Shown: positions 1 to 39,482 of the stretch, one piece after another | Layout: the number at the start of each line of letters is the position of its first letter | Position numbering within the stretch: the first letter of the stretch is position 1 | The notes under the pieces: generated by a model | Told to the model about the DNA's origin: nothing | Databases searched by the model: none | What the model saw: the letters and a program-made list of their open reading frames with translations, nothing else | Program-made: the position numbers and the translations under genes | Source of the DNA: Escherichia phage HZ2R8 | DNA length: 39,482 nucleotides | Strand: one strand, 5' to 3' | Sequence record: NC_047923.1

Positions 1-60
1 AATAACGTTTAAGGATGACACCTGATTGAGACCAAGGATGGTCTTTAATAAGGAGGAGAC

Positions 61-264
61 ATGCTGTCTTTGGACTTCAATAATGAGTTAGTCAAGGCTG
101 CACCTATTGTTGGCACAGGTGTGGCTGATGGCGCTGCGAGGCTTTTCTTTGGGCTGAGTCTTAATGAGTGGTTCTATGTTGCCGCTATCGCCTACACAGT
201 GGTTCAGATTGGTGCCAAGGTAGTCGATAAGATGATTGACTGGAAGAAAGCTAATAAGGAGTGA
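61..264 (+). CDS. 17.5: Holin (class II, T7 gp17.5-like)
   Basis: 67-aa ORF; translation near-identical to T7 gp17.5 as I recall it; SD TAAGGAGG upstream; hydrophobic core. Confidence 0.9.
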   Translation: MLSLDFNNELVKAAPIVGTGVADGAARLFFGLSLNEWFYVAAIAYTVVQIGAKVVDKMIDWKKANKE

Positions 265-269
265 TGTGT

Positions 270-539
270 ATGGAAAAAGATAAGAGCCTTATCACGTTCT
301 TAGAGATGTTGGACACTGCGATGGCACAGCGTATGCTCGCTGACCTTTCGGACCCTGAGCGTCGGACTCCACAGCTCTACAACGCCATCAACAAACTGTT
401 AGACCGACATAAGTTCCAGATTGGTAAGTTGCAGCCGGATGTTCACATCTTGGGCGGCCTTGCTGGTGCTCTTGAAGAGTACAAAGAGAAAGTCGGGGAT
501 AACGGTCTTACGGATGACGATATTTACACTTTACAGTGA
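270..539 (+). CDS. 18: Terminase small subunit (gp18-like)
   Basis: ORF track 261..539 starts at GTG; ATG at 270 gives MEKDKSLITFLEML..., matching the T7 gp18 N-terminus; SD AAGGAG 8 nt upstream. Confidence 0.85.
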   Translation: MEKDKSLITFLEMLDTAMAQRMLADLSDPERRTPQLYNAINKLLDRHKFQIGKLQPDVHILGGLAGALEEYKEKVGDNGLTDDDIYTLQ

Positions 540-545
540 TATACT

Positions 546-570
546 CAAGGCCACTACCTATAGTGGTCTT
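546..570 (+). promoter_or_regulatory. RNase III-type processing hairpin (R18.5-like)
   Basis: CAAGGCCACT...AGTGGTCTTC imperfect hairpin of the family repeated through the genome. Confidence 0.5.
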
Positions 571-633
571 CATGGATGTCATTGTCTATACGAGATGCTC
601 CTACGTGAAATCTGAAAGTTAACGGGAGGCATT

Positions 634-1080
634 ATGCTACAATTTTTACGTAAGCTGGTCCCTTGGGTTCTCGCTGGGATGCTATTCGGATGGGGATGGC
701 AACTTGGGGCAGACTCAATGGACGCCAAGTGGAAACAGGAGGTACAGAATGAGTACGTTAAGAGAGTTGAGGCTACAGCGAGCACTCAAAGAGCACTCAA
801 TGAAATATCGGCTAAGTATCAGGAAGACCTTGCCGCGCTGGAAGGGAGCACTGATAGGATTATTTCTGATTTGCGTAGCGACAATAAGCGGTTGCTCGTC
901 AGAGTCAAAACTACCGGAACCTCCGATGGTAAGTGTGGATTCGAGCCTGATGGTCGAGCCGAACTTGACGACCGAGATGCTAAACGTATTCTCGCAGTGA
1001 CCCAAAGAGGTGACGCGTGGATTCGCGCTCTACAGGATACCATACGTGAACTACAGCATAAGCAGGAGGTTAAACAATGA
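634..1080 (+). CDS. 18.5: i-spanin (Rz-like, gp18.5)
   Basis: 148-aa ORF with N-terminal TM segment; T7 gp18.5-like; GGGAGG SD. Confidence 0.85.
749..1000 (+). CDS. 18.7: o-spanin (Rz1-like, gp18.7), embedded in +1 frame inside 18.5
   Basis: Internal Met of ORF 704..1000 gives MSTLRELRL...ISGC (lipobox-like Cys) and a proline-rich tail; classic embedded Rz1 arrangement. Confidence 0.7.
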   Translation: MSTLRELRLQRALKEHSMKYRLSIRKTLPRWKGALIGLFLICVATISGCSSESKLPEPPMVSVDSSLMVEPNLTTEMLNVFSQ

Positions 1081-2849
1081 GGAAAGGTGTAGCCGCTCAG
1101 TCCAATCGTAATGCGCTCGTTGTGGCGCAACTAAAGGGTGACTTCGTGGCGTTCCTGTTCGTCTTATGGAAGGCGTTAAACCTTCCGGTGCCCACTAAGT
1201 GTCAAATTGATATGGCTAAGGTACTGGCGAATGGGGACAACAAGAAGTTCATCCTACAGGCTTTCCGTGGTATCGGGAAGTCGTTCATCACTTGTGCGTT
1301 CGTTGTGTGGTCCTTATGGCGGGACCCTCAGTTGAAGATACTTATCGTATCAGCTTCTAAAGAACGTGCAGACGCTAACTCCATATTCATCAAGAACATC
1401 ATTGACCTGCTGCCGTTTCTCAGTGAGTTGAAGCCGAGACCCGGACAGCGTGACTCTGTGATTAGTTTTGATGTTGGTCCTGCTAGTCCTGACCACTCGC
1501 CTAGTGTGAAATCAGTAGGTATCACTGGTCAGTTAACTGGTAGTCGTGCTGATATTATCATCGCGGATGACGTTGAGATTCCGTCTAACAGTGCTACTAT
1601 GGGTGCCCGTGAGAAGCTATGGACTCTCGTTCAGGAGTTCGCTGCATTACTTAAACCACTGCCTACTTCTCGTGTTATCTATCTTGGTACGCCTCAAACT
1701 GAGATGACTCTCTATAAGGAACTTGAAGATAACCGTGGGTACACCACTATCATCTGGCCTGCTCTATATCCAAGGACTCGTGAGGAGAATCTCTACTATG
1801 CCCAACGTCTGGCACCAATGCTCCGTGCTGAATACGAGGAGAATCCTGAGGCGCTGGCTGGCACTCCTACAGACCCTGTTCGATTCGATAGGGATGACCT
1901 ACGTGAACGTGAGTTGGAATACGGTAAGGCTGGCTTTACGTTGCAGTTCATGCTTAACCCGAACCTGAGTGATGCCGAGAAGTACCCTCTGAGGCTCCGT
2001 GACGCTATCGTAGCGGCCTTAGACTTAGAGAAGGCACCGATGCATTACCAATGGCTTCCGAACCGTCAGAACATCATTGAGGACCTTCCTAACGTGGGCC
2101 TTAAGGGTGATGACCTTCACACATACCATGAGTGCTCGAATAACTCTGGTCAGTATCAACAGAAGATTCTGGTCATTGACCCAAGTGGTCGTGGTAAGGA
2201 CGAAACAGGTTACGCTGTGCTGTACACCTTGAACGGTTACATCTACCTAATGGAAGCTGGTGGTTTCCGTGATGGCTACTCAGATAAGACCCTTGAGCTA
2301 CTCGCTAAGAAAGCTAAGCAATGGGGAGTCCAGACGGTTGTCTACGAGAGTAACTTCGGTGACGGTATGTTTGGTAAGGTATTCAGTCCTATCCTTCTTA
2401 AACACCACAACTGCGCTATGGAAGAGATTCGTGCTCGTGGTATGAAGGAGATGCGCATTTGTGATACCCTTGAGCCAGTCATGCAGACTCATCGCCTTGT
2501 CATTCGAGATGAGGTCATTAGGGCAGACTATCAGTCCGCTCGTGATGTAGACGGTAAGCATGACGTTAAGTATTCACTGTTCTACCAGATGACTCGTATC
2601 ACTCGCGAGAAAGGTGCTCTGGCACACGATGACCGATTGGATGCCCTTGCGTTAGGCGTTGAGTATCTCCGTGAGTCCATGCAGTTGGATTCCGTTAAGG
2701 TAGAAGGAGAGGTGCTTGCTGACTTCCTTGAGGAACACATGATGCGTCCTACGGTCTCTGCTACACATATCATTGAGATGTCTGTAGGAGGAGTTGATGT
2801 GTACTCTGAGGACGATGAGGGATACGGTACGTCTTTCATTGAGTGGTGA
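1077..2849 (+). CDS. 19: Terminase large subunit (gp19)
   Basis: 590-aa ORF, near-identical to T7 gp19 across its length; Walker A-like GIGKS. Confidence 0.95.
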
Positions 2850-2886
2850 TTTATGAGGCCAAGGAAGGCCGCTTTAAGGAGGTAAT

Positions 2887-3330
2887 ATGATAAGCAAGAA
2901 GAAGTATGTTATCGATAAGGAGACTGGTTGCTGGAACTTTAGGGGATGTAAGACGAAGACTGGTTATGGTCGCATTCGTGTGAACGGAGTCCATTGGATG
3001 GCCCACAGGTATTCCCTGAGTTGTCATCTAGGCAGACCGATAGCTGACGGAATGGTTGTGATGCACCTATGTGATAATCCTTCATGTGTTAACCCTGAGC
3101 ACCTTAAGGAAGGGACTCAGAAGGAGAACATAGAGGACTGCATCTCAAAAGGTCGTGCAACTAAGGCCACAGGTAAACGTGATGCAACTAAGAGAGACCC
3201 TAGCGAGGAACGTAAGGCTATAGTGATTCGAAGATACCATAAAGGCTGGACCGCAACGTCCATAGCGAGATACCATAAGCTCTCTGTGGCGTGGGTAAAG
3301 AGGGTCATTGAGGATTACCTAAGTGATTGA
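2887..3330 (+). CDS. HNH endonuclease (HNH_3-type, putative homing endonuclease) with C-terminal HTH-like tail
   Basis: 147-aa ORF; motif VVMHLCDNPSCVNPEHL; clear paralog of the 22818..23210 ORF; AAGGAGG SD; sits between gene 19 and phiOR where I recall no gene in T7. Confidence 0.8.
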   Translation: MISKKKYVIDKETGCWNFRGCKTKTGYGRIRVNGVHWMAHRYSLSCHLGRPIADGMVVMHLCDNPSCVNPEHLKEGTQKENIEDCISKGRATKATGKRDATKRDPSEERKAIVIRRYHKGWTATSIARYHKLSVAWVKRVIEDYLSD

Positions 3331-3381
3331 TATTTGAAATTAGTGATACAGGTCTAAGTATATGATTACAGACCATTATTC

Positions 3382-3404
3382 TAATTCGACTCACTATAGG
3401 GAGA
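3382..3404 (+). promoter_or_regulatory. Phage RNAP promoter phiOR (variant TAATTCGACTCACTATAGGGAGA)
   Basis: 21/23 match to the T7 promoter consensus; upstream of gene 19.5. Confidence 0.75.
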
Positions 3405-3495
3405 AGCCTACCTAAAGATTACTATAAGACTTAAAGTTACCTATAAGGTAGGTTGTTATTATTGTTAATACAACCAACATAAAGGAGGGAGACTC

Positions 3496-3645
3496 ATGTT
3501 CCGCTTATTGTTGAACCTACTGCGGCATAGAGTCACCTATCGCTTTCTTGTGGTACTTTGTGCTGCCCTTGGGTACGCATCACTTAATGGACACCTCAGT
3601 TCACTGGAGTCTACCGTTTGCTCTTTACTCACTTGTAGTGATTAA
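3496..3645 (+). CDS. 19.5: gp19.5-like small protein
   Basis: 49-aa ORF (below ORF-track cutoff) MFRLLLNLLRHRVTYRFLVV...; AAGGAGGG SD; just downstream of phiOR. Confidence 0.6.
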   Translation: MFRLLLNLLRHRVTYRFLVVLCAALGYASLNGHLSSLESTVCSLLTCSD

Positions 3646-3884
3646 GGTCTTCCTGACCGACTGACGGCTCACCGAGGGATTCAGCGGTATGATTGCATCA
3701 CACCACTTCATCCCTATAGAGTCAAGTCCTAAGGTATACCCGTAAAGAGCCTCTAATGGTCTATCCTAAGGTCTATACCTAAAGATAGGCCATCCTATCA
3801 GTGTCACCTAAAGAGGGTCTCAGAGAGGGCCTAAGGAGTCCCTAGAGGGTCCTTTAAAATATACCATAAAAATCTGAGTGACTA

Positions 3885-4038
3885 TCTCACAGTGTACGGA
3901 CCCAAAGTTCCCCCATAGGGGTACCTAAAGCCCAGCCAATCACCTAAAGTCAACCTTCGGTTGACCTTGAGGGTTCCCTAGGGGTTGGGTTGACCCTTGG
4001 GTTTACCTTTGAGTGTCTCCTTGTCCCTATCTGTTCAG
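3885..4038. repeat. Genome terminal repeat region (single collapsed copy) = concatemer junction / physical genome ends
   Basis: Begins TCTCACAGTGTACGGACC..., which I recall as the T7 left terminus, and runs to ...CCCTATCTGTTCAG; boundaries are inferred by analogy to T7, not determined. Confidence 0.6.
4029..4035 (+). promoter_or_regulatory. Class II pause/termination signal for phage RNAP (ATCTGTT) at the concatemer junction
   Basis: ATCTGTT heptamer at the right edge of the terminal repeat; the functional role is established for T7, here inferred. Confidence 0.45.
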
Positions 4039-4210
4039 TCTCCTAAAGTCACCTCCTAAAGTCCATCATCAAGCCAACGCCTAAAGAATACCCTTAAAGA
4101 CCCATCGAGTCAATCCCTATCTTAAAGATATTCTAAAGACCATCCTAAAGACCATCCTAAAGCTGCCTTGTTGTTACCTATAAAGATATTGCCTTTAATC
4201 ATCGTTATCC

Positions 4211-4233
4211 TAATTCGACTCACTATAGAGAGA
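4211..4233 (+). promoter_or_regulatory. Phage RNAP promoter phiOL (TAATTCGACTCACTATAGAGAGA)
   Basis: Consensus-like 23-mer near the genome left end. Confidence 0.75.
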
Positions 4234-4292
4234 GATAAGACTACTTAAAGGGGCCAAAGAGAGATTACCCCAAAATAATTTAAAAAAGAGTA

Positions 4293-4321
4293 TTGACTTA
4301 AAGAGTCCTACCGGTTACTAT
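4293..4321 (+). promoter_or_regulatory. Host sigma70 early promoter A1-like
   Basis: TTGACT - 17 bp - TACTAT. Confidence 0.7.
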
Positions 4322-4420
4322 TCATCTCGTCAACGGGACAACGGCCTAAAAGCCACTCCCTGAGATACCGGGGTCAACCGGATAAGTAGACAGCCTGATA
4401 AGTCATACGAAAAACAGGCA

Positions 4421-4450
4421 TTGACAACACGCAGTAACATGCAGTAAGAT
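4421..4450 (+). promoter_or_regulatory. Host sigma70 early promoter A2-like
   Basis: TTGACA - 18 bp - TAAGAT. Confidence 0.7.
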
Positions 4451-4526
4451 ACACAGCGTCAACACGGTAGCACGGTGTCTTCTAGGTGACTCAAGCGCAC
4501 CACGGCACACAAAGCAAACAAAACGG

Positions 4527-4555
4527 TTGACAACATGCAGTAAACACGGTACGAT
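4527..4555 (+). promoter_or_regulatory. Host sigma70 early promoter A3-like
   Basis: TTGACA - 17 bp - TACGAT. Confidence 0.7.
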
Positions 4556-4673
4556 GTACCACAGGCAGTAAGGGCGTAGGGATAGGAACCGAGAAACCTG
4601 CCCGTGACCCGCCAAGGATAAGGCACTAGCCATGAGTCGAATTCGGTCACTCATCGCATAAAAGAATAACAGG

Positions 4674-4702
4674 TTGACAGCCTCCTTTAAAAGCTGTAAG
4701 AT
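4674..4702 (+). promoter_or_regulatory. Additional (fourth) host sigma70-type early promoter
   Basis: TTGACA - 17 bp - TAAGAT; lies in a ~147-bp segment bracketed by direct repeats GATGTACCAC (4553-4562 and 4700-4709). Confidence 0.55.
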
Positions 4703-4822
4703 GTACCACGAAATGACGGAACAGTGAGTCACCACACTGAAAGGTGATGCGGTCTAACGAAACCTGACCAAAGACGCTCTTTAACAATCTGGTAAACGGC
4801 TCTTGAGTGTACACACGTAGCG

Positions 4823-4858
4823 GATAACTCAAGGGTATCGCAAGGTGCCCTTTATGAT
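4823..4858 (+). promoter_or_regulatory. RNase III-type processing hairpin (R0.3-like) upstream of ocr
   Basis: ...ACTCAAGGGTATCGCAAGGTGCCCTTTATGAT... Confidence 0.5.
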
Positions 4859-4889
4859 ATCCACTAACAACACTATGAGGTAACACACA

Positions 4890-5252
4890 ATGGCTATGTC
4901 TAACATGACTTATAACAACGTTTTCGATCACGCTTACGAAATGCTGAAAGAAAACATCCGTTATGATGACATCCGTGACGCTGATGACCTGCACGATGCA
5001 GTGCATATGGCTGCTGATAATGCTGTTCCGCACTACTACAGCGACATTTTCAGCGTAATGGCAAGCGAGGGCATTGACCTTGAGTTTGAGGATTCTGGTC
5101 TGATGCCGGACACCAAGGACGTAATCCGTATCCTGCAAGCACGTATCTATGAGCAATTAACGATTGACCTTTGGGAAGATGCAGAAGACTTACTGAACGA
5201 GTATCTTGAGGAAGTCGAGGAGTCAGAAGAGTACGAGGAGGACGAAGAGTAA
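4890..5252 (+). CDS. 0.3: Ocr (gp0.3) DNA-mimic anti-restriction protein
   Basis: 120-aa highly acidic [25 protein letters not shown]... matching T7 Ocr; first gene after host promoters. Confidence 0.9.
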
Positions 5253-5407
5253 TGGCTAACAACACCACGCAATACGGTCTGACCGCTCAAACTGTACTGT
5301 TCTATAGCGACATGGTGCGCTGTGGTTTTGACTGGTCGCTCGCAATGGAACACCTTAAGGAACTGTACGAAAACAACAAGGCAATAGCCTTGGAGTCTGC
5401 TGAGTGA
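5252..5407 (+). CDS. 0.4: gp0.4-like (FtsZ inhibitor in T7)
   Basis: 51-aa [29 protein letters not shown]..., start overlaps the 0.3 stop; below ORF-track cutoff, hand-translated. Confidence 0.65.
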   Translation: MANNTTQYGLTAQTVLFYSDMVRCGFDWSLAMEHLKELYENNKAIALESAE

Positions 5408-5410
5408 TAG

Positions 5411-5445
5411 GCTCAAGGTCGCTCAATATGAGTGGCCTTTATGAT
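5411..5445 (+). promoter_or_regulatory. RNase III-type processing hairpin (R0.5-like), copy 1
   Basis: GCTCAAGGTCGCTCAATATGAGTGGCCTTTATGATTA. Confidence 0.55.
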
Positions 5446-5476
5446 TATCACTTTAACATGCAATAGGACTAACACC

Positions 5477-5677
5477 ATGAGTAAACTTCTGGCAACATCT
5501 AAAATCAAAGGTCAATGCACTGTAACACTGCGAGAGTATGATCACGGGGCAATGGGTAGCACCTACGTTGTGCGATACGGTAAACAAGTCACACATTGGG
5601 TGAACGAGGTTTTGGCGCAAGAAGAATACCAAGCCTGCGTGATACACCAAGCAACATGTGCAGGCTGGAATGACTGA
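5477..5677 (+). CDS. Hypothetical early protein (0.5 position)
   Basis: ORF track 5432..5677 starts at GTG inside a hairpin; ATG at 5477 more plausible; no recognisable motif. Confidence 0.4.
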   Translation: MSKLLATSKIKGQCTVTLREYDHGAMGSTYVVRYGKQVTHWVNEVLAQEEYQACVIHQATCAGWND

Positions 5678-5728
5678 TGGCGCTATTTGCACGCACTGGA
5701 TAATAGCCTTCTAGTCTACCCAGTGATA

Positions 5729-5765
5729 AACTCAAGGTCTCTCCTAGCGAGTGGCCTTTATGATT
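5729..5765 (+). promoter_or_regulatory. RNase III-type processing hairpin, copy 2 (duplicate of R0.5-like)
   Basis: AACTCAAGGTCTCTCCTAGCGAGTGGCCTTTATGATTA; same flanks as copy 1. Confidence 0.55.
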
Positions 5766-5788
5766 ATCATTCTGAAACAGGTGTACCT

Positions 5789-6232
5789 ATGTCACAACAA
5801 GCTAAAACTTGCATAGCGTGCGGTGAGTTCAAGCCGTTGACGCAATACTACAAGAATGCCTCATCCCTTGACGGTCACATTGGGACGTGTAAGGCATGCA
5901 AGGCCAAACAACAAAGGGAACGAAGGGCACGGAAAAGCAACGCAGAGAGATACACAAAGGAGGCAGCACGCCGCCGCACCAATCATCTGCGAGTAAACTA
6001 CGGGATAGAAGAGGAAACCTATCGCAAGATGTACGAAGAACAGAACGGGGTCTGTGCAATATGTAAGCACCCTGAGAGTATTGTGGGAAGGAGTCTCTGT
6101 GTGGACCATTCACACATTACGGGAGAAGTCCGTGGGCTTCTATGCTCCAATTGCAACAGAGGGATTGGCTTACTCAAGGACTCCCCAGAGTTGGTACGAA
6201 ACGCTTTTCACTACTTAACCGGTAAACTATAG
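5789..6232 (+). CDS. Endonuclease VII-like HNH nuclease (putative homing endonuclease)
   Basis: ATG at 5789 with AGGTG SD; motifs CxxC...CxxC, CVDHSH, GxVRGLLCSNCN typical of the phage endonuclease VII family. Confidence 0.75.
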   Translation: MSQQAKTCIACGEFKPLTQYYKNASSLDGHIGTCKACKAKQQRERRARKSNAERYTKEAARRRTNHLRVNYGIEEETYRKMYEEQNGVCAICKHPESIVGRSLCVDHSHITGEVRGLLCSNCNRGIGLLKDSPELVRNAFHYLTGKL

Positions 6233-6242
6233 GATGCACATT

Positions 6243-6377
6243 ATGAAACACTACGTTATGCCTATCCACACCAAGAACGGCGCTACAGTTTGCACACCTG
6301 ATGGCTTCGCAATGAAACAACGAATCGAACGCCTTAAGCGCGAACTACGCACCAATCGCAAGCTCAACAATATCTAA
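6243..6377 (+). CDS. 0.6: gp0.6-like small early protein
   Basis: 44-aa ORF MKHYVMPIHTKNGATVCTPDGFAMKQRIERLKREL..., resembling T7 gp0.6A as recalled. Confidence 0.5.
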   Translation: MKHYVMPIHTKNGATVCTPDGFAMKQRIERLKRELRTNRKLNNI

Positions 6378-6405
6378 TCACATTTAACACTGGAGAACGC
6401 ACAAA

Positions 6406-7485
6406 GTGAACGCTATCGACATCATGAACGCTATCGACGCAATCAAAGCACTGCCAATCTGTGAACTTGATAAGCGTCAAAGTATGCTCATTGATTTGCT
6501 GGTCGAAATGGTAAACAGCGAAACGTGTGACGGTGAGATAACCGAGTTGAATATGCCGCTCGAATGTCAATACTGGTGGACTACCTTAAAGTGCCTGACC
6601 GCTGACGCTGGCTTCACGATGCTCGGTAATGGTCACTTCTCCGCTGCATATAGTCACCCACTGCTGCCTAACAGAGTGATTAAGGTGGGCTTTAAGAAAG
6701 AGGATTCAGGCGCTGCGTATATCGCATTCTGCCGCATGTATCAGGGACGCGCTGGTATCCCTAACGTCTACGATGTTCAACGTCATGCAGGCTGTTACAC
6801 GGTGGTTCTCGATGCTCTGAATGACTGCGAACATTACGATAACGAGGATCATGTGAAGTATGCTACAATGGCAAGAGGCATTATTGATTATAACTCGGAT
6901 GTATATGACAAGCGTACTGGATGGGATGGGGAGTTCGTCGAGACGTGCAAGCTAATCCGCAAGTTCTTTGAGGGAATCGCATCGTTCGATATGCACAGCG
7001 GTAACATTATGTTCGACGATAATGATGTACCGTTCATTACTGACCCTGTGTCGTTCTCACAGAAGAAAGACGGTGGCGTGTTCAGCATGGACCCTGAGGA
7101 ACTCATCAAGGAAGTCGAGGAGGTCGCACGCCAGAAAGCAATAGACCGCGCCAAGGAGCGTAAAGCACGCCATGAGGGTCGCTTGCAAGCGCGTAGAGTC
7201 AAACGCATTAACCGTAAGGCACGTAAGGCACACCGCGCTAAGCGTGAAAGACTAACAGCACTATGGCGTATGAACGAGCGTCAAGAACGGCGTAACCATG
7301 AGGTAGCTGTAGATGCACTAGGAAGAACCAATAACGCTATGCTCTGGGTCAATATGCTCTCTGGGGGCTTTAAGGCGCTTGAGGAGCGAATCGCGCTGCG
7401 CTGGCGTAATGCTGACCGCATGGCTATCGCTAATGGTCTTCCGCTAAACATTGATAAGCAACTTGACGCAATGCTAATGGGCTGA
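6406..7485 (+). CDS. 0.7: Ser/Thr protein kinase and host shutoff protein (gp0.7)
   Basis: 359-aa ORF near-identical to T7 gp0.7; start is GTG at 6406 (alternative in-frame ATG at 6424). Confidence 0.9.
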
Positions 7486-7497
7486 TAGTCTTATCTT

Positions 7498-7520
7498 ACA
7501 GGTCATCTGCGGGTGGCCTG
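7498..7520 (+). promoter_or_regulatory. RNase III-type hairpin (R1-like) upstream of gene 1
   Basis: CAGGTCATCTGCGGGTGGCCTG. Confidence 0.5.
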
Positions 7521-7554
7521 AATAGATACGATTCCTGACCGAAAGAGGTACAAA

Positions 7555-10206
7555 ATGAGCACGATTAACATCGCTAAGAACGATTTCTCTGACATCGAAC
7601 TGGCTGCTATCCCGTTCAACACTCTGGCTGACCACTACGGTGAGCGCCTAGCTCGCGAGCAGTTGGCCCTTGAGCATGAGAGCTATGAAATGGGTGAAGC
7701 ACGTTTCCGCAAGATGTTTGAGCGTCAACTCAAGGCCGGTGAGGTTGCAGACAATGCAGCTGCTAAACCGCTGATTACTACTCTGCTGCCCAAGATGGTT
7801 ACACGCATCAACGACTGGTTTGAGGAAGTGAAAGCTAAGCGCGGCAAACGTCCAACCGCTTTCCAGTTCCTGCAAGGAATCAAGCCGGAATCTGTAGCGT
7901 ATATCACCATCAAGACTACCCTTGCTTGTCTGACGAGCGTTGACAATACAACCGTTCAGGCTGTAGCAAGCGCCATCGGACGGGCTATCGAGGAAGAAGC
8001 TCGCTTCGGTCGAATCCGTGACCTAGAAGCTAAGCACTTCAAGAAAAACGTTGAGGAACAACTAAACAAGCGCGTAGGGCACGTCTATAAGAAGGCATTC
8101 ATGCAGGTAGTCGAGGCTGATATGCTCTCTAAGGGTCTACTAGGTGGAGAGGCGTGGTCTTCATGGCACAAGGAAGACTCCATTCACGTTGGGGTGCGCT
8201 GCATCGAGATGCTCATTGAGTCCACCGGAATGGTTAGCCTGCACCGCCAAAATGCTGGCGTAGTGGGCCAAGACTCTGAGACTATCGAGCTGGCACACGA
8301 ATACGCTGAGGCTATCGCAACCCGCGCTGGGGCACTGGCTGGCATCTCTCCGATGTATCAGCCTTGCATAGTCCCTCCTAAGCCTTGGACTGGTGTAACT
8401 GGTGGTGGCTACTGGGCCAACGGTCGCCGCCCTCTGGTACTGGTACGCACTCACAGCAAGAAGGCACTGATGCGCTACGAAGATGTTTACATGCCTGAGG
8501 TATACAAGGCGATCAACATTGCGCAAAACACCGCTTGGAAAATCAACAAGAAAGTCCTAGCAGTTGCCAACGTGATAACCAAGTGGAAGCATTGTCCAGT
8601 CGAAGACATCCCTTCGATTGAACGTGAAGAACTCCCGATGAAACCGGAAGACATCGACACGAATCCAGAGGCGCTGACCGCTTGGAAACGTGCTGCTGCC
8701 GCTGTGTACCGTAAAGACAAGGCCCGTAAATCTCGCCGCATAAGCCTTGAGTTCATGCTTGAGCAAGCCAACAAGTTTGCTAACCGCAAGGCCATCTGGT
8801 TCCCTTACAACATGGACTGGCGTGGTCGTGTATACGCTGTGTCAATGTTTAATCCGCAAGGGAACGACATGACCAAAGGACTGCTGACACTGGCTAAAGG
8901 TAAACCAATCGGCAAGGAAGGTTTCTACTGGCTGAAAATCCACGGTGCTAACTGCGCGGGAGTTGATAAGGTTCCATTCCCTGAGCGCATCAAGTTCATT
9001 GAGGATAACCATGAGAACATCCTAGCGTGCGCTAAGTCCCCACTGGAAAACACTTGGTGGGCTGAGCAAGATTCTCCGTTCTGCTTCCTCGCGTTCTGCT
9101 TTGAGTACGCTGGGGTACAGCACCACGGCTTGAGCTACAACTGTTCACTGCCGCTGGCGTTCGATGGGTCTTGCTCTGGCATTCAGCACTTCTCCGCGAT
9201 GCTCCGCGATGAGGTAGGCGGTCGGGCTGTTAACCTGCTGCCTAGCGAAACCGTTCAGGACATCTACGGGATTGTTGCCAAGAAAGTTAACGAGATTCTG
9301 CAATCAGATGCAATCAACGGGACCGATAACGAAGTAGTTACCGTGACCGATGAGAACACTGGTGAAATCTCTGAGAAAATCAAGCTGGGTACTAAAGCAC
9401 TGGCTGGTCAATGGTTGGCCTACGGTGTAACTCGTAGCGTCACTAAACGTTCAGTCATGACGCTGGCCTATGGTTCCAAAGAGTTCGGCTTCCGCCAGCA
9501 AGTCCTTGAGGATACCATACAGCCAGCTATTGATTCCGGCAAAGGTCTGATGTTCACCCAACCTAATCAGGCTGCTGGGTATATGGCTAAGCTGATCTGG
9601 GAGTCAGTGAGCGTTACCGTAGTGGCTGCTGTAGAGGCCATGAACTGGCTTAAGTCTGCTGCTAAGTTGTTGGCTGCCGAGGTCAAAGATAAGAAGACTG
9701 GTGAGATTCTTCGCAAGCGTTGCGCGGTGTATTGGGTAACTCCTGATGGCTTCCCTGTGTGGCAAGAATACAAGAAGCCAATTCAGACTCGCTTGAACTT
9801 GATGTTCCTCGGTCAGTTCCGCTTACAGCCGACCATCAACACCAACAAGGACAGCGAGATTGATGCCCATAAGCAGGAGTCTGGTATCGCTCCTAACTTT
9901 GTACACAGCCAAGACGGTAGCCACCTACGTAAGACTGTAGTGTGGGCACATGAGAAGTACGGAATCGAATCTTTTGCACTGATTCATGACTCCTTCGGGA
10001 CCATTCCGGCTGACGCTGCCAACCTCTTCAAAGCTGTTCGTGAAACGATGGTTGACACCTACGAGTCCTGCGATGTGCTTGCTGACTTCTACAGCCAGTT
10101 CGCTGACCAGTTACATGAGTCCCAACTGGATAAAATGCCAGCACTTCCGGCTAAAGGTAACTTGAATTTACGAGACATCTTAGAGTCAGACTTCGCGTTT
10201 GCGTAA
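7555..10206 (+). CDS. 1: Single-subunit DNA-dependent RNA polymerase (T7 RNAP-like)
   Basis: 883-aa ORF, near-identical to T7 RNAP, same length. Confidence 0.97.
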   Translation: MSTINIAKNDFSDIELAAIPFNTLADHYGERLAREQLALEHESYEMGEARFRKMFERQLKAGEVADNAAAKPLITTLLPKMVTRINDWFEEVKAKRGKRPTAFQFLQGIKPESVAYITIKTTLACLTSVDNTTVQAVASAIGRAIEEEARFGRIRDLEAKHFKKNVEEQLNKRVGHVYKKAFMQVVEADMLSKGLLGGEAWSSWHKEDSIHVGVRCIEMLIESTGMVSLHRQNAGVVGQDSETIELAHEYAEAIATRAGALAGISPMYQPCIVPPKPWTGVTGGGYWANGRRPLVLVRTHSKKALMRYEDVYMPEVYKAINIAQNTAWKINKKVLAVANVITKWKHCPVEDIPSIEREELPMKPEDIDTNPEALTAWKRAAAAVYRKDKARKSRRISLEFMLEQANKFANRKAIWFPYNMDWRGRVYAVSMFNPQGNDMTKGLLTLAKGKPIGKEGFYWLKIHGANCAGVDKVPFPERIKFIEDNHENILACAKSPLENTWWAEQDSPFCFLAFCFEYAGVQHHGLSYNCSLPLAFDGSCSGIQHFSAMLRDEVGGRAVNLLPSETVQDIYGIVAKKVNEILQSDAINGTDNEVVTVTDENTGEISEKIKLGTKALAGQWLAYGVTRSVTKRSVMTLAYGSKEFGFRQQVLEDTIQPAIDSGKGLMFTQPNQAAGYMAKLIWESVSVTVVAAVEAMNWLKSAAKLLAAEVKDKKTGEILRKRCAVYWVTPDGFPVWQEYKKPIQTRLNLMFLGQFRLQPTINTNKDSEIDAHKQESGIAPNFVHSQDGSHLRKTVVWAHEKYGIESFALIHDSFGTIPADAANLFKAVRETMVDTYESCDVLADFYSQFADQLHESQLDKMPALPAKGNLNLRDILESDFAFA

Positions 10207-10214
10207 TAGCAAAT

Positions 10215-10237
10215 TAATACGACTCACTATAGAGGGG
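10215..10237 (+). promoter_or_regulatory. Phage RNAP promoter phi1.1A
   Basis: TAATACGACTCACTATAGAGGGG directly after the gene 1 stop. Confidence 0.85.
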
Positions 10238-10240
10238 CAA

Positions 10241-10275
10241 ACTCAAGGTCACTTAAACGAGTGGCCTTTTATGAT
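10241..10275 (+). promoter_or_regulatory. RNase III-type hairpin (R1.1-like)
   Basis: ACTCAAGGTCACTTAAACGAGTGGCCTTTTATGAT. Confidence 0.55.
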
Positions 10276-10280
10276 TGACC

Positions 10281-10303
10281 TTCTTCAGGTTAATACGACT
10301 CAC
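10281..10303 (+). promoter_or_regulatory. Phage RNAP promoter phi1.1B
   Basis: TAATACGACTCACTATAGGGAAG. Confidence 0.85.
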
Positions 10304-10391
10304 TATAGGGAAGACCTTAAGGTTTAACTTTAAGACCCTTAAGTGTTAATTAAAGATTTAAATTAAAGATTACTAATAGAGGACTTTAAGT
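10281..10391 (+). other. Candidate primary origin of replication (phi1.1 promoters plus AT-rich tract)
   Basis: AT-rich stretch 10304-10391 immediately downstream of phi1.1A/B, the arrangement of the T7 primary origin. Confidence 0.5.
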
Positions 10392-10520
10392 ATGCGTAAC
10401 TTCGAAAAGATGACCAAACGTTCTAACCGTAACGCTCATGACTTCGAGGCAACCAAGGGTCGTAAGTTTAATAAACCATTACGCACCCGTGCACATAAAC
10501 GCTGCTGGGAGGGTCAGTAA
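10392..10520 (+). CDS. 1.1: gp1.1-like small basic protein
   Basis: 42-aa ORF MRNFEKMTKRSNRNAHDFEATKGRK...; hand-translated. Confidence 0.6.
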   Translation: MRNFEKMTKRSNRNAHDFEATKGRKFNKPLRTRAHKRCWEGQ

Positions 10521-10521
10521 G

Positions 10522-10779
10522 ATGGGACGTTTATACAGTGGGAACCTGAATGACTTCAAGGCTTCTTGCAACAGGCTCTACCAGTTGGACCTTGCTGTTA
10601 TAGTCGTTGAGCAGGAAGGTTCACCAAACATAAAGGCAACCATGTACCTTCGGATTGAAGACCGTACTGGTCGCATAGTTGCTCAGGAAGAGATTCACCA
10701 CTGCGATGAAGACGTCCTGTACTCTATGGCAACCGCTTGGCTGAACCGTATGTACGACCAGTTGAAGGACTGGAAGTAA
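10522..10779 (+). CDS. 1.2: gp1.2 (inhibitor of host dGTPase)
   Basis: ATG at 10522 gives 85 aa MGRLYSGNL...DQLKDWK, T7 gp1.2-like; ORF-track start 10438 is upstream and overlaps 1.1. Confidence 0.8.
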   Translation: MGRLYSGNLNDFKASCNRLYQLDLAVIVVEQEGSPNIKATMYLRIEDRTGRIVAQEEIHHCDEDVLYSMATAWLNRMYDQLKDWK

Positions 10780-10799
10780 TACGACTCACTAAAGGGACA
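10777..10799 (+). promoter_or_regulatory. Phage RNAP promoter phi1.3
   Basis: TAATACGACTCACTAAAGGGACA, overlaps the 1.2 stop. Confidence 0.85.
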
Positions 10800-10802
10800 A
10801 TG

Positions 10803-10832
10803 CTTAAGGTCGCTCTAACTGAGTGGCCTTAG
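10803..10832 (+). promoter_or_regulatory. RNase III-type hairpin (R1.3-like)
   Basis: CTTAAGGTCGCTCTAACTGAGTGGCCTTAG. Confidence 0.55.
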
Positions 10833-10859
10833 TCATTTAACCAATAGGAGATAAACATT

Positions 10860-11882
10860 ATGATGAACATTAAGACCAACCCATTTAAAGCAACGTCTTT
10901 CGTAGAGTCTGCCATTAAGAAAGCTCTGGACAACGCTGGGTATCTTATCGCTGACATTAAGTATGATGGTGTACGTGGTAACATCTGCGTAGACAATACT
11001 GCTAACAGTTGCTGGCTCTCTCGTGTATCTAAAACGATTCCGGCACTGGAGCACCTAAACGGATTTGATGCGCGCTGGAAGCGTCTTCTGAATGATGACC
11101 GTTGCTTCTACAAAGATGGCTTTATGTTGGATGGAGAACTCATGGTCAAGGGAGTAGACTTCAACACGGGGTCCGGCATACTGCGTACCAAGTGGACCGA
11201 CACTAAGAACCAAGAGTTCCACGAAGAGTTATTCGTTGAACCAGTCCGTAAGAAAGACAAGGTTCCCTTTAAGCTGCACACTGGGCATCTGTGCGTCAAA
11301 CTGTATGCTATCCTCCCGCTTCACGTTGTAGAGTCTGGAGAAGACTGCGACATCATGACGCTGCTCATGCAGGAACACGTTAAGAACATGCTGCCTCTGC
11401 TACAGGAATACTTCCCTGAAATCGAATGGCAAGCGGCTGAGTCTTACGAGGTTTACGACATGGTGGAACTACAGCAACTGTATGAGAAGAAGCGTGAAGA
11501 AGGCCATGAGGGTCTCATTGTGAAAGACCCCATGGGAATCTATAAGCGAGGTAAGAAGTCCGGCTGGTGGAAGATGAAACCTGAGAACGAGGCTGACGGC
11601 ATTATCCAAGGTCTGGTATGGGGTACGGAGGGTCTGGCTAACGAAGGCAAAGTGATCGGCTTTGAGGTGCTTCTTGAGAGTGGTCGTGTAGTAAACGCCA
11701 CAAACATCTCTCGCGCCTTAATGGACGAGTTCACCAATACCGTAAACATTGAAGGTCGTGACTTCTACAACGGACACGCTTGCCAGATTAGCTACATGGA
11801 GGAAACACCAGACGGCTCTCTGCGTCACCCATCGTTCGTGTGTTTCAGAGGAACTGAGGACAATCCTCAAGAGAAAATTTAA
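10860..11882 (+). CDS. 1.3: ATP-dependent DNA ligase (gp1.3)
   Basis: 340-aa ORF; MMNIKTNPFKA... and the adenylation motif KYDGVRG. Confidence 0.92.
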   Translation: MMNIKTNPFKATSFVESAIKKALDNAGYLIADIKYDGVRGNICVDNTANSCWLSRVSKTIPALEHLNGFDARWKRLLNDDRCFYKDGFMLDGELMVKGVDFNTGSGILRTKWTDTKNQEFHEELFVEPVRKKDKVPFKLHTGHLCVKLYAILPLHVVESGEDCDIMTLLMQEHVKNMLPLLQEYFPEIEWQAAESYEVYDMVELQQLYEKKREEGHEGLIVKDPMGIYKRGKKSGWWKMKPENEADGIIQGLVWGTEGLANEGKVIGFEVLLESGRVVNATNISRALMDEFTNTVNIEGRDFYNGHACQISYMEETPDGSLRHPSFVCFRGTEDNPQEKI

Positions 11883-11889
11883 TCACAAT

Positions 11890-11920
11890 GGCTCACCGAA
11901 AGGTGGGCCTTTCTGCGTTT
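11890..11920 (+). terminator. Early intrinsic terminator (TE-like) after the ligase gene
   Basis: GGCTCACC-GAAA-GGTGGGCC (8-bp stem with one G-U pair, GAAA loop) followed by TTTCTGCGTTT. Confidence 0.7.
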
Positions 11921-11942
11921 AATACGACTCACTATAGGAGAT
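11920..11942 (+). promoter_or_regulatory. Phage RNAP promoter phi1.5
   Basis: TAATACGACTCACTATAGGAGAT. Confidence 0.85.
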
Positions 11943-11949
11943 ACACATA

Positions 11950-12039
11950 ATGATGTACTTACTTCCACTACTAATTATCATCGTCGGGTGTCTTGCGCTA
12001 CACTATAGCGATGACGACATGCCCGATGGTCACGCTTAA
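11950..12039 (+). CDS. 1.5: gp1.5-like small protein
   Basis: 29-aa [32 protein letters not shown] directly after phi1.5; too short to be confident. Confidence 0.35.
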
Positions 12040-12059
12040 TACGACTCACTATAGGAGAC
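12037..12059 (+). promoter_or_regulatory. Phage RNAP promoter phi1.6
   Basis: TAATACGACTCACTATAGGAGAC. Confidence 0.85.
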
Positions 12060-12064
12060 ACTAT

Positions 12065-12325
12065 ATGTTCCGACTTCATTTCAACAAAAGTCTTAAGAAT
12101 TTCACTGTTCGCCGTGCTGACCGTTCAATCGTATGTGCGAGCGAGCGCCGAGCTAAGTTACCTCTTATTGGTGACACAGTTCCTTTGGCACCGAGCGTCC
12201 ACATCATTATCACCCGTGGTGACTTTGAGAAAGCAATAGACAAGAAACGTCCGGTTCTTAGTGTGGCAGTGACCCGCTTCCCGTTCGTCCGTCTGTTACT
12301 AAAACGTATCAAGGAGGTGTTCTGA
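12065..12325 (+). CDS. 1.6: gp1.6-like protein
   Basis: Internal ATG of ORF 11993..12325, directly after phi1.6; 86 aa [21 protein letters not shown]... Confidence 0.7.
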
Positions 12326-12853
12326 TGGGATGCATAGCGTGCTTAGAGAAAGATGACCGTTATCCACATACCTGTAATAAAGGAGCTAACGATATGACCG
12401 AACGTGAACAAGAGATTATCATTAAGTTGATAGACAATAACGAAGGTCGCCCAGATGATTTGAATGGCTGCGGACTTCTCTGCTCTAATGTCCCTTGTCA
12501 CCTCTGCCCCGCAAATAACGATCAAAAGATAACCTTAGGTGAAATCCGAGCGATGGACCCACGTAAACCTAAACTGGATAAACCAGAGGTAACTCCAACA
12601 GATGACCAGTCTTCCGCTGAGTCAATCGAAGGTGTCACTAAGCCATCCCATTACATGCTGTTTGACGACATTGAGGCTATTGAAGTGATTGCCCGTTCGA
12701 TGACCAGTGAGCAGTTCAAAGGGTACTGCTTCGGGAACGTACTTAAATATCGCCTACGTGCTGGTAAGAAATCCGAACTGGCTTACTTAGAGAAGGACAT
12801 GGCGAAAGCTGGGTTCTACGGTGAACTGTACGAGAAACATAAGGACAAGTGCT

Positions 12854-12864
<11 letters not shown>
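12325..12864 (+). CDS. 1.7: gp1.7 nucleotide kinase-like protein
   Basis: 179-aa ORF with Cys-rich N-terminus, T7 gp1.7-like. Confidence 0.85.
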
Positions 12865-13169
<305 letters not shown>

Positions 13170-13172
<3 letters not shown>

Positions 13173-13192
13173 TACGACTCACTATTGGGGAA
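13170..13192 (+). promoter_or_regulatory. Phage RNAP promoter phi2.5
   Basis: TAATACGACTCACTATTGGGGAA. Confidence 0.8.
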
Positions 13193-13237
13193 GACTCCCT
13201 CTGAGAAACTAAACGAAACCTAAAGGAGATTAACATT

Positions 13238-13936
13238 ATGGCTAAGAAGATTTTCACCTCTGCACTGGGTACTGCCGAACCTTACGCTTACATCTCTAAG
13301 CCGGACTACGGCAACGAAGAGCGTGGCTTTGGGAACCCTCGTGGTGTATACAAAGTTGACCTGACTATTCCCAACAAAGACCCGCGCTGCCAACGTATGG
13401 TCGATGAAATCGTGAAGTGTCACGAAGAGGCTTATGCTGCTGCCGTTGAGGAATATGAAGCGAACCCGCCTGCTGTAGCTCGTGGTAAGAAACCACTGAA
13501 ACCGTATGAAGGTGACATGCCGTTCTTCGATAACGGTGACGGCACGACTACCTTTAAGTTCAAATGCTACGCGTCCTTCCAAGACAAGAAGACCAAAGAG
13601 ACCAAGCACATCAATCTTGTTGTGGTTGACTCCAAAGGTAAGAAGATGGAAGACGTTCCGATTATCGGCGGTGGCTCTAAGCTGAAAGTCAAGTATTCTC
13701 TTGTTCCGTACAAGTGGAACACTGCTGTAGGTGCTAGCGTTAAGCTGCAACTGGAATCCGTTATGTTGGTCGAACTGGCTACCTTTGGTGGCGGTGAAGA
13801 CGATTGGGCTGACGAAGTTGAAGAGAACGGCTATGTTGCCTCTGGTTCTGCCAAAGCGAGCAAACCACGCGACGAAGAAAGCTGGGACGAAGACGACAGT
13901 GAGTCCTACGAAGAAGACGAAGACGGAGACTTCTAA
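13238..13936 (+). CDS. 2.5: Single-stranded DNA-binding protein (gp2.5)
   Basis: 232-aa ORF with acidic C-terminal tail ending ...EEDEDGDF; AAGGAG SD; follows phi2.5. Confidence 0.95.
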   Translation: MAKKIFTSALGTAEPYAYISKPDYGNEERGFGNPRGVYKVDLTIPNKDPRCQRMVDEIVKCHEEAYAAAVEEYEANPPAVARGKKPLKPYEGDMPFFDNGDGTTTFKFKCYASFQDKKTKETKHINLVVVDSKGKKMEDVPIIGGGSKLKVKYSLVPYKWNTAVGASVKLQLESVMLVELATFGGGEDDWADEVEENGYVASGSAKASKPRDEESWDEDDSESYEEDEDGDF

Positions 13937-14392
13937 GTGGCTGGCGCATACGCTGCGCGTGGTATCAGAAAGGTCGGGACATTCCGTTCCGGCCTAGAAG
14001 ATAAAGTCTCTAAGCAGCTAGAGGGTAAGGGTATCAAGTTCGACTATGAACTGTGGAAAATCCCTTACGTTGTCCCTGCGAGTAACCATGTCTACACTCC
14101 AGACTTCCTGCTGCCTAACGGAATCTTTATTGAAACCAAAGGTTTATGGGAGAGTGACGACCGAAAGAAACACTTACTGATTCGCGAACAGTTTCCCGAA
14201 CTGGACATCCGTCTGGTATTCTCAAGCTCACGCACCAAGCTGTACAAAGGGTCTCCGACCAGTTACGGTGAGTGGTGCGAGAAGCACGGCATACTGTTTG
14301 CTGACAAATTAATTCCGGTAGAATGGCTCAAAGAACCTAAAAAGGAGGTGCCATTTGACAAGTTAAAGCAATCTAAGGGAGGAAAGAAATAA
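13937..14392 (+). CDS. 3: Endonuclease I (Holliday junction resolvase, gp3)
   Basis: 151-aa ORF starting at GTG; T7 endonuclease I-like throughout. Confidence 0.9.
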   Translation: MAGAYAARGIRKVGTFRSGLEDKVSKQLEGKGIKFDYELWKIPYVVPASNHVYTPDFLLPNGIFIETKGLWESDDRKKHLLIREQFPELDIRLVFSSSRTKLYKGSPTSYGEWCEKHGILFADKLIPVEWLKEPKKEVPFDKLKQSKGGKK

Positions 14393-14847
14393 TGGCTCGT
14401 GTACAGTTTAAACCACGTGAATCTACTGACGCAATCTTTGTCCACTGCTCTGCTACTAAGCCAAGTCAGAATGTAGGTGTCCGTGAGATTCGTCAGTGGC
14501 ATAAAGAGCAAGGTTGGCTTGATGTGGGGTATCACTTTATCATCAAGCGCGATGGTACCGTGGAGGAAGGCCGAGATGAGATGGCTGTGGGTTCTCACGC
14601 CAAGGGTCACAACCATAACTCAATCGGTGTCTGCCTCGTTGGTGGCATTGACGATAAAGGTAAGTTCGAAGCTAACTTTACGCCAGCCCAAATGCAATCC
14701 CTCCGCTCACTGCTTGTCACACTACTGGCTAAGTATAAAGGCGCTGTTCTTCGAGCGCATCACGATGTGGCTCCGAAGGCTTGCCCTTCGTTCGACCTTA
14801 AGCGTTGGTGGGAGACGAACGAACTGGTCACTTCTGACCGTGGCTAA
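14392..14847 (+). CDS. 3.5: Lysozyme / N-acetylmuramoyl-L-alanine amidase (gp3.5, also RNAP inhibitor in T7)
   Basis: 151-aa ORF near-identical to T7 lysozyme. Confidence 0.95.
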   Translation: MARVQFKPRESTDAIFVHCSATKPSQNVGVREIRQWHKEQGWLDVGYHFIIKRDGTVEEGRDEMAVGSHAKGHNHNSIGVCLVGGIDDKGKFEANFTPAQMQSLRSLLVTLLAKYKGAVLRAHHDVAPKACPSFDLKRWWETNELVTSDRG

Positions 14848-14848
14848 T

Positions 14849-14871
14849 TAATTGAACTCACTATAGGGAGA
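14849..14871 (+). promoter_or_regulatory. Phage RNAP promoter phi3.8 (TAATTGAACTCACTATAGGGAGA)
   Basis: Consensus-like; followed by the leader hairpin GGGAGACCACAACGGTTTCCC (14866-14886). Confidence 0.8.
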
Positions 14872-14903
14872 CCACAACGGTTTCCCTTTGTTCGCAACGT
14901 TGA

Positions 14904-16619
<1,716 letters not shown>

Positions 16620-16637
16620 CAGGATTCTTGATGATTT

Positions 16638-16660
16638 TAATACGACTCACTAAAGGAGAC
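16638..16660 (+). promoter_or_regulatory. Phage RNAP promoter phi4.3
   Basis: TAATACGACTCACTAAAGGAGAC. Confidence 0.85.
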
Positions 16661-16665
16661 ACACC

Positions 16666-16878
16666 ATGTTTAAACTGATTAAGAAGTTAGGCAAACTGCT
16701 GGTTCGTTTGTATAACGTAGAAGCTAAGCGACTGAACGACGAGGCCCGTAATGAAGCCACACAATCACGTGCTCTGGCTATCCGCGCTAACGAACTGGCT
16801 GACAGTGCGTCCAATAAAGTTACCGAGGCAGCTCGCGTAGCCAACCAAGCCCAGCAACTTTCCAAATTCTTTGAGTAA
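16666..16878 (+). CDS. 4.3: gp4.3-like protein
   Basis: 70-aa ORF directly after phi4.3; GGAGA SD. Confidence 0.7.
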   Translation: MFKLIKKLGKLLVRLYNVEAKRLNDEARNEATQSRALAIRANELADSASNKVTEAARVANQAQQLSKFFE

Positions 16879-16897
16879 TCAAACAGGAGAAACCATT

Positions 16898-17167
16898 ATG
16901 TCAAACGTAGCTGAAACTATCCGTCTATCCGATACCGCCGACCAGTGGAACCGCCGAGTTCACATCAACGTTCGTAACGGAAAGGCTACTATGGTTTACC
17001 GTTGGAAGGACTCTAAGTCCTCTAAGAATCACACTCAGCGTATGACGTTGACGGACGAGCAAGCACTGCGTCTGGTCAATGCGCTTACCAAAGCTGCCGT
17101 GACAGCAATCCATGAATCTGGTCGCGTCAATGAAGCTATGGCTATCCTCGACAAGATTGATAGCTAA
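16898..17167 (+). CDS. 4.5: gp4.5-like protein
   Basis: ORF-track start 16871 is TTG; ATG at 16898 with AGGAGA SD gives 89 aa MSNVAETIRLSD... Confidence 0.7.
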   Translation: MSNVAETIRLSDTADQWNRRVHINVRNGKATMVYRWKDSKSSKNHTQRMTLTDEQALRLVNALTKAAVTAIHESGRVNEAMAILDKIDS

Positions 17168-17176
17168 GAGTGGTAT

Positions 17177-17206
17177 ACTCAAGGTCGCCCTAGTGGTGGC
17201 CTTCAT
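17177..17206 (+). promoter_or_regulatory. RNase III-type hairpin (R4.7-like)
   Basis: ACTCAAGGTCGCCCTAGTGGTGGCCTTCAT. Confidence 0.5.
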
Positions 17207-17211
17207 GAATA

Positions 17212-17234
17212 CTATTCTACTCACTATAGGAGAT
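17212..17234 (+). promoter_or_regulatory. Phage RNAP promoter phi4.7 (divergent: CTATTCTACTCACTATAGGAGAT)
   Basis: -8 to +6 match consensus; upstream specificity region carries substitutions, so probably weaker. Confidence 0.6.
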
Positions 17235-17240
17235 ATTACC

Positions 17241-17660
17241 ATGCGTGACCCTAAAGTTATCCAAGCAGAAATCGCTAAACTGGAAGCTGAACTCGAAGAC
17301 GTTAAGTACCATGAAGCCAAGACTCGCTCCGCTGTTCACATTTTGAAGAACTTAGGCTGGACTTGGACACGACAGGCTGGCTGGAAGAAGCCGGAAGTTT
17401 ACAAGCTGAGCCACAAGGTGTTCGATAAGGACACTATGACCCACGTCAAAGCTGGTGATTGGGTCAAGGTTGATACAGGAGCACATGGTGGATATGGTTA
17501 TGTTAGGAGCGTAAGAGGCAACCTAGCACAAGTATCGTTTATAGAACGCATAGTATTTGACTGCGTTATAGCGCAAGAGTCGTCGAGGATGTATCCAGCT
17601 GATTGTCTGAGAGTTGTCTCATATGATGAACTCGTTCGTACATTTACAGGTAAGAAATAA
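17241..17660 (+). CDS. 4.7: gp4.7-like protein
   Basis: Internal ATG of ORF 17112..17660, after phi4.7; MRDPKVIQAEIAKLEAELEDVKYHEAKTRSAV... Confidence 0.7.
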   Translation: MRDPKVIQAEIAKLEAELEDVKYHEAKTRSAVHILKNLGWTWTRQAGWKKPEVYKLSHKVFDKDTMTHVKAGDWVKVDTGAHGGYGYVRSVRGNLAQVSFIERIVFDCVIAQESSRMYPADCLRVVSYDELVRTFTGKK

Positions 17661-17679
17661 TGCCTAAGGAGAAATCAAT

Positions 17680-19794
17680 ATGATCGTTTCTGACATCGAA
17701 GCTAACGCCCTCTTAGAGAGCGTCACTAAGTTCCACTGCGGGGTTATCTACGACTACTCCACCGCTGAGTACGTAAGCTACCGTCCGAGTGACTTCGGTG
17801 CGTATCTGGATGCGCTGGAAGCCGAGGTTGCACGAGGCGGTCTTATTGTGTTCCACAACGGTCACAAGTATGACGTTCCAGCATTGACCAAACTGGCTAA
17901 GTTACAGCTTAACCGTGAGTTCCACCTTCCCCGTGAGAACTGTATCGACACCCTTGTGCTGTCACGCTTGATTCACTCTAACCTGAAGGACACCGATATG
18001 GGTCTTCTGCGTTCCGGTAAACTGCCGGGGAAACGCTTTGGGTCTCACGCTTTGGAGGCGTGGGGTTATCGCTTAGGCGAAATGAAGGGTGAATACAAGG
18101 ACGACTTTAAGCGTATGCTCGAAGAGCAAGGTGAAGAATACGTTGACGGAATGGAGTGGTGGAACTTCAACGAAGAGATGATGGCCTATAACGTTCAGGA
18201 CGTTGTGGTCACTAAGGCTCTCCTTGAGAAGCTACTCTCTGACAAACATTACTTCCCTCCTGAGATTGACTTTACGGACGTAGGCTACACTACGTTCTGG
18301 TCAGAATCCCTTGAGGCCGTTGATGTTGAACATCGTGCTGCGTGGCTGCTCGCTAAGCAAGAGCGCAATGGATTCCCGTTTGACACGAAAGCAATCGAAG
18401 AGTTGTACGTAGAGTTAGCTGCTCGACGCTCTGAGTTGCTCCGTAAATTGACCGAAACGTTCGGCTCGTGGTATCAGCCTAAAGGTGGCACAGAAATGTT
18501 CTGCCATCCGAGGACTGGTAAGCCATTGCCTAAATACCCTCGCATTAAGACACCTAAAGTTGGTGGTATCTTTAAGAAGCCTAAGAACAAGGCACAGCGA
18601 GAGGGCCGTGAGCCTTGTGAACTGGATACCCGTGAATACGTTGCTGGTGCTCCATATACTCCTGTAGAGCACGTAGTGTTTAACCCTTCGTCCCGTGACC
18701 ACATTCAGAAGAAACTTCAAGAGGCTGGATGGGTCCCCACGAAGTACACCGATAAGGGTGCGCCTGTGGTGGACGATGAGGTACTCGAAGGAGTACGTGT
18801 AGATGACCCTGAGAAGCAAGCCGCTATCGACCTTATTAAAGAATACCTGATGATTCAGAAGAGAATCGGTCAGTCTGCTGAGGGAGACAAGGCATGGCTT
18901 CGTTACGTTGCTGAGGATGGTAAAATTCATGGTTCTGTTAACCCTAATGGAGCAGTTACGGGTCGTGCTACCCATGCGTTCCCCAACCTTGCGCAAATTC
19001 CGGGTGTACGTTCTCCTTATGGTGAGCAGTGCCGCGCTGCTTTTGGCGCTGAACATCACCTAGATGGACTTACAGGTAAGCCTTGGGTTCAGGCTGGTAT
19101 AGACGCCTCAGGTCTGGAGTTACGTTGCTTGGCCCACTTCATGGCTCGCTTTGACAACGGTGAGTACGCTCACGAGATTCTTAATGGTGACATTCACACT
19201 AAGAATCAGATAGCTGCCGAATTGCCTACCCGTGATAACGCCAAGACGTTCATCTATGGGTTCCTCTATGGTGCTGGTGATGAGAAGATTGGACAGATTG
19301 TAGGTGCTGGTAAAGAGCGCGGTAAGGAACTCAAGAAGAAATTCCTTGAGAACACCCCTGCGATTGCGGCACTCCGAGAGTCTATCCAACAGACACTTGT
19401 TGAGTCCTCTCAGTGGGTAGCTGGTGAACAGCAAGTCAAGTGGAAACGCCGCTGGATTAAAGGTATGGATGGTCGTAAGGTACACGTCCGTAGTCCTCAC
19501 GCTGCCCTGAATACCCTACTGCAATCCGCTGGTGCTCTAATCTGCAAACTGTGGATTATCAAGACCGAAGAGATGCTCGTAGAGAAAGGCTTGAAGCATG
19601 GTTGGGATGGGGACTTTGCGTACATGGCATGGGTCCACGATGAGATTCAGGTAGGTTGTCGTACCGAAGAGATTGCTCAGGTGGTCATTGAGACTGCACA
19701 GGAAGCGATGCGCTGGGTAGGAGACCACTGGAACTTCCGGTGTCTTCTGGATACCGAAGGTAAGATGGGTCCTAATTGGGCCGTATGTCACTGA
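17680..19794 (+). CDS. 5: DNA polymerase (family A, gp5)
   Basis: 704-aa ORF near-identical to T7 DNA polymerase, same length. Confidence 0.97.
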
Positions 19795-19813
19795 TTCTAT
19801 AGGAGAAATTATT

Positions 19814-20110
19814 ATGGCTATCACTAAGAAATTTAAAGTGTCCTTCGACGTTACCCTTAAGCTGGATAGTGAGACCGAAGAAATGATGCGCGAAAAGATT
19901 TTGGACCTTGCACATCGTGCTGGTGATGGTAAGGAGATTGCGCCTATGGACCGAGAGATGCTCGTTCAGGCCCTTACTCACGGCCCAGACGGTGCTGCTG
20001 CTTTTGTTGTACGTCAAGGACTCCGCAATGCCATCAAGGAGATGTTCGAAGAGATGGATGATGCGTCCTTGTTCAAAGCATCCCCAGCCACTGTACGGGA
20101 GGTGTTCTGA
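19814..20110 (+). CDS. 5.5: gp5.5 (H-NS-binding protein in T7)
   Basis: 98-aa ORF matching T7 gp5.5 as recalled. Confidence 0.8.
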   Translation: MAITKKFKVSFDVTLKLDSETEEMMREKILDLAHRAGDGKEIAPMDREMLVQALTHGPDGAAAFVVRQGLRNAIKEMFEEMDDASLFKASPATVREVF

Positions 20111-20319
20111 TGTCTGACTATCTGAAAGTGCTGCAAGCAATCAAAAGTTGCCCTAAGACTTTCCAGTCCAACTATGTACGGAACAATGCGAGCCTCGTAG
20201 CGGAGGCCGCTTCCCGTGGTCACATCTCGTGCCTGACTACGAGTGGGCGCAACGGCGGTGCTTGGGAAATTACCGCTTCCGGTACTCGCTTTCTGAAACG
20301 AATGGGAGGGTGTGTCTGA
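20110..20319 (+). CDS. 5.7: gp5.7-like protein
   Basis: 69-aa ORF; start overlaps the 5.5 stop. Confidence 0.75.
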   Translation: MSDYLKVLQAIKSCPKTFQSNYVRNNASLVAEAASRGHISCLTTSGRNGGAWEITASGTRFLKRMGGCV

Positions 20320-20477
20320 TGGTTCGTGACACTGTAACAATTCCTCGTGATGCGTGGAACGATATGCAGGGCTACATCGACTCTCTGGAACGTGAGAACG
20401 ATAGCCTTAAGAATCAACTGATGGAGGCTGACGAATACGTGGCTGAACTAGAGGAGAAACTTAATGGCACTCCTTGA
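20319..20477 (+). CDS. 5.9: gp5.9 (RecBCD inhibitor in T7)
   Basis: Internal ATG of ORF 20229..20477 gives 52 aa MVRDTVTIPRDAWNDMQGYIDSLERENDSLKNQLMEADEYVAELEEKLNGTP. Confidence 0.7.
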   Translation: MVRDTVTIPRDAWNDMQGYIDSLERENDSLKNQLMEADEYVAELEEKLNGTP

Positions 20478-21366
20478 CCTTAAACAATTCTATGAGTTAC
20501 GCGAAGGCTGTGACGACAAGGGCATCCTCGTGATGGATGGTGACTGGTTGGTCTTCCAAGCTATGAGTGCTGCTGAGTTTGATGCCTCTTGGGAGGAAGA
20601 GATTTGGCACCGCTGCTGCGACCACGCTAAGGCCCGTCAGATTCTTGAGGATTCCATTAAGTCCTACGAGACCCGCAAGAAGGCTTGGATAGGCGCTCCG
20701 ATTGTCCTTGCGTTCACCGATAGCGTTAACTGGCGTAAAGAACTGGTTGACCCGAACTACAAGGCTAACCGTAAGGCAACGAAGAAACCTGTGGGTTACT
20801 TTGAGTTCCTTGATGCCCTCTTTGAGCGAGAAGAGTTCTACTGCATACGTGAGCCTATGCTTGAGGGTGATGACGTTATGGGAGTTATCGCTTCCAATCC
20901 GTCTGCATTCGGTGCTCGTAAGGCTGTAATCATCTCGTGCGATAAGGACTTTAAGACAATCCCTAACTGTGACTTCCTGTGGTGTACCACTGGTAACATC
21001 CTGACTCAGACCGAAGAGTCCGCTGACTGGTGGCACCTCTTCCAGACCATCAAAGGTGACATTACCGATGGTTACTCTGGGATTGCCGGATGGGGCGATA
21101 CCGCTGAGGACTTCTTGAATAACCCGTTCATAACCGAGCCTAAAACGTCTGTGCTTAAGTCTGGGAAGAACAAAGGCCAAGAGGTTACCAAGTGGGTTAA
21201 ACGTGCCCCTGAGCCTCATGAGACGCTTTGGGACTGCATTAAGTCCATCGGTGCTAAGGCTGGTATGACCGAAGAGGACGTTATCAAGCAGGGCCAGATG
21301 GCTCGCATCCTACGGTTCAATGAGTACAACTTTATTGACAAGGAGATTTACCTGTGGCGACCGTAG
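20464..21366 (+). CDS. 6: 5'-3' exonuclease (gp6)
   Basis: 300-aa ORF near-identical to T7 gp6. Confidence 0.95.
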   Translation: MALLDLKQFYELREGCDDKGILVMDGDWLVFQAMSAAEFDASWEEEIWHRCCDHAKARQILEDSIKSYETRKKAWIGAPIVLAFTDSVNWRKELVDPNYKANRKATKKPVGYFEFLDALFEREEFYCIREPMLEGDDVMGVIASNPSAFGARKAVIISCDKDFKTIPNCDFLWCTTGNILTQTEESADWWHLFQTIKGDITDGYSGIAGWGDTAEDFLNNPFITEPKTSVLKSGKNKGQEVTKWVKRAPEPHETLWDCIKSIGAKAGMTEEDVIKQGQMARILRFNEYNFIDKEIYLWRP

Positions 21367-21467
21367 CGTATATTGGCATTGGTCTTTGTGTCCTAGGAAT
21401 GTGCCTCATTGCGTGGGGCCTCTGGGATTTAGCCCGAATAATCAAGGCGTTACAAGACTCTAAGTGA
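21354..21467 (+). CDS. 6.3: gp6.3-like small hydrophobic protein
   Basis: 37-aa ORF from GTG at 21354 with AGGAGA SD; hand-translated. Confidence 0.4.
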   Translation: MATVAYIGIGLCVLGMCLIAWGLWDLARIIKALQDSK

Positions 21468-21470
21468 TAA

Positions 21471-21525
21471 ACTCAAGGTCCCTAAATTAATACGACTCAC
21501 TATAGGGAGATAGGGGCCTTTATGA
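21471..21525 (+). promoter_or_regulatory. RNase III-type hairpin (R6.5-like) with the phi6.5 promoter in its loop
   Basis: ACTCAAGGTCCC[...promoter...]AGGGGCCTTTATGATTA. Confidence 0.55.
21488..21510 (+). promoter_or_regulatory. Phage RNAP promoter phi6.5 (perfect consensus), within the loop of an RNase III-type hairpin
   Basis: TAATACGACTCACTATAGGGAGA. Confidence 0.9.
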
Positions 21526-21564
21526 TTATTACTTTAAGATTTAACTCTAAGAGGAATCTTTATT

Positions 21565-21819
21565 ATGCTAACACCTATTAACCATTTACTTAAGAACCCT
21601 AACGATATTCCAGACGTGCCTCGTGCAACCGCTGAGTATCTACAGGTTCGATTCAACCATGCGTATCTCGAAGCGTCTGGTCATATAGGATTTATGCGTG
21701 CTAGTGGTTGTAGTGAAGCCCACATCTTGGGTTTCATTCAGGGCCTACAGTATGCCTCTAACATCATTGACGAGATTGAGATGCGTAAGGAACAACTAAG
21801 AGAAGATGGGGAGGATTGA
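21565..21819 (+). CDS. 6.5: gp6.5-like protein
   Basis: 84-aa ORF downstream of phi6.5. Confidence 0.7.
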
Positions 21820-21823
21820 CCTT

Positions 21824-22090
21824 ATGTGTTTCTCACCGAAAGTTAAAGTTCCGAAGATGGATACCAATCAGGTTCGAGCCGTTGAACCAGCGCCACTGAC
21901 CCAAGAAGTCTCAGGCGTGGAGTTCGGTGGGTCTTCTGATGAGACGGATACCGAGGGCACCGAAGTGTCTGGACGCAAAGACCTCAAGGTCGAACGCGAT
22001 GATTCCGTAGCGAAGTCTAAAGCAAGCGGTACTGGCTCAGCTCGTATGAAATCTTCAATCCGTAAGTCTGCATTCGGAGGTAAGAAGTAA
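21824..22090 (+). CDS. 6.7: gp6.7-like virion protein
   Basis: Internal ATG of ORF 21806..22090 with GGGGAGGA SD; MCFSPKVKVPKMDTNQVRAVEP... Confidence 0.7.
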   Translation: MCFSPKVKVPKMDTNQVRAVEPAPLTQEVSGVEFGGSSDETDTEGTEVSGRKDLKVERDDSVAKSKASGTGSARMKSSIRKSAFGGKK

Positions 22091-22491
22091 TGTCTGAGTT
22101 CACATGTGTGGAGGCGAAAAGTCGCTTCCGTGCAATCCAATGGACTGTAGAGCGCCTTGGGTTGCCTAAGGGATTCGAAGGACACTTTATTGGTTACAGC
22201 CTCTACGTTGACGAAGTTATGGACATGTCTGGTTGTCATGAAGAGTACATTCTTGACTCTACCGGAAAACATGTAGCGTACTTCGCGTGGTGCGTAAGCT
22301 GTGACATTCACCATAAAGGTGACATTCTGGATGTAACGTCCGTTGTCATTAATCCTGAGGCAGACTCTAAAGGCTTACAGCGATTCTTAGCGAAACGCTT
22401 TAAGTACCTTGCAGAACTACACGATTGCGATTGGGTGTCCCGCTGCAAACATGAAGGCGAGACAGTGCGTGTATACTTTAAGGAGGTATAA
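22090..22491 (+). CDS. 7: gp7-like virion protein
   Basis: 133-aa ORF; start overlaps the 6.7 stop. Confidence 0.8.
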   Translation: MSEFTCVEAKSRFRAIQWTVERLGLPKGFEGHFIGYSLYVDEVMDMSGCHEEYILDSTGKHVAYFAWCVSCDIHHKGDILDVTSVVINPEADSKGLQRFLAKRFKYLAELHDCDWVSRCKHEGETVRVYFKEV

Positions 22492-22494
22492 GTT

Positions 22495-22803
22495 ATGGGT
22501 AAGAAAATTAAGAAGGCCGTGAAGAAAGTCACTAAGTCCGTTAAGAAAGTCGTTAAGGAAGTGGCTCGTCCGGTTAAACAGGTTGCCAGTGGTCTGGCTG
22601 GTGGTGCTGGTGAGGCACAGGTAGTCGAAGTGCCAACTCCTACTGCCGCTGCTACTCCTGCTGCACAGATTGTGGACGTACCTGAGAAAGAGGTTTCCAC
22701 TGAGGACGAAGCACAGACCGAAAGCGGACGTAAGAAAGCCCGTGCTGGTGGTAAGAAGTCCTTAAGTGTGGCTCGTAGCTCCGGTGGCGGCATCAATATT
22801 TAA
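22495..22803 (+). CDS. 7.3: gp7.3-like tail protein
   Basis: 102-aa Lys/Ala-rich ORF MGKKIKKAVKKVTKSVKKVVKE... Confidence 0.8.
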   Translation: MGKKIKKAVKKVTKSVKKVVKEVARPVKQVASGLAGGAGEAQVVEVPTPTAAATPAAQIVDVPEKEVSTEDEAQTESGRKKARAGGKKSLSVARSSGGGINI

Positions 22804-22817
22804 GCAGGAGGTGACAC

Positions 22818-23210
22818 ATGGAGAATTGCATCGAGTGGACTAAAGGTACTAACCAGAAGGGTTACGGTAGGAAGTGGGTTGATGGTAAGTTGGTTTCTGC
22901 GCATCGCCACGCCTATGAAGAAGTACACGGTCCTATTCCAGATGGTCTTGTAGTGATGCATCTCTGTGACAATCCTAGATGTTATAACGTGGAGCACTTG
23001 ACTCTTGGGACTCATGCAGACAACTCAGATGACAAGGTGCGTAAAGGTAGACAAGCAAAAGGTGAAACTCTAAGTAATAAACTTACTGAGACAGATGTTT
23101 TGACCATTCGCGCCTTAGACCTACCACATGCTGAGATAGCCAAGATATACGGTGTTAGTCAATCCACCATAACTCGCATAATTAGACGCGACACATGGAG
23201 GCATATCTAA
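22818..23210 (+). CDS. 7.7: HNH endonuclease (gp7.7 position; HNH_3-type with C-terminal HTH)
   Basis: 130-aa ORF; motif VVMHLCDNPRCYNVEHL; paralog of 2887..3330; stop overlaps the gene 8 start. Confidence 0.8.
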   Translation: MENCIEWTKGTNQKGYGRKWVDGKLVSAHRHAYEEVHGPIPDGLVVMHLCDNPRCYNVEHLTLGTHADNSDDKVRKGRQAKGETLSNKLTETDVLTIRALDLPHAEIAKIYGVSQSTITRIIRRDTWRHI

Positions 23211-24820
23211 TGGCTGAGAAACGAACAGGACTTGCGGAGGATGGCGCAAAGTCTGTCTATGAGCGTTTAAAGAACGACCGTGCGCCTTATGAGACGCGTG
23301 CCCAGAATTGCGCTCAATATACCATCCCATCATTGTTCCCTAAGGACTCCGATAACGCCTCTACAGACTACACAACTCCGTGGCAAGCCGTGGGTGCTCG
23401 TGGTCTAAACAATCTAGCATCTAAGCTCATGCTGGCCCTGTTCCCGATGCAGACTTGGATGCGACTTACTATATCTGAATATGAAGCAAAGCAGCTACTG
23501 AGTGACCCAGATGGACTCGCTAAGGTTGATGAGGGCCTCTCAATGGTAGAGCGCATCATTATGAACTACATTGAGTCTAACAGCTACCGAGTGACACTCT
23601 TTGAGGCTCTCAAGCAGTTAGTCGTTGCTGGTAACGTCCTGCTGTACCTACCGGAACCAGAAGGGTCGAACTATAATCCCATGAAGCTGTACCGATTGTC
23701 TTCTTATGTGGTCCAACGAGACGCATTCGGCAACGTTCTGCAAATGGTGACTCGCGACCAGATAGCTTTCGGGGCACTCCCTGAGGATGTCCGTAAGGCT
23801 GTAGAAGGCCAAGGTGGTGAGAAGAAACCTGATGAGACCATTGATGTGTACACTCACGTCTATCTGGACGAAGAATCAGGAGAGTATCTCCGCTACGAAG
23901 AGGTTGAAGGTATGGAAATTCAAGGCTCCGATGGGTCTTACCCTAAAGAGGCTTGTCCGTACATCCCGATTCGAATGGTTCGACTAGATGGTGAATCATA
24001 CGGTCGTTCGTACATTGAGGAATACTTAGGCGACTTACGGTCCCTTGAGAATCTCCAAGAGGCTATCGTTAAGATGTCCATGATTAGCTCTAAGGTTATC
24101 GGCTTAGTGAACCCTGCTGGTATTACCCAGCCACGCCGACTGACTAAAGCTCAGACTGGTGACTTCGTTACAGGTCGCCCAGAAGACATCTCGTTCCTAC
24201 AATTGGAGAAGCAAGCGGACTTTACTGTGGCTAAGGCAGTCAGTGACGCTATCGAGGCTCGCCTTTCGTTTGCCTTTATGTTGAACTCTGCGGTTCAGCG
24301 CACTGGTGAACGTGTGACCGCCGAAGAGATTCGGTACGTTGCGTCAGAACTTGAAGACACTTTGGGTGGTGTCTACTCAATCCTTTCTCAAGAATTACAA
24401 TTGCCTCTGGTACGAGTGCTCTTGAAGCAACTGCAAGCCACGCAACAGATTCCTGAGTTACCTAAGGAAGCCGTAGAGCCGACCATTAGTACAGGTCTGG
24501 AAGCAATCGGTCGTGGTCAAGACCTAGATAAGCTGGAACGTTGTGTCTCTGCATGGGCTGCTCTGGCCCCTATGCGTGATGACCCAGACATTAACCTTGC
24601 GATGATTAAGTTACGCATTGCCAACGCTATCGGTATTGACACTTCTGGCATCCTTCTTACCGAAGAGCAGAAGCAACAGAAGATGGCTCAACAGTCTGTG
24701 CAAATGGGTATGGACAATGGTGCTGCTGCGCTTGGTCAAGGTATGGCTGCACAGGCTACAGCTTCACCTGAGGCTATGGCTGCTGCCGCTGATTCCGTAG
24801 GTTTACAGCCGGGAATTTAA
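23210..24820 (+). CDS. 8: Portal (head-tail connector) protein (gp8)
   Basis: ATG at 23210 gives 536 aa MAEKRTGLAEDGAKSVYERL..., near-identical to T7 gp8; ORF-track start 23195 is upstream. Confidence 0.95.
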   Translation: MAEKRTGLAEDGAKSVYERLKNDRAPYETRAQNCAQYTIPSLFPKDSDNASTDYTTPWQAVGARGLNNLASKLMLALFPMQTWMRLTISEYEAKQLLSDPDGLAKVDEGLSMVERIIMNYIESNSYRVTLFEALKQLVVAGNVLLYLPEPEGSNYNPMKLYRLSSYVVQRDAFGNVLQMVTRDQIAFGALPEDVRKAVEGQGGEKKPDETIDVYTHVYLDEESGEYLRYEEVEGMEIQGSDGSYPKEACPYIPIRMVRLDGESYGRSYIEEYLGDLRSLENLQEAIVKMSMISSKVIGLVNPAGITQPRRLTKAQTGDFVTGRPEDISFLQLEKQADFTVAKAVSDAIEARLSFAFMLNSAVQRTGERVTAEEIRYVASELEDTLGGVYSILSQELQLPLVRVLLKQLQATQQIPELPKEAVEPTISTGLEAIGRGQDLDKLERCVSAWAALAPMRDDPDINLAMIKLRIANAIGIDTSGILLTEEQKQQKMAQQSVQMGMDNGAAALGQGMAAQATASPEAMAAAADSVGLQPGI

Positions 24821-24840
24821 TACGACTCACTATAGGGAGA
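24818..24840 (+). promoter_or_regulatory. Phage RNAP promoter phi9 (perfect consensus)
   Basis: TAATACGACTCACTATAGGGAGA; overlaps the gene 8 stop. Confidence 0.9.
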
Positions 24841-24925
24841 CCATCCAGATTGAGTGAGGTCTGGTCTCAAGGTTCGAGTCCTTGGGTGTCCCTTAGTTCT
24901 TTAAATTGGAATGGAGATAACAATA

Positions 24926-25849
24926 ATGGCTGAATCTAATGCTGATGTATACGCGTCCTTTGGCGTAAACTCCGCTGTGATGTCTGGTGGTTCCGTTGAG
25001 GAACACGAGCAGAATATGCTGGCTCTGGATGTTGCTGCCCGTGATGGCGATGATGCAATCGAGTTAGCGTCTGACGAAGTGGAAACTGAGCGTGACCTGT
25101 ATGACAACTCTGACCCATTCGGTCAAGAGGACGATGAGGGACGCATTCAGGTTCGCATTGGTGATGGTTCTGAGCCGACTGATGTGGACACTGGGGAAGA
25201 AGGTTTTGATGGCACAGAAGGTTCCGAAGAGTTTACCCCGCTCGGTGAAACTCCAGAAGAACTGGTAGCCGCCTCTGAGCAACTTGGTGAGCACGAAGAG
25301 GGCTTCCAAGAGATGATTAACATTGCTGCCGAGCGCGGTATGAGTGCTGAGACCATTGAGGCAATCCAGCGTGAGTACGAGGAGAACGAAGAGTTATCCG
25401 ATGCGTCATACGCTAAGCTGGCTGAAATTGGTTACACTAAGGCTTTCATCGACTCGTACATTCGTGGTCAAGAAGCTCTGGTGGAGCAGTACGTAAACAG
25501 TGTCATTGAGTACGCTGGTGGTCGTGAGCGTTTTGACGCGCTGTACAATCACCTTGAGACGCACAACCCTGAGGCTGCACAGTCGCTGGACAATGCGTTG
25601 ACCAATCGTGACTTAGCGACCGTTAAGGCTATCATCAACTTGGCTGGTGAGTCTCGTGCTAAGGCGTTCGGTCGTAAGCCAACTCGCAGTGTGACTAATC
25701 GCGCTATTCCTGCTAAACCTCAAGCGACTAAGCGTGAAGGCTTTTCTGACCGTAGCGAGATGATTAAGGCTATGAGTGACCCTCGGTATCGTACAGATGC
25801 AAACTATCGTCGTCAAGTCGAACAGAAAGTAATCGACTCGAACTTCTGA
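24926..25849 (+). CDS. 9: Scaffolding protein (gp9)
   Basis: ATG at 24926 with GGAGA SD; acidic 307-aa protein MAESNADVYASFGVNS... Confidence 0.9.
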   Translation: MAESNADVYASFGVNSAVMSGGSVEEHEQNMLALDVAARDGDDAIELASDEVETERDLYDNSDPFGQEDDEGRIQVRIGDGSEPTDVDTGEEGFDGTEGSEEFTPLGETPEELVAASEQLGEHEEGFQEMINIAAERGMSAETIEAIQREYEENEELSDASYAKLAEIGYTKAFIDSYIRGQEALVEQYVNSVIEYAGGRERFDALYNHLETHNPEAAQSLDNALTNRDLATVKAIINLAGESRAKAFGRKPTRSVTNRAIPAKPQATKREGFSDRSEMIKAMSDPRYRTDANYRRQVEQKVIDSNF

Positions 25850-25862
25850 TAGACTCTGAAAT

Positions 25863-25885
25863 TAATACGACTCACTATAGGGAGA
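25863..25885 (+). promoter_or_regulatory. Phage RNAP promoter phi10 (perfect consensus) with leader hairpin 25880-25900
   Basis: TAATACGACTCACTATAGGGAGA followed by GGGAGACCACAAAGGTTTCCC. Confidence 0.92.
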
Positions 25886-25947
25886 CCACAAAGGTTTCCC
25901 TCTAGAAATCATTCTTTGTTTAACTTTCTTAAGAAGGAGACATACAT

Positions 25948-26982
25948 ATGGCTAACATGACTGGTGGACAGCAACTGGGTACTAACCAAGGTAAAGGTGT
26001 AGTTGCTGCTGGTGATAAACTGGCGCTGTTCTTGAAGGTATTTGGCGGTGAAGTCCTGACTGCATTCGCTCGTACCTCCGTGACTACCTCTCGTCACATG
26101 GTCCGCTCCATCTCCAGCGGCAAATCTGCTCAGTTCCCTGTTCTGGGTCGCACTCAGGCAGCGTATCTGGCACCGGGTGAGAACCTCGACGATAAACGAA
26201 AAGACATCAAGCACACCGAGAAGGTCATCACCATTGATGGTCTCCTGACGGCTGACGTTCTGATTTACGATATTGAGGATGCTATGAACCACTACGACGT
26301 TCGCTCTGAGTATACCTCTCAGTTGGGTGAATCTCTGGCGATGGCTGCGGATGGTGCGGTTCTGGCTGAAATTGCTGGCCTGTGTAACGTGGAAAGCCAA
26401 TATGACGAGAACATTGAGGGCCTCGGTACTGCTACAGTAATTGAGACAACTCAGGAAAAGTCTGACCTTACCGACCAAGTTGCGCTGGGTAAGGAGATTA
26501 TTGCGGCTCTGACCAAGGCTCGTGCGGCTCTGACCAAGAACTACGTTCCGGCTGCTGACCGTGTGTTCTACTGTGACCCAGATAGCTACTCTGCGATTCT
26601 GGCAGCACTGATGCCTAATGCTGCAAACTACGCTGCACTGATTGACCCTGAGAAGGGTTCTATCCGCAACGTTATGGATTTTGAGGTTGTAGAAGTTCCT
26701 CACCTCACCGCTGGTGGCGCTGGTACTACTCGCGAGGGTACTACCGGTCAGAAGCACGCCTTCCCTGCCACTAAGAGTGGTAACGACAAGGTGGCTAAAG
26801 ACAACGTTATCGGCCTGTTCATGCATCGTTCTGCGGTTGGTACTGTGAAGCTGCGTGACTTGGCTCTGGAACGTGCTCGTCGAGCTAACTTCCAAGCGGA
26901 CCAGATTATCGCTAAGTACGCAATGGGCCACGGTGGTCTTCGCCCAGAAGCTGCTGGTGCAGTGGTTTTCAAAGCGGGGTAA
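25948..26982 (+). CDS. 10A: Major capsid protein 10A
   Basis: 344-aa ORF after phi10 and its leader hairpin; AAGGAG SD; near-identical to T7 gp10A. Confidence 0.97.
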   Translation: MANMTGGQQLGTNQGKGVVAAGDKLALFLKVFGGEVLTAFARTSVTTSRHMVRSISSGKSAQFPVLGRTQAAYLAPGENLDDKRKDIKHTEKVITIDGLLTADVLIYDIEDAMNHYDVRSEYTSQLGESLAMAADGAVLAEIAGLCNVESQYDENIEGLGTATVIETTQEKSDLTDQVALGKEIIAALTKARAALTKNYVPAADRVFYCDPDSYSAILAALMPNAANYAALIDPEKGSIRNVMDFEVVEVPHLTAGGAGTTREGTTGQKHAFPATKSGNDKVAKDNVIGLFMHRSAVGTVKLRDLALERARRANFQADQIIAKYAMGHGGLRPEAAGAVVFKAG

Positions 26983-27137
26983 TGCAGGAAGTGACCTCAA
27001 CGGTCGCTGCTAGTACCGAAGAGGTAAGCATTACTGCCGAAGAGAGTCTAACTCCAGCACAAAAAGCTGCCCGTACACGCGCTGCTAACAAAGCCCGAAG
27101 GGAAGCAGAGTTGGCTGCTGCTGCCGCTGCTGAGTAA
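25948..27137 (+). CDS. 10B: Minor capsid protein 10B via programmed -1 frameshift near 26966-26972
   Basis: Slippery-like run GGTTTTC at the 10A 3' end; the -1 frame reads ...QSGVMQEVTSTVAASTEEVSITAEESLTPAQKAARTRAANKARREAELAAAAAAE and stops at 27135-27137, just before Tphi. Confidence 0.6.
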
Positions 27138-27140
27138 TAA

Positions 27141-27188
27141 CTAGCATAACCCCTTGGGGCCTCTAAACGGGTCTTGAGGGGTTTTTTG
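27141..27188 (+). terminator. Tphi late terminator for phage RNAP
   Basis: CTAGCATAACCCCTTGGGGCCTCTAAACGGGTCTTGAGGGGTTTTTTG, the classic Tphi hairpin plus U-run, just after the 10B stop. Confidence 0.95.
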
Positions 27189-27205
27189 CTGAAAGGAGGA
27201 ACTAT

Positions 27206-27796
27206 ATGCGCTCATACGATATGAACGTTGAGACTGCCGCTGAGTTATCCGCTGTGAACGACATTCTGGCATCTATCGGTGAACCTCCGGTATCGACGCT
27301 TGAGGGTGACTCTAACGCAGACGTAGCGAACGCTCGGCGCATTCTCAACAAGATTAACAGACAGATTCAGTCTCGTGGCTGGACGTTCAACATTGAGGAA
27401 GGAGTAACGCTTCTGCCTGATGTGTTCTCCAACCTGATTGTATACAGCGACGACTATTTATCCCTAATGGCTACTTCTGGTCAATCCATCTACGTGAACA
27501 GAGGTGGCTATGTGTATGACCGAACGAGCAAAACAGACCGCTTTGACTCTGGTATTACCGTGAACATTATCCGTCTTCGAGACTACGATGAGATGCCTGA
27601 GTGCTTCCGTTACTGGATTGTCACTAAGGCTTCCCGTCAGTTCAATAACCGATTCTTTGGGGCACCGGAAGTAGAGGGCGTACTTCAAGAAGAGGAAGAT
27701 GAGGCTAGACGTCTCTGTATGGAGTACGAAGTGGACTACGGTGGGTACAATATGCTGGATGGTGATGCGTTCACTTCTGGTCTACTGACTCGCTAA
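27206..27796 (+). CDS. 11: Tail tubular protein A (gp11)
   Basis: 196-aa ORF; AAGGAGG SD; T7 gp11-like. Confidence 0.9.
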
Positions 27797-27816
27797 TAAT
27801 TAATAAGGAGGCTCTA

Positions 27817-30204
27817 ATGGCACTCATTAGCCAATCAATTAAGAACTTGAAGGGTGGCATCAGTCAACAGCCTGACATCCTTCGTTATCCAGACCAAGGG
27901 TCACGCCAAGTTAATGGTTGGTCTTCGGAGACCGAGGGCCTCCAAAAGCGTCCACCAATGGTTTTCCTTAAGACCATAGGTGGTAGTGGCGACTTAGGTT
28001 CTGCACCTTATATCCACCTGATTAACCGAGATGAGAACGAGCAGTATTATGCTGTGTTCACTGGAAGCAGTATCCGTGTGTTCGACCTTGCTGGGAACGA
28101 GAAGCAGGTACGTTACCCCACAGACGGCTCTTCGTATATCCAAACAGCCAACCCTCGGAATGACCTGAGGATGGTCACAGTTGCTGACTATACGTTCATC
28201 GTCAATCGTAACGTCCGAGTCACAAGGAATACAAACTCTGTGAACCTAGCTGGGTTTAACCCTAAGCAGGATGCTTTGATAAACGTTCGCGGTGGTCAAT
28301 ATGGTCGAACATTGCAAATCATGATTAACGGTGGAACACAAGCGTCCTACCAGATTCCTGATGGTTCCCAACCAGCGCACGTTAATAATACTGACGCTCA
28401 ATGGTTGGCAGAAGAGTTGGCTAGACAGTGTAGGGCCAATGCGCCGGGATGGACGTTCAACGTTGGTCAAGGTTTCATCCACATTATAGCACCTGCTGGA
28501 CAACAGCTTGATTCCCTCATGACGAAGGATGGCTACGCTGACCAGTTGATTAACCCTGTTACTCACTACGCTCAGTCGTTCTCTAAGTTGCCGCCTAATG
28601 CCCCTGATGGGTACATGGTGAAAATCGTAGGTGATTCCTCTAAGTCTGCCGACCAGTATTATGTTCGGTATGACGCTACACGTAAGGTATGGACTGAGAC
28701 ACTAGGCTGGAACGTTAATAACCAACTACTGTATGAGACCATGCCACACGCTCTTGTACGGGCGTCTGATGGTAACTTTGAGTTCAGGTGGCTTGAGTGG
28801 GTACCAAAGACTTGTGGTGATGATGATACCAACCCTTGGCCTTCCTTCATGGACTCTACGATAAATGACGTGTTCTTCTTCCGTAACCGTTTAGGTTTCC
28901 TTAGTGGGGAGAACATTATCTTGAGTAGAACAGCTAAGTATTTCAACTTCTACCCAGCGTCCATCGCTAACTTGAGTGATGATGACCCTATCGACGTGGC
29001 TGTAAGTACCAACCGAATCGCTACACTTAAGTATGCCGTTCCGTTCTCAGAAGAGTTGCTCATCTGGTCAGACGAAGCACAATTCGTTTTGACTGCATCT
29101 GGTACTCTTACTGCACGTTCCGTTGAGTTGAACCTAACGACTCAATTTGACGTGCAGGACCGAGCGAGGCCGTTCGGGATTGGTCGTAACGTTTACTTTG
29201 CGAGTCCACGGTCCAGCTTTACGTCCATCCATCGGTACTACGCAGTGCAGGATGTGAGTTCCGTTAAGAACGCCGAGGACATTACAGCGCACGTTCCGAA
29301 CTACATACCTAATGGTGTGTACAGTATCTGCGGCTCAGGAACTGAGAACTTCTGTTCGGTTCTCTCTCAGGGAGACCCAAGTAAAATCTTCATGTACAAA
29401 TTTCTGTACCTCAATGAAGAGTTGAGACAACAGTCGTGGTCACATTGGGATTTTGGGGAAAACACGCAGGTGTTAGCGTGTCAGTCCATCAACTCAGATA
29501 TGTACATTATCCTACGTAATGAGTTCAATACGTTCCTAGCAAGGGTATCCTTTACGAAGAATGCTATTGACCTCAGTGGTGAGCCTTATCGTGCCTTTAT
29601 GGATATGAAGATTCGCTACACGATTCCATCTGGGACGTATAACGATGATGCCTATGAGACAGCCATTAACTTGTACAGTATCTATGGGGCAACCTTTGGT
29701 CGAGGGAAGATTACCGTTCTGGAACCTGATGGTAAGATTAACGAATTTGAACAACCTCAGGCTGGTTGGAACACTGACCCTTGGTTGCGACTGAGCGGTA
29801 ACTTAGATGGCAAGACTGTGTTCATTGGGTTCAATATTGACTTCATCTATGAGTTCTCTAAGTTCCTCATCAAGCAGACTGCCGACGATGGGTCTACCTC
29901 CACGGAAGACATAGGTCGCTTACAGTTACGCCGAGCGTGGGTTAACTATGAGAATTCTGGTACGTTCGATATTTATGTCGAGAACCAATCGTCTAACTGG
30001 AAGTACACTATGGCTGGTGCCCGCTTAGGTTCGAATACATTGAGGGCTGGGAGATTGAACCTAGGGACTGGACAGTATCGCTTCCCTGTAGTTGGTAACG
30101 CTAAGTACAACACTGTGTACATTGCATCCACTGAGACTACCCCATTGAATATCATTGGGTGTGGCTGGGAAGGTAACTACTTACGGAGAAGCTCCGGTAT
30201 CTAA
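27817..30204 (+). CDS. 12: Tail tubular protein B (gp12)
   Basis: 795-aa ORF MALISQSIKNLKGGISQQPD..., T7 gp12-like. Confidence 0.95.
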   Translation: MALISQSIKNLKGGISQQPDILRYPDQGSRQVNGWSSETEGLQKRPPMVFLKTIGGSGDLGSAPYIHLINRDENEQYYAVFTGSSIRVFDLAGNEKQVRYPTDGSSYIQTANPRNDLRMVTVADYTFIVNRNVRVTRNTNSVNLAGFNPKQDALINVRGGQYGRTLQIMINGGTQASYQIPDGSQPAHVNNTDAQWLAEELARQCRANAPGWTFNVGQGFIHIIAPAGQQLDSLMTKDGYADQLINPVTHYAQSFSKLPPNAPDGYMVKIVGDSSKSADQYYVRYDATRKVWTETLGWNVNNQLLYETMPHALVRASDGNFEFRWLEWVPKTCGDDDTNPWPSFMDSTINDVFFFRNRLGFLSGENIILSRTAKYFNFYPASIANLSDDDPIDVAVSTNRIATLKYAVPFSEELLIWSDEAQFVLTASGTLTARSVELNLTTQFDVQDRARPFGIGRNVYFASPRSSFTSIHRYYAVQDVSSVKNAEDITAHVPNYIPNGVYSICGSGTENFCSVLSQGDPSKIFMYKFLYLNEELRQQSWSHWDFGENTQVLACQSINSDMYIILRNEFNTFLARVSFTKNAIDLSGEPYRAFMDMKIRYTIPSGTYNDDAYETAINLYSIYGATFGRGKITVLEPDGKINEFEQPQAGWNTDPWLRLSGNLDGKTVFIGFNIDFIYEFSKFLIKQTADDGSTSTEDIGRLQLRRAWVNYENSGTFDIYVENQSSNWKYTMAGARLGSNTLRAGRLNLGTGQYRFPVVGNAKYNTVYIASTETTPLNIIGCGWEGNYLRRSSGI

Positions 30205-30233
30205 CTACTAACGGTTCTCCCTATGGTGACAAT

Positions 30234-30256
30234 TAATACGACTCACTATAGGGAGA
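30234..30256 (+). promoter_or_regulatory. Phage RNAP promoter phi13 (perfect consensus)
   Basis: TAATACGACTCACTATAGGGAGA. Confidence 0.9.
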
Positions 30257-30283
30257 ACAATACGACTACGGGAGGGTTTTCTT

Positions 30284-30700
30284 ATGATGATTATAAGACC
30301 TACTAAAAGTACAGACTTTGAGGTATTCACTCCGGCTCACCATGACATTCTTGAAGCTAAGGCTGCTGGTATTGAGCCGAGTTTCCCAGATGCTTCCGAG
30401 TGTGTCACGTTGAGCCTATATGGGTTCCCTCTAGCCATTGGTGGTAATTGTGGGGACCAGTGCTGGTTCGTAACGAGCGACCAAGTGTGGAGACTCAGTG
30501 GAAAAGCTAAGCGAGAGTTCCGCAAGTTAATCATTGAGTATCGCGATAAGATGCTTGAGAAGTATGATACTCTTTGGAATTACGTGTGGGTAGGCAATAC
30601 GTCTCACATTCGTTTCCTCAAGACTATCGGTGCGGTATTCCATGAAGAGTACACATGCGATGGTCAATTTCAATTATTCACAATAACGAAAGGAGGGTGA
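30284..30700 (+). CDS. 13: Internal virion protein A (gp13)
   Basis: 138-aa ORF after phi13. Confidence 0.85.
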   Translation: MMIIRPTKSTDFEVFTPAHHDILEAKAAGIEPSFPDASECVTLSLYGFPLAIGGNCGDQCWFVTSDQVWRLSGKAKREFRKLIIEYRDKMLEKYDTLWNYVWVGNTSHIRFLKTIGAVFHEEYTCDGQFQLFTITKGG

Positions 30701-30703
30701 TTT

Positions 30704-31294
30704 ATGTGTTGGCCTGCTGCAATACCAATCGCACTAGCTGGCGCTCAGGCTATCGGTAGTCAGAACGCTCAAGCTAAAATGATAGCCGCACAGACAGCCG
30801 CTGGTCGTCGTCAAGCCTTTGAGCTTATGAAGCAGACGAACATCCAGAATGCTGACCTATCGTTGCAAGCTCGAAGTAAACTCGAGGAAGCGTCCGCTGA
30901 GTTGACCTCACAGAACATGCAGAAGGTCCAAGCTATGGGGTCTATCCGCGCGGCTATCGGAGAAAGTATGCTTGAAGGTTCCTCAATGGACCGCATTAAG
31001 CGAGTAACCGAGGGTCAGTTCATTCGTGAAGCCAATATGGTCACGGATAACTACCGTAGAGACTACCAAGCAATCTTCGCGCAGCAACTTGGTGGAACTC
31101 AAAGTGCTGCAAGCCAGATTAGCGAAATCTATAAGGGTGAACAGAAGCAGAAGAGTAAACTACAGATGGTTCTGGACCCACTGGCTATCATGGGGTCTTC
31201 CGCTGCGAGTGCTTACGCATCCGGTGCGTTTGACTCTAAGCCCACAACTAAGGCACCTATTGTTGCCGCTAAAGGAACCAAGACGGGGAGGTAA
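30704..31294 (+). CDS. 14: Internal virion protein B (gp14)
   Basis: 196-aa ORF, T7 gp14-like. Confidence 0.85.
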   Translation: MCWPAAIPIALAGAQAIGSQNAQAKMIAAQTAAGRRQAFELMKQTNIQNADLSLQARSKLEEASAELTSQNMQKVQAMGSIRAAIGESMLEGSSMDRIKRVTEGQFIREANMVTDNYRRDYQAIFAQQLGGTQSAASQISEIYKGEQKQKSKLQMVLDPLAIMGSSAASAYASGAFDSKPTTKAPIVAAKGTKTGR

Positions 31295-31300
31295 TGAGCT

Positions 31301-33544
31301 ATGAGTAAAATTGAATCTGCCCTTCAAGCGGCACAACCGGGACTCTCTCGGTTACGTAGTGGCGCTGGTGGTATGGGCTATCGTGCAGCAACTACTCAGG
31401 CCGAACAGCCTAAGTCAAGCCTATTGGACACCATTGGTCGGTTCGCTCAGGCTGGTGCTGATATGTATACCGCTAAGGAGCAACGAGCGCGCGACCTAGC
31501 TGACGAACGCTCTAACGAGATTATTCGTAAGCTGACTCCTGAGCAACGCCGAGAAGCTCTCAACAACGGGACCCTGCTGTATCAGGATGACCCATACGCT
31601 ATGGAAGCACTACGAGTCAAGACTGGTCGTAACGCTGCGTACCTAGTTGATGATGACGTTATGCAGAAGGTCAAAGAAGGTGTATTCCGTACTCGTGAAG
31701 AGATGGAACAGTATCGCCATAGTCGTCTTCAAGAGGGCGCTAAGGCATACGCTGAGCAGTTCGGTATTGACCCCGAGGACGTTGATTATCAGCGTGGTTT
31801 TAACGGAGACATTACCGAGCGTAACATATCGCTGTATGGTGCTCACGATAACTTCTTGAGCCAGCAAGCTCAGAAGGGTGCCATCATGAACAGCCGAGTG
31901 GAACTCAACGGTGTCCTTCAAGACCCTGATATGCTTCGCCGCCCAGACTCTGCTGACTTCTTTGAGAAGTACATCGACAACGGTCTGGTTACTGGGGCAA
32001 TCCCATCTGATGCTCAAGCCACACAGCTTATAAGCCAAGCGTTCAGTGACGCTTCTAGCCGTGCTGGTGGTGCTGACTTCCTGATGCGAGTCGGTGACAA
32101 GAAGGTAACACTTAATGGGGCCACTACGACTTACCGAGAGTTGATGGGTGAAGAACAGTGGAATGCTCTCATGGTCACAGCGCAACGTTCTCAGTTTGAG
32201 AATGACGCTAAGCTGAACGAGCAGTACCGCTTGAAGATTAACTCTGCGCTGAACCAAGAGGACCCTCGTACTGCGTGGGAGATGCTTCAAGGTATCAAGG
32301 CTGAACTCGATAAGGTTCAACCTGATGAGCAGATGACACCGCAACGTGAGTGGCTAATCTCGGCACAGGAACAAGTCCAGAATCAGATGAACGCATGGAC
32401 GAAGGCTCAAGCCAAAGCTCTGGATGACTCAATGAAGTCTATGAACAAACTTAACGTAATCGACAAGCAATTCCAGAAGCGAATCAATGGTGAGTGGGTC
32501 TCAACGGACTTTAAGGATATGCCAGTCAACGAGAACACTGGTGAGTTCAAGCATAGTGATATGGTTAACTACGCCAATAATAAGCTCGCTGAGATTGACC
32601 GCATGGACATCCCAGATAGCGCCAAGGACATGCTGAAGTTGAAATACCTTCAAGCGGACTCTAAGGACGGGGCATTCCGCACAGCAATCGGAACTATGGT
32701 GACTGACGCTGCTCAAGAGTGGTCTGCCGCTGTTATTAACGGTAAGTTACCAGAACGAACCCCAGCTCTGGATGCTCTACGTAGAATACGTAATGCCGAC
32801 CCTCAGTTGATTGCTGCGCTATACCCAGACCAAGCTGAGTTATTTCTGACGATGGACATGATGGACAAGCAAGGTCTTGACCCTCAGCTTATTCTTGATG
32901 CCGACAGACTGGCTGTTAAGCGGTCCAAAGAGCAACGCTTTGAGGATGATAAAGCATTCGAGTCTGCACTGAACGCATCTAAGGCTCCTGAGATTGCCCG
33001 TATGCCAGCGTCACTGCGCGAATCTGCACGTAAGATTTATGACTCCGTTAAGTATCGCTCAGGGAACGAAAGTATGGCTATGGAGCAGATGACCAAGTTC
33101 CTTAAGGAATCTACCTACACGTTCACTGGTGATGATGTTGATGGTGATACCATTGGTGTGATTCCGAAGAACATGATGCAAGTCAACTCTGACCCGAAAT
33201 CATGGGAGCAAGGTCGGGATATTCTGGAGGAAGCCCGTAAAGGAATCATAGCGAACAACAAGTGGATTACCAATAAGCAACTAACCATGTATTCTCAAGG
33301 TGATTCCATTTACCTTATGGATACCACTGGTCAAGTGCGAATCCGGTATGACAAAGAGCTGCTCGCTAAGGTCTGGAGTGAGAACCAGAAGAAACTTGAA
33401 GAGAAAGCACGCGAGAAGGCATTGAAGGATGCCAACAAGCGAGCACCTATCACTGCCGCTACTAAGGCCCGTGAAGCTGGAGCTAAGAGAGTACGGGATA
33501 AACGTAAACAGGTTCCTAAGTTCATCTATGGACGTAAGGAGTAA
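31301..33544 (+). CDS. 15: Internal virion protein C (gp15)
   Basis: 747-aa ORF, same length and close match to T7 gp15. Confidence 0.9.
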   Translation: MSKIESALQAAQPGLSRLRSGAGGMGYRAATTQAEQPKSSLLDTIGRFAQAGADMYTAKEQRARDLADERSNEIIRKLTPEQRREALNNGTLLYQDDPYAMEALRVKTGRNAAYLVDDDVMQKVKEGVFRTREEMEQYRHSRLQEGAKAYAEQFGIDPEDVDYQRGFNGDITERNISLYGAHDNFLSQQAQKGAIMNSRVELNGVLQDPDMLRRPDSADFFEKYIDNGLVTGAIPSDAQATQLISQAFSDASSRAGGADFLMRVGDKKVTLNGATTTYRELMGEEQWNALMVTAQRSQFENDAKLNEQYRLKINSALNQEDPRTAWEMLQGIKAELDKVQPDEQMTPQREWLISAQEQVQNQMNAWTKAQAKALDDSMKSMNKLNVIDKQFQKRINGEWVSTDFKDMPVNENTGEFKHSDMVNYANNKLAEIDRMDIPDSAKDMLKLKYLQADSKDGAFRTAIGTMVTDAAQEWSAAVINGKLPERTPALDALRRIRNADPQLIAALYPDQAELFLTMDMMDKQGLDPQLILDADRLAVKRSKEQRFEDDKAFESALNASKAPEIARMPASLRESARKIYDSVKYRSGNESMAMEQMTKFLKESTYTFTGDDVDGDTIGVIPKNMMQVNSDPKSWEQGRDILEEARKGIIANNKWITNKQLTMYSQGDSIYLMDTTGQVRIRYDKELLAKVWSENQKKLEEKAREKALKDANKRAPITAATKAREAGAKRVRDKRKQVPKFIYGRKE

Positions 33545-33569
33545 TTAAGGCTACATAAGGAGGCCCTAA

Positions 33570-36500
33570 ATGGATAAGTACGATAAGAACGTACCAAGTG
33601 AGTATGACGGTCTGTTCCAAAAGGCGGCTGATGCCAACGGGGTCTCTTATGACCTTTTACGTAAAGTCGCTTGGACAGAATCACGGTTTCAACCCACAGC
33701 CAAGTCTAAAACTGGACCACTGGGCATGATGCAGTTCACCAAGGCCACGGCTAAGGCTATGGGATTGCGAGTAACAGATGGTCCTGATGACGACCGACTT
33801 AACCCTGAATTGGCTATCAACGCTGCCGCTAAGCACCTTGCAGGTCTGGTAGGTAAATTTGATGGTGATGAACTCAAAGCTGCCCTTGCGTATAACCAAG
33901 GCGAGGGACGCTTGGGGAATCCACAACTTGAAGCGTACTCTAAGGGAGACTTCTCATCCATCTCCGAGGAAGGTCGTAATTATCTGCGCAATCTTCTGGA
34001 TGTAGCTAAGTCTCCTATGTCTGGACAACTGGAAGCATTTGGTGGCATCACCCCAAAGGGTAAAGGCATTCCGGCTGATGTTGGACTGGCTGGGATTGGT
34101 CATAAGCAGAAAGTGACACAGGAACTTCCTGAGTCCACAAGTTTTGACGTTAAGGGTATCGAACAGGAGGCTCCGGCGAAACCATTCGCCAAGGACTTTT
34201 GGGAGACCCACGGAGAAACACTTGACGAGTACAACAGCCGTTCAACCTTCTTCGGATTCAAAGACGCTGCCGAAGCTGAACTCTCCAACTCAGTCGCTGG
34301 GATGGCTTTCCGTGCTGGTCGTCTTGATAATGGTTTTGACGTGTTTAAAGACACCATTACGCCGACTCGCTGGAACTCTCACATCTGGACTCCAGAGGAG
34401 TTAGAGAAGATTCGCACAGAGGTTAAGAACCCTGCGTACATCAACGTGGTGACTGGTGGTTCTCCTGAGAATCTTGACGAACTCATCAAGTTAGCTAATG
34501 AGAACTTTGAGGCGGATTTACGGAAATCAGAGGCCGGACTAGGAGCACAGCTTAGTGCTGGTATTATCGGTGCTGGTGTGGACCCACTCAGTTATGTTCC
34601 TATGGTTGGTGTGACTGGTAAGGGCTTTAAATTAATCAATAAGGCGCTTGTTGTTGGCGCTGAGAGTGCAGCACTTAACGTAGCCTCCGAGGGACTTCGA
34701 ACCTCTGTGGCTGGTGGTGACTCGGACTATGCAGGCGCTGCCTTAGGTGGTTTTGTGTTTGGTGCTGGTATGTCCGCAATCAGTGACGCTATCGCTGCTG
34801 GACTAAAACGGGGTAAGCCGGAAGCTGAGTTCGACAATGAGTTCATTGGTCCTATGATGCGAATGGAAGCCCGAGAGACAGCGCGTAACGCCAACTCTGC
34901 GGACCTCTCTAGGATTAACACTGAGAACATGAAGTTTGAAGGTGAATACAAAGGCGTTCCTTATGAGGAACTTCCGACCGAAAAGGGTGCTGTGGTTCTC
35001 CATGACGGCTCCATACTTAGTGCGAGCAACCCAATCAACCCCAAGACTCTCAAAGAGTTCTCCGAGGTTGACCCTGAGAAAGCGGCACGAGGTATCAAAT
35101 TAGCAGGGTTCACTGAGATTGGGTTAAAGACCTTAGGCTCAGACGACGCTGATATTCGACGGGTAGCTATTGACCTAGTGCGGTCTCCTACCGGAATGCA
35201 ATCAGGTTCCTCAGGCAAGTATGGCTCAACAGCTTCTGACATTTTCGAGAAACTTCGTGGCACTGACCAGCGTACTTACAACGACCTGTATAAGGCAATG
35301 TCTGACGCGATGAAAGACCCTGAGTTCTCCACTGGAGGCGCTAAGATGTCTCGCGAAGAAGCTCGTTACACTATCGAGCGTCGAGTGGCCTTGGCTATTG
35401 AGAACCCTGAGCTACAGAAGGCTTTAACTCCTAACGAGCGAATCGTAATGGACATCGTTAAGCGCCATTATGACACCAAGCGTGAACTCATGGAGAACCC
35501 TGCTGTCTTTGGTAATACGAAGGCTGTGAGCATCTTCCCAGAGAGTCGCCACAAGGGCACATATGTTCCACATGTGTACGACAAATACGCTAAGGCACTC
35601 AAACTTCAACGCTATGGTGCTGAGGGCTTACAGGAAGGTATCGCTCGGTCATGGATGTGTAGCTACGATTTGAGACCTGCGGTAAAGGCCCGTATTGACG
35701 AAGCACTTAAAGAGATGCACGGTGTAGAGGAAGTCACTCATGATATGGTGTATAAGTACGCTATGGATAAAGCATACGGTATCTCTCACTCAGACAGGTT
35801 CACTAATAGCTCCATCATTGAGGAGAACATTGAGGGTCTTGTTGGTATTGAGAATAACTCATTCCTTGAAGCACGAAACCTCTTTGACTCCGACTTAGCA
35901 ATCACCATGCCAGATGGTGAGCAATTCTCTGTGAACGATTTGAGGGACTTTAGTATGTTCCGTATCATGCCAGCGTATGACCGCCGTATCAACGGTGACA
36001 TCGCAATCATGGGGTCTACTGGTAAAACCACTAAGGAACTTAAGGATGAGATTTTAGCTCTCAAAGCGAAAGCTGAGGGTGACGGTAAGAAGACTGGCGA
36101 GGTTCACGCTCTAATGGATACCGTTAAGATTCTTACTGGGCGTGCTAGACGCAATCAGGACACTGTGTGGGAAACCTCACTGCGTGCCATCAATGACCTA
36201 GGGTTCTTTGCTAAGAACGCCTATATGGGCGCTCAGAACCTTACGGAGATTGCTGGGATGATTGCCACTGGTAACATGCGCGCTCTTGGTCATGGTATAC
36301 CAATTCTACGTGATACCCTCTACAAGTCTAAACCAGTTTCCGCTAAGGAACTTAAGGAATTACACTCGGCTCTATTCGGTAAGGAGGTGGACCAGTTGAT
36401 TAGACCTCAACGTGCTGACATAGTGCAGCGTCTAAGGGAAGCAACTGATACAGGACCTGTGGTTGCGAACATTGTAGGGACCTTGAAGTATTCCACACAG

Positions 36501-37526
36501 GAACTAGCTGCTCGCTCTCCGTGGACTAAGCTGCTTAATGGAACCACTAACTATCTTCTGGATGCTGCGCGTCAAGGTATGCTTGGGGACGTTATTAGTG
36601 CTACCCTATCTGGGAAGACTACCCGTTGGGAGAAGGAAGGATTCCTCCGTGGCGCGTCAGTTACACCTGAGCAGATGAAAGGAATCAAGGCACTCATTAA
36701 GGAACACATGGTGCGTGGTGAGGATGGTAAGTATACCGTTAAGGATAAGCACGCGTTCTCTATGGACCCAAGGGCTATGGACTTATGGCGACTGGCTGAC
36801 AAGGTAGCTGACGAGGCAATGCTGCGTCCGCATAAGGTGTCCTTACAGGATTCACATGCGTTCGGAGCATTAGGTAAGATGGTGATGCAGTTTAAGTCTT
36901 TCACCATTAAATCCCTTAACTCTAAGTTTCTGCGAACCTTCTACGATGGGTACAAGAACAACCGAGCGATTGACGCTGCGCTGACTGGTATCATCTCTAT
37001 GGGTCTCGCTGGTGGTTACTACGCTATGGCTGCACACGTCAAAGCGTATGGAATGCCTAAGGAGAAACGTAAAGAATACTTGGAGCGTGCATTGGACCCA
37101 ACCATGATTGCCCACGCTTCGTTGTCTCGTAGTTCTCAATTAGGTGCTCCTTTGGCTATGGCTGACCTAGTTGGTGGCCTGTTCGGGGTTGAGTCCTCAA
37201 AGATGGCTCGCTCTACGATTCTGCCTAAAGACACCATGAGGGAGCGTGACCCTAATAAGCCTTATACCTCGTGGGAGGTAATGGGTAATATGGGTTCCAA
37301 CATTCTTGAACAGATGCCATCGGCTGGATTTGTGGCTAACGTTGGGGCTTCCCTACTTAATACTGCTGGCGTGGTGAATGCTCCTAACAAAGCCACTGAG
37401 CAGGACTTCATGACTGGTCTCATGAACTCCACAAAAGAGTTAGTACCAAACGACCCATTGACGCAACAGCTTGTGTTGAAGATTTATGAGGCGAATGGTG
37501 TTAACTTGAGGGAGCGTCGGAAATAA
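33570..37526 (+). CDS. 16: Internal virion protein D (gp16) with N-terminal lytic transglycosylase domain
   Basis: 1318-aa ORF; N-terminal SLT-like motif region (...TESRFQP...GPLGMMQF...AYNQGEG); same length as T7 gp16. Confidence 0.95.
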   Translation: MDKYDKNVPSEYDGLFQKAADANGVSYDLLRKVAWTESRFQPTAKSKTGPLGMMQFTKATAKAMGLRVTDGPDDDRLNPELAINAAAKHLAGLVGKFDGDELKAALAYNQGEGRLGNPQLEAYSKGDFSSISEEGRNYLRNLLDVAKSPMSGQLEAFGGITPKGKGIPADVGLAGIGHKQKVTQELPESTSFDVKGIEQEAPAKPFAKDFWETHGETLDEYNSRSTFFGFKDAAEAELSNSVAGMAFRAGRLDNGFDVFKDTITPTRWNSHIWTPEELEKIRTEVKNPAYINVVTGGSPENLDELIKLANENFEADLRKSEAGLGAQLSAGIIGAGVDPLSYVPMVGVTGKGFKLINKALVVGAESAALNVASEGLRTSVAGGDSDYAGAALGGFVFGAGMSAISDAIAAGLKRGKPEAEFDNEFIGPMMRMEARETARNANSADLSRINTENMKFEGEYKGVPYEELPTEKGAVVLHDGSILSASNPINPKTLKEFSEVDPEKAARGIKLAGFTEIGLKTLGSDDADIRRVAIDLVRSPTGMQSGSSGKYGSTASDIFEKLRGTDQRTYNDLYKAMSDAMKDPEFSTGGAKMSREEARYTIERRVALAIENPELQKALTPNERIVMDIVKRHYDTKRELMENPAVFGNTKAVSIFPESRHKGTYVPHVYDKYAKALKLQRYGAEGLQEGIARSWMCSYDLRPAVKARIDEALKEMHGVEEVTHDMVYKYAMDKAYGISHSDRFTNSSIIEENIEGLVGIENNSFLEARNLFDSDLAITMPDGEQFSVNDLRDFSMFRIMPAYDRRINGDIAIMGSTGKTTKELKDEILALKAKAEGDGKKTGEVHALMDTVKILTGRARRNQDTVWETSLRAINDLGFFAKNAYMGAQNLTEIAGMIATGNMRALGHGIPILRDTLYKSKPVSAKELKELHSALFGKEVDQLIRPQRADIVQRLREATDTGPVVANIVGTLKYSTQELAARSPWTKLLNGTTNYLLDAARQGMLGDVISATLSGKTTRWEKEGFLRGASVTPEQMKGIKALIKEHMVRGEDGKYTVKDKHAFSMDPRAMDLWRLADKVADEAMLRPHKVSLQDSHAFGALGKMVMQFKSFTIKSLNSKFLRTFYDGYKNNRAIDAALTGIISMGLAGGYYAMAAHVKAYGMPKEKRKEYLERALDPTMIAHASLSRSSQLGAPLAMADLVGGLFGVESSKMARSTILPKDTMRERDPNKPYTSWEVMGNMGSNILEQMPSAGFVANVGASLLNTAGVVNAPNKATEQDFMTGLMNSTKELVPNDPLTQQLVLKIYEANGVNLRERRK

Positions 37527-37546
37527 TACGACTCACTATAGGGAGA
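37524..37546 (+). promoter_or_regulatory. Phage RNAP promoter phi17 (perfect consensus)
   Basis: TAATACGACTCACTATAGGGAGA; overlaps the gene 16 stop. Confidence 0.9.
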
Positions 37547-37598
37547 GGCGAAAGAATCTTCTCCCTGTAGTCTCTTAGATTTAATTTAAGGAGGTCAA

Positions 37599-39434
37599 AT
37601 GGCTAACGTAATTAAGACCGTTTTGACTTACCAGTTAGATGGTTCGAATCGAGATTTTAACATCCCGTTTGAATATCTAGCCCGTAAGTTTGTAGTGGTA
37701 ACTCTCATTGGTGTTGACCGTAAGGTCCTCACACTCAATACAGATTATCGCTTTGCTACGCGTACTACTATCTCGCTAACCAAATCTTGGGGACCTGCGG
37801 ATGGTTACACTACCATTGAGCTGCGCCGAGTAACCTCCACGACTGACCGTCTGGTTGACTTTACGGATGGCTCGATCCTGCGTGCGTATGACCTTAACGT
37901 GGCTCAGATTCAGACTATGCATGTGGCAGAAGAGGCCCGTGACTTAACTGCTGATACTATTGGTGTCAACAATGATGGTCACTTGGATGCCCGTGGTCGT
38001 CGTATCGTGAACCTAGCGAACGCTGTGGATGACCGTGACGCTGTTCCGCTTGGTCAACTAAAGACGATGAACCAGAACTCTTGGCAAGCTCGCAATGAGA
38101 CTCTACAGTTCCGTAATGACGCTGAGGGTTTCCGTAATGACGCTGAGCGGTTCATGAACTCTGCTAGTGCTTCGTCTGATTCGGCTAACTCCGCTAAGGA
38201 TGCGGCCCATCAATCCAACGTGGAAGCGTATCAACATCGCCTTGCTGCGGAAACAGCTAAGACCGCTGCTCAGCAGTCAAACGTAGAGTCGTACACTTGG
38301 TCTAATAAGTCCAAGGAGTACGCCGAGTCTGCCTCTATGGATGCTGCGAAAGCTGAGCAACAAGCTAACCGCGCTAAGACCGAGGCTGACAAACTAGCTA
38401 ATACCAACGCGTTTGCTGCTACCTTGAAGACAGTTCAGGGTGGGACCGTTGAGTGGCACAAAGAGTGGGGACTCAAGGCTAACAGCTTCGATGCACTCAG
38501 TGATATTACTGCCCTAAACGGTACGATGAACTCTATGGACGTTCGAGCGTCTCGTAACGTAGCAGTAGCTGGTGTGACTTACCCTCAGGGGGGCATTCAG
38601 CAGACTATCGGTACTAACCAGTGGAACCATCTTGTACGGCTGCATATTAACGGTAGACCAAGCTGGGTGGGGGATAAACAAGGACTCCACTTAGCATGGA
38701 ACGAGAATGGAAGTGGTGAGGCAGACTTAATCTGCAACCAAGGTGCTGGGGCTGGAGGCTTCCTCTTTAGGACTGTGAACGACAAGGACAACGTAGAGAT
38801 TGGTCGTGTCACCTTTACTGGTGCTGGTGCTGTGCACGCTAACCACTTCCAAGTCGGCCATAGTCGCATGGAGTCCAACGGGAACGTAGTGGCTGGTAGC
38901 GTACTGTATGCTGGGAATGGTTCCAGTCAAATGGCTCCAGACGGGAACGTCCATGGTCCTCTTTGGGGCGGCTGGCTGTCCAGCTACCTGAACAATAGGT
39001 ACCTTTTCGCTAAGCCGCCTGGAGGGGTTCAGTTATTTACCTCTCGCGGTGGGGACTACCTTGAGGGCGTTGTGGATAACCAAGCCGTTGGGTTCCGGTG
39101 GTTCCTATCAGACAGAAGGCTTAAGGAAAACATAAATGTTCTACGCTCAGCCGACGATATGCTAAATATCATCCGGTCGTACATCCCAGTCACGTACAAG
39201 TATAAGGATTCGGAGTATACTGATAACCGTGGGAGAACTATTACTGTTACTGGTAAGAAGTCTCGTGCAGGCTTCATTACTCAGGACTTGATTAGAATCT
39301 GGCCCGAAGCAGTGGATGTTCTATCGGACGGTATGCAGTCCCCAGACCCTAACCAAATCATCGGTGGACTAATGCTTCTTGTTAAGAACCTAGATGAGCG
39401 GGTTCAGGAGCTAGAGAAGAAGAATAACGTTTAA
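37599..39434 (+). CDS. 17: Tail fiber protein (gp17), mosaic with C-terminal intramolecular chaperone (S74-like) domain
   Basis: 611-aa ORF; N-terminal ~160 aa match the T7 gp17 tail-attachment region; the distal part does not match what I recall of T7; C-terminal ~108 aa from SDRRLKENI carry the chaperone-of-endosialidase signature (YKYKD, GFITQD, PEAV, LxxLxERVQELE). Confidence 0.9.
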   Translation: MANVIKTVLTYQLDGSNRDFNIPFEYLARKFVVVTLIGVDRKVLTLNTDYRFATRTTISLTKSWGPADGYTTIELRRVTSTTDRLVDFTDGSILRAYDLNVAQIQTMHVAEEARDLTADTIGVNNDGHLDARGRRIVNLANAVDDRDAVPLGQLKTMNQNSWQARNETLQFRNDAEGFRNDAERFMNSASASSDSANSAKDAAHQSNVEAYQHRLAAETAKTAAQQSNVESYTWSNKSKEYAESASMDAAKAEQQANRAKTEADKLANTNAFAATLKTVQGGTVEWHKEWGLKANSFDALSDITALNGTMNSMDVRASRNVAVAGVTYPQGGIQQTIGTNQWNHLVRLHINGRPSWVGDKQGLHLAWNENGSGEADLICNQGAGAGGFLFRTVNDKDNVEIGRVTFTGAGAVHANHFQVGHSRMESNGNVVAGSVLYAGNGSSQMAPDGNVHGPLWGGWLSSYLNNRYLFAKPPGGVQLFTSRGGDYLEGVVDNQAVGFRWFLSDRRLKENINVLRSADDMLNIIRSYIPVTYKYKDSEYTDNRGRTITVTGKKSRAGFITQDLIRIWPEAVDVLSDGMQSPDPNQIIGGLMLLVKNLDERVQELEKKNNV

Positions 39435-39482
39435 GGATGACACCTGATTGAGACCAAGGATGGTCTTTAATAAGGAGGAGAC
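39423..39482. repeat. 60-bp exact duplicate of window positions 1-60 (circular-permutation / assembly overlap)
   Basis: AATAACGTTTAAGGATGACACCTGATTGAGACCAAGGATGGTCTTTAATAAGGAGGAGAC present at both window ends; contains the gene 17 stop and the gene 17.5 SD. Confidence 0.9.

What the first reader, a model, noticed from the sequence alone, without database searches (positions are those of the whole stretch)
2850..3405. Extra HNH endonuclease between large terminase gene and phiOR, near the right genome end
A 147-aa HNH_3-type endonuclease with its own strong SD occupies an intergenic slot that I recall as empty (about 100 bp) in T7. It is a clear paralog of the gp7.7-position HNH at 22818..23210: both share VVMHLCDNPxCxNxEHL and a C-terminal HTH-like tail. 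That points to a free-standing homing endonuclease that has duplicated or moved within the genome. Its position beside terminase and about 550 bp from the packaging terminus is notable, since HNH proteins assist terminase in some cos phages, though nothing in the sequence requires that here.
Basis: partly seen in the sequence, partly recalled or inferred. Interest (0 to 1): 0.55.

Follow-up and report, generated by a model that had tools for sequence, protein, structure and literature searches.

The report
Known T7-group homing endonuclease cassette
The extra gene after the large terminase gene is a real, intact HNH nuclease already annotated in about two dozen T7-like phages (gene 19.4 of phage 13a); it looks like an ordinary free-standing homing endonuclease, not a terminase helper or a recent copy of gene 7.7.

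Summary
ORF 2887..3330 (+) encodes a 147-aa HNH_3 nuclease with a C-terminal helix-turn-helix and a strong SD. It lies between gene 19 (stop at 2849) and phiOR (3382..3404), 554 bp before the terminal repeat.

The gene is already public. It is gene 19.4 of phage 13a, and the HZP2 copy, annotated "HNH endonuclease" in RefSeq, is 99.3% identical.

It is not a simple insertion. A 617-bp cassette (2856..3472) replaces the whole 225-242-bp intergenic region of relatives that lack the gene. Only the 23-bp promoter core is shared.

Presence is patchy: 5 of 12 unbiased Teseptimavirus loci carry it. In 13 carriers versus 13 non-carriers, no flanking SNP tracks the cassette.

The gene is under purifying selection (dN/dS about 0.09) and all motif residues are invariant. 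The predicted fold matches I-HmuI best.

Homologues at 49-60% full-length identity (75% over the nuclease domain in one) sit in the same slot in other Studiervirinae genera. gp7.7 is only 36% identical, so that split is ancient, not a recent duplication.

A terminase-helper role is not supported. Homing itself remains inferred. Low novelty.

The parts
1077..2849 (+). Gene 19, terminase large subunit (left flank). Its last ~60 nt plus TTTATG form the conserved left recombination anchor.
   Evidence: The ORF is 590 aa. Identity to T7-group TerL is 98-99%. Pfam assigns Terminase-T7_RNaseH-like in homologous loci.
2856..3472 (+). The 617-bp presence/absence cassette. It contains the SD, the HNH ORF, a spacer, its own phiOR and the 19.5 leader. 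It replaces a 225-242-bp non-homologous allele in relatives without the gene.
   Evidence: Breakpoints were read from alignments. Only the promoter core aligns between the two alleles. The piece after the HNH ORF occurs in full only in HNH-carrying records.
2876..2883 (+). Shine-Dalgarno AAGGAGGT, 4 nt (including its final T) before the ATG at 2887.
   Evidence: Read directly from the sequence. It is conserved in all HNH-carrying relatives.
2887..3330 (+). Gene 19.4 homologue, a 147-aa HNH_3 nuclease. The nuclease domain is about residues 1-90, followed by a low-confidence linker at about 91-103 and an HTH at 104-147.
   Evidence: Domain and family matches. Invariant residues H60, N69, H72, N81 and C15, H40, C62, C67. 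AF2 model pLDDT 90. Best PDB fold match I-HmuI. dN/dS about 0.09.
3137..3280 (+). Linker and first part of the DNA-binding region. This block differs between cassette alleles: 43% nt identity to phage 13a, against 91% for the nuclease part.
3382..3404 (+). The phiOR promoter (T7 RNA polymerase type), carried inside the cassette. +1 is at 3399.
   Evidence: Exact consensus match, one of 11 phage-promoter matches in the window. It is annotated as phiOR at the equivalent site in 13a and T7.
3496..3645 (+). Gene 19.5 (right flank). Its SD and 5' end form the conserved right recombination anchor.
   Evidence: PHROG 2193, E 1.8e-24. Alignments.
3885..4042 (.). Single collapsed copy of the terminal repeat (concatemer junction). 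The window is a circular permutation of the genome.
   Evidence: T7 TR positions 1-141 align to 3885..4023 at 93% identity. Left-end unique sequence follows from 4040.
22818..23210 (+). Gene 7.7 HNH_3 + HTH nuclease. It is a distant homologue (36%) of 19.4 and the orthologue of T7 gp7.7 (70% aa).

Best explanation
Window 2856..3472 is one allele of a two-allele cassette polymorphism in T7-group phages.

What it encodes. The cassette carries a free-standing HNH homing endonuclease. An I-HmuI-like nuclease domain is joined by a flexible linker to a C-terminal helix-turn-helix. The cassette also carries its own copy of the phiOR promoter, so gene 19.5 stays expressed.

Expression (inferred). The gene has no promoter of its own. 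It is read as the last cistron of the late transcript that covers genes 17 to 19, and is translated from a strong SD.

Proposed mechanism (inferred, not shown). In a cell co-infected with a relative carrying the short allele, the enzyme nicks or cuts that genome in or near the 19/19.5 intergenic region. The carrier genome lacks this sequence and would therefore be immune. The T7 recombination machinery then repairs the break from the carrier genome. It uses the nearly invariant end of gene 19 and the start of 19.5 as homology arms, and so copies the cassette in.

Origin. The gene is an old, slot-faithful lineage of Studiervirinae. It is not a recent copy of gene 7.7.
For: Family and integrity:
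- HNH_3 and HTH_23 score above Pfam cut-offs. PHROG 6254 matches over the full length.
- H60, N64, N69, H72, N81 and C15, H40, C62, C67 are invariant in 39 homologues.
- The AF2 model has pLDDT 90. Its best PDB match is the HNH homing endonuclease I-HmuI (1u3e, E 6.6e-4, probability 1.00), followed by I-PpoI.
- dN/dS is about 0.09 among alleles, against about 0.03 for TerL.

Free-standing status:
- The gene is intergenic and there is no Rfam intron or other RNA family match.

Patchy distribution at a fixed site:
- 27 of 182 matching records hold the cassette; the listed remainder match the flanks only.
- 5 of 12 unbiased Teseptimavirus loci, and 2 of 11 unbiased loci in the T3/Berlin-like cluster, carry it. 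Carriers are interleaved with non-carriers when clustered by TerL.
- Both alleles occur in one metagenome (L035 and L043) and in phage pairs from one sewage source.

Sharp boundaries and non-homologous alleles.

No flanking SNP is linked to cassette state in 13 versus 13 genomes. The largest allele-frequency difference is 0.54, equal to the permutation null. This implies many independent exchanges.

The window and HZP2 differ at 1 of 717 nt across 2769..3485, while gene 19 is about 6% divergent (dS 0.27).

Same-slot homologues occur in Helsettvirus, Berlinvirus, T3-like and Pectobacterium phages.

Published context:
- Free-standing HNH and GIY-YIG genes sit in intergenic regions next to conserved genes, often lack their own promoter, and sometimes carry the promoter of the downstream gene (PMC2988022).
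- Homing endonuclease genes cluster near terminase and other essential genes (PMC10448857).
Against: - No cleavage activity, target site or biased inheritance has been shown for this gene. The paper library holds nothing on gp19.4.
- There is no co-conversion signal. Flanks are in linkage equilibrium with the cassette right up to the breakpoints.
- Synonymous diversity inside the HNH gene (dS 0.17-0.49) is as deep as in gene 19 (0.25-0.37). This is an old polymorphism, not a recent sweep.
- Strong purifying selection, and a nuclease domain about as conserved across genera as TerL (about 71% by eye, against 79%), fit a function useful to the phage equally well.
- T7-group genomes are mosaic throughout. 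Ordinary recombination alone could shuffle the cassette (one search shows other low-divergence blocks).
Confidence: 0.72

Rival explanations
1. The gene is a domesticated accessory nuclease or DNA-binding protein that benefits the phage. Possible roles include damaging co-infecting competitors, countering a host defence, or acting at phiOR or its associated origin. On this view it is kept by selection in some ecological settings and moves only by ordinary recombination.
For: - dN/dS is about 0.09, and cassette diversity is as old as that of the flanks.
- The nuclease domain is conserved across genera at a level close to TerL.
- There is no co-conversion signal.
- The literature notes that homing endonuclease-like genes can be co-opted (PMC10448857, discussion; PMC13096335, abstract).
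Against: - The gene is absent from T7 and from at least half of sampled close relatives, which are fully viable.
- Its architecture and best structural match are those of a homing endonuclease.
- No specific function can be named from the sequence.
Confidence: 0.17
2. The gene is a terminase-associated HNH that assists DNA cutting during packaging, like HK97 gp74.
For: The gene lies immediately after the large terminase gene and 554 bp before the terminal repeat. HNH proteins are needed by some cos-phage terminases (quoted in PMC8861465 and PMC10448857).
Against: - Relatives with TerL 98-99% identical lack the gene. T7 itself lacks it.
- The terminase is the T7 type (PF22530), not the Terminase_1 type said to need an HNH.
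- The domain is HNH_3 plus an HTH and resembles I-HmuI. The Pfam scan lists no match to PF01844, the family I recall for gp74.
- These phages use direct terminal repeats, not cos ends (established T7 biology).
Confidence: 0.03
3. The gene is a recent intragenomic duplicate of gene 7.7 that transposed to the right end.
For: The two genes share domain order and the VVMHLCDNPxCxNxEHL motif. Identity is 36%, E 8e-21.
Against: - The two genes have different best PHROGs (6254 versus 59).
- Same-slot homologues in other genera are much closer, at 49-60% full-length identity and 75% over the nuclease domain in one.
- T7 2.8 and 7.7 are 49% identical to each other, but only 39-45% identical to 19.4.
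- About 1400 phage records hold comparable HNH_3 homologues.
Confidence: 0.03

Closest known systems
Gene 19.4 of Escherichia phage 13a (YP_002003987, 'HNH endonuclease') and its copies in HZP2, CICC 80001, N30, IME390, JeanTinguely ('putative homing endonuclease'), Rambo and Vi06
   Same: Same slot, same cassette borders and same flanking phiOR allele. Amino-acid identity is 99.3% to HZP2, 92-96% to the other window-type alleles, 82% to Rambo and 67-69% to 13a and Vi06.
   Different: The 13a/Vi06 alleles carry a different linker and DNA-binding block: 43% nt identity over 3137..3280, against 91% in the nuclease part. None of these genes has been characterised experimentally as far as the paper library shows.
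I-HmuI (SPO1 intron-encoded HNH homing endonuclease, PDB 1u3e)
   Same: It is the best structural match to the predicted model (E 6.6e-4, probability 1.00, 103 aligned columns, 24% identity). From my own knowledge of the 1u3e paper, I-HmuI also has an HNH nuclease followed by a C-terminal HTH and acts as a monomeric nickase.
   Different: I-HmuI is encoded inside a group I intron, whereas this gene is free-standing. There is no detectable sequence match to any PDB chain. TM-score is only 0.46. This protein has four invariant Cys/His residues that may form a zinc site; that is inferred, not tested.
T4 Mob free-standing HNH endonucleases (e.g. MobE)
   Same: Both have an HNH nuclease fused to a distinct C-terminal DNA-binding region. 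Both are intergenic, next to conserved essential genes, and transcribed from upstream phage promoters. In both, promoters for downstream genes can travel with the endonuclease gene (PMC2988022; PMC2790892).
   Different: This is a different phage family and a different DNA-binding domain (an HTH, not the zinc-finger type noted for Mob in PMC10448857). MobE homing has been shown experimentally; nothing has been shown here.
T7 gp7.7 and gp2.8 (HNH_3 genes of T7)
   Same: Same Pfam family and same domain order.
   Different: They are only 36-45% identical to 19.4, belong to a different PHROG and occupy different slots.
HK97 gp74-type terminase-associated HNH
   Same: It is an HNH nuclease encoded next to terminase genes.
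   Different: It is a different HNH subfamily and lacks an HTH. It is essential and conserved in its phages, lies upstream of the terminase genes, and serves cos-cutting Terminase_1 enzymes (as quoted in PMC8861465 and PMC10448857). None of these features holds here.

Membership tests
HNH / His-Me finger nuclease (Pfam HNH_3, PF13392) | Profile match above the curated cut-off | tested here: met
   35.2 bits against a cut-off of 24.8, residues 39-81. PHROG 6254 E 3e-60.
HNH / His-Me finger nuclease (Pfam HNH_3, PF13392) | Catalytic His and Asn residues of the motif retained | tested here: met
   H60, N64, N69, H72 and N81 are invariant across 39 homologues spanning 35-93% identity. Which residue binds the metal is not assigned.
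HNH / His-Me finger nuclease (Pfam HNH_3, PF13392) | Beta-beta-alpha metal-finger fold | tested here: met
   The AF2 model has pLDDT 90, with strands 57-60 and 73-76 followed by helix 78-87. The top PDB matches are I-HmuI and I-PpoI. This rests on a predicted structure only.
HNH / His-Me finger nuclease (Pfam HNH_3, PF13392) | Metal-dependent DNA nicking or cleavage | not testable with these tools
   Needs purified protein.
Free-standing homing endonuclease gene | Nuclease domain joined to a separate DNA-binding domain | tested here: met
   HNH_3 at residues 39-81 and HTH_23 at 104-145 (27.4 bits against a cut-off of 24.6), joined by a linker with low pLDDT.
Free-standing homing endonuclease gene | Intergenic, not inside an intron or intein | tested here: met
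   The gene lies between the gene 19 stop (2849) and gene 19.5 (3496). There is no Rfam match in 2400..4300.
Free-standing homing endonuclease gene | Sporadic presence at one fixed locus among close relatives | tested here: met
   27 of 182 records. 5 of 12 unbiased Teseptimavirus loci, interleaved with non-carriers by TerL. Breakpoints are identical in all carriers.
Free-standing homing endonuclease gene | Co-conversion of flanking markers with the gene | tested here: inconclusive
   No flank SNP is associated with cassette state in 13 versus 13 genomes. One pair (window and HZP2) shares a near-identical tract of about 1 kb centred on the cassette, but other low-divergence blocks exist in the same comparison.
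Free-standing homing endonuclease gene | Site-specific cleavage of the allele that lacks the gene, with immunity of the carrier | not testable with these tools
   Indirect only. No carrier-specific SNP exists in gene 19 or 19.5, so a sequence-based immunity site would have to lie in the replaced intergenic segment.
Free-standing homing endonuclease gene | Inheritance above the input ratio in mixed infection | not testable with these tools
   Needs co-infection crosses.
HK97 gp74-type terminase-associated HNH | Conserved in all relatives that share the terminase | tested here: not met
   Absent from T7, EG1 and many others with TerL 98-99% identical.
HK97 gp74-type terminase-associated HNH | Partner terminase of the Terminase_1 / cos-cutting type | tested here: not met
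   TerL homologues carry PF22530 Terminase-T7_RNaseH-like. The genome has a direct terminal repeat.
Recent paralogue (duplicate) of gene 7.7 | Closer to the genome's own 7.7 than to genes elsewhere | tested here: not met
   Identity to 7.7 is 36%, against 49-60% full-length identity to same-slot genes of other genera and 75% over the nuclease domain in one. The two genes have different PHROGs.

The most novel reading that the evidence does not exclude
The mobile unit may be a composite of nuclease plus promoter, not just a selfish nuclease gene. On this reading each transfer swaps the entire phiOR control region between T7-like phages. That region comprises the promoter context, the AT-rich leader linked in T7 to a secondary origin, and transcription into the concatemer junction. 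The HNH nick near phiOR could itself contribute to replication initiation or concatemer processing. That would explain why the gene stays under strong purifying selection and stays faithful to this one slot across several Studiervirinae genera.
Probability: 0.06. Interest if true: 0.55.

Novelty: already known. Interest (0 to 1): 0.15.

Why it matters
It matters little beyond correct annotation. The gene is a known, though uncharacterised, accessory gene of T7-group phages.

Three modest points are useful:
- The polymorphism is a clean two-allele cassette with defined borders and natural pairs of carriers and non-carriers. It would make an easy experimental system for homing in T7, where little has been tested.
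- The cassette carries its own phiOR. Apart from a short stretch just downstream that does not score above shuffled controls, only the 23-bp promoter core is shared between the alleles. This suggests that the rest of the intergenic sequence is dispensable.
- People who engineer T7-like phages should know that this slot tolerates about 600 bp of foreign sequence.

Tried and rejected
- PDB sequence search with the protein found nothing meaningful (best E 1.2, an unrelated Csy1). A predicted structure plus Foldseek was used instead.
- NCBIfam gave only sub-threshold noise.
- An Rfam scan of 2400..4300 found nothing, so no intron or known RNA is involved.
- RNA folds were not clearly better than shuffled sequence. 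The three pieces tested were the one before the ORF, the spacer before phiOR and the 19.5 leader (z = -0.9, -1.8, -0.9). No structure is claimed.
- The sigma-70 promoter and intrinsic terminator scan found nothing relevant.
- I looked for HNH remnants or other homology between the long and short alleles. Only the promoter core aligns. The next-best local alignment scores 22, against a shuffle mean of 19.7 and maximum of 28.
- I looked for carrier-specific SNPs in the flanks, as a co-conversion or immunity signal. None was found.
- The apparent truncation of the fPS-7 homologue (118 aa) comes from an ambiguous base (X in the translation). It is not evidence of decay.
- Klebsiella phage M2-DAzarov appeared to have a right-end homologue. 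It is really in the gene 3/3.5 slot of a permuted record, so it is not a same-slot case.
- A paper search for gp19.4, gene 19.4 and phage 13a found no functional study.

Full report
**What the window is**

The window is a circularly permuted, complete genome of a T7-group phage (Teseptimavirus).
- It is 90-94% identical in DNA to EG1, HZP2, CICC 80001 and T7 over 24 kb.
- It runs from gene 17.5 through genes 18, 18.5 and 19 and the right end. A single collapsed terminal repeat lies at 3885..~4042, and the left end follows, with ocr at 4890.

**Check of the observation**

- ORF 2887..3330 (+) encodes 147 aa, with AAGGAGGT 4 nt upstream of the ATG.
- Pfam gives HNH_3 (35.2 bits, cut-off 24.8) and HTH_23 (27.4 bits, cut-off 24.6).
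- PHROG 6254 'HNH endonuclease' matches end to end, E 3e-60.
- Gene 19 stops at 2849 and the phiOR 23-mer is at 3382..3404.
- In T7 the same interval is 99 bp: gene 19 ends at 39130 and phiOR +1 is at 39229.
- The 7.7-slot ORF at 22818..23210 is homologous, with 36% identity over 127 aa (E 8e-21), the shared motif and an HTH tail.
- The distance from the HNH stop codon to the terminal repeat is 554 bp.

**It is an already annotated gene**

- Megablast of 2500..3700 finds the full interval in 27 of 182 phage records.
- The closest are AH67C600_Q5 (98.3%) and HZP2 (97.9%).
- Phage 13a names the gene 19.4, 'HNH endonuclease', followed by an annotated phiOR and gene 19.5.
- RefSeq calls the HZP2, CICC 80001, N30 and IME390 copies 'HNH endonuclease'. 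JeanTinguely's is 'putative homing endonuclease' and Rambo's is 'homing endonuclease'.
- The HZP2 protein is 99.3% identical.
- No paper in the library mentions gp19.4, so the gene is known but uncharacterised.

**Anatomy of the polymorphism**

Alignment with relatives that lack the gene shows that this is not an insertion into the T7 intergenic region.
- Homology stops right after GAGTGGTGATTTATG (window 2855/2856) and resumes at ACCAACATAAAGGAGG (window 3472/3473).
- Between these points carriers have 612-620 bp and non-carriers have 225-242 bp.
- The two alleles share only the 23-bp promoter core. The next-best local alignment is no better than shuffled sequence.
- The 148 bp after the HNH stop, which include phiOR and the 19.5 leader, occur in full only in the same HNH-carrying records (30 records).
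- The unit is therefore a 617-bp cassette, 2856..3472, that brings its own phiOR.
- There is no Rfam match and no convincing RNA structure in it.

**Is the protein intact and functional?**

- Across 39 homologues spanning 35-93% identity, C15, G26, A39, H40, H60, C62, N64, C67, N69, H72, L73 and N81 are invariant.
- An AlphaFold2 model has mean pLDDT 90. It shows a beta-rich N-terminal part, strands 57-60 and 73-76 followed by helix 78-87, a low-confidence linker around residues 91-103, and three C-terminal helices.
- Foldseek against the PDB puts the HNH homing endonuclease I-HmuI first (1u3e, E 6.6e-4, probability 1.00). I-PpoI follows.
- Among six window-type alleles, dN/dS is about 0.09 overall: 0.02-0.09 in the nuclease domain and 0.10-0.28 in the C-terminal part. 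The neighbouring terminase gene gives about 0.03.
- The gene is under purifying selection and is not decaying.

**Distribution**

- I fetched 80 IMG/VR loci using the terminase protein. The Teseptimavirus cluster (TerL 96.6-99.2% identical to the window) has 5 carriers among 12 loci.
- The T3/Berlin-like cluster has 2 carriers among 11 unbiased loci. The 47 Klebsiella KP32-like loci have none.
- Carriers and non-carriers are interleaved by gene 19 identity. The window's closest gene 19 belongs to EG1, which lacks the gene (95.7%).
- Both alleles occur in one metagenome (L035 and L043, both from 3300045988).
- Both alleles also occur in phage pairs from the same source: JeanTinguely and JacobBurckhardt, and vB_Yep_9 and vB_Yep_15.
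- The 15% figure understates the natural frequency, because many of those records are laboratory T7 variants.

**Linkage with the flanks**

- I compared 13 carriers with 13 non-carriers across all 1.77 kb of gene 19 and 420 nt to the right.
- No variable site is associated with cassette state. The largest allele-frequency difference is 0.54. Label permutation gives a mean maximum of 0.52, and 55% of permutations reach the observed value.
- Two things follow. The cassette has been exchanged many times, with breakpoints very close to its borders. There is also no carrier-specific 'immunity' change in gene 19 or 19.5.
- If the enzyme spares its own genome through sequence difference, the target must therefore lie in the replaced intergenic segment or across a breakpoint. 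This is an inference.
- As an example of recent exchange, the window and HZP2 differ at 1 of 717 positions across 2769..3485. Their gene 19 sequences differ by about 6% (dS 0.27 against 0 in the HNH gene).
- Other low-divergence blocks exist in the same comparison, so this fits homing but does not prove it.
- Synonymous diversity inside the HNH gene (0.17-0.49) is as deep as in gene 19. The polymorphism is old.

**Relation to gene 7.7 and to other genera**

- Homologues at 49-60% full-length identity (75% over the nuclease domain in AKS2022HT77GU) occupy exactly the same slot in four groups. The slot lies right after the large terminase gene and before a phage promoter and a 19.5-like gene.
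- The four groups are Helsettvirus fPS-26 and fPS-7, Berlinvirus Yepe2, a T3-like phage (D226) and Pectobacterium phage MA1A.
- The nuclease domain is well conserved among them, while the C-terminal DNA-binding part comes in at least three or four types.
- Within Teseptimavirus, the 13a/Vi06 allele is 91% identical to the window in the nuclease-coding part. It is only 43% identical over 3137..3280 and 73-81% in the non-promoter downstream parts. This is an internal block swap.
- By contrast, gp7.7 is 36% identical and belongs best to PHROG 59 rather than 6254. T7's own 2.8 and 7.7 are 49% identical to each other.
- Genes 19.4 and 7.7 are therefore distant members of one superfamily. They are not products of a recent duplication within this genome.

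**Mechanism**

Shown:
- The gene is an intact HNH_3 + HTH nuclease gene under selection.
- It sits in a discrete cassette with its own phiOR.
- It is patchily distributed and freely recombining.

Inferred:
- The gene is expressed late. No phage promoter or terminator lies between phi17 and the gene.
- In mixed infections it probably nicks or cuts the short allele. Repair from the carrier genome, through the conserved end of gene 19 and start of 19.5, then copies the cassette.
- This matches what is described for free-standing HNH and GIY-YIG endonucleases of T4. Those include promoter-less cassettes and cases where the downstream gene's promoter travels with the endonuclease (PMC2988022). It also matches the reported clustering of such genes near terminase genes (PMC10448857).
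- A polymorphic HNH gene next to the terminase gene has also been reported in another Autographiviridae phage, Hafnia phage Ca (PMC8861465).

**Rivals**

- A phage-beneficial accessory function cannot be excluded. Strong purifying selection, an old polymorphism and the lack of a co-conversion signal all fit it.
- The terminase-helper idea fails on three counts. Relatives with near-identical terminase lack the gene. The terminase is not the Terminase_1 type. The HNH subfamily and architecture differ.

**Verdict**

The feature is real and correctly located. It is an ordinary, already annotated homing-endonuclease-type gene. Interest is low. The most useful additions here are the exact cassette borders, the finding that the cassette carries its own phiOR, and the correction of the 'recent paralogue' and 'simple insertion' readings.

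Noticed in passing
window 5687..6232 (+): A 181-aa endonuclease VII-like ORF (PHROG 2633, E 5.7e-40) lies in the early region after ocr. It is a second nuclease gene of the homing-endonuclease type. The surrounding 5250..6400 is highly mosaic: no phage record covers 80% of it. HZP2 has the gene, annotated 'endonuclease VII'.
   Followed up: partly
window 5432..5677 (+): This 81-aa ORF falls in a block of about 320 bp (about 5430..5750) that is absent from the otherwise close relative HZP2 (gap columns). It is another presence/absence difference in the early region.
   Followed up: no
whole window compared with T7 (L113): The window has no homologue of T7's other nuclease-like genes 2.8, 3.8 and 5.3. 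It does have 7.7, 19.4 and the endonuclease VII-like gene. The set of such genes therefore differs strongly between phages that are about 90% identical overall.
   Followed up: partly
window 22818..23210 (+): The gene 7.7 protein is only 70% identical to T7 gp7.7, while the terminase is about 98.5% identical. This nuclease gene also evolves, or is exchanged, much faster than its surroundings.
   Followed up: no
window 2853..2885 (+): A 10-codon mini-ORF (ATG AGG CCA ... TAA) starts at the conserved ATG 3 nt after the gene 19 stop codon and ends 1 nt before the HNH start. In Vi06 the equivalent reading frame, which starts with GTG, is fused in frame to the HNH ORF (162 aa). In the short allele the same ATG opens only ATG CAT TAA.
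   Followed up: no
window 3885..4042: There is only one copy of the terminal repeat, and the window reads through the right end into the left end. The assembly is therefore a circular permutation of a linear genome with direct repeats.
   Followed up: yes
L005 (Yersinia phage AKS2022HT77GU_phi) and P0035 (vB_YpP_T3), linker of the same-slot HNH: These homologues carry a Gly/Ser-rich expansion (SGSSGDSSGGSSG) in the linker between the nuclease and the DNA-binding domain. This suggests the linker tolerates changes in length.
   Followed up: no

What the first reader, a model, noticed from the sequence alone, without database searches (positions are those of the whole stretch)
4563..4710. ~147-bp insertion carrying a fourth strong host promoter, bracketed by 10-bp direct repeats
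Downstream of the A3-like promoter the sequence ...TACGATGTACCAC is followed by ~147 bp that end in a second ...TAAGATGTACCAC. After that the sequence resumes with what I recall as the T7 post-A3 leader (GAAATGACGGAACAGTGAGTCACC...). The inserted block contains a full TTGACA-17bp-TAAGAT promoter (4674-4702) and a small hairpin (ATGAGT/ACTCAT stem, 4632-4654) whose loop holds the 8-bp palindrome CGAATTCG. The direct repeats suggest duplication or illegitimate recombination that added an extra early promoter, which would raise early transcription by host RNAP.
Basis: partly seen in the sequence, partly recalled or inferred. Interest (0 to 1): 0.5.

Follow-up and report, generated by a model that had tools for sequence, protein, structure and literature searches.

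The report
Extra fourth early promoter cassette
This T7-like phage carries a 147-bp block, absent from T7, that adds a fourth promoter for the host's RNA polymerase; dozens of sequenced relatives share the block and one curated record already annotates the promoter, so it is largely ordinary, though the block is unusually conserved across phage genera.

Summary
GATGTACCAC occurs exactly twice in the window (4553-4562 and 4700-4709), 147 bp apart. T7 and T3 lack the intervening DNA. The block contains TTGACA-17-TAAGAT (4674-4702) and the ATGAGT/ACTCAT hairpin (4632-4654).

The "10-bp direct repeats" are the tail of two homologous 38-nt promoters (76% identical). The block runs from the +1 of A3 to the -1 of the new promoter. 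It is not private to this phage: 44 phage records in at least four genera carry it at 93-99% identity. The curated BA14 record annotates four host RNAP promoters, the fourth inside this block. Natural hybrids (N30, PDP351P2, K35PH164C3) show that recombination between shared promoter motifs changes the number of promoters. The block interior is unrelated to neighbouring spacers, so this is not a local duplication.

One point is unexpected. The block is the most conserved 125-nt stretch of the whole genome against BA14 and ST31 (0.97-0.98, against about 70% genome identity). Two predicted stem-loops show compensatory changes, so the promoter-less 100 nt may have a role of its own.

Promoter activity is inferred, not tested. 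Novelty is low: the promoter is already annotated in a relative.

The parts
4293..4321 (+). A1-like host (sigma70) promoter, TTGACT-17-TACTAT
   Evidence: Promoter scan; aligns with T7 A1.
4421..4450 (+). A2-like host promoter, TTGACA-18-TAAGAT
   Evidence: Promoter scan; aligns with T7 A2.
4525..4562 (+). A3-like host promoter unit (GG-TTGACA-17-TACGAT-GTACCAC).
   Evidence: T7 A3 +1 (position 750) is the A immediately after GTACCAC, so the +1 here is A4563.
4563..4709 (+). The 147-bp block absent from T7, T3 and N30. It runs from the +1 of A3 to the -1 of promoter 4.
   Evidence: Alignments. 44 phage records carry it at 93-99% identity. It is the top-ranked tile genome-wide against BA14 and ST31.
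4572..4610 (+). Predicted stem-loop I of the leader RNA (GGG..GGG.UAGG / CCUG CCC..CCC). The outer pair covaries G-C to U-A in the Kayfunavirus copies.
   Evidence: RNAalifold and pair counts. Fold z = -1.42.
4629..4657 (+). One pair occurs as A-U, G-U or G-C and never as A·C.
   Evidence: (z = -2.50).
4658..4669 (+). A-rich tract (ATAAAAGAATAA) at about -52 to -41 of promoter 4, where an UP element would lie. A1-A3 have similar A-rich tracts just upstream of their -35 hexamers.
   Evidence: Sequence. Nearly invariant across the 23 variants. The UP-element role is inferred.
4674..4702 (+). Promoter 4: -35 TTGACA (4674-4679), 17-bp spacer, -10 TAAGAT (4697-4702). The predicted +1 is G4710.
   Evidence: Promoter scan. 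Homologous to BA14's annotated 'host RNAP promoter' at 834-870. The -35 and -10 positions 1, 2 and 6 are invariant in 23 variants.
4700..4709 (+).
4710..4889 (+). Early leader shared by transcripts from all four promoters. It includes the boxA-like GCTCTTTAACAATCTGG (4776-4792) and precedes gene 0.3 (ocr, 4890-5252).
   Evidence: 99% identical to the N30 leader.

Best explanation
The block is one extra unit of the phage's array of early promoters. It adds a fourth sigma70-type promoter (TTGACA-17-TAAGAT, predicted start near G4710) between the A3-type promoter and the early leader. Host RNA polymerase would then have four start sites for the early operon (gene 0.3 through gene 1) and for the transcription-driven entry of the genome.

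The unit is a discrete cassette. Its ends coincide with the start site of A3 and the start site of promoter 4. The 'direct repeats' are the homologous -10 and discriminator segments of the two promoters. T7-like phages appear to gain, lose and exchange the cassette by recombination within these short shared promoter motifs.

The first ~100 nt of the block are transcribed only from A1-A3, as extra leader. They probably form two stem-loops; what these do is not established.

Shown here: the anatomy, absence from T7/T3/N30, the homologue annotated as a promoter in BA14, the cross-genus distribution, the hybrid junctions and the exceptional conservation.
Inferred: promoter activity, the start site, the effect on early transcription and entry, and the recombination mechanism.
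For: Promoter quality: the scan scores 10 of 12, equal to the A2- and A3-like sites. The hexamers are the same as those of T7 A2, and the -10/discriminator is shared with A3.

Prior annotation: BA14 (EU734171) has four 'host RNAP promoter' features, and the fourth (834-870) lies in the homologous block.

Conservation pattern fits a promoter: across 23 distinct variants the -35 is invariant, the spacer is 17 bp (16 in one variant), and -10 changes are confined to positions 3-5 (TAAGAT, TAAGCT, TAATAT).

Distribution: 44 records in Teseptimavirus, Berlinvirus, Kayfunavirus and Przondovirus, plus five ~40-kb metagenomic contigs. It was not found in bacterial genomes.

Cassette behaviour: the block core is 93-100% identical while flanks in other genera score 0.63-0.76, near the 0.62-0.66 this scoring gives for sequences lacking the block. 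It ranks first of 1,575 genome tiles against both BA14 and ST31. It is joined to at least five different leader types and to different first genes.

Recombination at promoter motifs: N30 and PDP351P2 carry hybrid promoters, and K35PH164C3 is a mosaic.

Polymorphism among close relatives: N30 lacks the block and C5, EG1 and CICC 80001 have it, yet all are 91.5-93.7% identical to the window.

Background: about 850 bp of T7 DNA enters first, and E. coli RNAP then binds promoters and pulls in the rest (PMC8954989). Promoter 4 would start at about genome coordinate 826, counting from the left end at window 3885.
Against: No transcript data were available, so activity and start site rest on consensus and homology. 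BA14's annotation is itself a prediction as far as I could find, and no paper describing it was recovered. Because promoter 4 lies downstream of three strong promoters, it could be occluded or redundant. From my own knowledge of T7 deletion mutants, fewer than three A promoters are enough in the laboratory. An extra promoter does not explain why the promoter-less 100 nt are conserved as strongly as the promoter. The direction of the event (gain or loss) is unresolved.
Confidence: 0.75

Rival explanations
1. The important part is the promoter-less ~100 nt (4563-4673). On this reading it is a conserved structured leader RNA with two stem-loops, made from A1-A3, with a sequence-specific role. That role could be acting on the transcribing polymerase, on RNA stability or processing, or as a decoy. 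The promoter at its 3' end would be secondary.
For: The core is at least as conserved as the promoter itself (0.93-1.00 against 0.92-1.00). Within each lineage it is more conserved than both functional flanks (0.96-0.99 against 0.81-0.92). RNAalifold finds helices with three pairs changed on both sides and kept. 99.8% of cells are paired, and the slid-partner controls give no compensatory pairs. Substitutions are rarer in paired columns (7 of 56) than in unpaired ones (28 of 91), and 6 of those 7 preserve pairing. The G-U pairs fit only the transcribed strand. Substitutions in held-out copies spare both main stem-loops. SL-II folds better than shuffles (z = -2.5).
Against: There is no Rfam match. 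Overall folding is unexceptional (z = -0.88 and -0.22). Each compensatory change is probably one event in one of about three lineages, and the structure was derived from the same sequences. 'Pairs with a change on both sides' was reached by 131 of 500 shuffles. The loops and linkers are as invariant as the stems, which fits recent spread better than structural selection. No divergent homologues exist that could show deep conservation. One helix is broken in PHB19.
Confidence: 0.25
2. A four-promoter array is ancestral and vertically inherited. T7, T3 and N30 lost one unit by deletion between the repeated GTAxGATGTACCAC motifs. The cross-genus identity reflects purifying selection only, with no horizontal exchange.
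For: N30's hybrid promoter (A3's -35 and spacer, the block promoter's TAAGAT -10, and the window-type leader) is what a deletion between the repeats would leave. The block alleles fall into lineage-specific types (Teseptimavirus-, Berlinvirus- and Kayfunavirus-type), as expected for descent within lineages. Within lineages the block evolves more slowly than its flanks.
Against: Only about 44 of 459 records that match this early region carry the block. It is either near-identical or absent, with no intermediates. It is the top outlier of 1,575 tiles in genomes that are otherwise about 70% identical, above every coding region, which would require near-total constraint on every base, loops included. 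It is joined to at least five unrelated leader types, and K35PH164C3 is a mosaic, so recombination clearly occurs at its edges.
Confidence: 0.2
3. The block is a functionally neutral passenger. Its promoter-like sequence is not used, or adds nothing, and the block persists only because it hitch-hikes through recombination in a recombination-prone region.
For: No functional data exist. A1-A3 already supply strong promoters. Close relatives with the block (C5, EG1) and without it (N30) both exist as viable phages.
Against: A neutral 147-bp segment should diverge at least as fast as its flanks, but it is the slowest-evolving segment within and between lineages. Changes in the -10 avoid the critical positions 1, 2 and 6, and the -35 is invariant.
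Confidence: 0.1
4. The block is a small mobile element (MITE- or IS-like) that inserted with a target-site duplication.
For: A discrete block flanked by a 10-bp exact direct repeat, with a patchy distribution.
Against: The repeat extends to a 38-nt promoter homology. The block has no terminal inverted repeats. It always sits at the same position, once per genome, and has no copies in host genomes. No conserved ORF crosses it.
Confidence: 0.02

Closest known systems
Fourth 'host RNAP promoter' of coliphage BA14 (GenBank EU734171, feature 834-870)
   Same: It is the homologous sequence (block about 96% identical), at the same position after the A3-type promoter and before the leader and gene 0.3, in the same orientation, with the same -35 and spacer length.
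   Different: BA14 has TAAGCT rather than TAAGAT, a C-G to T-A double change in the spacer, a 1-nt insertion, and a different leader and first gene (a T3-type gene 0.3). The flanking A1-A3 region is only about 0.68 identical by the measure.
T7 early promoters A1, A2 and A3 (NC_001604, starts at 498, 626 and 750)
   Same: Strong sigma70-type promoters in tandem at the left end, pointing rightward, each with an A-rich upstream tract. Promoter 4 has A2's hexamers and A3's -10-flanking and discriminator sequence.
   Different: T7 has three, not four, and lacks the 147-bp block entirely. The activity of promoter 4 has not been measured.
PeSL (promoter-early stem-loop) regulatory cassettes of T4-type phages (PMC2839356, PMC4122927)
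   Same: A small non-coding cassette that combines a strong sigma70-like early promoter with stem-loop structure. It sits at module boundaries, and recombination there changes gene or promoter content.
   Different: PeSL stem-loops are effective terminators and PeSLs occur in many copies per genome. Here no terminator is predicted in the block, there is a single copy at a fixed position, and the stem-loops lie upstream of the promoter. This is an analogy, not membership.
Cis-acting leader RNAs with two stem-loops that modify RNA polymerase (HK022 put RNAs; recalled from memory)
   Same: Two stem-loops in a leader just downstream of strong early phage promoters.
   Different: No sequence or model match was found and no functional evidence exists. 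T7-group leaders already carry a boxA-like element downstream (4776-4792). This is only a lead.

Membership tests
T7-group early host-RNAP (sigma70) promoters | -35 close to TTGACA and -10 of the form TAnnnT, separated by 17 +/- 1 bp | tested here: met
   TTGACA-17-TAAGAT at 4674-4702, 10 of 12 matches.
T7-group early host-RNAP (sigma70) promoters | Located at the genome's left end between phiOL and the first early gene, pointing rightward, upstream of the boxA-containing leader | tested here: met
   Left end at 3885; a phiOL-like site at 4211-4233; boxA-like motif at 4776-4792; gene 0.3 at 4890. The layout matches T7 and BA14.
T7-group early host-RNAP (sigma70) promoters | Homology to a promoter annotated in a curated relative | tested here: met
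   BA14 'host RNAP promoter' at 834-870 lies within the homologous block.
T7-group early host-RNAP (sigma70) promoters | Critical promoter positions conserved across homologues | tested here: met
   The -35 is invariant, -10 positions 1, 2 and 6 are invariant, and the spacer is 17 bp in 22 of 23 variants.
T7-group early host-RNAP (sigma70) promoters | Initiation by E. coli sigma70 holoenzyme in vitro, or early in infection | not testable with these tools
   No transcript data. The literature searches found no experimental mapping.
PeSL-type mobile regulatory cassettes (T4-type phages) | A composite of a strong sigma70-like early promoter and a stem-loop | tested here: met
   The promoter plus predicted stem-loops at 4572-4610 and 4629-4657.
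PeSL-type mobile regulatory cassettes (T4-type phages) | The stem-loop acts as an effective transcription terminator (PMC2839356) | tested here: not met
   The scan finds no terminator-like site within 4563-4709, and no U-run follows either stem.
PeSL-type mobile regulatory cassettes (T4-type phages) | Many dispersed copies per genome, flanking variable genes | tested here: not met
   One copy in the window, in BA14 and in ST31. The 10-mer occurs only at this locus.
PeSL-type mobile regulatory cassettes (T4-type phages) | Recombination between the motifs reshuffles adjacent modules | tested here: inconclusive
   Hybrid promoters in N30 and PDP351P2, the K35PH164C3 mosaic and at least five leader types are consistent with this. 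The recombination events themselves were not observed.
Known structured RNA family (Rfam) | A match to a curated covariance model | tested here: not met
   Only noise hits at E = 3.4 or higher, all outside the block core.
Structured cis-regulatory RNA (generic) | Covariation supporting helices beyond what phylogeny alone would give | tested here: inconclusive
   Three compensatory pairs, 99.8% of cells paired and none in the slid controls. But 131 of 500 shuffles reach the same number of covarying pairs, and there are only about three lineages.
Transposable element or insertion with target-site duplication | Terminal inverted repeats, a duplication unrelated to local function, and copies at other sites | tested here: not met
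   No terminal inverted repeats, and the repeat is promoter homology. The block was not found at any other site, nor in host genomes.
Local tandem duplication of a promoter unit | The interior of the new unit is similar to the neighbouring unit | tested here: not met
   The interior compared with the A1-A2 and A2-A3 spacers gives z = 0.01 and -0.32. Only the 38-nt promoter part is similar.

The most novel reading that the evidence does not exclude
The cassette may be more than a spare promoter. On this reading, its promoter-less ~100 nt encode a two-stem-loop leader RNA under strong sequence constraint, with a function of its own in early infection. That function might be modifying or pausing host polymerase before the boxA leader, protecting early RNA, or acting as a decoy. 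The whole unit would be a T7-group counterpart of the mobile promoter/stem-loop cassettes of T4-type phages, spreading across genera by recombination at promoter motifs. This would explain why a non-coding block is the most conserved stretch of the genome between phage genera.
Probability: 0.25. Interest if true: 0.55.

Novelty: already known. Interest (0 to 1): 0.3.

Why it matters
As a fourth early promoter it matters little. It is natural variation in a well-understood promoter array, it is already annotated in BA14, and it is present in dozens of deposited genomes. It does show that the number of early promoters in T7-like phages (2, 3 or 4) changes by recombination between short shared promoter motifs. 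That is relevant to anyone modelling or engineering T7-type early expression and genome entry, or annotating these genomes. Several records call spurious minus-strand ORFs across this block.

The point worth following up is the conservation. A 125-nt non-coding tile is more conserved than any gene between genera that are about 70% identical. That implies either a recent sweep of a beneficial regulatory cassette across genera, or an unrecognised sequence-specific function.

Tried and rejected
- Rfam scan of 4150-4950 at E up to 10: only noise.
- Folding of the block and its parts: the whole block is unexceptional (z = -0.22 and -0.88). Only SL-II is modestly better than shuffles.
- ORF search: no plus-strand ORF of 20 aa or more. 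The 9-codon ATG...TAA mini-ORF in the hairpin loses its stop in EG1 (read). The open minus-strand frame is expected by chance, and indels interrupt it in 7 of 23 variants.
- Host origin: no match in E. coli genomes or in 185,579 species genomes.
- Mobile-element model: rejected.
- Local duplication: rejected.
- Divergent homologues by covariance model, including EcoDS1's third-promoter region, which MAFFT had loosely aligned to the block: none found.
- A weak gapped similarity of 4606-4636 to 7144-7176: judged to be chance.
- Literature searches for a description of four early promoters in BA14-like phages: none found; the first two attempts failed on term length.
- pO103 and WW1 as proof of cross-genus allele transfer: not conclusive, because their block could simply be the ancestral Berlin-type allele.

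Full report
**What the window is.** The window is a circularly permuted genome of a T7-like phage. The T7-type left end (TCTCACAGTGTACGG) begins at 3885. A phiOL-like T7-RNAP promoter lies at 4211-4233 and gene 0.3 (ocr) at 4890-5252. A 20-kb segment is 91.5-93.7% identical to Escherichia phages EG1, C5, N30 and CICC 80001 and to Yersinia phage WW2, all in or near Teseptimavirus.

**Observation.**
- TACGATGTACCAC lies at 4550-4562 and TAAGATGTACCAC at 4697-4709, 147 bp apart.
- The exact 10-mer GATGTACCAC occurs only at these two places in 39,482 bp.
- The promoter scan finds four rightward sigma70-type sites: 4293-4321, 4421-4450, 4527-4555 and 4674-4702. The last is TTGACA-17-TAAGAT at 10 of 12 matches, as good as the A2- and A3-like sites.
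- The hairpin ATGAGT/ACTCAT (4632-4654), with CGAATTCG in its loop region, is there.
- Direct alignment shows that T7 and T3 pass from ...GATGTACCAC/T straight into the leader, while the window carries 147 extra bp.

**Anatomy.** The repeats are longer than 10 bp. The repeat finder reports a 38-nt repeat (4525-4562 vs 4672-4709, 76% identity, period 147), which is the whole A3-type promoter against the whole new promoter. T7's A3 start (750) is the A immediately after GTACCAC. By homology A3 starts at A4563 here and promoter 4 at about G4710. The block 4563-4709 is therefore exactly the transcribed DNA from A3's start to the base before promoter 4's start. An A-rich tract (4658-4669) sits where an UP element would lie, as it does upstream of A1-A3. 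The interior (4573-4660) has no significant similarity to the A1-A2 or A2-A3 spacers or to the leader (z = 0.01, -0.32 and 1.09). This is not a local duplication.

**Relatives.** The block matches 44 phage records at 93-99% identity. They fall in Teseptimavirus (CICC 80001, IME390, C5, UFV01), Berlinvirus (BA14, 285P, P483, P694, D226, pO103), Kayfunavirus (ST31, SH3, yong1, ZH4, Baskent, CHX131) and Przondovirus (K35PH164C3). It also occurs on five ~40-kb metagenomic contigs. It was not found in E. coli genomes or in one genome each of 185,579 bacterial and archaeal species. In the curated BA14 record the depositors annotated four 'host RNAP promoter' features. The fourth (834-870) lies in the homologous block. 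The fourth promoter is therefore already on public record, although I found no paper that describes it.

**Evidence that promoter 4 is a real promoter (indirect).** Its hexamers are those of T7 A2 and its discriminator is that of A3. Across 23 distinct variants the -35 is invariant. The spacer is 17 bp in 22 of them. The -10 varies only at positions 3-5 (TAAGAT, TAAGCT, TAATAT). No transcript data were available.

**Evidence for recombination at promoter motifs.**
- N30 is as close to the window as C5 or CICC 80001 but lacks the block. It has a hybrid promoter: A3's -35 and spacer, then GGTAAGATGTACCAC, then the window-type leader (99% identical).
- PDP351P2 joins the region upstream of A2 directly to promoter 4's -35, which leaves it only two promoters.
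- K35PH164C3 joins an A2-type promoter to the block and then to a window-type leader.
- The block is found next to at least five different leader types and different first genes: ocr, SAM hydrolase and small ORFs.

Promoter number (2, 3 or 4) thus changes by exchange within short shared promoter sequences. Whether this lineage gained the unit or T7 lost it cannot be decided from these data.

**The unexpected part: conservation.** The block core is 93-100% identical in all contexts. Flanks in other genera score 0.63-0.76, close to the 0.62-0.66 the same measure gives for sequences that lack the block. Among 1,575 tiles of 125 nt, the block tile ranks first against BA14 (0.98; 99th percentile 0.86) and first against ST31 (0.97; 99th percentile 0.79), in genomes about 70% identical overall. 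Within each lineage the promoter-less core (0.96-0.99) is also more conserved than the functional flanks (0.81-0.92). A covariance model of the core finds only near-identical full-length copies or nothing. It found no divergent homologues in about 94 other loci, including T7, T3, EcoDS1 and N30.

**Possible RNA structure.** RNAalifold predicts two main stem-loops (4572-4610 and 4629-4657) and a small helix in the promoter spacer. Each has one pair that changed on both sides and stayed paired (G-C/U-A; A-U/G-U/G-C; C-G/U-A).
- For the structure: 99.8% of cells are paired and the slid-partner controls give no compensatory pairs. 6 of the 7 variable paired columns preserve pairing. The G-U pairs fit only the transcribed strand. 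Six held-out copies did not disturb the two main stem-loops.
- Against it: 131 of 500 column shuffles reach three covarying pairs. There are only about three lineages. The structure was derived from these same sequences. A weak 3-bp helix is broken in PHB19. Thermodynamic support is modest (z = -0.88 overall and -2.5 for stem-loop II). There is no Rfam match. The loops are as invariant as the stems, which points to recent spread as much as to selection.
- Coding constraint is unlikely. Indels interrupt every frame in some variants, and all genes of these phages lie on the other strand.

**Mechanism proposed.** Host RNA polymerase binds four tandem promoters on the first ~830 bp of the genome. 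In T7 about 850 bp enter first, and transcription by E. coli RNAP then draws in the rest (PMC8954989). Promoter 4 starts at about genome coordinate 826, upstream of the boxA-like leader (4776-4792) that all early transcripts share. It would add one more entry point for early transcription and for DNA entry. The cassette spreads or is lost by recombination at the -10/discriminator motif on its left and at the start site of promoter 4 on its right. The closest analogy is the PeSL promoter/stem-loop cassette of T4-type phages (PMC2839356). The block fails two defining PeSL features, terminator function and multiple copies, so this is a resemblance in behaviour and not membership.

**Verdict.** It is wrong on 'duplication', too narrow on 'insertion', and untested on function. 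Novelty is low because the same block and its promoter are already in public records. The residual interest lies in the exceptional cross-genus conservation and possible structure of the promoter-less part.

Noticed in passing
window 3885 (and 1-3884): The window is a circular permutation of a linear T7-type genome. The T7-like left end TCTCACAGTGTACGG starts at 3885, so 1-3884 is the right end of the genome joined to the left end (a concatemer-junction-like arrangement).
   Followed up: partly
window 4211-4233: A phiOL-like phage-RNAP promoter, TAATTCGACTCACTATAGAGAGA, lies upstream of the host promoters, as in T7 and BA14. It differs from the T7 consensus at a few positions.
   Followed up: no
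window 4639-4644 and 29952-29957: There are only two EcoRI sites (GAATTC) in the whole genome, against 8.5 +/- 3.2 expected from shuffles. One of them sits in the loop region of the conserved hairpin and is kept in 22 of 23 block variants.
   Followed up: partly
window 4776-4792: The rrn-boxA-like motif GCTCTTTAACAATCTGG in the early leader is essentially invariant across all T7-like genera examined, whereas the surrounding leader diverges. The same 17-mer pattern also hits many unrelated viral contigs.
   Followed up: partly
L016 (Teseptimavirus PDP351P2, OZ035763) about 650-750: This phage appears to have only two early host promoters: A1 plus a hybrid in which the region upstream of A2 is fused to the block promoter's -35. 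The A2 core, A3 and the block interior are missing.
   Followed up: partly
L017 (Klebsiella phage K35PH164C3, OY978870) about 660-900: A mosaic early region. It has a Berlin-like A1 and A2, no A3, then the block with a 16-bp spacer (a 1-nt deletion), then a leader almost identical to the window's Teseptimavirus-type leader, followed by a T3-type SAM hydrolase gene.
   Followed up: partly
L154 (ESh1), L028 (Baskent_phicoli_1), L002 (CICC 80001): Questionable annotation in public records. Minus-strand 'hypothetical protein' CDSs are called across the promoter array and the block in ESh1 and Baskent (ESh6 also lists hypothetical proteins under the match). Gene 0.3 (ocr) is labelled 'protein kinase' in CICC 80001, IME390 and others.
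   Followed up: no
window 4555-4571 vs 4421-4437 and 4527-4543: The first bases of the block (CAGGCAGTAA; ACATGCAGTAAG in the Berlin-type copies) echo the spacer and -10 motif ACATGCAGTAAG of the A2- and A3-type promoters. This hints that the block's left edge derives from an A2-type promoter of another lineage.
   Followed up: partly
window 12650-12875: This is the second most conserved region against BA14 (tiles 0.89-0.92), far above the genome median. I did not examine which gene it lies in.
   Followed up: no
window 3900-4180: A dense array of short CCTAAAG / TAAAGAC-type repeats lies between the left end and phiOL, as in T7's left end. PDP351P2 has a longer run of the 'CCATCCTAAAGA' unit.
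   Followed up: no

Follow-up and report, generated by a model that had tools for sequence, protein, structure and literature searches.

Does Escherichia phage HZ2R8 (NC_047923.1) retain, uninterrupted, the early genes that disarm the host of a T7-like phage? An initial annotation held that this module is intact and named frameshifts or truncations, visible on alignment, as the findings that would speak against it. The window analyzed here, the whole stretch of 39,482 nucleotides, represents a T7-like genome (Teseptimavirus) in circularly permuted form, with approximately 91%–94% identity to GenBank phages. The interval at issue, positions 4890–7485, runs exactly from the start codon of Ocr to the stop codon of gp0.7; the features listed below with coordinates lie on the plus strand. 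We compared 56 of 56 T7 proteins with the window by tblastn and then globally aligned the named proteins to T7. The nine proteins named in the annotation each align with their T7 counterparts at full length and collinearly (E values from 1e-26 to 0; 53%–100% identity; within 3 aa of the T7 length), and alignment to T7 (NC_001604) revealed no frameshift, internal stop or truncation in any of their genes. Gene order is that of T7, and the families of the named genes are supported by Pfam and PHROG profiles. The host-takeover genes named there are present, complete and collinear with those of T7, and their signals are conserved. Hence, 4890–7485 is almost certainly the early transcription unit (class I) of a T7-like phage; added to six class II genes, it supplies the host-takeover set that is standard for T7. 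HZ2R8 is an ordinary T7-like phage in which the known host-disarming genes are all present and uninterrupted; the result is correct and unsurprising.

The layout of promoters, RNase III hairpins and early terminator is shared with T7, as are the promoters specific for the T7 RNA polymerase, for which the window contains 12 matches where 0 would be expected. Upstream of the interval are three predicted strong sigma-70 promoters at the positions of T7 A1 (4421–4450, TTGACA-18-TAAGAT), A2 (4527–4555, TTGACA-17-TACGAT) and A3 (4674–4702, TTGACA-17-TAAGAT), each matching the consensus at 10 of 12 positions. A1 falls in a stretch collinear with T7 1–750, within which all three T7 promoters lie, and A2 with the T7 early promoter region; A3 aligns with T7 ~712–750, a stretch within which T7 A3 is annotated. 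Because a simple sigma-70 promoter scan of the window showed no enrichment over shuffles (9 found, 9.1 expected), the A1–A3 assignment rests on the 10/12 scores, the clustering of the sites and T7 homology. Four hairpins with z scores of -2.5 to -4.5 occupy T7 RNase III site positions. The hairpin 5' of gene 0.3 (R0.3 position, 4818–4866; -20.7 kcal/mol, z -4.5) folds as stem, internal loop and stem, and its position and T7 homology make it a putative RNase III site. A second, collinear with T7, lies 5' of gene 1 (R1 position, 7487–7533; -24.4 kcal/mol, z -3.2); the remaining two are discussed below. The early terminator TE is predicted at 11890–11920, after the ligase gene (1.3), as a GC hairpin and T-rich tail (GGCTCACCGAAAGGTGGGCC then TTTCTGCGTTT). 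A generic terminator scan missed this element, and direct alignment to T7 TE (~7588) located it. Searching the window against Rfam at the gathering threshold and scanning it for tRNAs gave no matches.

The first gene of the early transcript, 3' of these promoters and of the R0.3-position hairpin, encodes Ocr (gene 0.3, 4890–5252, 120 aa), a homolog of the T7 DNA-mimic anti-restriction protein whose function has been published (PMC7064336). Along its whole length it shares 95% identity with T7 Ocr (E 9e-75 by tblastn, followed by global alignment), and it matches PF08684 across the entire profile (positions 1–101 of 101, E 2.7e-63), PDB 1s7z_A over residues 1–120 (E 8.5e-70) and its PHROG family. 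The annotation had credited Ocr with an extended acidic C-terminus, quoting a tail sequence that agrees with ours. The tail is indeed longer and acidic, but the extension amounts to a three-residue ESE insert, the sole length difference from the 117-aa T7 protein, and is common among relatives: EG1, ESh6 and WX1 carry the insert too, with 120 aa matched. Charge is similarly close to that of T7 Ocr (36 D+E versus 6 K+R, pI 4.05, compared with 34 versus 6, pI 4.05). As in T7, the stop codon of Ocr and the ATG of gene 0.4 (5252–5407) overlap. The 51-aa gene 0.4 product, a homolog of the T7 FtsZ inhibitor, aligns with T7 gp0.4 over 51 of 51 residues (84% identity, E 2e-26), matches phrog_7202 (E 1e-33) and does not differ from the EG1, ESh6 and HZP2 versions (100% identity). 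Pfam returned no match for gp0.4, gp0.45, gp0.6 or gp0.7, so we base these four assignments on T7 homology and PHROGs.

Between genes 0.4 and 0.6, the phage is mosaic: a gp0.45-type open reading frame (ORF) and a mobile gene of the endonuclease VII (EndoVII)/HNH type replace T7 0.5, each behind a hairpin of the R0.5 type. The first hairpin (5402–5453) aligns to T7 1409–1481 and folds with -24.6 kcal/mol (z -4.1). Behind it lies the gp0.45-type ORF (5477–5677, 66 aa), an early gene of the T3/phiYeO3-12 type that matches phrog_6500 (E 1e-44) and occurs in 148 phage records; tblastn with T7 proteins found no T7 homolog. Its Shine-Dalgarno sequence, ATAGGACTAacaccATG, is identical to one tabulated for a gp0.45 homolog (PMC4925675). 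The segment that follows (5702–5774) comprises a second, decayed copy of the gene 0.4 terminus (its last ~25 nt) and the second hairpin (5721–5774), and gives a second blastn match to T7 1409–1476 at 87%. This hairpin is weaker than the first (-16.3 kcal/mol, z -2.5), and both retain the conserved upper stem.

Directly downstream of this second copy, in the place that gp0.5 occupies in relatives, is a gene for a probable homing endonuclease of the EndoVII/HNH (His-Me finger) type (5789–6232, 147 aa; PF02945, E 4e-24; phrog_2633, E 8e-40). The protein is 96% identical to one from HZP2 and 75% identical to one from WX1, both encoded in the same early region. Longer ORFs at 5432–5677 (81 aa) and 5687–6232 (181 aa) were rejected as genes: the RNase III hairpins cover their 5' parts, and ATGs with suitable Shine-Dalgarno spacing are found at 5477 and 5789. 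Most likely, phages recombined with one another at the repeated hairpin to give this mosaic. The stretch from 0.4 to 0.7 differs in each of the seven phages that we compared, and the order 0.45-EndoVII-0.6 occurs in none of the relatives examined, each of which has its own cassette content there. The initial annotation passed over three ORFs inside the interval: this gene, the gp0.45-type ORF and gp0.6.

Gene 0.6 (6234–6377), a homolog of the T7 MreB inhibitor gene, is the one other early gene of T7 for which a host target has been published; inhibition of FtsZ by gp0.4 and of MreB by gp0.6 has been described (PMC5624674). The ATG at 6234 yields a protein of 47 aa, and a better-spaced ATG at 6243 one of 44 aa. 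Residues 1–45 align with the 53-aa T7 gp0.6A at 89% identity, the last 8 residues are missing, and phrog_8393 is matched at positions 2–45 of 111 (E 7e-28). The 0.6B extension is absent, as alignment to T7 found no counterpart of T7 1770–2021 in the window. EG1 and ESh6 have the same short form ending in RKLNNI, and CICC 80001 carries the short form too.

The interval closes with gene 0.7 (6406–7485, 359 aa), whose predicted product is a Ser/Thr protein kinase with a C-terminal region for host-transcription shut-off. The annotation placed a gp0.4 homolog and this kinase in the early region, and both are there at full length. Alignment to T7 gp0.7 is gap-free over 359 of 359 residues at 86% identity, spanning the kinase and shut-off parts, and phrog_2828 is matched over positions 1–359 (E 7.5e-168). 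Translation starts at GTG, 10 nt after a GGAG, whereas T7 uses ATG. The strings GNGHF, VIKV, DMHSGN and TDP occur at residues 74, 91, 195 and 211, the same positions as in T7. We read them as kinase-like motifs: a glycine-rich segment, the lysine of VIKV, a sequence resembling a catalytic loop, and TDP. A sequence search found no PDB match for gp0.7. We also considered a frameshifted or truncated kinase of the kind present in HZP2, and rejected it given the gap-free 359-aa alignment.

Gene 1 (7555–10206) encodes a T7-type RNA polymerase that is 97.5% identical to the T7 enzyme over 883 of 883 residues and is predicted to transcribe the class II anti-host genes. Homologs of gp1.2, gp2, gp4.5, gp5.5, gp5.7 and gp5.9 do follow further on, as annotated, each of full length relative to T7. 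Four of the six are close to T7. The host RNA polymerase inhibitor homolog gp2 (12978–13172, 64 aa; PF16857, E 4e-28) is 97% identical, differing at residues 3 and 4 only, and retains R56 and R58, which are important residues of gp2. The Lon protease inhibitor homolog gp4.5 (16898–17167, 89 aa) is 98% identical and matches PF17574 at full length (E 1.9e-61). The counterpart of gp5.7, an inhibitor of sigma-S RNA polymerase (20110–20319, 69 aa), is 100% identical, and that of the RecBCD inhibitor gp5.9 (20319–20477, 52 aa) is 92% identical (phrog_9014, E 1e-39). Inhibition of RecBCD by gp5.9 and of Lon by gp4.5 (PMC10286901) and the action of gp5.7 on sigma-S (bioRxiv 10.1101/262279) have been published. 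The remaining two are other alleles. The homolog of the dGTPase (Dgt) inhibitor gp1.2 (10522–10779, 85 aa) is 58% identical to T7 (E 2e-29) and belongs to a 13a/EG1-type allele (91%–96% identical to the 13a, EG1 and vB_Yep_9 versions). The homolog of the H-NS-binding protein gp5.5 (19814–20110, 98 aa versus 99 in T7) is 53% identical to T7 (E 9e-28) and of T3 type (86% identical to the T3 and T7M versions). Genes 5.5, 5.7, 5.9 and 6 follow one another with overlapping stop/start junctions, as in T7.

The annotation further claimed that HZ2R8 carries the full known T7 set of host-takeover and anti-restriction functions. This applies to the genes with a known host target, gp0.6 included in its short form, but not to T7 as a whole: tblastn with T7 proteins found no counterpart in the window of 0.5, 0.6B, 1.4, 2.8, 3.8, 4.1 or 5.3. 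For none of these seven did our literature search turn up a recorded role in host takeover. In the PhageMaP preprint, however, g1.4-g2 and g2.8 appear as candidate triggers of the hhe defence.

Every biochemical activity in the scheme that follows is predicted from homology to T7. While the left end of the genome is entering the cell, host RNA polymerase would start at the sigma-70 promoters at 4421, 4527 and 4674, producing a polycistronic early transcript that would be cut at the intergenic RNase III hairpins and end at TE (~11890–11920). Ocr, a highly acidic DNA mimic, would block type I restriction-modification and BREX, while gp0.4 would block FtsZ and gp0.6 MreB. The kinase gp0.7 may phosphorylate host proteins, its C-terminal third shutting off host transcription. 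Phage RNA polymerase would then read the T7-type promoters for gp1.2, gp2, gp4.5, gp5.5, gp5.7 and gp5.9, which are expected to inhibit the Dgt dGTPase (gp1.2), host RNA polymerase (gp2 and gp5.7), Lon (gp4.5) and RecBCD (gp5.9) and to bind H-NS (gp5.5).

The set might nevertheless be complete in name only, if the divergent gp1.2 and gp5.5 and the short gp0.6 no longer act on the T7 targets or now act on others, for instance by adaptation to another enterobacterial host. Such a phage would not command every function that T7 has against E. coli. The low identity of gp1.2 and gp5.5 to T7 lends this idea some weight, and because these alleles differ from those of T7, an activity equal to that of the T7 proteins is something we infer. 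The nearest gp1.2 alleles moreover come from phages of Yersinia, Salmonella and Serratia, and the nearest gp5.5 alleles from T3-type phages; the C-terminal part of the tail fibre is unlike that of T7, pointing to another receptor or host; and gp0.6 is shorter than T7 0.6A. Yet each divergent protein aligns with its Pfam family over the whole profile (gp1.2, PF10922, positions 1–85 of 85, E 2.9e-30; gp5.5, PF11247, positions 1–99 of 99, E 5.7e-28), and the same alleles are present in E. coli phages 13a, EG1, T3, T7M and Bas102/104. The gp1.2 N-terminus, MGRLYSGNL, is identical to that of T7 and retains R3 and L4, two residues that insert into the active site of Dgt (PMC9478638). Conservation of the short gp0.6 in EG1, ESh6 and CICC 80001 argues for selection on that form. 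On balance, we regard a shift of targets as unlikely.

It is still less probable, indeed very unlikely, that the module is not meaningfully intact, with insertion of the EndoVII gene having removed gp0.5 and damaged neighboring early genes or processing signals, as in HZP2. Both phages lack gp0.5, which T7, EG1, ESh6 and CICC 80001 possess, and both carry the closely related (96%) EndoVII gene directly 5' of 0.6. The same element adjoins a deletion in HZP2 (NC_048164) that takes most of 0.6 and 0.7, so that only 19 aa remain of gp0.6 and the C-terminal 67 aa of gp0.7, and the second R0.5 copy of HZ2R8 is the weaker one. Downstream of the element in HZ2R8, however, gp0.6 and gp0.7 are complete; the conserved upper stem survives in both hairpins; and the absent gp0.5 is a 47-aa hydrophobic peptide for which our literature search found no part in host takeover.

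These results matter little beyond annotation, which is their chief use. Against type I restriction, BREX, RecBCD and Lon-dependent toxin-antitoxin systems, HZ2R8 should act as T7 does. It would also make Ocr, gp5.9, gp1.2 and gp5.7 and should therefore set off defences that sense these proteins; published cases are PARIS (Ocr), retrons (RecBCD inhibition), PifA and ApeA (both gp1.2) and RADAR2 (gp5.7). Both expectations bear on any use of the phage in host-range prediction or therapy. The mosaic 0.4–0.7 region provides a small example, of a known type, of T7-like phages shuffling accessory early genes and homing endonucleases.

The nearest GenBank relatives are EG1, ESh6, CICC 80001 and vB_YenP_WW2/WX1, with 88%–96% nucleotide identity over the early region. 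The gp0.45 gene is also present in EG1 and CICC 80001, and WX1 has an EndoVII gene in its early region. HZP2 has 94% nucleotide identity to HZ2R8 over 24.5 kb; it lacks gp0.45, and its EndoVII gene directly follows the R0.5 hairpin of gene 0.4. The 66-aa gp0.45-type ORF and gp5.5 are held in common with phages of the T3/phiYeO3-12 type. The phiYeO3-12-like phage described in PMC4925675 has an S-adenosylmethionine hydrolase as gene 0.3, whereas HZ2R8 has a T7-type Ocr followed by gp0.4. Outside the early region, HZ2R8 differs from T7 in an HNH gene inserted after gene 19, which HZP2 has at the same place, and in gp1.7, which begins at T7 residue 19.

The early anti-host module of Escherichia phage HZ2R8 extends exactly from the start codon of Ocr (4890) to the stop codon of gp0.7 (7485). 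Global alignments to the T7 counterparts (NC_001604) gave 95% identity for Ocr (gene 0.3, 4890-5252; 120 aa, versus 117 in T7), 84% for gp0.4 (5252-5407; 51 aa) and 86%, with no gaps, for the gp0.7 kinase (6406-7485; 359 aa). Among the later proteins, gp2 (12978-13172; 64 aa), gp4.5 (16898-17167; 89 aa), gp5.7 (20110-20319; 69 aa) and gp5.9 (20319-20477; 52 aa) are 97%, 98%, 100% and 92% identical to T7, and gp1.2 (10522-10779; 85 aa) and gp5.5 (19814-20110; 98 aa, versus 99) are 58% and 53% identical. Searches of the window with the T7 proteins by tblastn returned E-values of 1e-26 to 0, far beyond chance. Matches over the full Pfam profile (Ocr, PF08684, 2.7e-63; gp1.2, PF10922; gp2, PF16857; gp4.5, PF17574; gp5.5, PF11247), PHROG assignments for the kinase (phrog_2828, 7.5e-168), gp5.9 (phrog_9014), gp0.4 and gp5.7, and a match of Ocr to the solved T7 Ocr chain (1s7z, E 8.5e-70) agree with these identifications. 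The initial annotation had read these nine genes as present and intact; since alignment to T7 detected no frameshift, internal stop or truncation in any of them, that reading stands.

Closer comparison qualifies several details. The acidic Ocr tail described initially as extended is as quoted, but it is only three residues (ESE) longer than that of T7, the sole length change in the protein. The insert also occurs in the relatives EG1 and ESh6, and WX1 Ocr aligns across all 120 aa; the tail is nothing special, being common in relatives. gp2 departs from T7 at residues 3 and 4 only, and the kinase-like strings of gp0.7 occupy positions identical to those in T7. Gene 0.7 begins with GTG here versus ATG in T7, and a 12-nt direct repeat lies within its opening codons (6406-6441, AACGCTATCGAC ... 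AACGCTATCGAC); the true start of the gene is uncertain by six codons because the ESh6 annotators chose a downstream ATG. Since gp1.2 is a 13a/EG1-type allele and gp5.5 a T3-type allele, the biochemistry of the T7 proteins is extrapolated to both. For gp1.2, the extrapolation is helped by an N-terminal segment identical to that of T7, MGRLYSGNL, whose residues R3 and L4 reach into the active site of Dgt (PMC9478638).

The broader initial claim, that the phage carries the full known T7 set of host-takeover and anti-restriction functions, is supported for genes with published host targets, all of which are present by homology: Ocr, 0.4, 0.6, 0.7, 1.2, 2, 4.5, 5.5, 5.7, 5.9, gp3 and gp6. Ocr acts on restriction and BREX and also binds RNA polymerase (PMC7064336); gp0.4 targets FtsZ and gp0.6 MreB (PMC5624674), gp1.2 targets Dgt (PMC9478638), and gp4.5 and gp5.9 target Lon and RecBCD (PMC10286901). 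A host target has been published for gp2 and gp5.7 (bioRxiv 10.1101/262279), and gp5.5 is linked to H-NS (T7 record note). The host-DNA nucleases gp3 and gp6 are kept at 87% and 98.7% identity by tblastn. The claim is limited by the gp1.2 and gp5.5 alleles and by six T7 genes without a counterpart: among 56 T7 proteins searched, gp0.5, gp1.4, gp3.8, gp4.1 and gp5.3 had no tblastn match in the window, and gp2.8 was matched only by other HNH genes elsewhere in it; a separate check confirmed the gaps. No host-takeover function was found on record for any of the six. gp0.5 is a 47-aa hydrophobic peptide whose literature matches concern engineering or mutation lists; 2.8 and 3.8 are annotated as endonuclease genes in the T7 record, and the phiYeO3-12 homolog of 5.3 is given as a homing endonuclease (PMC4925675). 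g1.4-g2 and g2.8 are listed among possible hhe defence triggers (PhageMaP preprint), which is not a host-takeover role.

Signals for expressing the early and class II (later) anti-host genes are in place. Three sigma-70 promoter matches (4421, 4527 and 4674; each 10/12) fall in sequence that is collinear with the A1-A3 promoter region of T7. Hairpins at 4818-4866, 5402-5453, 5721-5774 and 7487-7533 (folding z -2.5 to -4.5) have the stem, internal loop and stem of T7 RNase III sites, and the early terminator TE is kept after the ligase gene (11890-11920, aligned to T7). The phage RNA polymerase is 97.5% identical to the T7 enzyme, and the window contains 12 T7-promoter matches versus 0 expected. 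Transcript initiation, RNase III cleavage and termination at TE would occur at these elements. By analogy with T7, host RNA polymerase would start at the three promoters and transcribe genes 0.3 to 1.3, with RNase III separating the messages. The first protein to act would be Ocr, countering restriction and BREX; gp0.4 and gp0.6 would freeze division and elongation, gp0.7 would phosphorylate host proteins and shut off host transcription, and the phage polymerase would afterwards express gp1.2, gp2, gp4.5, gp5.5, gp5.7 and gp5.9. TE is directly followed by a T7 RNA polymerase promoter, TAATACGACTCACTATAGGAGA, at the phi1.5 position (11890-11945), because gene 1.4 is deleted.

Comparison of the left 3.2 kb of T7 with the window by blastn revealed three differences in the interval that the initial annotation had not described. 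T7 1482-1631 (gene 0.5) and 1770-2021 (the 0.6A end and 0.6B extension) have no counterpart in the window; owing to the latter, gp0.6 (6234-6377) is only 47 aa, or 44 aa from a better-spaced ATG at 6243, and ends in RKLNNI, as in EG1 and ESh6. T7 1409-1481, which holds the final 25 nt of gene 0.4 and the R0.5 hairpin, is duplicated (5380-5455, with a decayed copy at 5702-5769, or to 5774 with its hairpin). The two copies are followed by different accessory genes, the first by a gp0.45-type ORF and the second by a 147-aa endonuclease VII/HNH gene (EndoVII, 5789-6232; PF02945, 4e-24) that lies where relatives and T7 have gene 0.5 and whose product is 96% identical to that of HZP2 (NC_048164) and 75% to that of WX1. 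To judge from this arrangement, the duplication resembles a joint left where two phage lineages recombined, best explained if a 0.4-R0.5-0.45 phage resembling CICC 80001 recombined with a 0.4-R0.5-EndoVII phage resembling HZP2.

Seven phages compared have seven different gene contents between 0.4 and 0.7: 0.5 and 0.6A/B in T7; 0.5 and 0.6 in ESh6; 0.45, 0.5 and 0.6 in CICC 80001; orf95, 0.45, 0.5 and 0.6 in EG1; orf95, 0.6 and EndoVII in WX1; 0.45, EndoVII and 0.6 here; and, in HZP2, EndoVII followed by a deletion after which 19 aa of gp0.6 and the C-terminal 67 aa of gp0.7 remain. Whereas the 96%-identical EndoVII gene of HZP2 adjoins this loss of most of 0.6 and 0.7, both genes are kept in HZ2R8. 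An intact 0.6-0.7 region is therefore not guaranteed in the clade, giving the claim of intactness some content, though little.

The 66-aa ORF (5477-5677; phrog_6500, 1e-44) is, by homology, of the gp0.45 type of T3/phiYeO3-12-like phages, and its Shine-Dalgarno sequence, ATAGGACTAacaccATG, equals the one that PMC4925675 tabulates for a gp0.45 homolog. It occurs in 148 records, from phages of Klebsiella, Escherichia, Yersinia and Salmonella. The family is a narrow one, with 19 clusters whose identity across the aligned part is never below 67%. The best AlphaFold model (pLDDT 83.7; the other four, 60-67) has four strands and a helix; Foldseek found no significant match in the PDB, and the BFVD matches were all small phage proteins that are themselves uncharacterised. 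A role in DNA binding, as a small early protein, is no more than a lead.

ORF listing and tblastn with the 56 annotated T7 proteins describe a circularly permuted T7-like podovirus genome, with genes 17.5-19.5 at 61-3645, a left end that homology with T7 position 1 places at about 3885, the early region starting at about 4400 and gene 17 at 37599-39434. An exact 60-bp repeat at the window ends (1-60 = 39423-39482; unique length 39,422 bp) is an overlap, an artefact of assembly or circularisation. Its closest relatives in GenBank belong to the Teseptimaviruses: the early region is 88-96% identical to EG1, CICC 80001, ESh6 and vB_YenP_WW2/WX1, and 24.5 kb outside it are 91-94% identical to WW2, HZP2 and EG1. 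The anti-host gene set is of the textbook T7 type, and the phage, although new, is an ordinary representative of its genus.

Other departures from T7 lie outside the module. A 147-aa HNH endonuclease gene (2887-3330; phrog_6254, E 3e-60) is inserted between genes 19 and 19.5, where T7 has none and HZP2 has an HNH gene; of the T7 endonuclease-type genes, the window lacks 2.8, 3.8 and 5.3 and keeps 7.7 (22818-23210, 71%). The tail fibre gp17 (37599-39434) has 611 aa versus 553 in T7. Its alignment to the T7 fibre is confined to T7 residues 1-479 (49.5% identity, 70 gaps), the receptor-binding C-terminal part being unrelated, and the phage probably differs from T7 in receptor or host range. The ligase (10860-11882) has 340 aa versus 359, with 19 gap positions in the alignment, and the gp1.7 nucleotide kinase (12325-12864) has 179 aa versus 196, its start aligning to T7 position 19.

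What the first reader, a model, noticed from the sequence alone, without database searches (positions are those of the whole stretch)
5411..6232. Endonuclease VII-like gene in the early region, bracketed by a duplicated RNase III hairpin
Two near-identical hairpins (5411-5445 and 5729-5765) flank a small unknown ORF and directly precede an endonuclease VII-family gene (5789..6232). That gene sits between the gp0.4 and gp0.6 homologs, where I do not recall a nuclease in T7. A duplicated processing site at the edges of an extra gene is the footprint expected if a homing-endonuclease cassette entered by recombination at the hairpin. It would also mean the endonuclease mRNA is released by RNase III cleavage on both sides.
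Basis: partly seen in the sequence, partly recalled or inferred. Interest (0 to 1): 0.55.

Follow-up and report, generated by a model that had tools for sequence, protein, structure and literature searches.

The report
Mobile nuclease gene beside repeated hairpins
A T7-like phage carries an optional, selfish-type DNA-cutting enzyme gene just downstream of two copies of a standard RNA-processing hairpin, but relatives show the two hairpins belong to a neighbouring small gene and were there before the nuclease, so the arrangement is ordinary for this phage group.

Summary
The sequence features are real. A 68-nt direct repeat (5383-5450 / 5702-5769, 81% identical) contains two T7-type RNase III hairpins. 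They flank a 66-aa ORF, and an Endonuclease-VII-motif gene follows at 5789-6232. The 66-aa ORF is the known optional gene 0.45. At least six relatives have hairpin-0.45-hairpin with no nuclease: CICC 80001, C2, EG1, WW2, PZJ0206 and nasanit. The closest nuclease-carrying relative, HZP2, has one hairpin. The nuclease insert is about 463 bp (about 5780-6242) and contains no hairpin. It lies between the second hairpin and the start of gene 0.6, as shown by the empty site in PZJ0206 and nasanit. The gene is not bracketed: both hairpins lie upstream, and the next RNase III-like hairpin is R1 at about 7487-7533. The protein has the D-H-H-R-N residues and four zinc cysteines at its C-terminus, like the F-CphI homing-endonuclease family, and the phage has its own T7 endonuclease I. 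Homologues are sporadic, usually sit at a different junction (0.6|0.7), and are sometimes decayed. This is the pattern of a free-standing homing endonuclease gene. It is a new member of a known kind. The side observation is that homology breakpoints cluster at hairpin edges, which suggests the hairpins act as cassette joints.

The parts
4421..4702 (+). Three sigma-70-like promoters (TTGACA, 17-18 nt spacer, TAAGAT or TACGAT). They are the likely A1-A3 early promoters that drive the whole interval.
   Evidence: Consensus scan. The position matches A1-A3 of T7 and T3. Function is inferred.
4818..4866 (+). R0.3-type RNase III-like hairpin upstream of ocr (gene 0.3, 4890-5252).
   Evidence: Fold of -20.7 kcal/mol, z = -4.5. 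Aligns with the T7 and T3 R0.3 position.
5252..5407 (+). Gene 0.4 homologue. Its last 25 nt form the start of repeat copy 1.
   Evidence: phrog_7202, E = 1e-33. 84% aa identity to T7 gp0.4.
5383..5450 (+). Copy 1 of the 68-nt direct repeat (tail of gene 0.4 plus hairpin).
   Evidence: the repeat finder family D1.
5402..5453 (+). hp1, an R0.45/R0.5-type RNase III processing hairpin. It has a 9-bp lower stem, a 4/5-nt internal loop and an 11-bp upper stem. By homology to T7 R0.5, cleavage is predicted between U5442 and G5443.
   Evidence: Fold of -24.6 kcal/mol, z = -5.2. Covariation. The T7 R0.5 sequence is aligned. The cleavage position rests on my recollection of the T7 annotation (R0.5 at nt 1468).
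5477..5677 (+). 66-aa ORF, the homologue of optional gene 0.45 of phiSG-JL2. Function unknown. It is not T7 gene 0.5.
   Evidence: phrog_6500, E = 1e-44. Found in 146 phage records. Annotated as 'gp0.45' with 'RNaseIII site R0.45' in phiSG-JL2. Absent from T7.
5702..5769 (+). Copy 2 of the 68-nt repeat. It begins with a non-coding relic of the gene 0.4 tail.
   Evidence: the repeat finder family D1, 81% identity.
5721..5772 (+). hp2, an R0.5-type RNase III hairpin. Its 34-nt core differs from T7 R0.5 by one base (T5740, which gives a U.U mismatch). Cleavage is predicted between U5761 and G5762, which would create the 5' end of the nuclease-0.6-0.7 message.
   Evidence: Fold of -16.3 kcal/mol, z = -2.5. 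Compared with T7. Covariation.
5780..6242 (+). The nuclease cassette proper. This is the DNA present here and in HZP2 but absent from the hairpin|0.6 junction of PZJ0206, nasanit and WX1. It contains no hairpin, no promoter-like site and no terminator-like site on the + strand.
   Evidence: Alignment A2. BLAST breakpoints at 5769/5779 and 6236/6244. Promoter and terminator scan.
5789..6232 (+). 147-aa Endo-VII-motif (DHHRN-type) nuclease gene. It has an N-terminal CxxC...CxxC module and a C-terminal catalytic motif with D106, H107, H109, R115, N123 and zinc cysteines 89, 92, 119 and 122.
   Evidence: PF02945, E = 2.4e-24. phrog_2633, E = 8e-40. PDB matches to Hpy99I and T4 endonuclease VII, with the residue alignment.
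6243..6377 (+). Gene 0.6 homologue. Its first codons and ribosome-binding site were remodelled by the insertion.
   Evidence: phrog_8393. 91% aa identity to T7 gp0.6A. Junction alignment.
6406..7485 (+). Gene 0.7 protein kinase. It is the last cistron of the predicted message that begins at hp2.
   Evidence: 86% aa identity to T7 gp0.7.
7487..7533 (+). R1-like RNase III hairpin upstream of gene 1. It is the first such hairpin 3' of the nuclease gene.
   Evidence: Fold. Same position as the annotated R1 of T3 and phiSG-JL2.

Best explanation
The window is the genome of a T7-like phage (Teseptimavirus; closest relative HZP2, about 94% nt identity). Its early operon reads: promoters - R0.3 hairpin - ocr - 0.4 - hairpin - 0.45 - hairpin - nuclease - 0.6 - 0.7 - R1 hairpin - gene 1.

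The two similar hairpins are ordinary T7-group RNase III processing signals. In this phage group each optional early-gene unit has such a hairpin in front of it. The first hairpin is the 'R0.45' that precedes optional gene 0.45. The second is the R0.5 of the next unit.

The nuclease is a free-standing homing-endonuclease-type gene of the Endo-VII-motif (DHHRN, beta-beta-alpha-metal) family. A cassette of about 463 bp, made of the ORF, its own ribosome-binding site and 10 nt of trailer, was inserted between the pre-existing second hairpin and the start codon of gene 0.6. The recipient was a hairpin-0.45-hairpin-0.6 arrangement of the kind still seen intact in PZJ0206 and nasanit.

The gene is transcribed by host RNA polymerase as part of the early operon. 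RNase III cutting at about 5761/5762 makes it the first cistron of a message of about 1.76 kb (nuclease-0.6-0.7) that ends at R1.

The inferred function is site-specific cleavage of nuclease-free relatives during co-infection, near the 0.6/0.7 region, followed by repair that copies the gene in.

Shown here: the anatomy, the family motif, the insertion boundaries, the distribution among relatives, and conservation of the hairpin structure. Inferred: RNase III cleavage in vivo, the nuclease's activity and target, and homing.
For: Family. PF02945 at E = 2.4e-24. The catalytic D, H, H, R, N and four zinc cysteines align with T4 Endo VII D40, H41, H43, R54, N62 and C23, C26, C58, C61. The motif is C-terminal, as in the 'endonuclease clade' of PMC6083498. 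The phage has its own T7 endonuclease I at 13937-14392 (PF05367, E = 7e-82).

Optional and mobile.
- Of 227 phage records that match the interval, only HZP2 has this gene at 95% aa identity or more, and 22 further records have it at 60-90%.
- The hairpin-nuclease junction sequence occurs only in HZP2 in IMG/VR and nowhere in the JGI metagenome scan.
- In WX1, CQ615, PDP351P2, Kp31, ESh12 and phi1_146049 the homologue sits at a different junction, directly upstream of 0.7.
- The CQ615 copy is frameshifted inside the catalytic motif. The PDP351P2 copy has lost its N-terminal 62 aa.

Boundaries. Homology to nuclease-free genomes stops at 5769-5779 and resumes at 6236-6244. The empty site in PZJ0206, nasanit and WX1 shares the TGAAACA just after the hairpin.

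Hairpins predate the nuclease. Hairpin-0.45-hairpin without the nuclease occurs in CICC 80001, C2, EG1, WW2, PZJ0206 and nasanit. EG1 and WW2 have three copies, and T7 has one.

Hairpin identity. The hp2 core is 33/34 identical to T7 R0.5.

Expression. There is no + strand promoter-like or terminator-like site inside the cassette and no hairpin between the nuclease and R1.
Against: No cleavage site or target is known, and nothing here shows the enzyme is active.

Identity to HZP2 in the flanks (about 94.6%) is no higher than elsewhere in the genome, so there is no visible recent co-conversion tract.

GC content of the gene (0.491) matches the genome (0.486), so composition gives no sign of foreign origin.

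hp2 is weakened (U.U mismatch, -16.3 kcal/mol, z = -2.5), so processing there might be less efficient than at hp1.

An alternative history cannot be excluded: the nuclease may have replaced gene 0.5 in a CICC 80001-type genome rather than entering a genome without 0.5.
Confidence: 0.72

Rival explanations
1. The nuclease cassette entered by recombination at the RNase III hairpin and duplicated it, so the two hairpins are the scar of that event and the nuclease mRNA is excised on both sides.
For: hp2 lies immediately upstream of the nuclease, and the left homology breakpoint against T7-type genomes falls at the 3' edge of hp2, at 5769.
Against: The same hairpin pair flanks gene 0.45 in six nuclease-free phages. 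HZP2 has the nuclease behind a single hairpin. Both hairpins are 5' of the nuclease and none follows it before R1. In six other lineages the homologous nuclease sits at the 0.6|0.7 junction with no hairpin beside it.
Confidence: 0.04
2. The nuclease replaced gene 0.5. Starting from a CICC 80001/C2-type genome (hairpin-0.45-hairpin-0.5-0.6), recombination with one end at hp2 and the other at the start of 0.6 swapped the 141-bp gene 0.5 for the nuclease. This differs from the best explanation only in history, not in what the gene is.
For: The closest whole-genome relatives (CICC 80001, EG1, WW2, C2) carry 0.5 exactly where the nuclease is. Their homology to the window ends at 5769 and resumes at 6236.
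Against: The 10 nt after hp2 (TTCTGAAACA) match the 0.5-less junction of PZJ0206, nasanit and WX1 (TTTTGAAACA), not the leader of gene 0.5 (CTTTACTTAC). The 5403-5779 block is 96% identical to PZJ0206 and nasanit.
Confidence: 0.2
3. The protein is a domesticated enzyme that works for the phage, not a selfish homing endonuclease. Possible roles are a junction or branch-resolving enzyme, a host-DNA nuclease, or an anti-competitor or anti-defence nuclease.
For: The catalytic core is shared with the T4 Endo VII resolvase and with the restriction enzyme Hpy99I. It is expressed in the early, host-takeover gene set. No target site is known. The N-terminal module matches a 'Lar-like restriction alleviation' PHROG at E = 2e-7.
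Against: The phage already has T7 endonuclease I. The match to T4 Endo VII covers only its residues 9-70 and lacks the C-terminal dimerisation part. The gene is missing from most close relatives, sits at different junctions, and is decayed in CQ615 and PDP351P2. That pattern is typical of selfish genes and not of useful ones.
Confidence: 0.12
4. The coincidence of homology breakpoints with hairpin edges does not mean recombination happens at the hairpins. The hairpins are simply the only strongly conserved sequence between otherwise unrelated small genes, so alignments must start and stop there.
For: Hairpin cores are nearly invariant because of their RNA function (20 invariant columns of 60). 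BLAST endpoints of related genomes are not independent observations.
Against: The single hairpin of HZP2 is chimeric. Its 5' flank, stem and loop are of hp1 type (AATAC loop), and its 3' flank is of hp2 type (ATCATTCTGAAACA). That is the expected product of hp1 x hp2 recombination. The 5403-5779 block is 96% identical between genera whose flanking 0.7 genes are 66-71% identical, and the sharp boundary lies at the base of hp1.
Confidence: 0.3

Closest known systems
Escherichia phage HZP2 gp10, 'endonuclease VII' (YP_009820202.1)
   Same: 95.9% aa identity over all 147 residues. It has the same 5' junction to an R0.5-type hairpin and the same 3' junction to gene 0.6.
   Different: HZP2 has one chimeric hairpin and lacks gene 0.45. 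It also has a deletion running from within 0.6 into 0.7.
F-CphI / DHHRN family of homing endonucleases (cyanophage S-PM2 ORF177; PMC6083498)
   Same: The Endo VII catalytic motif is at the C-terminus, with all of D, H, H, R, N and the zinc cysteines. It is a free-standing phage gene. The paper places T7-like podovirus members that also encode endonuclease I in its 'endonuclease clade'.
   Different: F-CphI has a demonstrated target, the intron-less psbA gene, and works with a group I intron. No target, intron or activity is known for the gene in this window. I did not align the two proteins directly.
T4 endonuclease VII (gp49; PDB 1EN7, 1E7D, 2QNC)
   Same: Shares the beta-beta-alpha-metal catalytic core and zinc site. 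The match covers T4 residues 9-70 at E = 1.6e-5.
   Different: In T4 the motif is N-terminal and is followed by a dimerisation domain that makes it a junction resolvase. Here the motif is C-terminal behind a CxxC...CxxC module, and the phage has T7 endonuclease I for resolution.
Restriction endonuclease Hpy99I (PDB 3FC3)
   Same: It is the best solved-structure match at E = 2e-7, aligning its C-terminal catalytic domain, residues 139-195.
   Different: Hpy99I is a bacterial type II restriction enzyme with a partner methylase. There is no methylase here, and the context is a phage early operon.
T7 RNase III site R0.5, and the annotated R0.45 and R0.5 of phiSG-JL2 and T3
   Same: Same two-stem, internal-loop structure and same position in front of early genes. 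The hp2 core is 33/34 identical to T7 R0.5.
   Different: T7 and T3 have one copy in this interval. This window has two, and EG1 and WW2 have three. Cleavage has not been tested for this phage.
PeSL cassettes (promoter-early stem-loops) of T4-type phages (Arbiol et al. 2010, PMC2839356)
   Same: A short repeated regulatory motif separates optional small ORFs in a variable region. Insertions, deletions and replacements between relatives have their ends at the motif.
   Different: PeSLs are promoter-plus-terminator units in T4-type myoviruses. Here the motif is an RNA-processing hairpin inside a single operon of a T7-type podovirus. No mini-circles or recombination products were observed.

Membership tests
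Endo-VII-motif (DHHRN) nucleases | Match to Pfam Endonuclease_7 (PF02945) above the curated cut-off | tested here: met
   85.5 bits against a cut-off of 23.6, E = 2.4e-24, residues 66-144.
Endo-VII-motif (DHHRN) nucleases | Catalytic D, H, H, R, N residues and the CX2-4C / CX2C zinc ligands, as defined in PMC6083498 | tested here: met
   D106, H107, H109, R115, N123 and C89, C92, C119, C122 align with T4 D40, H41, H43, R54, N62 and C23, C26, C58, C61 (definitions).
Endo-VII-motif (DHHRN) nucleases, 'endonuclease clade' | Motif at the C-terminus, in a phage that has a separate resolvase | tested here: met
   The motif occupies residues 66-144 of 147. T7 endonuclease I is present at 13937-14392. 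I did not build a phylogenetic tree.
T4 gp49-type Holliday junction resolvase | Full-length similarity with an N-terminal catalytic domain and a C-terminal dimerisation domain | tested here: not met
   Only T4 residues 9-70 align, and they align to the C-terminal half of this protein.
Free-standing homing endonuclease gene | Present or absent among closely related genomes, with precise boundaries between conserved genes | tested here: met
   Absent from CICC 80001, C2, EG1, WW2, T7, PZJ0206 and nasanit. Boundaries at 5769-5779 and 6236-6244.
Free-standing homing endonuclease gene | Signs of mobility and of the invasion-decay cycle: other insertion sites and degenerate copies | tested here: met
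   Homologues (67-78% aa identity) sit at the 0.6|0.7 junction in six phages. More distant ones (about 41-45%) sit at gene 13.5. The CQ615 copy is frameshifted and the PDP351P2 copy is truncated.
Free-standing homing endonuclease gene | Site-specific cleavage of the gene-less allele, and gene conversion in mixed infection | not testable with these tools
   Needs enzyme assays and phage crosses. No co-conversion tract is visible.
T7-group RNase III processing signals | Lower stem, asymmetric internal loop and upper stem, with the conserved CUCAAGG...GGCCUUUAUGAU sequence | tested here: met
   Folds. Alignment with T7 R0.5 and R1.1 and with the annotated T3 R0.3, R0.5 and R1.1.
T7-group RNase III processing signals | Base pairs maintained by compensatory change | tested here: met
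   94.4% of cells pair, against 30-51% when slid. Seven pairs change on both sides. 0 of 500 shuffles reach the observed values. hp2 itself has one U.U mismatch.
T7-group RNase III processing signals | RNase III-dependent cleavage in vivo or in vitro | not testable with these tools
   No Rfam family matches. Cleavage is inferred from homology to T7 R0.5.
PeSL-type shuffling cassettes | A repeated regulatory motif flanks optional ORFs, and rearrangement end-points lie at the motif | tested here: met
   About 18 of 22 main BLAST end-points in 5250-5800 lie within 10 nt of a hairpin edge. These are not independent observations. HZP2 has a chimeric hairpin.
PeSL-type shuffling cassettes | The motif is a sigma-70 promoter plus a terminator stem-loop | tested here: not met
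   There is no + strand promoter-like or terminator-like site at the hairpins. They are RNase III-type signals. The window resembles PeSLs in behaviour but is not a member.

The most novel reading that the evidence does not exclude
The reiterated R0.5-type RNase III hairpins (about 50-70 bp of near-identical DNA in front of each optional early gene) are the recombination joints that let early-gene cassettes be gained, lost and exchanged between T7-group genera (Teseptimavirus, Berlinvirus, Teetrevirus). The cassettes include 0.45, the 95-aa gene, 0.5/0.6, and at one site a homing endonuclease. This would be a T7-group counterpart of the PeSL system of T4-type phages, built from an RNA-processing signal. 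I found no description of it in the searchable paper library.
Probability: 0.4. Interest if true: 0.45.

Novelty: new member of a known kind. Interest (0 to 1): 0.25.

Why it matters
For annotation, the case is settled. The 66-aa ORF is gene 0.45. The two hairpins are R0.45/R0.5-type RNase III signals. The 'endonuclease VII' is a free-standing homing-endonuclease-type gene and not a resolvase.

For phage engineering and therapy, the early 0.3-0.7 interval of T7-like phages is a tolerated insertion zone. Its natural joints could be reused as landing sites.

The nuclease, if active, could bias marker inheritance in mixed infections or phage cocktails.

The broader point, hairpin-bounded early-gene cassettes moving between genera, would matter for understanding how host-takeover gene sets diversify. 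It still needs experimental support.

Tried and rejected
- Rfam scan of 4500-8000 at E <= 1 gave no match. There is no curated family for T7 RNase III sites, so this says nothing either way.
- IMG/VR scan for the hairpin pattern returned only 15 loci, mostly the same isolates as in GenBank. It added little to the survey.
- A scan for the exact hairpin-nuclease junction found only HZP2 in IMG/VR and nothing in the JGI metagenomes.
- I looked for a co-conversion tract, meaning raised identity to HZP2 next to the nuclease. None was found: 94.6-94.7% on both sides.
- GC content gave no foreign-origin signal.
- Literature searches for RNase III hairpins as recombination joints in T7-like phages found nothing relevant. 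Searches failed on term length.
- I considered and rejected the idea that the Endo-VII-type enzyme targets the neighbouring hairpin as a DNA cruciform. In six of eight lineages the homologue is not next to a hairpin.
- I did not run the large protein-database searches or a structure prediction. The family assignment was already unambiguous from Pfam, PHROGs and PDB sequence matches.
Full report
**What the window is.** The 39.5-kb window is a circularly permuted genome of a T7-like phage. The region of the finding is the class I (early) operon. It contains ocr/gene 0.3 (4890-5252, Pfam ocr E = 3e-63) and gene 0.4 (5252-5407). A 66-aa ORF follows at 5477-5677, then a 147-aa ORF at 5789-6232. After these come gene 0.6 (6243-6377), the 0.7 kinase (6406-7485) and the T7-type RNA polymerase (7555-10206). 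Three strong sigma-70-like promoters lie upstream at 4421-4702. The nearest genome in the phage collection is Escherichia phage HZP2, at about 94% nt identity over 22 kb. No record contains the 5200-6450 interval as a whole.

**Checking the observation.** The two hairpins exist. The repeat finder reports a 68-nt direct repeat (5383-5450 and 5702-5769) at 81% identity, starting inside the last 25 nt of gene 0.4. Each copy folds into the classic T7 RNase III signal: a 9-bp lower stem, an asymmetric internal loop and a 10-11-bp upper stem. hp1 (5402-5453) folds at -24.6 kcal/mol (z = -5.2). hp2 (5721-5772) folds at -16.3 kcal/mol (z = -2.5). T7's own R0.5 folds the same way.

The 34-nt core of hp2 differs from T7 R0.5 by one base, T5740, which turns a G.U pair into U.U. 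I aligned 31 distinct variants of this hairpin type from related phages. The set includes the annotated T3 R0.3, R0.5 and R1.1 sites and the sequences at the T7 R0.5 and R1.1 positions. In that alignment 94.4% of cells pair, against 30-51% when the partners are slid. Seven pairs carry compensatory changes, and 0 of 500 shuffles reach the observed values.

So the hairpins are real, structured and of the RNase III type. 'Near-identical' overstates it: the structures are 42/53 identical and all five loop bases differ.

The 147-aa ORF is an Endonuclease_7 family member (PF02945, E = 2.4e-24; phrog_2633, E = 8e-40).

The title's word 'bracketed' is wrong. Both hairpins are upstream of the nuclease and bracket the 66-aa ORF. 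The sequence after the nuclease and after 0.6 is unstructured. The next RNase III-like hairpin is the R1-like one at about 7487-7533.

**What relatives show.** I mapped the same interval in 15 related phages by tblastn and by a hairpin pattern search. 'hp' means a hairpin of this type, and 'B' is a 95-aa optional ORF. The arrangements are:

| Phage | Gene order |
|---|---|
| T7 | ocr-0.4-hp-0.5-0.6-0.7 |
| CICC 80001, C2 | ocr-0.4-hp-0.45-hp-0.5-0.6-0.7 |
| EG1, WW2 | ocr-0.4-hp-B-hp-0.45-hp-0.5-0.6-0.7 |
| PZJ0206, nasanit (Berlinvirus) | SAMase-hp-0.45-hp-0.6-0.7 |
| This window | ocr-0.4-hp-0.45-hp-nuclease-0.6-0.7 |
| HZP2 | ocr-0.4-hp-nuclease-0.6 fragment-deletion-gene 1 |
| WX1 | ocr-0.4-hp-B-hp-0.6-nuclease'-0.7 |
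| CQ615, PDP351P2 | ...0.5-0.6-decayed nuclease'-0.7 |
| Kp31, ESh12, phi1_146049 | nuclease' directly upstream of 0.7 |

The 66-aa ORF occurs in 146 phage records. In phiSG-JL2 it is annotated as gene 0.45, and the hairpin in front of it as 'RNaseIII site R0.45'.

The same pair of hairpins around the same small gene therefore exists in at least six nuclease-free phages. The closest nuclease-carrying phage has only one hairpin.

**Boundaries of the nuclease insert.** Homology between the window and nuclease-free genomes runs through hp2 to 5769 (T7, CICC 80001, C2, EG1, WW2, Kp31) or to 5779 (PZJ0206, nasanit). It resumes at 6236-6244. The alignment with the 'empty' hairpin|0.6 junction of PZJ0206, nasanit and WX1 shows the same TGAAACA just after the hairpin. 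About 24 nt there (the 0.6 ribosome-binding site, start codon and first codon) are replaced in the window by about 463 nt. That insert is the nuclease ORF, its own short leader (GGTG 6 nt before the ATG) and a 10-nt trailer that supplies a new ribosome-binding site for 0.6.

The insert carries no hairpin and no + strand promoter-like or terminator-like site. The exact hairpin-nuclease junction sequence is found only in HZP2 in IMG/VR and not at all in the JGI metagenome scan.

**What the nuclease is.** The best solved-structure matches by sequence are the catalytic domains of the restriction enzyme Hpy99I (E = 2e-7) and T4 endonuclease VII (E = 1.6e-5, T4 residues 9-70 only). In that alignment D106, H107, H109, R115 and N123 correspond to T4 D40, H41, H43, R54 and N62. 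C89, C92, C119 and C122 correspond to the zinc ligands.

PMC6083498 uses these residues to define the DHHRN family typified by the homing endonuclease F-CphI. That paper notes that members with the motif at the C-terminus form an 'endonuclease clade'. It also notes that the podoviruses in this clade all encode T7 endonuclease I and so do not need the motif protein as a resolvase. Both conditions hold here: the motif occupies residues 66-144 of 147, and gene 3 endonuclease I is present at 13937-14392 (PF05367, E = 7e-82). The N-terminal 65 residues carry a CxxC-(20)-CxxC module, probably a zinc-ribbon DNA-binding part. That is an inference from PHROG matches.

**Is it a homing endonuclease gene?** The comparative signs are all present.
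- It is sporadic. Of 227 records matching the interval, the HZP2 entries are the only ones at 95% aa identity or more, and 22 records have it at 60-90%.
- Its boundaries between conserved genes are precise.
- The family uses a second insertion point. It sits at the 0.6|0.7 junction in six lineages, and more distant members at about 41-45% aa identity sit at gene 13.5 in the phiYeO3-12, EcoDS1 and K1F-like groups.
- Decayed copies exist. CQ615 is frameshifted inside the catalytic motif. PDP351P2 has lost 62 N-terminal residues by fusion to 0.6 and is also frameshifted.

Cleavage specificity and homing cannot be tested here. There is no visible co-conversion tract and no compositional anomaly.

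**How it most likely works.** Host RNA polymerase transcribes the early operon from the A promoters. By homology to T7 R0.5, RNase III cuts on the 3' side of the internal loop, between 5442 and 5443 and between 5761 and 5762. The T7 cleavage coordinate, nt 1468, is from my memory of the T7 annotation. This would give an ocr-0.4 message, a 319-nt 0.45 message, and a message of about 1.76 kb that starts 27 nt before the nuclease ATG and continues through 0.6 and 0.7 to R1. In T7 terms the nuclease is the first cistron of the '0.7 mRNA'. It would be made early, when a co-infecting relative's early region is also the first DNA to enter the cell. It would presumably cut a nuclease-free allele near 0.6/0.7 so that repair copies the gene in. 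All steps after transcription are inferred.

**The hairpins as cassette joints.** This is the more interesting side observation. Homology end-points in 13 pairwise comparisons fall almost entirely at hairpin edges: 5403, 5450-5457 and 5769-5779. That is about 18 of 22 end-points within 10 nt of an edge, though the comparisons are not independent.

The 5403-5779 block (hp1-0.45-hp2) is 96% identical to Berlinvirus phages whose neighbouring 0.7 genes are only 66-71% identical, and the boundary is sharp at the base of hp1. hp2 is preceded by a relic of the gene 0.4 tail even in Berlinviruses that have no gene 0.4. The single HZP2 hairpin is a chimera of an hp1-type 5' part and an hp2-type 3' flank, the expected product of hp1 x hp2 recombination.

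This resembles the PeSL cassettes of T4-type phages (PMC2839356) in behaviour but not in composition. I found no paper describing it for T7-like phages in the searchable library. That library omits most subscription-journal papers, so absence there is weak evidence.

The feature is a new member of a known kind. The same gene at the same junction is already deposited and annotated in HZP2, and the family is widely annotated in Autographiviridae. Interest is low to moderate. The only part with some novelty potential is the hairpin-joint model for early-gene cassette exchange.

Noticed in passing
window 2887-3330 (+): A second optional nuclease gene: 147 aa with HNH_3 and HTH_23 domains (phrog_6254, E = 3e-60), immediately after the terminase large-subunit gene (1077-2849). 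The full stretch is present in only 24 of 178 related phage records, so it too looks like a sporadic homing-type gene.
   Followed up: partly
window 22818-23210 (+): A third HNH_3-domain gene (130 aa, phrog_59, E = 4e-35), directly upstream of a 541-aa ORF (23195-24820). From memory, that position corresponds to T7 gene 7.7.
   Followed up: no
window 5403-5779; L028 1406-1783; L029 1501-1878: The hairpin-0.45-hairpin block is 96% identical to the Berlinvirus phages PZJ0206 and nasanit. The adjacent 0.7 gene is only 66-71% identical, and the upstream gene differs (SAMase there, ocr/0.4 here). This indicates exchange of an early-gene cassette between genera, bounded at the base of the first hairpin.
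   Followed up: partly
L011 (CQ615) 1789-2243; L012 (PDP351P2) 1762-2059: Decayed copies of the same nuclease family at the 0.6|0.7 junction. CQ615 is frameshifted inside the catalytic motif. PDP351P2 has lost the N-terminal 62 aa through an in-frame fusion with gene 0.6 and is also frameshifted. Their last 32-33 residues are 91-97% identical to the window's protein although the rest is about 66% identical, which suggests mosaicism within the gene.
   Followed up: partly
L001 (HZP2) 1700-1757: The single HZP2 hairpin is chimeric. Its 5' flank, stem and AATAC loop match hp1 of the window, and its 3' flank (ATCATTCTGAAACA) matches hp2. This is consistent with loss of gene 0.45 by recombination between two hairpin copies.
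   Followed up: yes
window 5740 and 5770 (hp2): hp2 carries T5740, which gives a U.U mismatch. It is one of only two of the 31 hairpin variants without a standard pair at that upper-stem position. It also carries C-to-T at 5770, a G.U pair in the lower stem. Together these lower the stability to -16.3 kcal/mol, against -22.8 to -24.6 for hp1 and T7 R0.5. Whether this reduces processing in front of the nuclease is unknown.
   Followed up: no
window 5402-5453, 5721-5772, 10231-10284 and the other RNase III-type hairpins: A paper in the library reports that the DNA of T7 RNase III-site palindromes triggers the Lamassu/DdmABC defence of Vibrio cholerae (PMC11707656). Extra hairpin copies in the early region might therefore carry a cost in hosts with such systems.
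   Followed up: no
window 17112-17660 (+): A 182-aa ORF between the primase/helicase and DNA polymerase genes has no Pfam match. Residues 44-175 match phrog_4023, of unknown function. The listed ORF may start too far upstream.
   Followed up: no

Follow-up and report, generated by a model that had tools for sequence, protein, structure and literature searches.

Why should two promoters of one phage, one ahead of the primase gene and the other ahead of the capsid gene, begin their transcripts with nearly the same 21-nt hairpin? The question arose from a sequence-only reading of the stretch of DNA analysed here (39,482 nucleotides, referred to as the window), which saw a common 5' stem-loop on two messages and proposed that it is an element of mRNA stability or translation control. 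The window is the complete genome of a T7-group phage, with phage EG1 as its closest relative (97%), and holds 16 T7-type promoters at five or fewer mismatches. The two promoters in question lie at places homologous to those where phi3.8 and phi10 are annotated in T7 (Table 1).

Searching and folding the window bears out the original description of the pair in each detail, from the 21-mers and their coordinates to the 8-bp stem with its G-U pair, the 5-nt loop and the single loop difference. Copy 1 is GGGAGACCACAACGGTTTCCC and copy 2 is GGGAGACCACAAAGGTTTCCC; with up to 3 mismatches allowed, these are the only two matches in the window, against a chance expectation of 0.01, and two matches were reached in 0 of 100 shuffles. 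They differ solely at hairpin position 13, the last base of the loop, which is C at 14878 and A at 25892. Each copy is predicted to fold as ((((((((.....)))))))) at -12.2 kcal/mol, accounting for 97% of the ensemble, with GGTTTCCC as the 3' arm and one G5-U17 pair in the stem. The z-scores of these folds are -4.85 (copy 1) and -4.42 (copy 2), and an equal fold was found in 0 of 200 shuffles. Given initiation at the consensus +1, nucleotide 1 is paired in the predicted fold of both copies. An Rfam scan of the whole window matched no family at gathering score.

Table 1. Positions in the window of the genes, promoters and leader structures at phi3.8, phi9, phi10 and phi17.
Feature	Position	Strand	Description
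Gene 3	13937-14392		Upstream of phi3.8 promoter
Gene 3.5, lysozyme/amidase	14392..14847	+	ORF and annotation of similar sequences; upstream of phi3.8 promoter
Extended bipartite stem-loop, predicted in read-through RNA	~14845..14906	+	Homologous to R3.8; fold -20.1 kcal/mol
phi3.8-type T7 RNA polymerase promoter	14849..14871	+	TAATTGAACTCACTATAGGGAGA; +1 = 14866; 3 mismatches to T7 consensus
Hairpin copy 1	14866..14886	+	GGGAGACC-ACAAC-GGUUUCCC; 5' end of phi3.8-initiated gene 4 message and putative apex of R3.8-type stem-loop
Gene 4, primase/helicase	14919..16619	+	First gene on phi3.8-initiated message; Shine-Dalgarno AAGGA 14906-14910
phi9 leader domain	24835..24892	+	GGGAGACC pairs with GGUGUCCC around ~40-nt insert, closing on +1; promoter 24818-24840
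phi10 promoter	25863..25885	+	TAATACGACTCACTATA then GGGAGA; perfect T7 consensus match; +1 = 25880
Hairpin copy 2	25880..25900	+	GGGAGACC-ACAAA-GGUUUCCC; 5' end of capsid (gene 10) message
Gene 10, major capsid protein	25948..26982	+	Shine-Dalgarno AAGGAG 25934-25939
phi17 (tail-fibre) leader hairpin	37541..37565	+	GGGAGAGG-CGAAAGAAU-CUUCUCCC; -10.3 kcal/mol, closes on nt 1; promoter 37524-37546

The first six transcribed bases (+1 to +6, GGGAGA) are common to other late promoters in the window, and the leaders of these promoters diverge past +6. The identity of the two hairpins over +7 to +21 therefore does not come from the promoter consensus, which we reject as its cause. The phi3.8 promoter reads TAATTGAACTCACTATA followed by GGGAGA, and has a non-consensus TGA at -13 to -11 where the consensus has ACG. 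T7 itself carries the same pair of hairpins, GGGAGACCACAGCGGTTTCCC at phi3.8 (loop ACAGC) and GGGAGACCACAACGGTTTCCC at phi10 (loop ACAAC). Both elements are thus already known from T7, and the window is another T7-group genome carrying them, with small differences from T7 in the loop base at phi10, a T at -2 of phi3.8 and the absence of gene 3.8.

Each 21-mer begins at the +1 of a T7-type promoter, so that the notion of a common 5' stem-loop on two transcripts holds. The name given to the first of these transcripts, the lysozyme/primase message, is right for only one of its two genes. Primase is the first gene on it; the lysozyme gene ends 2 nt before the phi3.8 promoter and is therefore off the phi3.8-initiated RNA. 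On the lysozyme message the hairpin would come last, at the 3' end, and not at the 5' end. With gene 3.8 absent from the window, gene 4 comes directly after the phi3.8 promoter; in T7 gene 3.8 encodes an HNH endonuclease, and positions 14848-14918 of the window are without it. At the lysozyme/promoter/gene 4 junction, relatives have either gene 3.8, a different small ORF, or an additional ORF that separates lysozyme from the promoter, and because the ORFs carried there differ, the junction looks like a mosaic hot spot at which the hairpin has been kept. At the second promoter, the phi10 start lies 68 nt upstream of the capsid gene.

On its sequence, we identify the phi10 copy as the published 21-nt gene 10 leader stabilising stem-loop. 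The T7 structure follows the same promoter, occupies the same +1 to +21, has an 8-bp stem with a G-U pair, precedes the same capsid gene and is identical to copy 2 at 20 of 21 bases; the difference is in the loop, which is ACAAA in this phage and ACAAC in T7 (ACAGC or AUAAC in other relatives). The element is a standard part of T7 expression vectors and has been retained in the pET series. A 21-bp phi10 fragment with the 8-bp stem-loop gave 4-fold more GFP, and has been described as a 'well characterized' stabiliser with reference to Mertens, Remaut and Fiers 1996 and Rosenberg et al. 1987 (PMC2254391). In another host, removing or adding the T7g10 stem-loop changed output 1.5- to 3.6-fold and changed mRNA abundance, with gains of 1.5- to 3-fold in reporter and a higher mRNA level (PMC6146998). 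The stabilising effect also transfers to E. coli and C. necator promoters read by host RNA polymerase. The mRNA-stabilising role that had been named for T7 phi10 is established in the literature (PMC2254391, PMC6146998).

Protection has been ascribed to keeping RNase E from the 5' end, in parallel with the ompA and T7 gene 10 mRNAs (PMC2254391), and with its nucleotide 1 paired the hairpin has the structure that such 5'-end protection requires. Like stabilisers of the ompA 5' UTR type (Emory and Belasco, cited in PMC2254391), it is a stable hairpin with no unpaired 5' nucleotides, and the sequence independence that these have in principle fits the many differing closing helices found in relatives. 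Unlike them, it has a 5' arm set by the phage polymerase start GGGAGA, and at three T7-group promoters the stem runs upstream of the start site. As a separate candidate, a lower stem of the RNase III type at phi10 was not supported, since T7 can form CGAAAUUA/UAAUUUUG and the window and most relatives cannot.

The phi3.8 copy appears to have a second identity, as part of the RNase III site R3.8. This site has reportedly been on the T7 map since 1983, through the work of Dunn and Studier. The T7 cut reportedly falls at 11203, about +24 (Dunn and Studier 1983), which would be at the junction of the two stems and opposite the bulge. R3.8 is annotated on homologous sequence in the records of T7.1, Yersinia phage R and phiYeO3-12 (DQ100055, JX000007 and NC_001271), as the stem_loop RSL_R3.8 in T7.1 and as a putative R3.8 stem-loop in phiYeO3-12; the feature tables of T7 RefSeq, V01146, phiA1122 and 13a list phi3.8 and do not list R3.8. 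The annotation in Yersinia phage R covers 49 nt, TAATTGAACTCACTAAAGGGAGACCACAACGGTTTCCCTTTGTTCGCATT, and about 45 of 49 bases of the window site match the 49-nt R3.8 stem-loops of T7.1 and Yersinia phage R. As in T7, the structure comes directly after gene 3.5 and overlaps promoter phi3.8. By sequence homology, then, the phi3.8 copy is the top of a stem-loop corresponding to R3.8, and by analogy with T7 it would also act in read-through RNA as a processing signal, a role that the sequence-only reading missed.

In T7, R3.8 is a strong RNase III cleavage site (PMC5592923); the cut comes after the phi3.8 start, and read depth drops past the cut (PMC6938266). Since T7 can grow in hosts without RNase III (PMC6938266), processing is not essential. 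The T7.1 record places a putative R3.8 cut on the same base as the phi3.8 start (DQ100055 3005; locus L005 258), a position which is at odds with a start upstream of the cut (PMC6938266) and is probably a placeholder.

The read-through RNA of the window is predicted to share the architecture of T7 R3.8, in which the promoter core forms an asymmetric loop between a lower stem and an upper stem topped by the 21-nt hairpin. In the predicted fold, the lower stem pairs 14845-14857 with 14890-14894 and 14899-14906 and includes GAAC/GUUC among further pairs, the asymmetric internal loop corresponds to 14858-14864, and the upper stem pairs 14865-14873 with 14879-14887, the hairpin being lengthened by promoter bases that pair with the U's following it. 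The fold is only modestly better than shuffles (z = -1.84) and has a U-U mismatch in the upper-stem extension. Upper stem, asymmetric loop and lower stem are also present in the read-through folds of T7 and 20 relatives, where the lower stem uses differing partners in differing lineages. In the window, GAAC is complementary to GUUC because TGA replaces the consensus ACG at -13 to -11, which suggests, we infer, that promoter strength has been traded for an RNA stem at phi3.8.

The site departs from T7 R3.8 at promoter base -2 (14864), which is T in the window, EG1 and HZP2 (TATA) where T7 and most relatives have TAAA; the U-U mismatch in the upper stem follows from this T in place of A. The phi3.8 region of the window is identical to T7 phi10 from -9 to +22, and the T at -2 could have come by exchange with phi10, or could have been selected because it strengthens the promoter. 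The other departure is in the 3' strand of the lower stem, which is GUUGAUUA by the gene 4 ribosome-binding site, not GCAUU, because gene 3.8 is absent.

The reading we favour, at a probability of roughly 75%, is that a hairpin built on the obligatory GGGAGA start serves as a 5'-end protector in promoter-initiated RNA and as the R3.8 RNase III site in phi3.8 read-through RNA. RNA begun at phi10 or at phi3.8 would have its first nucleotide paired and no single-stranded 5' tail, and the paired end would block attack via the RppH/RNase E pathway, giving the mRNA a longer life. Such protection has been shown experimentally for T7 phi10; it would be expected at phi10 of the window from the 20/21 identity, and in phi3.8-initiated RNA from the identical stem. 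In phi3.8 read-through RNA the stem would run on into promoter bases -6 to -1 and then into the lower stem, making a bipartite helix of about 20 bp or more. A cut on the 3' side just past the hairpin would give the lysozyme-bearing RNA a 3' end protected by the hairpin, and the gene 4 RNA freed by the same cut would begin with an unprotected 5' monophosphate. The site has been documented in T7, and the present analysis adds its conservation and geometry; cleavage in this phage is what we infer. RNA initiated at phi3.8 is without the 5' strand of the lower stem; for this reason it should not be cut by RNase III and should stay capped by the hairpin at its 5' end.

The original proposal of a common stability or translation element stands on the side of stability, through the literature on phi10. 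Direct translational control of gene 4 and gene 10 by the hairpin seems to us highly improbable, as 19 nt (gene 4) and 33 nt (gene 10) separate the hairpins from the Shine-Dalgarno sequences downstream, the ribosome-binding sites are outside the hairpin in the folded leaders, and the effect has been ascribed to RNA stability (PMC2254391, PMC6146998). What speaks for a link to translation is that, in uncut read-through RNA, the gene 4 Shine-Dalgarno sequence begins where the lower stem's 3' strand (14899-14906) ends, so that an RNase III cut could indirectly free the gene 4 ribosome-binding site.

We compared loci anchored on the flanking genes (lysozyme or capsid) and not on the hairpin itself. 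A hairpin closing on the +1 of the following promoter is present in 78 of 79 lysozyme-anchored loci, and its upstream extension is kept along with it, with compensatory changes, in 78 of 79. At least seven stem variants occur at phi3.8: GGGAGACC/GGUUUCCC, GGGAGACU/GGUUUCCC and GGGAGAC/GUUUCCC, then GGGAUGAC(C)/(G)GUUGUCCC with a paired U-G insertion, GGGAUAAC/GUUGUCCC, GGAGGACC/GGUUUCUCC and GGAGAGCC/GGUUUCUCC. In every phi3.8 group, the 6 nt on the 3' side of the hairpin pair with promoter bases -1 to -6; in the KP32-like phages the pair -2:+23 has switched from A-U to C-G, and the tail is UGUUGU.

MAFFT with RNAalifold mis-registered stems that differ by indels and recovered only 6 pairs, and was replaced by a tally anchored on the hairpin base and by a covariance-model alignment. 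The model was built from seven ungapped hairpin variants and found 78 sites. In the resulting alignment 91.7% of cells were paired, compared to 44-58% with slid partners, and three pairs, including -2:+23, change on both sides. The covariation score was 0.176 versus 0.066 and was reached by 0 of 500 shuffles, in an alignment that is fitted to the structure model and has few strict double-sided substitutions, because the 5' arm is fixed by the promoter. The phi3.8 site of the window scores 64 bits, and the phi10 site 26.5 bits over model positions 7-29 only. In lineages with TATT and TATG promoters the -1 and -2 pairs are lost without compensation and UUUGUUCGC is still conserved; because the pairs are lost while the motif is kept, part of the apparent extension could reflect another constraint on UUUGUUCGC.

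At phi3.8, the GC-rich 8-bp stem followed by UUUGUU, with 5 U in 6 nt and a tail conserved as UUUGUUCGC in most lineages, resembles an intrinsic terminator or attenuator that would act on RNA from upstream or on the promoter's own transcripts, and GGGAGACCTTAACGGTTTCCC, the homologous hairpin of Yersinia phage fPS-9, was marked as a terminator by its depositors (LT960606 9108-9128; L223 138-158). We hold termination at phi3.8 to be distinctly unlikely. A terminator scan called neither hairpin site, and the U's are predicted to be paired with promoter A's in read-through RNA. In the KP32-like phages, moreover, the tail weakens the U-tract yet restores pairing with the C at -2 and -5. Expression of gene 4 and of the class II genes after it depends on transcription that arrives from promoters upstream, and the phi10 copy is followed by UCUAGA, with no U-tract. 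The fPS-9 hairpin starts at the +1 of the depositors' own annotated promoter.

At phi10 the comparison gives a different picture. Among the capsid-anchored loci, only those of the T7 group have the compact T7-type hairpin (12 loci), and in one T7-group genome it is replaced by a different closing domain. In phages outside the T7 group, the GGGAG at the 5' end finds its CUCCC partner 22-97 nt downstream, with an unrelated, highly variable insert between the two; this closing helix has no extension upstream of +1, and the flanks of the leader structure do not pair. In 48 of 720 trials a shuffled phi10 leader closed with at least the energy observed. Alignment across relatives, which had been put forward as a check, therefore finds that +1-closing helices are kept at both sites, and that exact reuse of one hairpin is a trait of the T7 group (12 of 13 paired genomes, and not in other genera) rather than a general shared element. 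What selection maintains at phi10 is, to judge from the sequences, the sequestering of the transcript's own 5' end, whereas the conserved structure at phi3.8 includes bases that are present only in read-through RNA. The two near-identical hairpins would then stand under different selective regimes, set by read-through RNA at phi3.8 and by the promoter-initiated 5' end at phi10.

The confinement of exact reuse to the T7 group also bears on whether the shared sequence might be a functionless remnant, left in the T7 lineage when a promoter was duplicated or when phi3.8 and phi10 recombined ectopically. The identity of the window's phi3.8 region with T7 phi10, and the fact that the loop variants ACAAC and ACAGC turn up at phi3.8 in some phages and at phi10 in others, could be read in the same sense. 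It is indeed plausible that both copies go back to one ancestral sequence in the T7 group, and such an origin is compatible with function. That they are without function is very unlikely indeed, as the effect of the phi10 hairpin has been measured, the loops drift independently while the stems stay intact, and genera in which the sequences have changed still close a helix on +1 at each of the two sites, with compensatory changes. The loops vary independently inside single genomes, and strict concerted evolution of the pair was rejected on this ground. It is a possibility that ectopic recombination supplied the T7-group phi10 hairpin as a copy of the R3.8 apex.

The same design recurs at phi17 and phi9. 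T7 has the same phi17 leader hairpin. The six bases that follow it (UGUAGU) pair 6/6 with promoter bases -6 to -1 to give a 14-bp read-through stem, in T7 as in the window, and no RNase III site is annotated at this hairpin. The closing structure at phi9 spans 58 nt (-23.5 kcal/mol) and is matched by the covariance model at 24828-24901 (21.3 bits, E = 0.0013); its arms are followed by UUAGUUC, resembling the UUUGUUC after the phi3.8 hairpin. At tail-fibre promoters of very diverse relatives, which have other start sequences, the hairpins are complementary to their own first bases. Pairing with promoter bases -6 to -1 is found for 5/6 positions at T7 phi3.8, 4/6 at phi3.8 of the window, 4/6 at phi10 and 6/6 at phi17. 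This raises the possibility that such pairing makes the T7-group late hairpins halves of longer stems, serving as punctuation or processing sites or as blocks to 3' exonucleases in read-through RNA, with phi10 and phi17 as undescribed counterparts of R3.8; we regard this wider role as unlikely.

That the stem uses the very first transcribed bases at all four of these promoters, and that the 3' arm tracks its own initial transcribed sequence in diverse phages, could instead indicate that the hairpin mainly serves transcription. Here, it would fold on exit from T7 RNA polymerase and pull the G-rich 5' end off the template, aiding promoter clearance and preventing R-loops or re-annealing, and G-rich abortive or initial transcripts from T7 promoters are known to pair with C+U stretches (PMC2952870). 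We find such a function doubtful. T7 polymerase is not needed for the effect, which transfers to host-polymerase promoters; in the Klebsiella phages the closing arm lies up to 97 nt downstream, too late to help; and several strong promoters, for example phi6.5 at 21488, are without such a hairpin. Protection of the 5' end, with RNase III processing of the read-through RNA at phi3.8, remains the reading we prefer.

The result has little significance beyond confirmation, and what is useful in it lies in the corrections and the context. Closing the first transcribed bases into a helix emerges as a general habit of phage-polymerase late promoters across the Autographiviridae, and helices that close on +1 can be an aid in placing promoters, the ends of transcripts and RNase III sites when new T7-like genomes are annotated.

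Two further observations were made in the leaders of relatives. In Klebsiella phages (L116-L166), the helix GGGAG...CUCCC that closes the phi10 leader is conserved, with UUCGAGUUACACAAUGAG after it, and the inserts inside this helix, about 30 to 90 nt long, are unrelated even where the phages are close relatives, a hypervariable cassette in a conserved clamp. In many KP32-like Klebsiella phages, a tRNA-like cloverleaf of about 70 nt stands about 35 nt after the phi3.8-type hairpin (L037 1421-1488; also at loci L033, L041, L046, L055, L056, L062, L063, L065, L068, L081 and L084). ARAGORN calls no tRNA in this cloverleaf, and Rfam matches its T-arm only (tmRNA, 9.7 bits). It has the acceptor stem UGGUCAG/CUGACCA and a perfect T-arm, CGGGUUCGAUUCCCG, followed by CACCA, and it folds at -28.4 kcal/mol (z = -2.7); sister phages have a small ORF in its place.

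What the first reader, a model, noticed from the sequence alone, without database searches (positions are those of the whole stretch)
21471..21525. phi6.5 promoter sits inside the loop of an RNase III-type hairpin
The hairpin arms ACTCAAGGTCCC and AGGGGCCTTTATGATTA enclose the entire phi6.5 promoter. Read-through transcripts from upstream would contain the full processing hairpin, whereas transcripts initiated at phi6.5 (+1 at 21505) carry only its 3' arm. So the 5' end structure of gene 6.5 mRNA depends on which promoter made it. I believe T7 has the same layout, so this is conserved rather than new.
Basis: partly seen in the sequence, partly recalled or inferred. Interest (0 to 1): 0.25.

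Follow-up and report, generated by a model that had tools for sequence, protein, structure and literature searches.

The report
Known T7 R6.5 site holding φ6.5

Summary
An exact 23-bp T7 consensus promoter lies at 21488-21510, with +1 at 21505. It fills the 26-nt apical loop of a two-stem RNA hairpin spanning 21462-21534.

The hairpin matches T7 R6.5 at 72 of 73 bases. GenBank/RefSeq records for T3 and Yersinia phages Y and R already annotate R6.5 as a roughly 72-nt feature that fully contains φ6.5.

Across 13 distinct orthologues, 94% of cells pair and 9 of 18 pairs show changes on both sides (0 of 500 shuffles reach this). G·U pairs and strand asymmetry point to an RNA structure on the + strand. 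The same lower stem, internal loop and CCUUUAU|GAU motif recur in at least six other RNase III-type hairpins in the window. Those have apical loops of 3-7 nt.

Inferred mechanism: read-through transcripts are cut between U21523 and G21524. φ6.5 transcripts start inside the loop, lack both 5' arms and escape cutting. Gene 6.5 mRNA therefore has two 5' ends 19 nt apart, and the hairpin stays on the upstream RNA.

Novelty: already known. Interest is low.

The parts
20464..21366 (+). Gene 6 (exonuclease), the upstream class II gene whose read-through transcripts enter the hairpin
   Evidence: ORF. Matching records annotate an exonuclease here.
21354..21467 (+). Gene 6.3 (37 aa). Its stop codon UGA (21465-21467) lies inside the 5' arm of the lower stem.
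   Evidence: ORF, sequence. T7 and T3 annotate gene 6.3 at the same position.
21462..21534 (+). Complete R6.5 RNase III-type hairpin (73 nt)
   Evidence: Fold. It corresponds to the 72-nt R6.5 features annotated in JQ957925, JX000007 and NC_003298. Covariation.
21462..21470 (+). Lower stem, 5' arm AAGUGAUAA
   Evidence: helix 1, 94% of cells paired
21471..21474 (+). Internal loop, 5' side ACUC
   Evidence: The same ACUC occurs in paralogous hairpins.
21475..21484 (+). Upper stem, 5' arm AAGGUCCCUA
   Evidence: helix 2, 6 of 9 pairs with changes on both sides
21485..21510 (+). Apical loop of 26 nt, equal to promoter positions -20 to +6
21488..21510 (+). φ6.5 promoter, an exact T7 class III consensus (-17 to +6); transcription starts at G21505
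   Evidence: 0 mismatches; none expected by chance. T7 annotates φ6.5 +1 at 18545, which aligns with 21505.
21511..21520 (+). Upper stem, 3' arm UAGGGGCCUU, present in both transcript types
21521..21525 (+). Internal loop, 3' side UAUGA, with the predicted RNase III cut between U21523 and G21524
   Evidence: Inferred by homology. T7 cleavage coordinates recalled from Dunn & Studier fall at the same place in the shared motif CCUUUAU|GAU at R0.3, R0.5, R1.1, R18.5 and R6.5. T7 18563 aligns with 21523.
21526..21534 (+). Lower stem, 3' arm UUAUUACUU
21548..21555 (+). Shine-Dalgarno sequence UAAGAGGA of gene 6.5
   Evidence: Read directly from the sequence
21565..21819 (+). Gene 6.5 (84 aa, DUF2717), the first class III gene
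   Evidence: ORF. tblastn matches of up to 100% identity (91.7% to T7) to genes annotated as 6.5. PMC5592923 names it the first class III gene.

Best explanation
The element is the orthologue of the bacteriophage T7 R6.5 RNase III processing site, with the class III promoter φ6.5 in its apical loop.

Transcripts made from upstream class II promoters run through gene 6/6.3 and contain the whole 73-nt hairpin: a 9-bp lower stem, a 4x5 internal loop and a 10-bp upper stem. Host RNase III makes a single cut on the 3' side of the internal loop, predicted between U21523 and G21524. The upper stem-loop stays on the 3' end of the upstream RNA. Gene 6.5 mRNA is released with a 5'-monophosphate leader that is essentially unstructured.

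The phage RNA polymerase also starts at G21505, inside the loop. These transcripts lack both 5' arms, so they cannot form the substrate and keep a 5'-triphosphate GGGAGAUAGGGGCCUUUAU extension. Gene 6.5 mRNA therefore has two 5' ends 19 nt apart.

Shown here: the sequence, the fold, orthology, covariation and public annotation. Inferred: the exact cut position and the fate of the products in this particular phage.
For: - The promoter is an exact consensus at 21488-21510.
- The hairpin fold is -22.6 kcal/mol, z = -2.65.
- The hairpin matches T7 at 72 of 73 positions.
- R6.5 is annotated as containing φ6.5 in T3 and in Yersinia phages Y and R.
- R6.5 is described as a strong cleavage site in T7 (PMC5592923), with the transcription start upstream of the cut (PMC6938266).
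- In 13 orthologues, 94.3% of cells pair and 9 of 18 pairs change on both sides; 0 of 500 shuffles reach this, and slid controls pair at 35-63%.
- The layout is kept in 7 genera whose promoter sequences differ visibly.
- G·U pairs, together with a minus-strand fold of only -15.8 (z = -0.79), place the structure in + strand RNA.
- The lower stem, ACUC/UAUGA loop and CCUUUAUGAU motif are shared with six other hairpins in the window and with the T7 R sites at their cleavage coordinates.
- The processed leader 21524-21600 is unstructured: -4.5 kcal/mol, z = 0.15.
Against: - There are no experimental data for this phage.
- The cleavage coordinate rests on my recollection of Dunn & Studier 1983. That paper is not held in the library. 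One search checks the coordinates only for internal consistency.
- A 26-nt apical loop is unusual for T7-type sites, where the paralogues have 3-7 nt.
- The base 5' of the predicted cut is U here and C in T7.
- The RNA-seq in PMC6938266 cannot separate the promoter effect from the cleavage effect.
- Rfam has no family for such sites, so there is no independent model score.
Confidence: 0.9

Rival explanations
1. The nesting is passive packing. Hairpin and promoter are both functional, but the promoter sits in the loop only because the apical loop tolerates any sequence and T7-like genomes are compact. Nesting itself would have no regulatory consequence beyond exempting φ6.5 transcripts from cutting.
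For: - Paralogous hairpins with the same stems have short, unrelated apical loops.
- L066 carries an extra 8-9 nt in its loop.
- Ghunavirus phages place the hairpin downstream of the start instead.
- T3 annotates several other promoter/R-site arrangements: R1.1, R1.3 and R3.8 downstream of a promoter, and R4.7 with no promoter.
Against: The arms hug the promoter across promoter types in 7 genera, with the 3' arm starting at +5 to +7 in the T7-, T3- and KP32-type sequences I read. That pattern fits selection on the arrangement, but it is also expected if both elements are simply conserved in place.
Confidence: 0.5
2. The inverted repeat acts at the DNA level, for example as a cruciform or as a structure that modulates opening of the φ6.5 promoter, and not as an RNA processing signal.
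For: The arms flank the promoter symmetrically.
Against: - The stems need G·U pairs: columns 5-86 in 9 of 13 sequences, 21-69 in 6 of 13, and 18-72 in 3 of 13. These become C·A mismatches in DNA or on the other strand.
- A Watson-Crick repeat search does not report the arms.
- The minus strand folds no better than its shuffles.
- From established knowledge, T7 RNA polymerase needs a duplex promoter from -17 to -5.
- The stem and loop motif is shared with promoter-less RNase III sites.
Confidence: 0.03
3. The hairpin is a transcription terminator or pause site that ends class II transcription before class III genes.
For: It is a stable hairpin at the class II/III boundary.
Against: The terminator scan finds nothing in 21200-21800. 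The loop is 26 nt, no U-run follows the stem, and the AU-rich lower stem and internal loop are unlike Tφ. T7 literature describes read-through and cleavage here.
Confidence: 0.03
4. The complementarity around the promoter is a chance match with no function.
For: The single-sequence z-score is only -2.65.
Against: Covariation with 0 of 500 shuffles, conservation across 7 genera, and a module shared with paralogous sites.
Confidence: 0.01

Closest known systems
Bacteriophage T7 R6.5 RNase III site with promoter φ6.5 (Dunn & Studier 1983; T7 +1 at 18545, cut after 18563)
   Same: Same position between genes 6.3 and 6.5. 72 of 73 hairpin bases are identical and the promoter is identical. The stems, internal loop and loop content are the same.
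   Different: One base differs: U21523 here against C18563 in T7, the nucleotide just 5' of the predicted cut. U is what the other 12 orthologues carry, and it matches the R0.3/R0.5/R1.1/R18.5 motif.
Phage T3 R6.5/φ6.5 (NC_003298: stem_loop 17135-17206, promoter 17160-17182)
   Same: The same nested architecture, explicitly annotated. The lower stem and internal loop are identical.
   Different: The loop holds a T3-specificity promoter. The upper stem is AAGGCUCUCU/AGAGGGAGCCUU, with compensatory changes relative to the T7 type.
T7/T3 R13 with promoter φ13 (window 30214-30258)
   Same: The promoter and its start site lie inside an RNase III hairpin, so φ13 transcripts lack the 5' arm.
   Different: Here the promoter core (-8 to +8) is itself the 3' arm of a 16-bp perfect stem rather than sitting in the loop. 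R13 is described as a weak site.
T7 R1.1, the model RNase III substrate (window about 10238-10276)
   Same: The same ACUC / UAUGA-type internal loop, AAGGUC...GGCCUU upper stem and CCUUUAU|GAU cleavage motif.
   Different: The apical loop is small. Promoter φ1.1A lies wholly upstream, so its transcripts contain the full upper stem-loop.
Pseudomonas phage gh-1: putative RNase III site R8 after promoter phi10, upstream of the gene 6.5 homologue
   Same: A promoter and a putative RNase III hairpin in the same intergenic position.
   Different: The hairpin (346-395) lies downstream of the start. It overlaps only the last 8 bases of the promoter feature (330-353), so it is not nested.

Membership tests
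T7-group RNase III processing site R6.5 | Positional orthology: intergenic between gene 6.3 and gene 6.5 | tested here: met
T7-group RNase III processing site R6.5 | Sequence identity to the T7 site | tested here: met
   72 of 73 bases identical to T7 18502-18574
T7-group RNase III processing site R6.5 | Irregular hairpin of about two helical turns, with two stems separated by an asymmetric internal loop | tested here: met
   9 bp + 4x5 loop + 10 bp; -22.6 kcal/mol, z = -2.65
T7-group RNase III processing site R6.5 | Conserved cleavage motif CCUUUAU|GAU on the 3' side of the internal loop | tested here: met
   CCTTTATGATTATTAC at 21517-21532 with 0 mismatches. The same motif lies at the T7 cleavage coordinates.
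T7-group RNase III processing site R6.5 | Base pairing maintained in evolution (covariation) | tested here: met
   94.3% of cells paired, 9 of 18 pairs changed on both sides, 0 of 500 shuffles
T7-group RNase III processing site R6.5 | No RNase III antideterminant base pairs in the proximal and distal boxes | not tested
   I did not score the box positions. Near-identity to T7 R6.5 makes a problem unlikely.
T7-group RNase III processing site R6.5 | Cleavage by host RNase III in vivo or in vitro | not testable with these tools
   Reported for T7 R6.5 as a strong site (PMC5592923), not for this phage
T7 class III promoter (φ6.5) | 23-bp consensus TAATACGACTCACTATAGGGAGA from -17 to +6 | tested here: met
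   0 mismatches at 21488-21510. It is one of 5 exact and 12 near-exact copies in the window, with 0 expected by chance.
T7 class III promoter (φ6.5) | Located just upstream of gene 6.5, the first class III gene | tested here: met
   +1 at 21505, ATG at 21565
T7 class III promoter (φ6.5) | Initiation by the phage RNA polymerase at G+1 | not testable with these tools
   The gene 1 region aligns to T7 at about 88% DNA identity. Activity was not measured.

The most novel reading that the evidence does not exclude
The nesting itself may be selected, not just inherited. In the 13 aligned sequences (6 genera), the hairpin arms co-vary around promoters with visibly different sequences while staying tight against the promoter (the 3' arm starts at +5 to +7 in the T7-, T3- and KP32-type sequences I read). 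RNase III-processed read-through mRNA and primary φ6.5 mRNA would then carry nearly the same leader, giving equalised 5' ends at the class II/III boundary. More broadly, the apical loops of a duplicated RNase III hairpin module could serve as landing sites where phage promoters are acquired.
Probability: 0.2. Interest if true: 0.35.

Novelty: already known. Interest (0 to 1): 0.08.

Why it matters
It matters little as a discovery. The arrangement has been part of the T7 map since 1983 and is annotated in public T3 and Yersinia phage records. Its practical value is for annotation and engineering. The φ6.5 promoter cannot be moved or swapped without breaking R6.5, and gene 6.5 mRNA is expected to have two 5' ends 19 nt apart. 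The covariation shown here is a clean computational confirmation that the hairpin is a selected RNA structure across Studiervirinae.

Tried and rejected
- **Rfam.** A scan of the whole window at gathering thresholds gave no family. T7 RNase III sites are evidently not modelled there.
- **14-mer scan.** Scanning IMG/VR for TATGATTATTACTT returned mostly chance AT-rich matches. About 25 loci were true T7-like sites.
- **Literature.** Look-ups for the phiA1122, phiYeO3-12 and 'Refactoring T7' papers failed because they are not held. One full-text search returned nothing and two were rejected for a term shorter than three characters. Dunn & Studier 1983 could not be read directly.
- **New partner for the orphan 3' arm.** In φ6.5-initiated RNA the MFE pairs AUAGGGGCC with the start of gene 6.5, but z = -1.30 and 20 of 200 shuffles fold as well. 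I rejected this as unsupported.
- **Alternative 8-nt inverted repeat.** AATAATCA 21437-21444 / TGATTATT 21523-21530 is not used in the MFE and loses a pair in T7. I treated it as chance.
- **Terminator reading.** No terminator-like site was found.
- **DNA or minus-strand reading.** Rejected on the G·U pairs and the weak minus-strand fold.
- **Alignment limits.** MAFFT mis-registered the NahiliMali lower stem and the fPS-54-ocr upper stem by one column. These count as unpaired, so that result is conservative.
- **Kayfunavirus.** These hairpins are too different to align and were judged from their folds only.

Full report
**What the window is.** The window is a circularly permuted, complete genome of a T7-like phage (genus Teseptimavirus). 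It aligns to T7 over 36.6 kb at 88.4% identity. T7's right end maps to window 29-4023 and its left end begins at about 3885. The 421 bases around the finding match 186 phage records, mostly Escherichia and Yersinia T7-like phages, at 90-98% identity.

**Checking the observation.** The 23-bp T7 consensus promoter TAATACGACTCACTATAGGGAGA occurs at 21488-21510 with no mismatch, so +1 is G21505. The window holds 12 matches with up to 3 mismatches, against none expected by chance.

Folding 21455-21545 as RNA gives -22.6 kcal/mol, z = -2.65, and 2 of 200 shuffles fold as well. The architecture is:
- lower stem AAGUGAUAA (21462-21470) / UUAUUACUU (21526-21534)
- internal loop ACUC (21471-21474) / UAUGA (21521-21525)
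- upper stem AAGGUCCCUA (21475-21484) / UAGGGGCCUU (21511-21520)
- 26-nt apical loop 21485-21510, which is exactly promoter positions -20 to +6

The quoted "arms" mix upper-stem bases with internal-loop bases, and the stated range omits the 5' arm of the lower stem. The stop codon of gene 6.3 (UGA, 21465-21467) lies inside that arm.

**What it is.** The hairpin differs from T7 at one base, T7 C18563 against window U21523. Public records already describe the layout:
- T3 RefSeq annotates stem_loop "RNase III recognition site R6.5" at 17135-17206, containing "T3 promoter phi6.5" at 17160-17182.
- Yersinia phages Y and R annotate a 72-nt R6.5 feature containing φ6.5.
- PMC5592923, redrawing Dunn & Studier 1983, lists R6.5 among the strong cleavage sites and calls gene 6.5 the first class III gene.

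**Evolutionary test.** I fetched the region upstream of gene 6.5 from 17 Studiervirinae. MFE folds keep the promoter's start site inside a hairpin whose 5' arm lies upstream. This holds in Teseptimavirus, Teetrevirus, Przondovirus, Ningirsuvirus, Berlinvirus, Helsettvirus and Kayfunavirus, although the promoter sequence differs among them.

An alignment of 13 distinct orthologues was scored against the window's structure. It gives 94.3% of cells paired and 9 of 18 pairs with changes on both sides, 6 of them among the 9 upper-stem pairs. None of 500 shuffles reaches these values, and slid controls pair at 35-63%. Two one-column mis-registrations in the MAFFT alignment count against the structure, so the result is conservative.

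Kayfunavirus hairpins are unrelated in sequence but also enclose the promoter. K1F and SH4 differ by a compensatory U-A to A-U change.

The layout is not universal. In Pseudomonas phage gh-1 the annotated putative RNase III stem-loop follows the start site. PP81 and Katbat are unclear.

**RNA or DNA, and which strand.** The stems need G·U pairs: columns 5-86 in 9 of 13 sequences, 21-69 in 6 and 18-72 in 3. A Watson-Crick inverted-repeat search does not report the arms. The minus strand folds to only -15.8 kcal/mol, z = -0.79. No terminator-like site is present. The structure is therefore selected in + strand RNA.

**Relation to the other RNase III sites.** The lower stem (GUGAUA.../...UAUCAC), the ACUC/UAUGA internal loop and the AAGGNC.../...GGCCUU base of the upper stem recur across other hairpins in the window, though R1.1 lacks the GUGAUA-type lower stem. 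They lie at about 533-586, 4818-4868, 5402-5453, 5721-5770, 10238-10276 and 17168-17217. Those have apical loops of 3-7 nt. Only R6.5 has a long loop, and that loop is the promoter.

In T7 the cleavage coordinates I recall from Dunn & Studier are 890, 1468, 5887, 13892, 18563 and 36856. All fall at the same point of the shared motif, CCUUUAU|GAU. That supports both the coordinates and a predicted cut here between U21523 and G21524. The U at 21523 is shared by the other 12 aligned orthologues; only T7's own R6.5 carries C.

**Mechanism.** Shown: the hairpin, the promoter in its loop and their conservation.

Inferred from the T7 literature and homology: read-through class II transcripts contain the whole hairpin and are cut once by host RNase III at 21523|21524. 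The upper stem-loop stays on the 3' end of the gene 6/6.3 RNA. The released gene 6.5 mRNA has a 5'-P leader that is essentially unstructured (-4.5 kcal/mol, z = 0.15).

Transcripts started at G21505 lack both 5' arms. They cannot form the substrate and keep a 19-nt 5'-PPP extension. Their predicted alternative fold is not better than shuffles (z = -1.30).

In RNase III-positive cells, however, the difference is a 19-nt extension and the phosphorylation state. It is not a hairpin sitting at the 5' end.

**Why the promoter is nested.** This remains open. Passive packing into a sequence-tolerant loop is at least as likely as selected coupling. The tight, conserved placement of the arms fits either view.

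**Verdict.** The feature is already known and annotated in close and more distant relatives. Interest is low.

Noticed in passing
window 30214-30258: φ13/R13: a 16-bp perfect hairpin GUUCUCCCUAUGGUGA/UCACUAUAGGGAGAAC in which promoter positions -8 to +8 form the 3' arm, with +1 at 30251. The fold is -26.3 kcal/mol, z = -5.81. This is a second promoter nested in an RNase III site. T3 annotates the same arrangement (R13 25443-25480 containing φ13 25457-25479).
   Followed up: partly
window ~533-586, 4818-4868, 5402-5453, 5721-5770, 10238-10276, 17168-17217: Six further T7-type RNase III hairpins share all or part of the R6.5 module (lower stem, ACUC/UAUGA internal loop, AAGG...CCUU upper-stem base). 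Their apical loops are 3-7 nt. By position they probably correspond to R18.5, early-region sites, R1.1 and R4.7.
   Followed up: partly
window 21465-21467: The gene 6.3 stop codon UGA lies inside the 5' arm of the R6.5 lower stem. Ribosomes terminating there would transiently open the RNase III substrate.
   Followed up: no
window 29-4563: The window is a circular permutation of a complete genome. T7's right end (36312-39918) maps to 29-4023 and T7's left end (1-750) to 3885-4563. The overlap at 3885-4023 looks like a single copy of the terminal repeat.
   Followed up: partly
L007 289-371 and L134 188-270 (Berlinvirus); L009 ~274-348 (Helsettvirus): In these genera the R6.5 upper stem extends into the promoter. 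Promoter bases from about -5 to +12 pair with an upstream complement. The result is a long, near-perfect duplex with the start site in the 3' arm.
   Followed up: partly
L024 ~130-184 and 198-2779: An IMG/VR contig carries the same RNase III hairpin module with a small (~5-nt) apical loop and no promoter. It sits in front of a gene whose product resembles (by eye) a T7-like large terminase subunit. That gene appears split by an intervening ORF at 1552-2115 that may be a homing endonuclease (not scanned).
   Followed up: no
L010 330-395 (Pseudomonas phage gh-1); L136: In Ghunavirus the putative RNase III hairpin upstream of the gene 6.5 homologue lies downstream of the promoter start rather than around it. 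The nested layout therefore appears absent from the two Pseudomonas phages (Ghunavirus) examined and was seen only in the enterobacterial genera.
   Followed up: partly
window 21437-21444 / 21523-21530: A perfect 8-nt inverted repeat, AATAATCA/TGATTATT, offers an alternative partner for the 3' lower arm and spans the predicted cut. The MFE does not use it. It is probably chance.
   Followed up: no

What the first reader, a model, noticed from the sequence alone, without database searches (positions are those of the whole stretch)
38080..39434. Mosaic tail fiber: T7-type anchor, foreign distal module, self-cleaving chaperone domain
The first ~160 aa of gp17 match the T7 tail-fiber attachment region. 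The rest does not look like the T7 receptor-binding tip as I recall it. The last ~108 aa (from SDRRLKENI at 39108) carry the hallmark of the intramolecular chaperone / peptidase S74 domain that trims itself off after fiber trimerisation in K1F-type endosialidases and T5 pb1. This implies a swapped host-recognition module, a different receptor specificity from T7, and a mature fiber of ~503 aa. It is the most likely determinant of host range in this genome.
Basis: partly seen in the sequence, partly recalled or inferred. Interest (0 to 1): 0.6.

Follow-up and report, generated by a model that had tools for sequence, protein, structure and literature searches.

The report
T7-like tail fibre with self-cleaving chaperone
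This is the tail-fibre gene of a T7-like coliphage (Escherichia phage HZ2R8): a T7-type anchor joined to a phiYeO3-12-type host-binding end, followed by a built-in folding domain that cuts itself off. The design is correctly spotted but already well documented.

Summary
Gene 17 (window 37599-39434, 611 aa) has a full-length T7 tail-fibre N-terminal domain (PF03906, aa 1-162, E 4.5e-73). It also has a significant Peptidase_S74 intramolecular-chaperone domain starting exactly at S504 of SDRRLKENI (PF13884, aa 504-572, E 2.2e-12, 47.5 bits against a cut-off of 22).

It is the phiYeO3-12/AP5 type of gp17, and that protein has been seen to cut itself (69 to ~58 + ~11 kDa). The same T7-anchor chimera occurs in phages NC-A, 64795_ec1, vB_Yep_9, ESh1 and Bas102.

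The window is the deposited genome of Escherichia phage HZ2R8, and the protein is already in GenBank.

Refinements:
- The 5' junction lies at about aa 187, at a 21-nt tandem repeat, not at aa 160.
- The last ~45 mature residues plus the chaperone form a conserved 3' block.
- Only the central cassette (aa ~188-461) is unique to this phage.

Predicted products are a 54.9-kDa mature fibre and a 12.4-kDa chaperone. This is a new member of a known kind, of low interest.

The parts
37524..37546 (+). T7 RNA polymerase class III promoter (phi17), a perfect consensus TAATACGACTCACTATAGGGAGA. It overlaps the gene 16 stop codon.
   Evidence: Pattern search gave 12 promoter-like sites in the window, 5 of them perfect, against 0 expected by chance. 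The sequence was read directly.
37599..39434 (+). Gene 17, tail fibre protein, 611 aa plus stop. It is identical to GenBank AUV62662.1 / YP_009798040.1 of Escherichia phage HZ2R8.
   Evidence: ORF list. PHROG 9502 'tail fiber protein' matches end to end, E 6e-297. Exact-sequence look-up.
37599..38084 (+). N-terminal tail-attachment domain (aa 1-162), T7 type.
   Evidence: PF03906, E 4.5e-73. About 97-100% identical to T7 gp17 1-165 in the solved virion structures 7boz, 8e4g and 8dsp.
37599..38159 (+). 5' conserved DNA block (gene nt 1-561, aa 1-187) shared with T7-like phages. Inferred to act as the upstream recombination arm.
   Evidence: blastn gave 86-87% identity to T7, vB_Yep_9, NC-A, 64795_ec1 and Bas102 over nt 1-549/561, and 96% to PHB19 over nt 1-433.
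38109..38152 (+). 21-nt tandem duplication (2 copies, 95% match) encoding FRNDAEG/FRNDAER. It sits at the 3' edge of the T7-like block, that is, at the 5' mosaic junction.
   Evidence: Tandem Repeats Finder. Junction position.
38085..38459 (+). Shaft segment (aa 163-287), rich in Ala, Ser, Glu, Asn and Gln. It aligns with the T7 gp17 shaft, but beyond aa ~180 only at low identity.
   Evidence: phmmer alignment to T7 gp17 residues 1-287. Sliding identity falls from 90% to 13-47% after aa 180. Helical or coiled-coil character is inferred from the T7 precedent and was not computed here.
38160..38983 (+). Divergent central cassette (gene nt 562-1385, aa 188-461). It contains the presumed receptor-binding region and is the only part unique to this phage.
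   Evidence: No match covering at least 80% of it in 50,697 phage records, and no match at all in 5,426 complete E. coli genomes. The best partial match is 67% over 300 nt to phiYeO3-12. Protein identity to the closest fibres is 13-67% per 30-aa window.
38670..39008 (+). Core of the distal module (aa 358-470; motif QG..WNE.G.G.....N.G.G.GGF.FRTVN ... DGN..G..WGG). This is a shuffled tail-fibre module with no Pfam family of its own.
   Evidence: An exhaustive phmmer search found 145 representative clusters at E<=1e-3, most matching query aa ~358-470. G362, W367, N368, G373, G382, G384, G386, G387 and G410 are at least 90% conserved in 83 sequences. No Pfam hit.
38982..39107 (+). Conserved pre-cleavage segment (aa 462-503), the last ~45 residues of the mature fibre. 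Inferred to be the trimeric stem on which the chaperone docks.
   Evidence: About 53-93% identity to relatives in the 30-aa windows spanning it (aa 451-480: 53-73%; aa 481-510: 80-93%). It is part of the 3' DNA block that is 81-90% identical to phiCFP-1, vB_Yep_9 and NC-A. Many invariant residues (R483, G484-G485, D486, Y487, D493, G498, F499, R500, W501, F502) in alignment A1. The role is inferred.
39108..39110 (+). Codon of Ser504, the predicted catalytic nucleophile. The predicted scissile bond is Leu503-Ser504.
   Evidence: First residue of the PF13884 match. Invariant in 34 sequences. Aligns with the dyad position of the MyRF ICA domain and the phage S16 fibre. The cut site follows the T5 precedent.
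39123..39125 (+). Codon of Lys509, the predicted general base of the Ser-Lys dyad (Ser+5, as in T5 Ser1264/Lys1269).
   Evidence: Invariant in 34 sequences. Spacing and role taken from PMC4690869.
39108..39431 (+). C-terminal intramolecular chaperone / Peptidase S74 domain (aa 504-611, 12.4 kDa), ending in a long helix (aa ~584-609).
61..264 (+). Gene 17.5, the T7-family holin. It is the next gene after 17 once the 60-nt assembly overlap is removed. There is therefore no separate tail-fibre assembly gene downstream.
   Evidence: PF10746, E 1e-35. Window 1-60 is identical to 39423-39482.

Best explanation
Gene 17 of a T7-like coliphage (Escherichia phage HZ2R8) encodes a modular homotrimeric tail fibre of the phiYeO3-12/AP5 class.

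Its parts, in order:
- Residues 1-162 plug the fibre into the gp11/gp12 tail, as in T7.
- A shaft follows.
- A distal region (aa ~290-503) carries a widely shuffled 'WNE...GGFxFR' module and is the presumed receptor-binding end.
- The last 108 residues are an S74 intramolecular chaperone.

Proposed mechanism. After translation the three C-terminal chaperone domains trimerise and template the folding of the distal fibre. Once the trimer is correct, Ser504, activated by Lys509, attacks the Leu503-Ser504 bond. The 12.4-kDa chaperone is released, leaving a 503-aa (54.9-kDa) mature fibre on the virion.

Evolution. The gene looks like a cassette. Its conserved 5' arm (nt 1-561) and 3' arm (nt ~1386-1836) would allow homologous recombination to swap the central host-recognition segment. 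The receptor is most likely a surface polysaccharide such as an O-antigen.

What is shown and what is inferred:
- Shown here: the domain composition, the conserved dyad, the fold and the mosaic boundaries.
- Inferred from homologues: the cleavage itself, the cut position and the receptor class.
For: - Domains: PF03906 at aa 1-162 and PF13884 at aa 504-572, both well above their cut-offs. PHROG 9502 matches end to end.
- Dyad: S504, D505, R507 and K509 are invariant in 34 sequences that are 25-70% identical.
- Cleavage in a homologue: phiYeO3-12 gp17 is 56% identical overall and 80-93% identical in the chaperone. It runs at ~58 kDa with an ~11 kDa fragment, against a theoretical 69.4 kDa (PMC7582827).
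- The same chaperone is noted for AP5, AP10 and phiYe-F10 (PMC6950378) and for Bas102 (PMC11990801).
- Cut position and Ser+5 Lys spacing come from T5 pb1 (PMC4690869).
- No separate fibre chaperone: the holin follows gene 17 directly.
- Mosaic boundaries.
- Receptor class: the phiYeO3-12 group binds O-polysaccharide and Bas102 needs O16 O-antigen. HZ2R8 lyses only 14 of 135 E. coli strains (PMC7598189).
Against: - No experiment on this protein exists. The HZ2R8 paper did not examine the fibre.
- The residue before the Ser is Leu here, but Gln or Asn in phiYeO3-12, 64795_ec1 and Bas102, and Thr in T5. The oxyanion-hole and Arg-sensor residues described for T5 and K1F could not be mapped.
- The receptor-binding part of the model is of low to moderate confidence (pLDDT 40-86). 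The first prediction failed outright (pLDDT 30). The location of the binding site is therefore an inference.
- The central cassette is only 13-67% identical per 30-aa window to fibres of known receptor (about 40-67% in its aa 331-461 part), so an O-antigen receptor is an extrapolation.
Confidence: 0.85

Rival explanations
1. The S74-like domain is a retained, non-cleaving C-terminal domain that stays on the mature fibre, either as the receptor-binding tip itself or as a permanent trimerisation knob. The virion fibre would then be the full 611 aa.
For: Cleavage has not been shown for this protein. The residue before the Ser (Leu503) differs from T5 (Thr) and from some close relatives (Gln or Asn). 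The C-terminal domain is the best-conserved part of the fibre, which would also be compatible with a permanent structural role.
Against: Ser504 and Lys509 are invariant across 34 diverse relatives. A dyad would not be expected to be kept if it had no catalytic use. The phiYeO3-12 homologue, 80-93% identical in this domain, is cleaved into ~58 and ~11 kDa pieces. vB_Yep_9, NC-A and phiCFP-1 also have Leu at position -1, so Leu is a normal variant in this family. A host-specificity tip would be expected to vary between phages with different hosts, yet this domain is nearly identical in Yersinia, Citrobacter, Shigella and E. coli phages.
Confidence: 0.06
2. The distal half is really a diverged T7-type fibre (pyramid plus tip) rather than a swapped module, with the chaperone simply appended.
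For: tblastn reports T7 gp17 aligned to query 1-485 at 50% identity. A short shared stretch exists, query 441-500 against T7 435-493 at 31% identity, which includes the DGN..G..WGG.WL..YL motif.
Against: The 50% figure is carried by the near-identical first 180 residues. Per-window identity to T7 is 7-33% from aa 271 onward (13-47% across aa 181-270), while identity to phiYeO3-type fibres is 40-93% from aa 331. phmmer finds no T7 match between aa 288 and 440. BLASTP of the two distal halves finds only the one 90-residue stretch. The solved T7 tip (4a0t) matches at E 0.019 over about 60 residues only.
Confidence: 0.04
3. The distal module is an enzymatic depolymerase (a tailspike-like domain that degrades capsule or O-antigen), as in K1F endosialidase, rather than a simple binding fibre.
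For: S74 chaperones were first found on endosialidases and other depolymerases. The closest genome backbone, PHB19, carries a long (>970 aa) tailspike-like gp17 on the same anchor.
Against: The segment between the shaft and the cut site is only ~215 aa. It has no Pfam, PHROG or structural match to a beta-helix, sialidase, lyase or hydrolase domain. Its relatives are annotated as tail fibres and share modules with P2, T4 gp34/gp37 and AP22 gp53-type fibres. The related Bas102 protein is described as a simple tail fibre.
Confidence: 0.05

Closest known systems
Yersinia phage phiYeO3-12 gp17 (645 aa) and its close kin (vB_YenP_AP5, AP10, phiYe-F10; Enterobacter E-2/E-3/E-4; Citrobacter phiCFP-1)
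   Same: The order of parts is the same: PF03906 anchor, shaft, 'WNE...GGFxFR' distal module, conserved pre-cleavage stem, S74 chaperone with SDRRLK. Overall identity is 56-58%, rising to 80-100% from aa 481 to the end. Self-cleavage has been observed for phiYeO3-12 gp17. Host-range determination has been shown by gene swap into T3.
   Different: The anchor here is the T7 allele (97-100% to T7) rather than the T3/phiYeO3-12 allele (73-87%). The shaft is about 35 aa shorter and unrelated in sequence. The receptor region is only 37-67% identical. The host is E. coli, not Yersinia.
Teseptimavirus fibres with a T7 anchor plus chaperone: Escherichia phages NC-A, 64795_ec1 and MeretOppenheim (Bas102), Shigella phage ESh1, Yersinia phage vB_Yep_9
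   Same: These are the same chimera, combining a T7-type N-terminus (to aa ~180) with a phiYeO3-type distal half and an S74 chaperone. They are 65-67% identical over the full length. The Bas102 fibre was explicitly described as having a C-terminal IMC and as dependent on O16 O-antigen.
   Different: The central cassette (aa 188-461) is only 13-63% identical per 30-aa window and has no DNA-level similarity. A different receptor specificity is therefore likely.
Phage T7 gp17 (553 aa; PDB 7boz, 4a0t)
   Same: The anchor and the first shaft heptads are near-identical (aa 1-180). The promoter, gene order and genome backbone are T7-like, about 90% DNA identity.
   Different: T7 folds without a chaperone and ends in the pyramid and tip domains. 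Here those domains are absent apart from a ~60-aa motif, and a cleavable S74 domain is present.
K1F endosialidase CIMCD (3gw6), T5 pb1 chaperone (4uw8), GA-1 neck appendage (3gud), MyRF ICA domain (7dc3): MEROPS/Pfam Peptidase S74
   Same: The location is C-terminal, the Ser-x4-Lys dyad sits at the domain boundary, and the fold is alpha/beta followed by a long terminal helix. They are the top structural matches.
   Different: Sequence identity is only 10-25%. The passenger domain is a short fibre tip rather than a sialidase beta-propeller or triple beta-helix (K1F) or the bullet-shaped domain of T5. At 108 aa the chaperone is shorter than the 133 aa of T5.

Membership tests
Peptidase S74 / C-terminal intramolecular chaperone domain (PF13884) | Significant match to the family profile above the curated threshold | tested here: met
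   PF13884 at aa 504-572, E 2.2e-12, 47.5 bits against a cut-off of 22, profile positions 1-57 of 58.
Peptidase S74 / C-terminal intramolecular chaperone domain (PF13884) | Catalytic Ser-Lys dyad with Ser at the first residue of the domain and Lys five residues later (T5 Ser1264/Lys1269) | tested here: met
   S504 and K509 lie in SDRRLK. S, D, R and K are invariant in 34 sequences. The motif aligns with the dyad position in 7dc3 and 6f45. The dyad definition comes from PMC4690869.
Peptidase S74 / C-terminal intramolecular chaperone domain (PF13884) | Located at the extreme C-terminus of a trimeric fibre or spike, about 100-135 residues long | tested here: met
   108 residues from S504 to the stop codon. 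In 34 relatives the motif lies 88-122 residues from the C-terminus.
Peptidase S74 / C-terminal intramolecular chaperone domain (PF13884) | Fold of the solved chaperones (alpha/beta region plus a long C-terminal helix that forms the trimeric coiled coil) | tested here: met
Peptidase S74 / C-terminal intramolecular chaperone domain (PF13884) | Auxiliary catalytic residues (an Arg 'folding sensor' from a neighbouring chain and Asp/Thr forming the oxyanion hole, as in T5 Arg1250/Asp1239/Thr1263) | tested here: inconclusive
   Conserved candidates exist upstream (R483, D486, D493, R500). The -1 residue is Leu, not Thr. No trimer model could be made, so the residues cannot be assigned.
Peptidase S74 / C-terminal intramolecular chaperone domain (PF13884) | Autoproteolytic release after trimer folding | not testable with these tools
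   Seen only for the homologue phiYeO3-12 gp17 (~58 and ~11 kDa against 69.4 kDa; PMC7582827). This protein needs SDS-PAGE or mass spectrometry.
T7-type tail fibre (gp17) N-terminal attachment domain (PF03906) | Full-length match to the domain profile and to the virion-bound T7 gp17 N-terminus | tested here: met
   PF03906, E 4.5e-73, profile 1-157/157. phmmer to 8e4g and 8dsp (T7 gp17 1-165) gives E ~1e-102, with only a few substitutions.
T7 gp17 receptor-binding pyramid and tip domains (PDB 4a0t, T7 aa 371-553) | Sequence similarity across the pyramid and tip domains | tested here: not met
   Only query aa 441-500 aligns with 4a0t residues 110-168, at E 0.019. BLASTP of the distal halves gives a single 90-aa stretch at 31% identity. 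Window identity is 0-33% beyond aa 271.
phiYeO3-12-type gp17 (PHROG 9502) | End-to-end collinear homology including the distal module and chaperone | tested here: met
   phrog_9502 gives E 6e-297, protein 1-610 against profile 1-646/647. tblastn covers 99-100% of the query at 52-67% identity in 41 phage records.

The most novel reading that the evidence does not exclude
The central cassette (aa ~188-461, window 38160-38983) has no close DNA relative in 50,697 phage records or 5,426 E. coli genomes, and the protein is a singleton at 90% identity among ~15 billion proteins. It could therefore encode a receptor specificity (for example an O-antigen or capsule type of pig-associated multidrug-resistant E. 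coli) not yet represented among characterised T7-like fibres. Because it sits between two conserved recombination arms next to a self-contained chaperone, it would be a ready-made plug-in module for retargeting T7.
Probability: 0.35. Interest if true: 0.3.

Novelty: new member of a known kind. Interest (0 to 1): 0.18.

Why it matters
The practical value is modest. The result pinpoints the likely host-range determinant of phage HZ2R8. It predicts the mature fibre as aa 1-503, which is useful for recombinant expression because no helper chaperone should be needed. It also defines the exchangeable cassette and its conserved flanks, which could be used to retarget T7-like phages. Conceptually it adds one more allele to a well-described class (phiYeO3-12/AP5/Bas102-type fibres with an S74 chaperone) and opens no new question.

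Tried and rejected
- Direct phmmer of the C-terminal 128 aa against PDB sequences found nothing. A 4-sequence profile gave only weak hits at E 0.15-0.25, although these were to true S74 members.
- NCBIfam has no model for this protein.
- The word-indexed protein search returned only 5-8 relatives. The first structure prediction, from that shallow alignment, failed at pLDDT 30 and was discarded.
- The second model, built from 34 sequences, is good only for the chaperone. The distal module at pLDDT 40-86 gave no trustworthy fold match, and the T4 gp34 hits at probability below 0.1 were ignored. The fold of the receptor-binding part therefore remains undetermined.
- GC content does not mark the swapped cassette clearly: 0.53 against 0.48 for the flanks and 0.486 for the genome. 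I rejected it as evidence of foreign origin.
- Pfam on aa 280-503 alone gave no family.
- I considered and rejected the weak YadA_stalk hit (aa 135-169, 22.6 bits, below the 28.4 cut-off) as anything more than a generic trimeric-stalk resemblance.
- A literature search for the K1F catalytic residue names found nothing in the open library. The dyad definition therefore rests on the T5 paper.
Full report
**What is there**

The finding lies inside a single ORF, window 37599..39434 on the + strand, 611 aa. A perfect T7 class III promoter (37524-37546) and a strong ribosome-binding site precede it.

Pfam gives three matches:
- PF03906 (T7 tail fibre N-terminal domain) over aa 1-162, with the whole profile covered, E 4.5e-73.
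- PF13884 (Peptidase_S74, 'chaperone of endosialidase') over aa 504-572, E 2.2e-12, 47.5 bits against a curated cut-off of 22.
- A sub-threshold YadA_stalk hit.

**Identity of the window**

- The protein is an exact match to GenBank AUV62662.1 / YP_009798040.1, 'tail fiber protein [Escherichia phage HZ2R8]'. It sits on a 39,482-bp contig, the same length as the window. It is a singleton at 90% identity in a ~15-billion-protein collection.
- Window 1-60 is identical to 39423-39482, so the record is a circularly closed assembly with a 60-nt overlap.
- The gene after 17 is the T7-family holin at 61-264, so no separate fibre-assembly gene follows.
- ORF sizes and order follow the T7 gene map (gp1 RNA polymerase through gp19). 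I saw no candidate for a second fibre or spike gene, but only three ORFs were scanned against Pfam.
- The backbone is ~90-92% identical in DNA to PHB19, 64795_ec1, the Yersinia pestis T7-like phages and T7.
- The HZ2R8 paper reports isolation on multidrug-resistant E. coli from pig wastewater and lysis of 14 of 135 E. coli strains. It does not analyse the fibre (PMC7598189).

**Anatomy and mosaic structure**

Residues 1-165 are nearly identical to T7 gp17 as solved on the virion (7boz, 8e4g, 8dsp). A multiple alignment with sliding identity shows four zones:

| Residues | Similarity |
|---|---|
| 1-180 | 90-100% identical to T7-type fibres (T7, vB_Yep_9, NC-A, Bas102) over aa 1-150, 80-90% over aa 151-180 |
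| 181-330 | Unlike anything (13-53%) |
| 331-480 | 33-73% to phiYeO3-12-type fibres, 7-33% to T7 |
| 481-611 | 80-100% to phiYeO3-12, phiCFP-1, NC-A, vB_Yep_9 and Bas102 over aa 481-600 (the last 11 residues are 55-100%) |

At the DNA level:
- The 5' block, gene nt 1-549/561, is 86-87% identical to T7-like phages, and 96% to PHB19 over nt 1-433.
- The 3' block, nt ~1338/1386-1836, is 81-90% identical to phiCFP-1, vB_Yep_9, NC-A, Bas102 and 64795_ec1.

The central 824 nt (window 38160-38983) has no match covering most of it in 50,697 phage records. The best is 67% over 300 nt to phiYeO3-12. It has no match at all in 5,426 complete E. coli genomes.

A 21-nt tandem duplication (38109-38152, encoding FRNDAEG/FRNDAER) lies at the 3' edge of the T7-like block. 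The 5' junction is therefore near aa 187, not aa 160. The 3' conserved block begins ~45 residues before the cleavage site.

**Is the distal part T7-like?**

It is not. phmmer aligns T7 gp17 only to aa 1-287, and weakly to aa 441-500 (against T7 435-493). BLASTP of the two distal halves finds just that one ~90-residue stretch, at 31% identity. It contains the DGN..G..WGG.WL..YL motif. The '50% over 1-485' reported by tblastn is driven by the N-terminus. The T7 pyramid and tip (4a0t) are not present.

**What the distal part is**

PHROG 9502 ('tail fiber protein') matches end to end at E 6e-297. tblastn finds 41 phage records covering at least 80% of the query. They fall into two groups:
- T7-anchor chimeras at 65-67% identity: vB_Yep_9, 64795_ec1, NC-A, ESh1 and Bas102.
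- The phiYeO3-12 group at 52-58% identity: phiCFP-1, AP10, AP5, phiYe-F10, Enterobacter E-2/3/4, KNP3, IME305 and Serratia 2050H2.

An exhaustive phmmer search of 1.84 billion representatives with aa 280-503 found 145 clusters at E<=1e-3. Most match aa ~358-470. This core (QG..WNE.G.G...N.G.G.GGF.FRTVN) has no Pfam family. Among 83 scanned proteins carrying the core (82 of these hits plus the query) it co-occurs with:
- Peptidase_S74 in 25
- Gp53-like_C in 13
- the T7 N-terminal domain in 9
- the P2-type collar-fibre N-terminus in 7
- the gp34 trimerisation domain in 6

It is therefore a shuffled tail-fibre building block.

**The chaperone**

- In an alignment of 34 proteins (25-70% identical) that pair this module with a C-terminal SD.R.K motif, S504, D505, R507 and K509 are invariant.
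- An AlphaFold2 model from that alignment has pLDDT 85-94 over aa 504-611. It shows an alpha/beta region and a long terminal helix.
- Foldseek agrees, with 7dc3 at E 4e-4. 155 viral models match at E<=1e-3, many of them named S74 or IMC proteins.
- For T5 pb1 the dyad is Ser1264/Lys1269. The Thr1263-Ser1264 bond is cut and the Ser leaves with the chaperone (PMC4690869).
- Transposed here, the cut is Leu503|Ser504.

**Experimental precedent**

- Recombinant phiYeO3-12 gp17 has a theoretical mass of 69.4 kDa but runs at ~58 kDa with an ~11-kDa fragment. The authors attribute this to the S74 domain at aa 539-645 (PMC7582827).
- The same intramolecular chaperone is noted for AP5, AP10 and phiYe-F10. 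phiYeO3-12 gene 17 placed in T3 retargets T3 to Y. enterocolitica, and the receptor is O-polysaccharide (PMC6950378).
- The Bas102 fibre (65% identical) is described as having a C-terminal IMC, and the phage depends on O16 O-antigen (PMC11990801).

**Mechanism proposed**

Shown here:
- the domain composition
- the conserved dyad
- the chaperone fold
- the cassette boundaries
- the absence of a downstream fibre-assembly gene, together with no obvious second fibre gene among the larger ORFs

Inferred:
- The three C-terminal domains nucleate trimer folding of the distal fibre.
- Ser504/Lys509 then cut the chain, leaving aa 1-503 on the virion.
- The variable aa ~290-461 binds a host surface polysaccharide.
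- The conserved arms allow recombinational exchange of the specificity cassette.

**Limits**

- Only a monomer model could be made.
- The receptor-binding part is poorly modelled (pLDDT 40-86), and the first attempt failed.
- The auxiliary catalytic residues known from T5 and K1F could not be mapped.
- The -1 residue is Leu, as in vB_Yep_9, NC-A and phiCFP-1, rather than Thr, Gln or Asn.
- No experimental data exist for this protein.

**Verdict**

The feature is an ordinary, previously documented fibre architecture in an already deposited phage. Only the central receptor cassette is unique. It is a new member of a known kind, of low interest.

Noticed in passing
window 1-60 and 39423-39482: The first 60 bases are identical to the last 60, an assembly overlap of a circularly closed contig. 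The unique genome is 39,422 bp, and the record starts inside the gene 17 / 17.5 junction rather than at the T7-type terminal repeat.
   Followed up: yes
window 2887-3330 (+): A 147-aa ORF just downstream of the large terminase gene (1077-2849) carries HNH_3 (E 9e-9) and HTH_23 domains. It looks like a free-standing homing endonuclease. From memory (not checked with tools), T7 has no such gene at this position.
   Followed up: partly
window 38109-38152: A near-perfect 21-nt tandem duplication (FRNDAEG/FRNDAER) sits at the point where T7-like DNA similarity ends. It may mark, or have promoted, the recombination junction. T7 has a diverged version (FRNEAETFRNQAEGF).
   Followed up: partly
window 3382, 4211, 10215, 10291, 10777, 13170, 14849, 21488, 24818, 25863, 30234, 37524 (all +): Twelve T7-RNA-polymerase promoter matches, five of them perfect class III consensus, against 0 expected by chance. 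The phage therefore uses T7-specificity promoters, not T3 or phiYeO3-12 ones, even though the distal half of its fibre is phiYeO3-12-like.
   Followed up: no
L003 (KU927499.1, Escherichia phage 64795_ec1) 1501-2373 and 2348-3373: The orthologous gene 17 of 64795_ec1 is annotated as two overlapping 'tail fibers protein' CDSs. This is a frameshift in the record, so either a sequencing error or a real disruption.
   Followed up: no
window 38670-39008 (aa 358-470): The 'WNE...GGFxFRTVN' distal fibre module has no Pfam family although 145 representative clusters share it. It combines with at least five different N- or C-terminal fibre modules (S74, Gp53-like_C, T7 anchor, P2 collar fibre, gp34 trimer).
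   Followed up: partly
L007 (MN481365.1, phage PHB19) 2501-5433: The closest genome backbone (PHB19, 92% DNA identity) shares the first 433 nt of gene 17 at 96%. It then switches at aa ~145 to a long (>970 aa) tailspike-like protein. This is a second, more proximal recombination point in the same gene.
   Followed up: no
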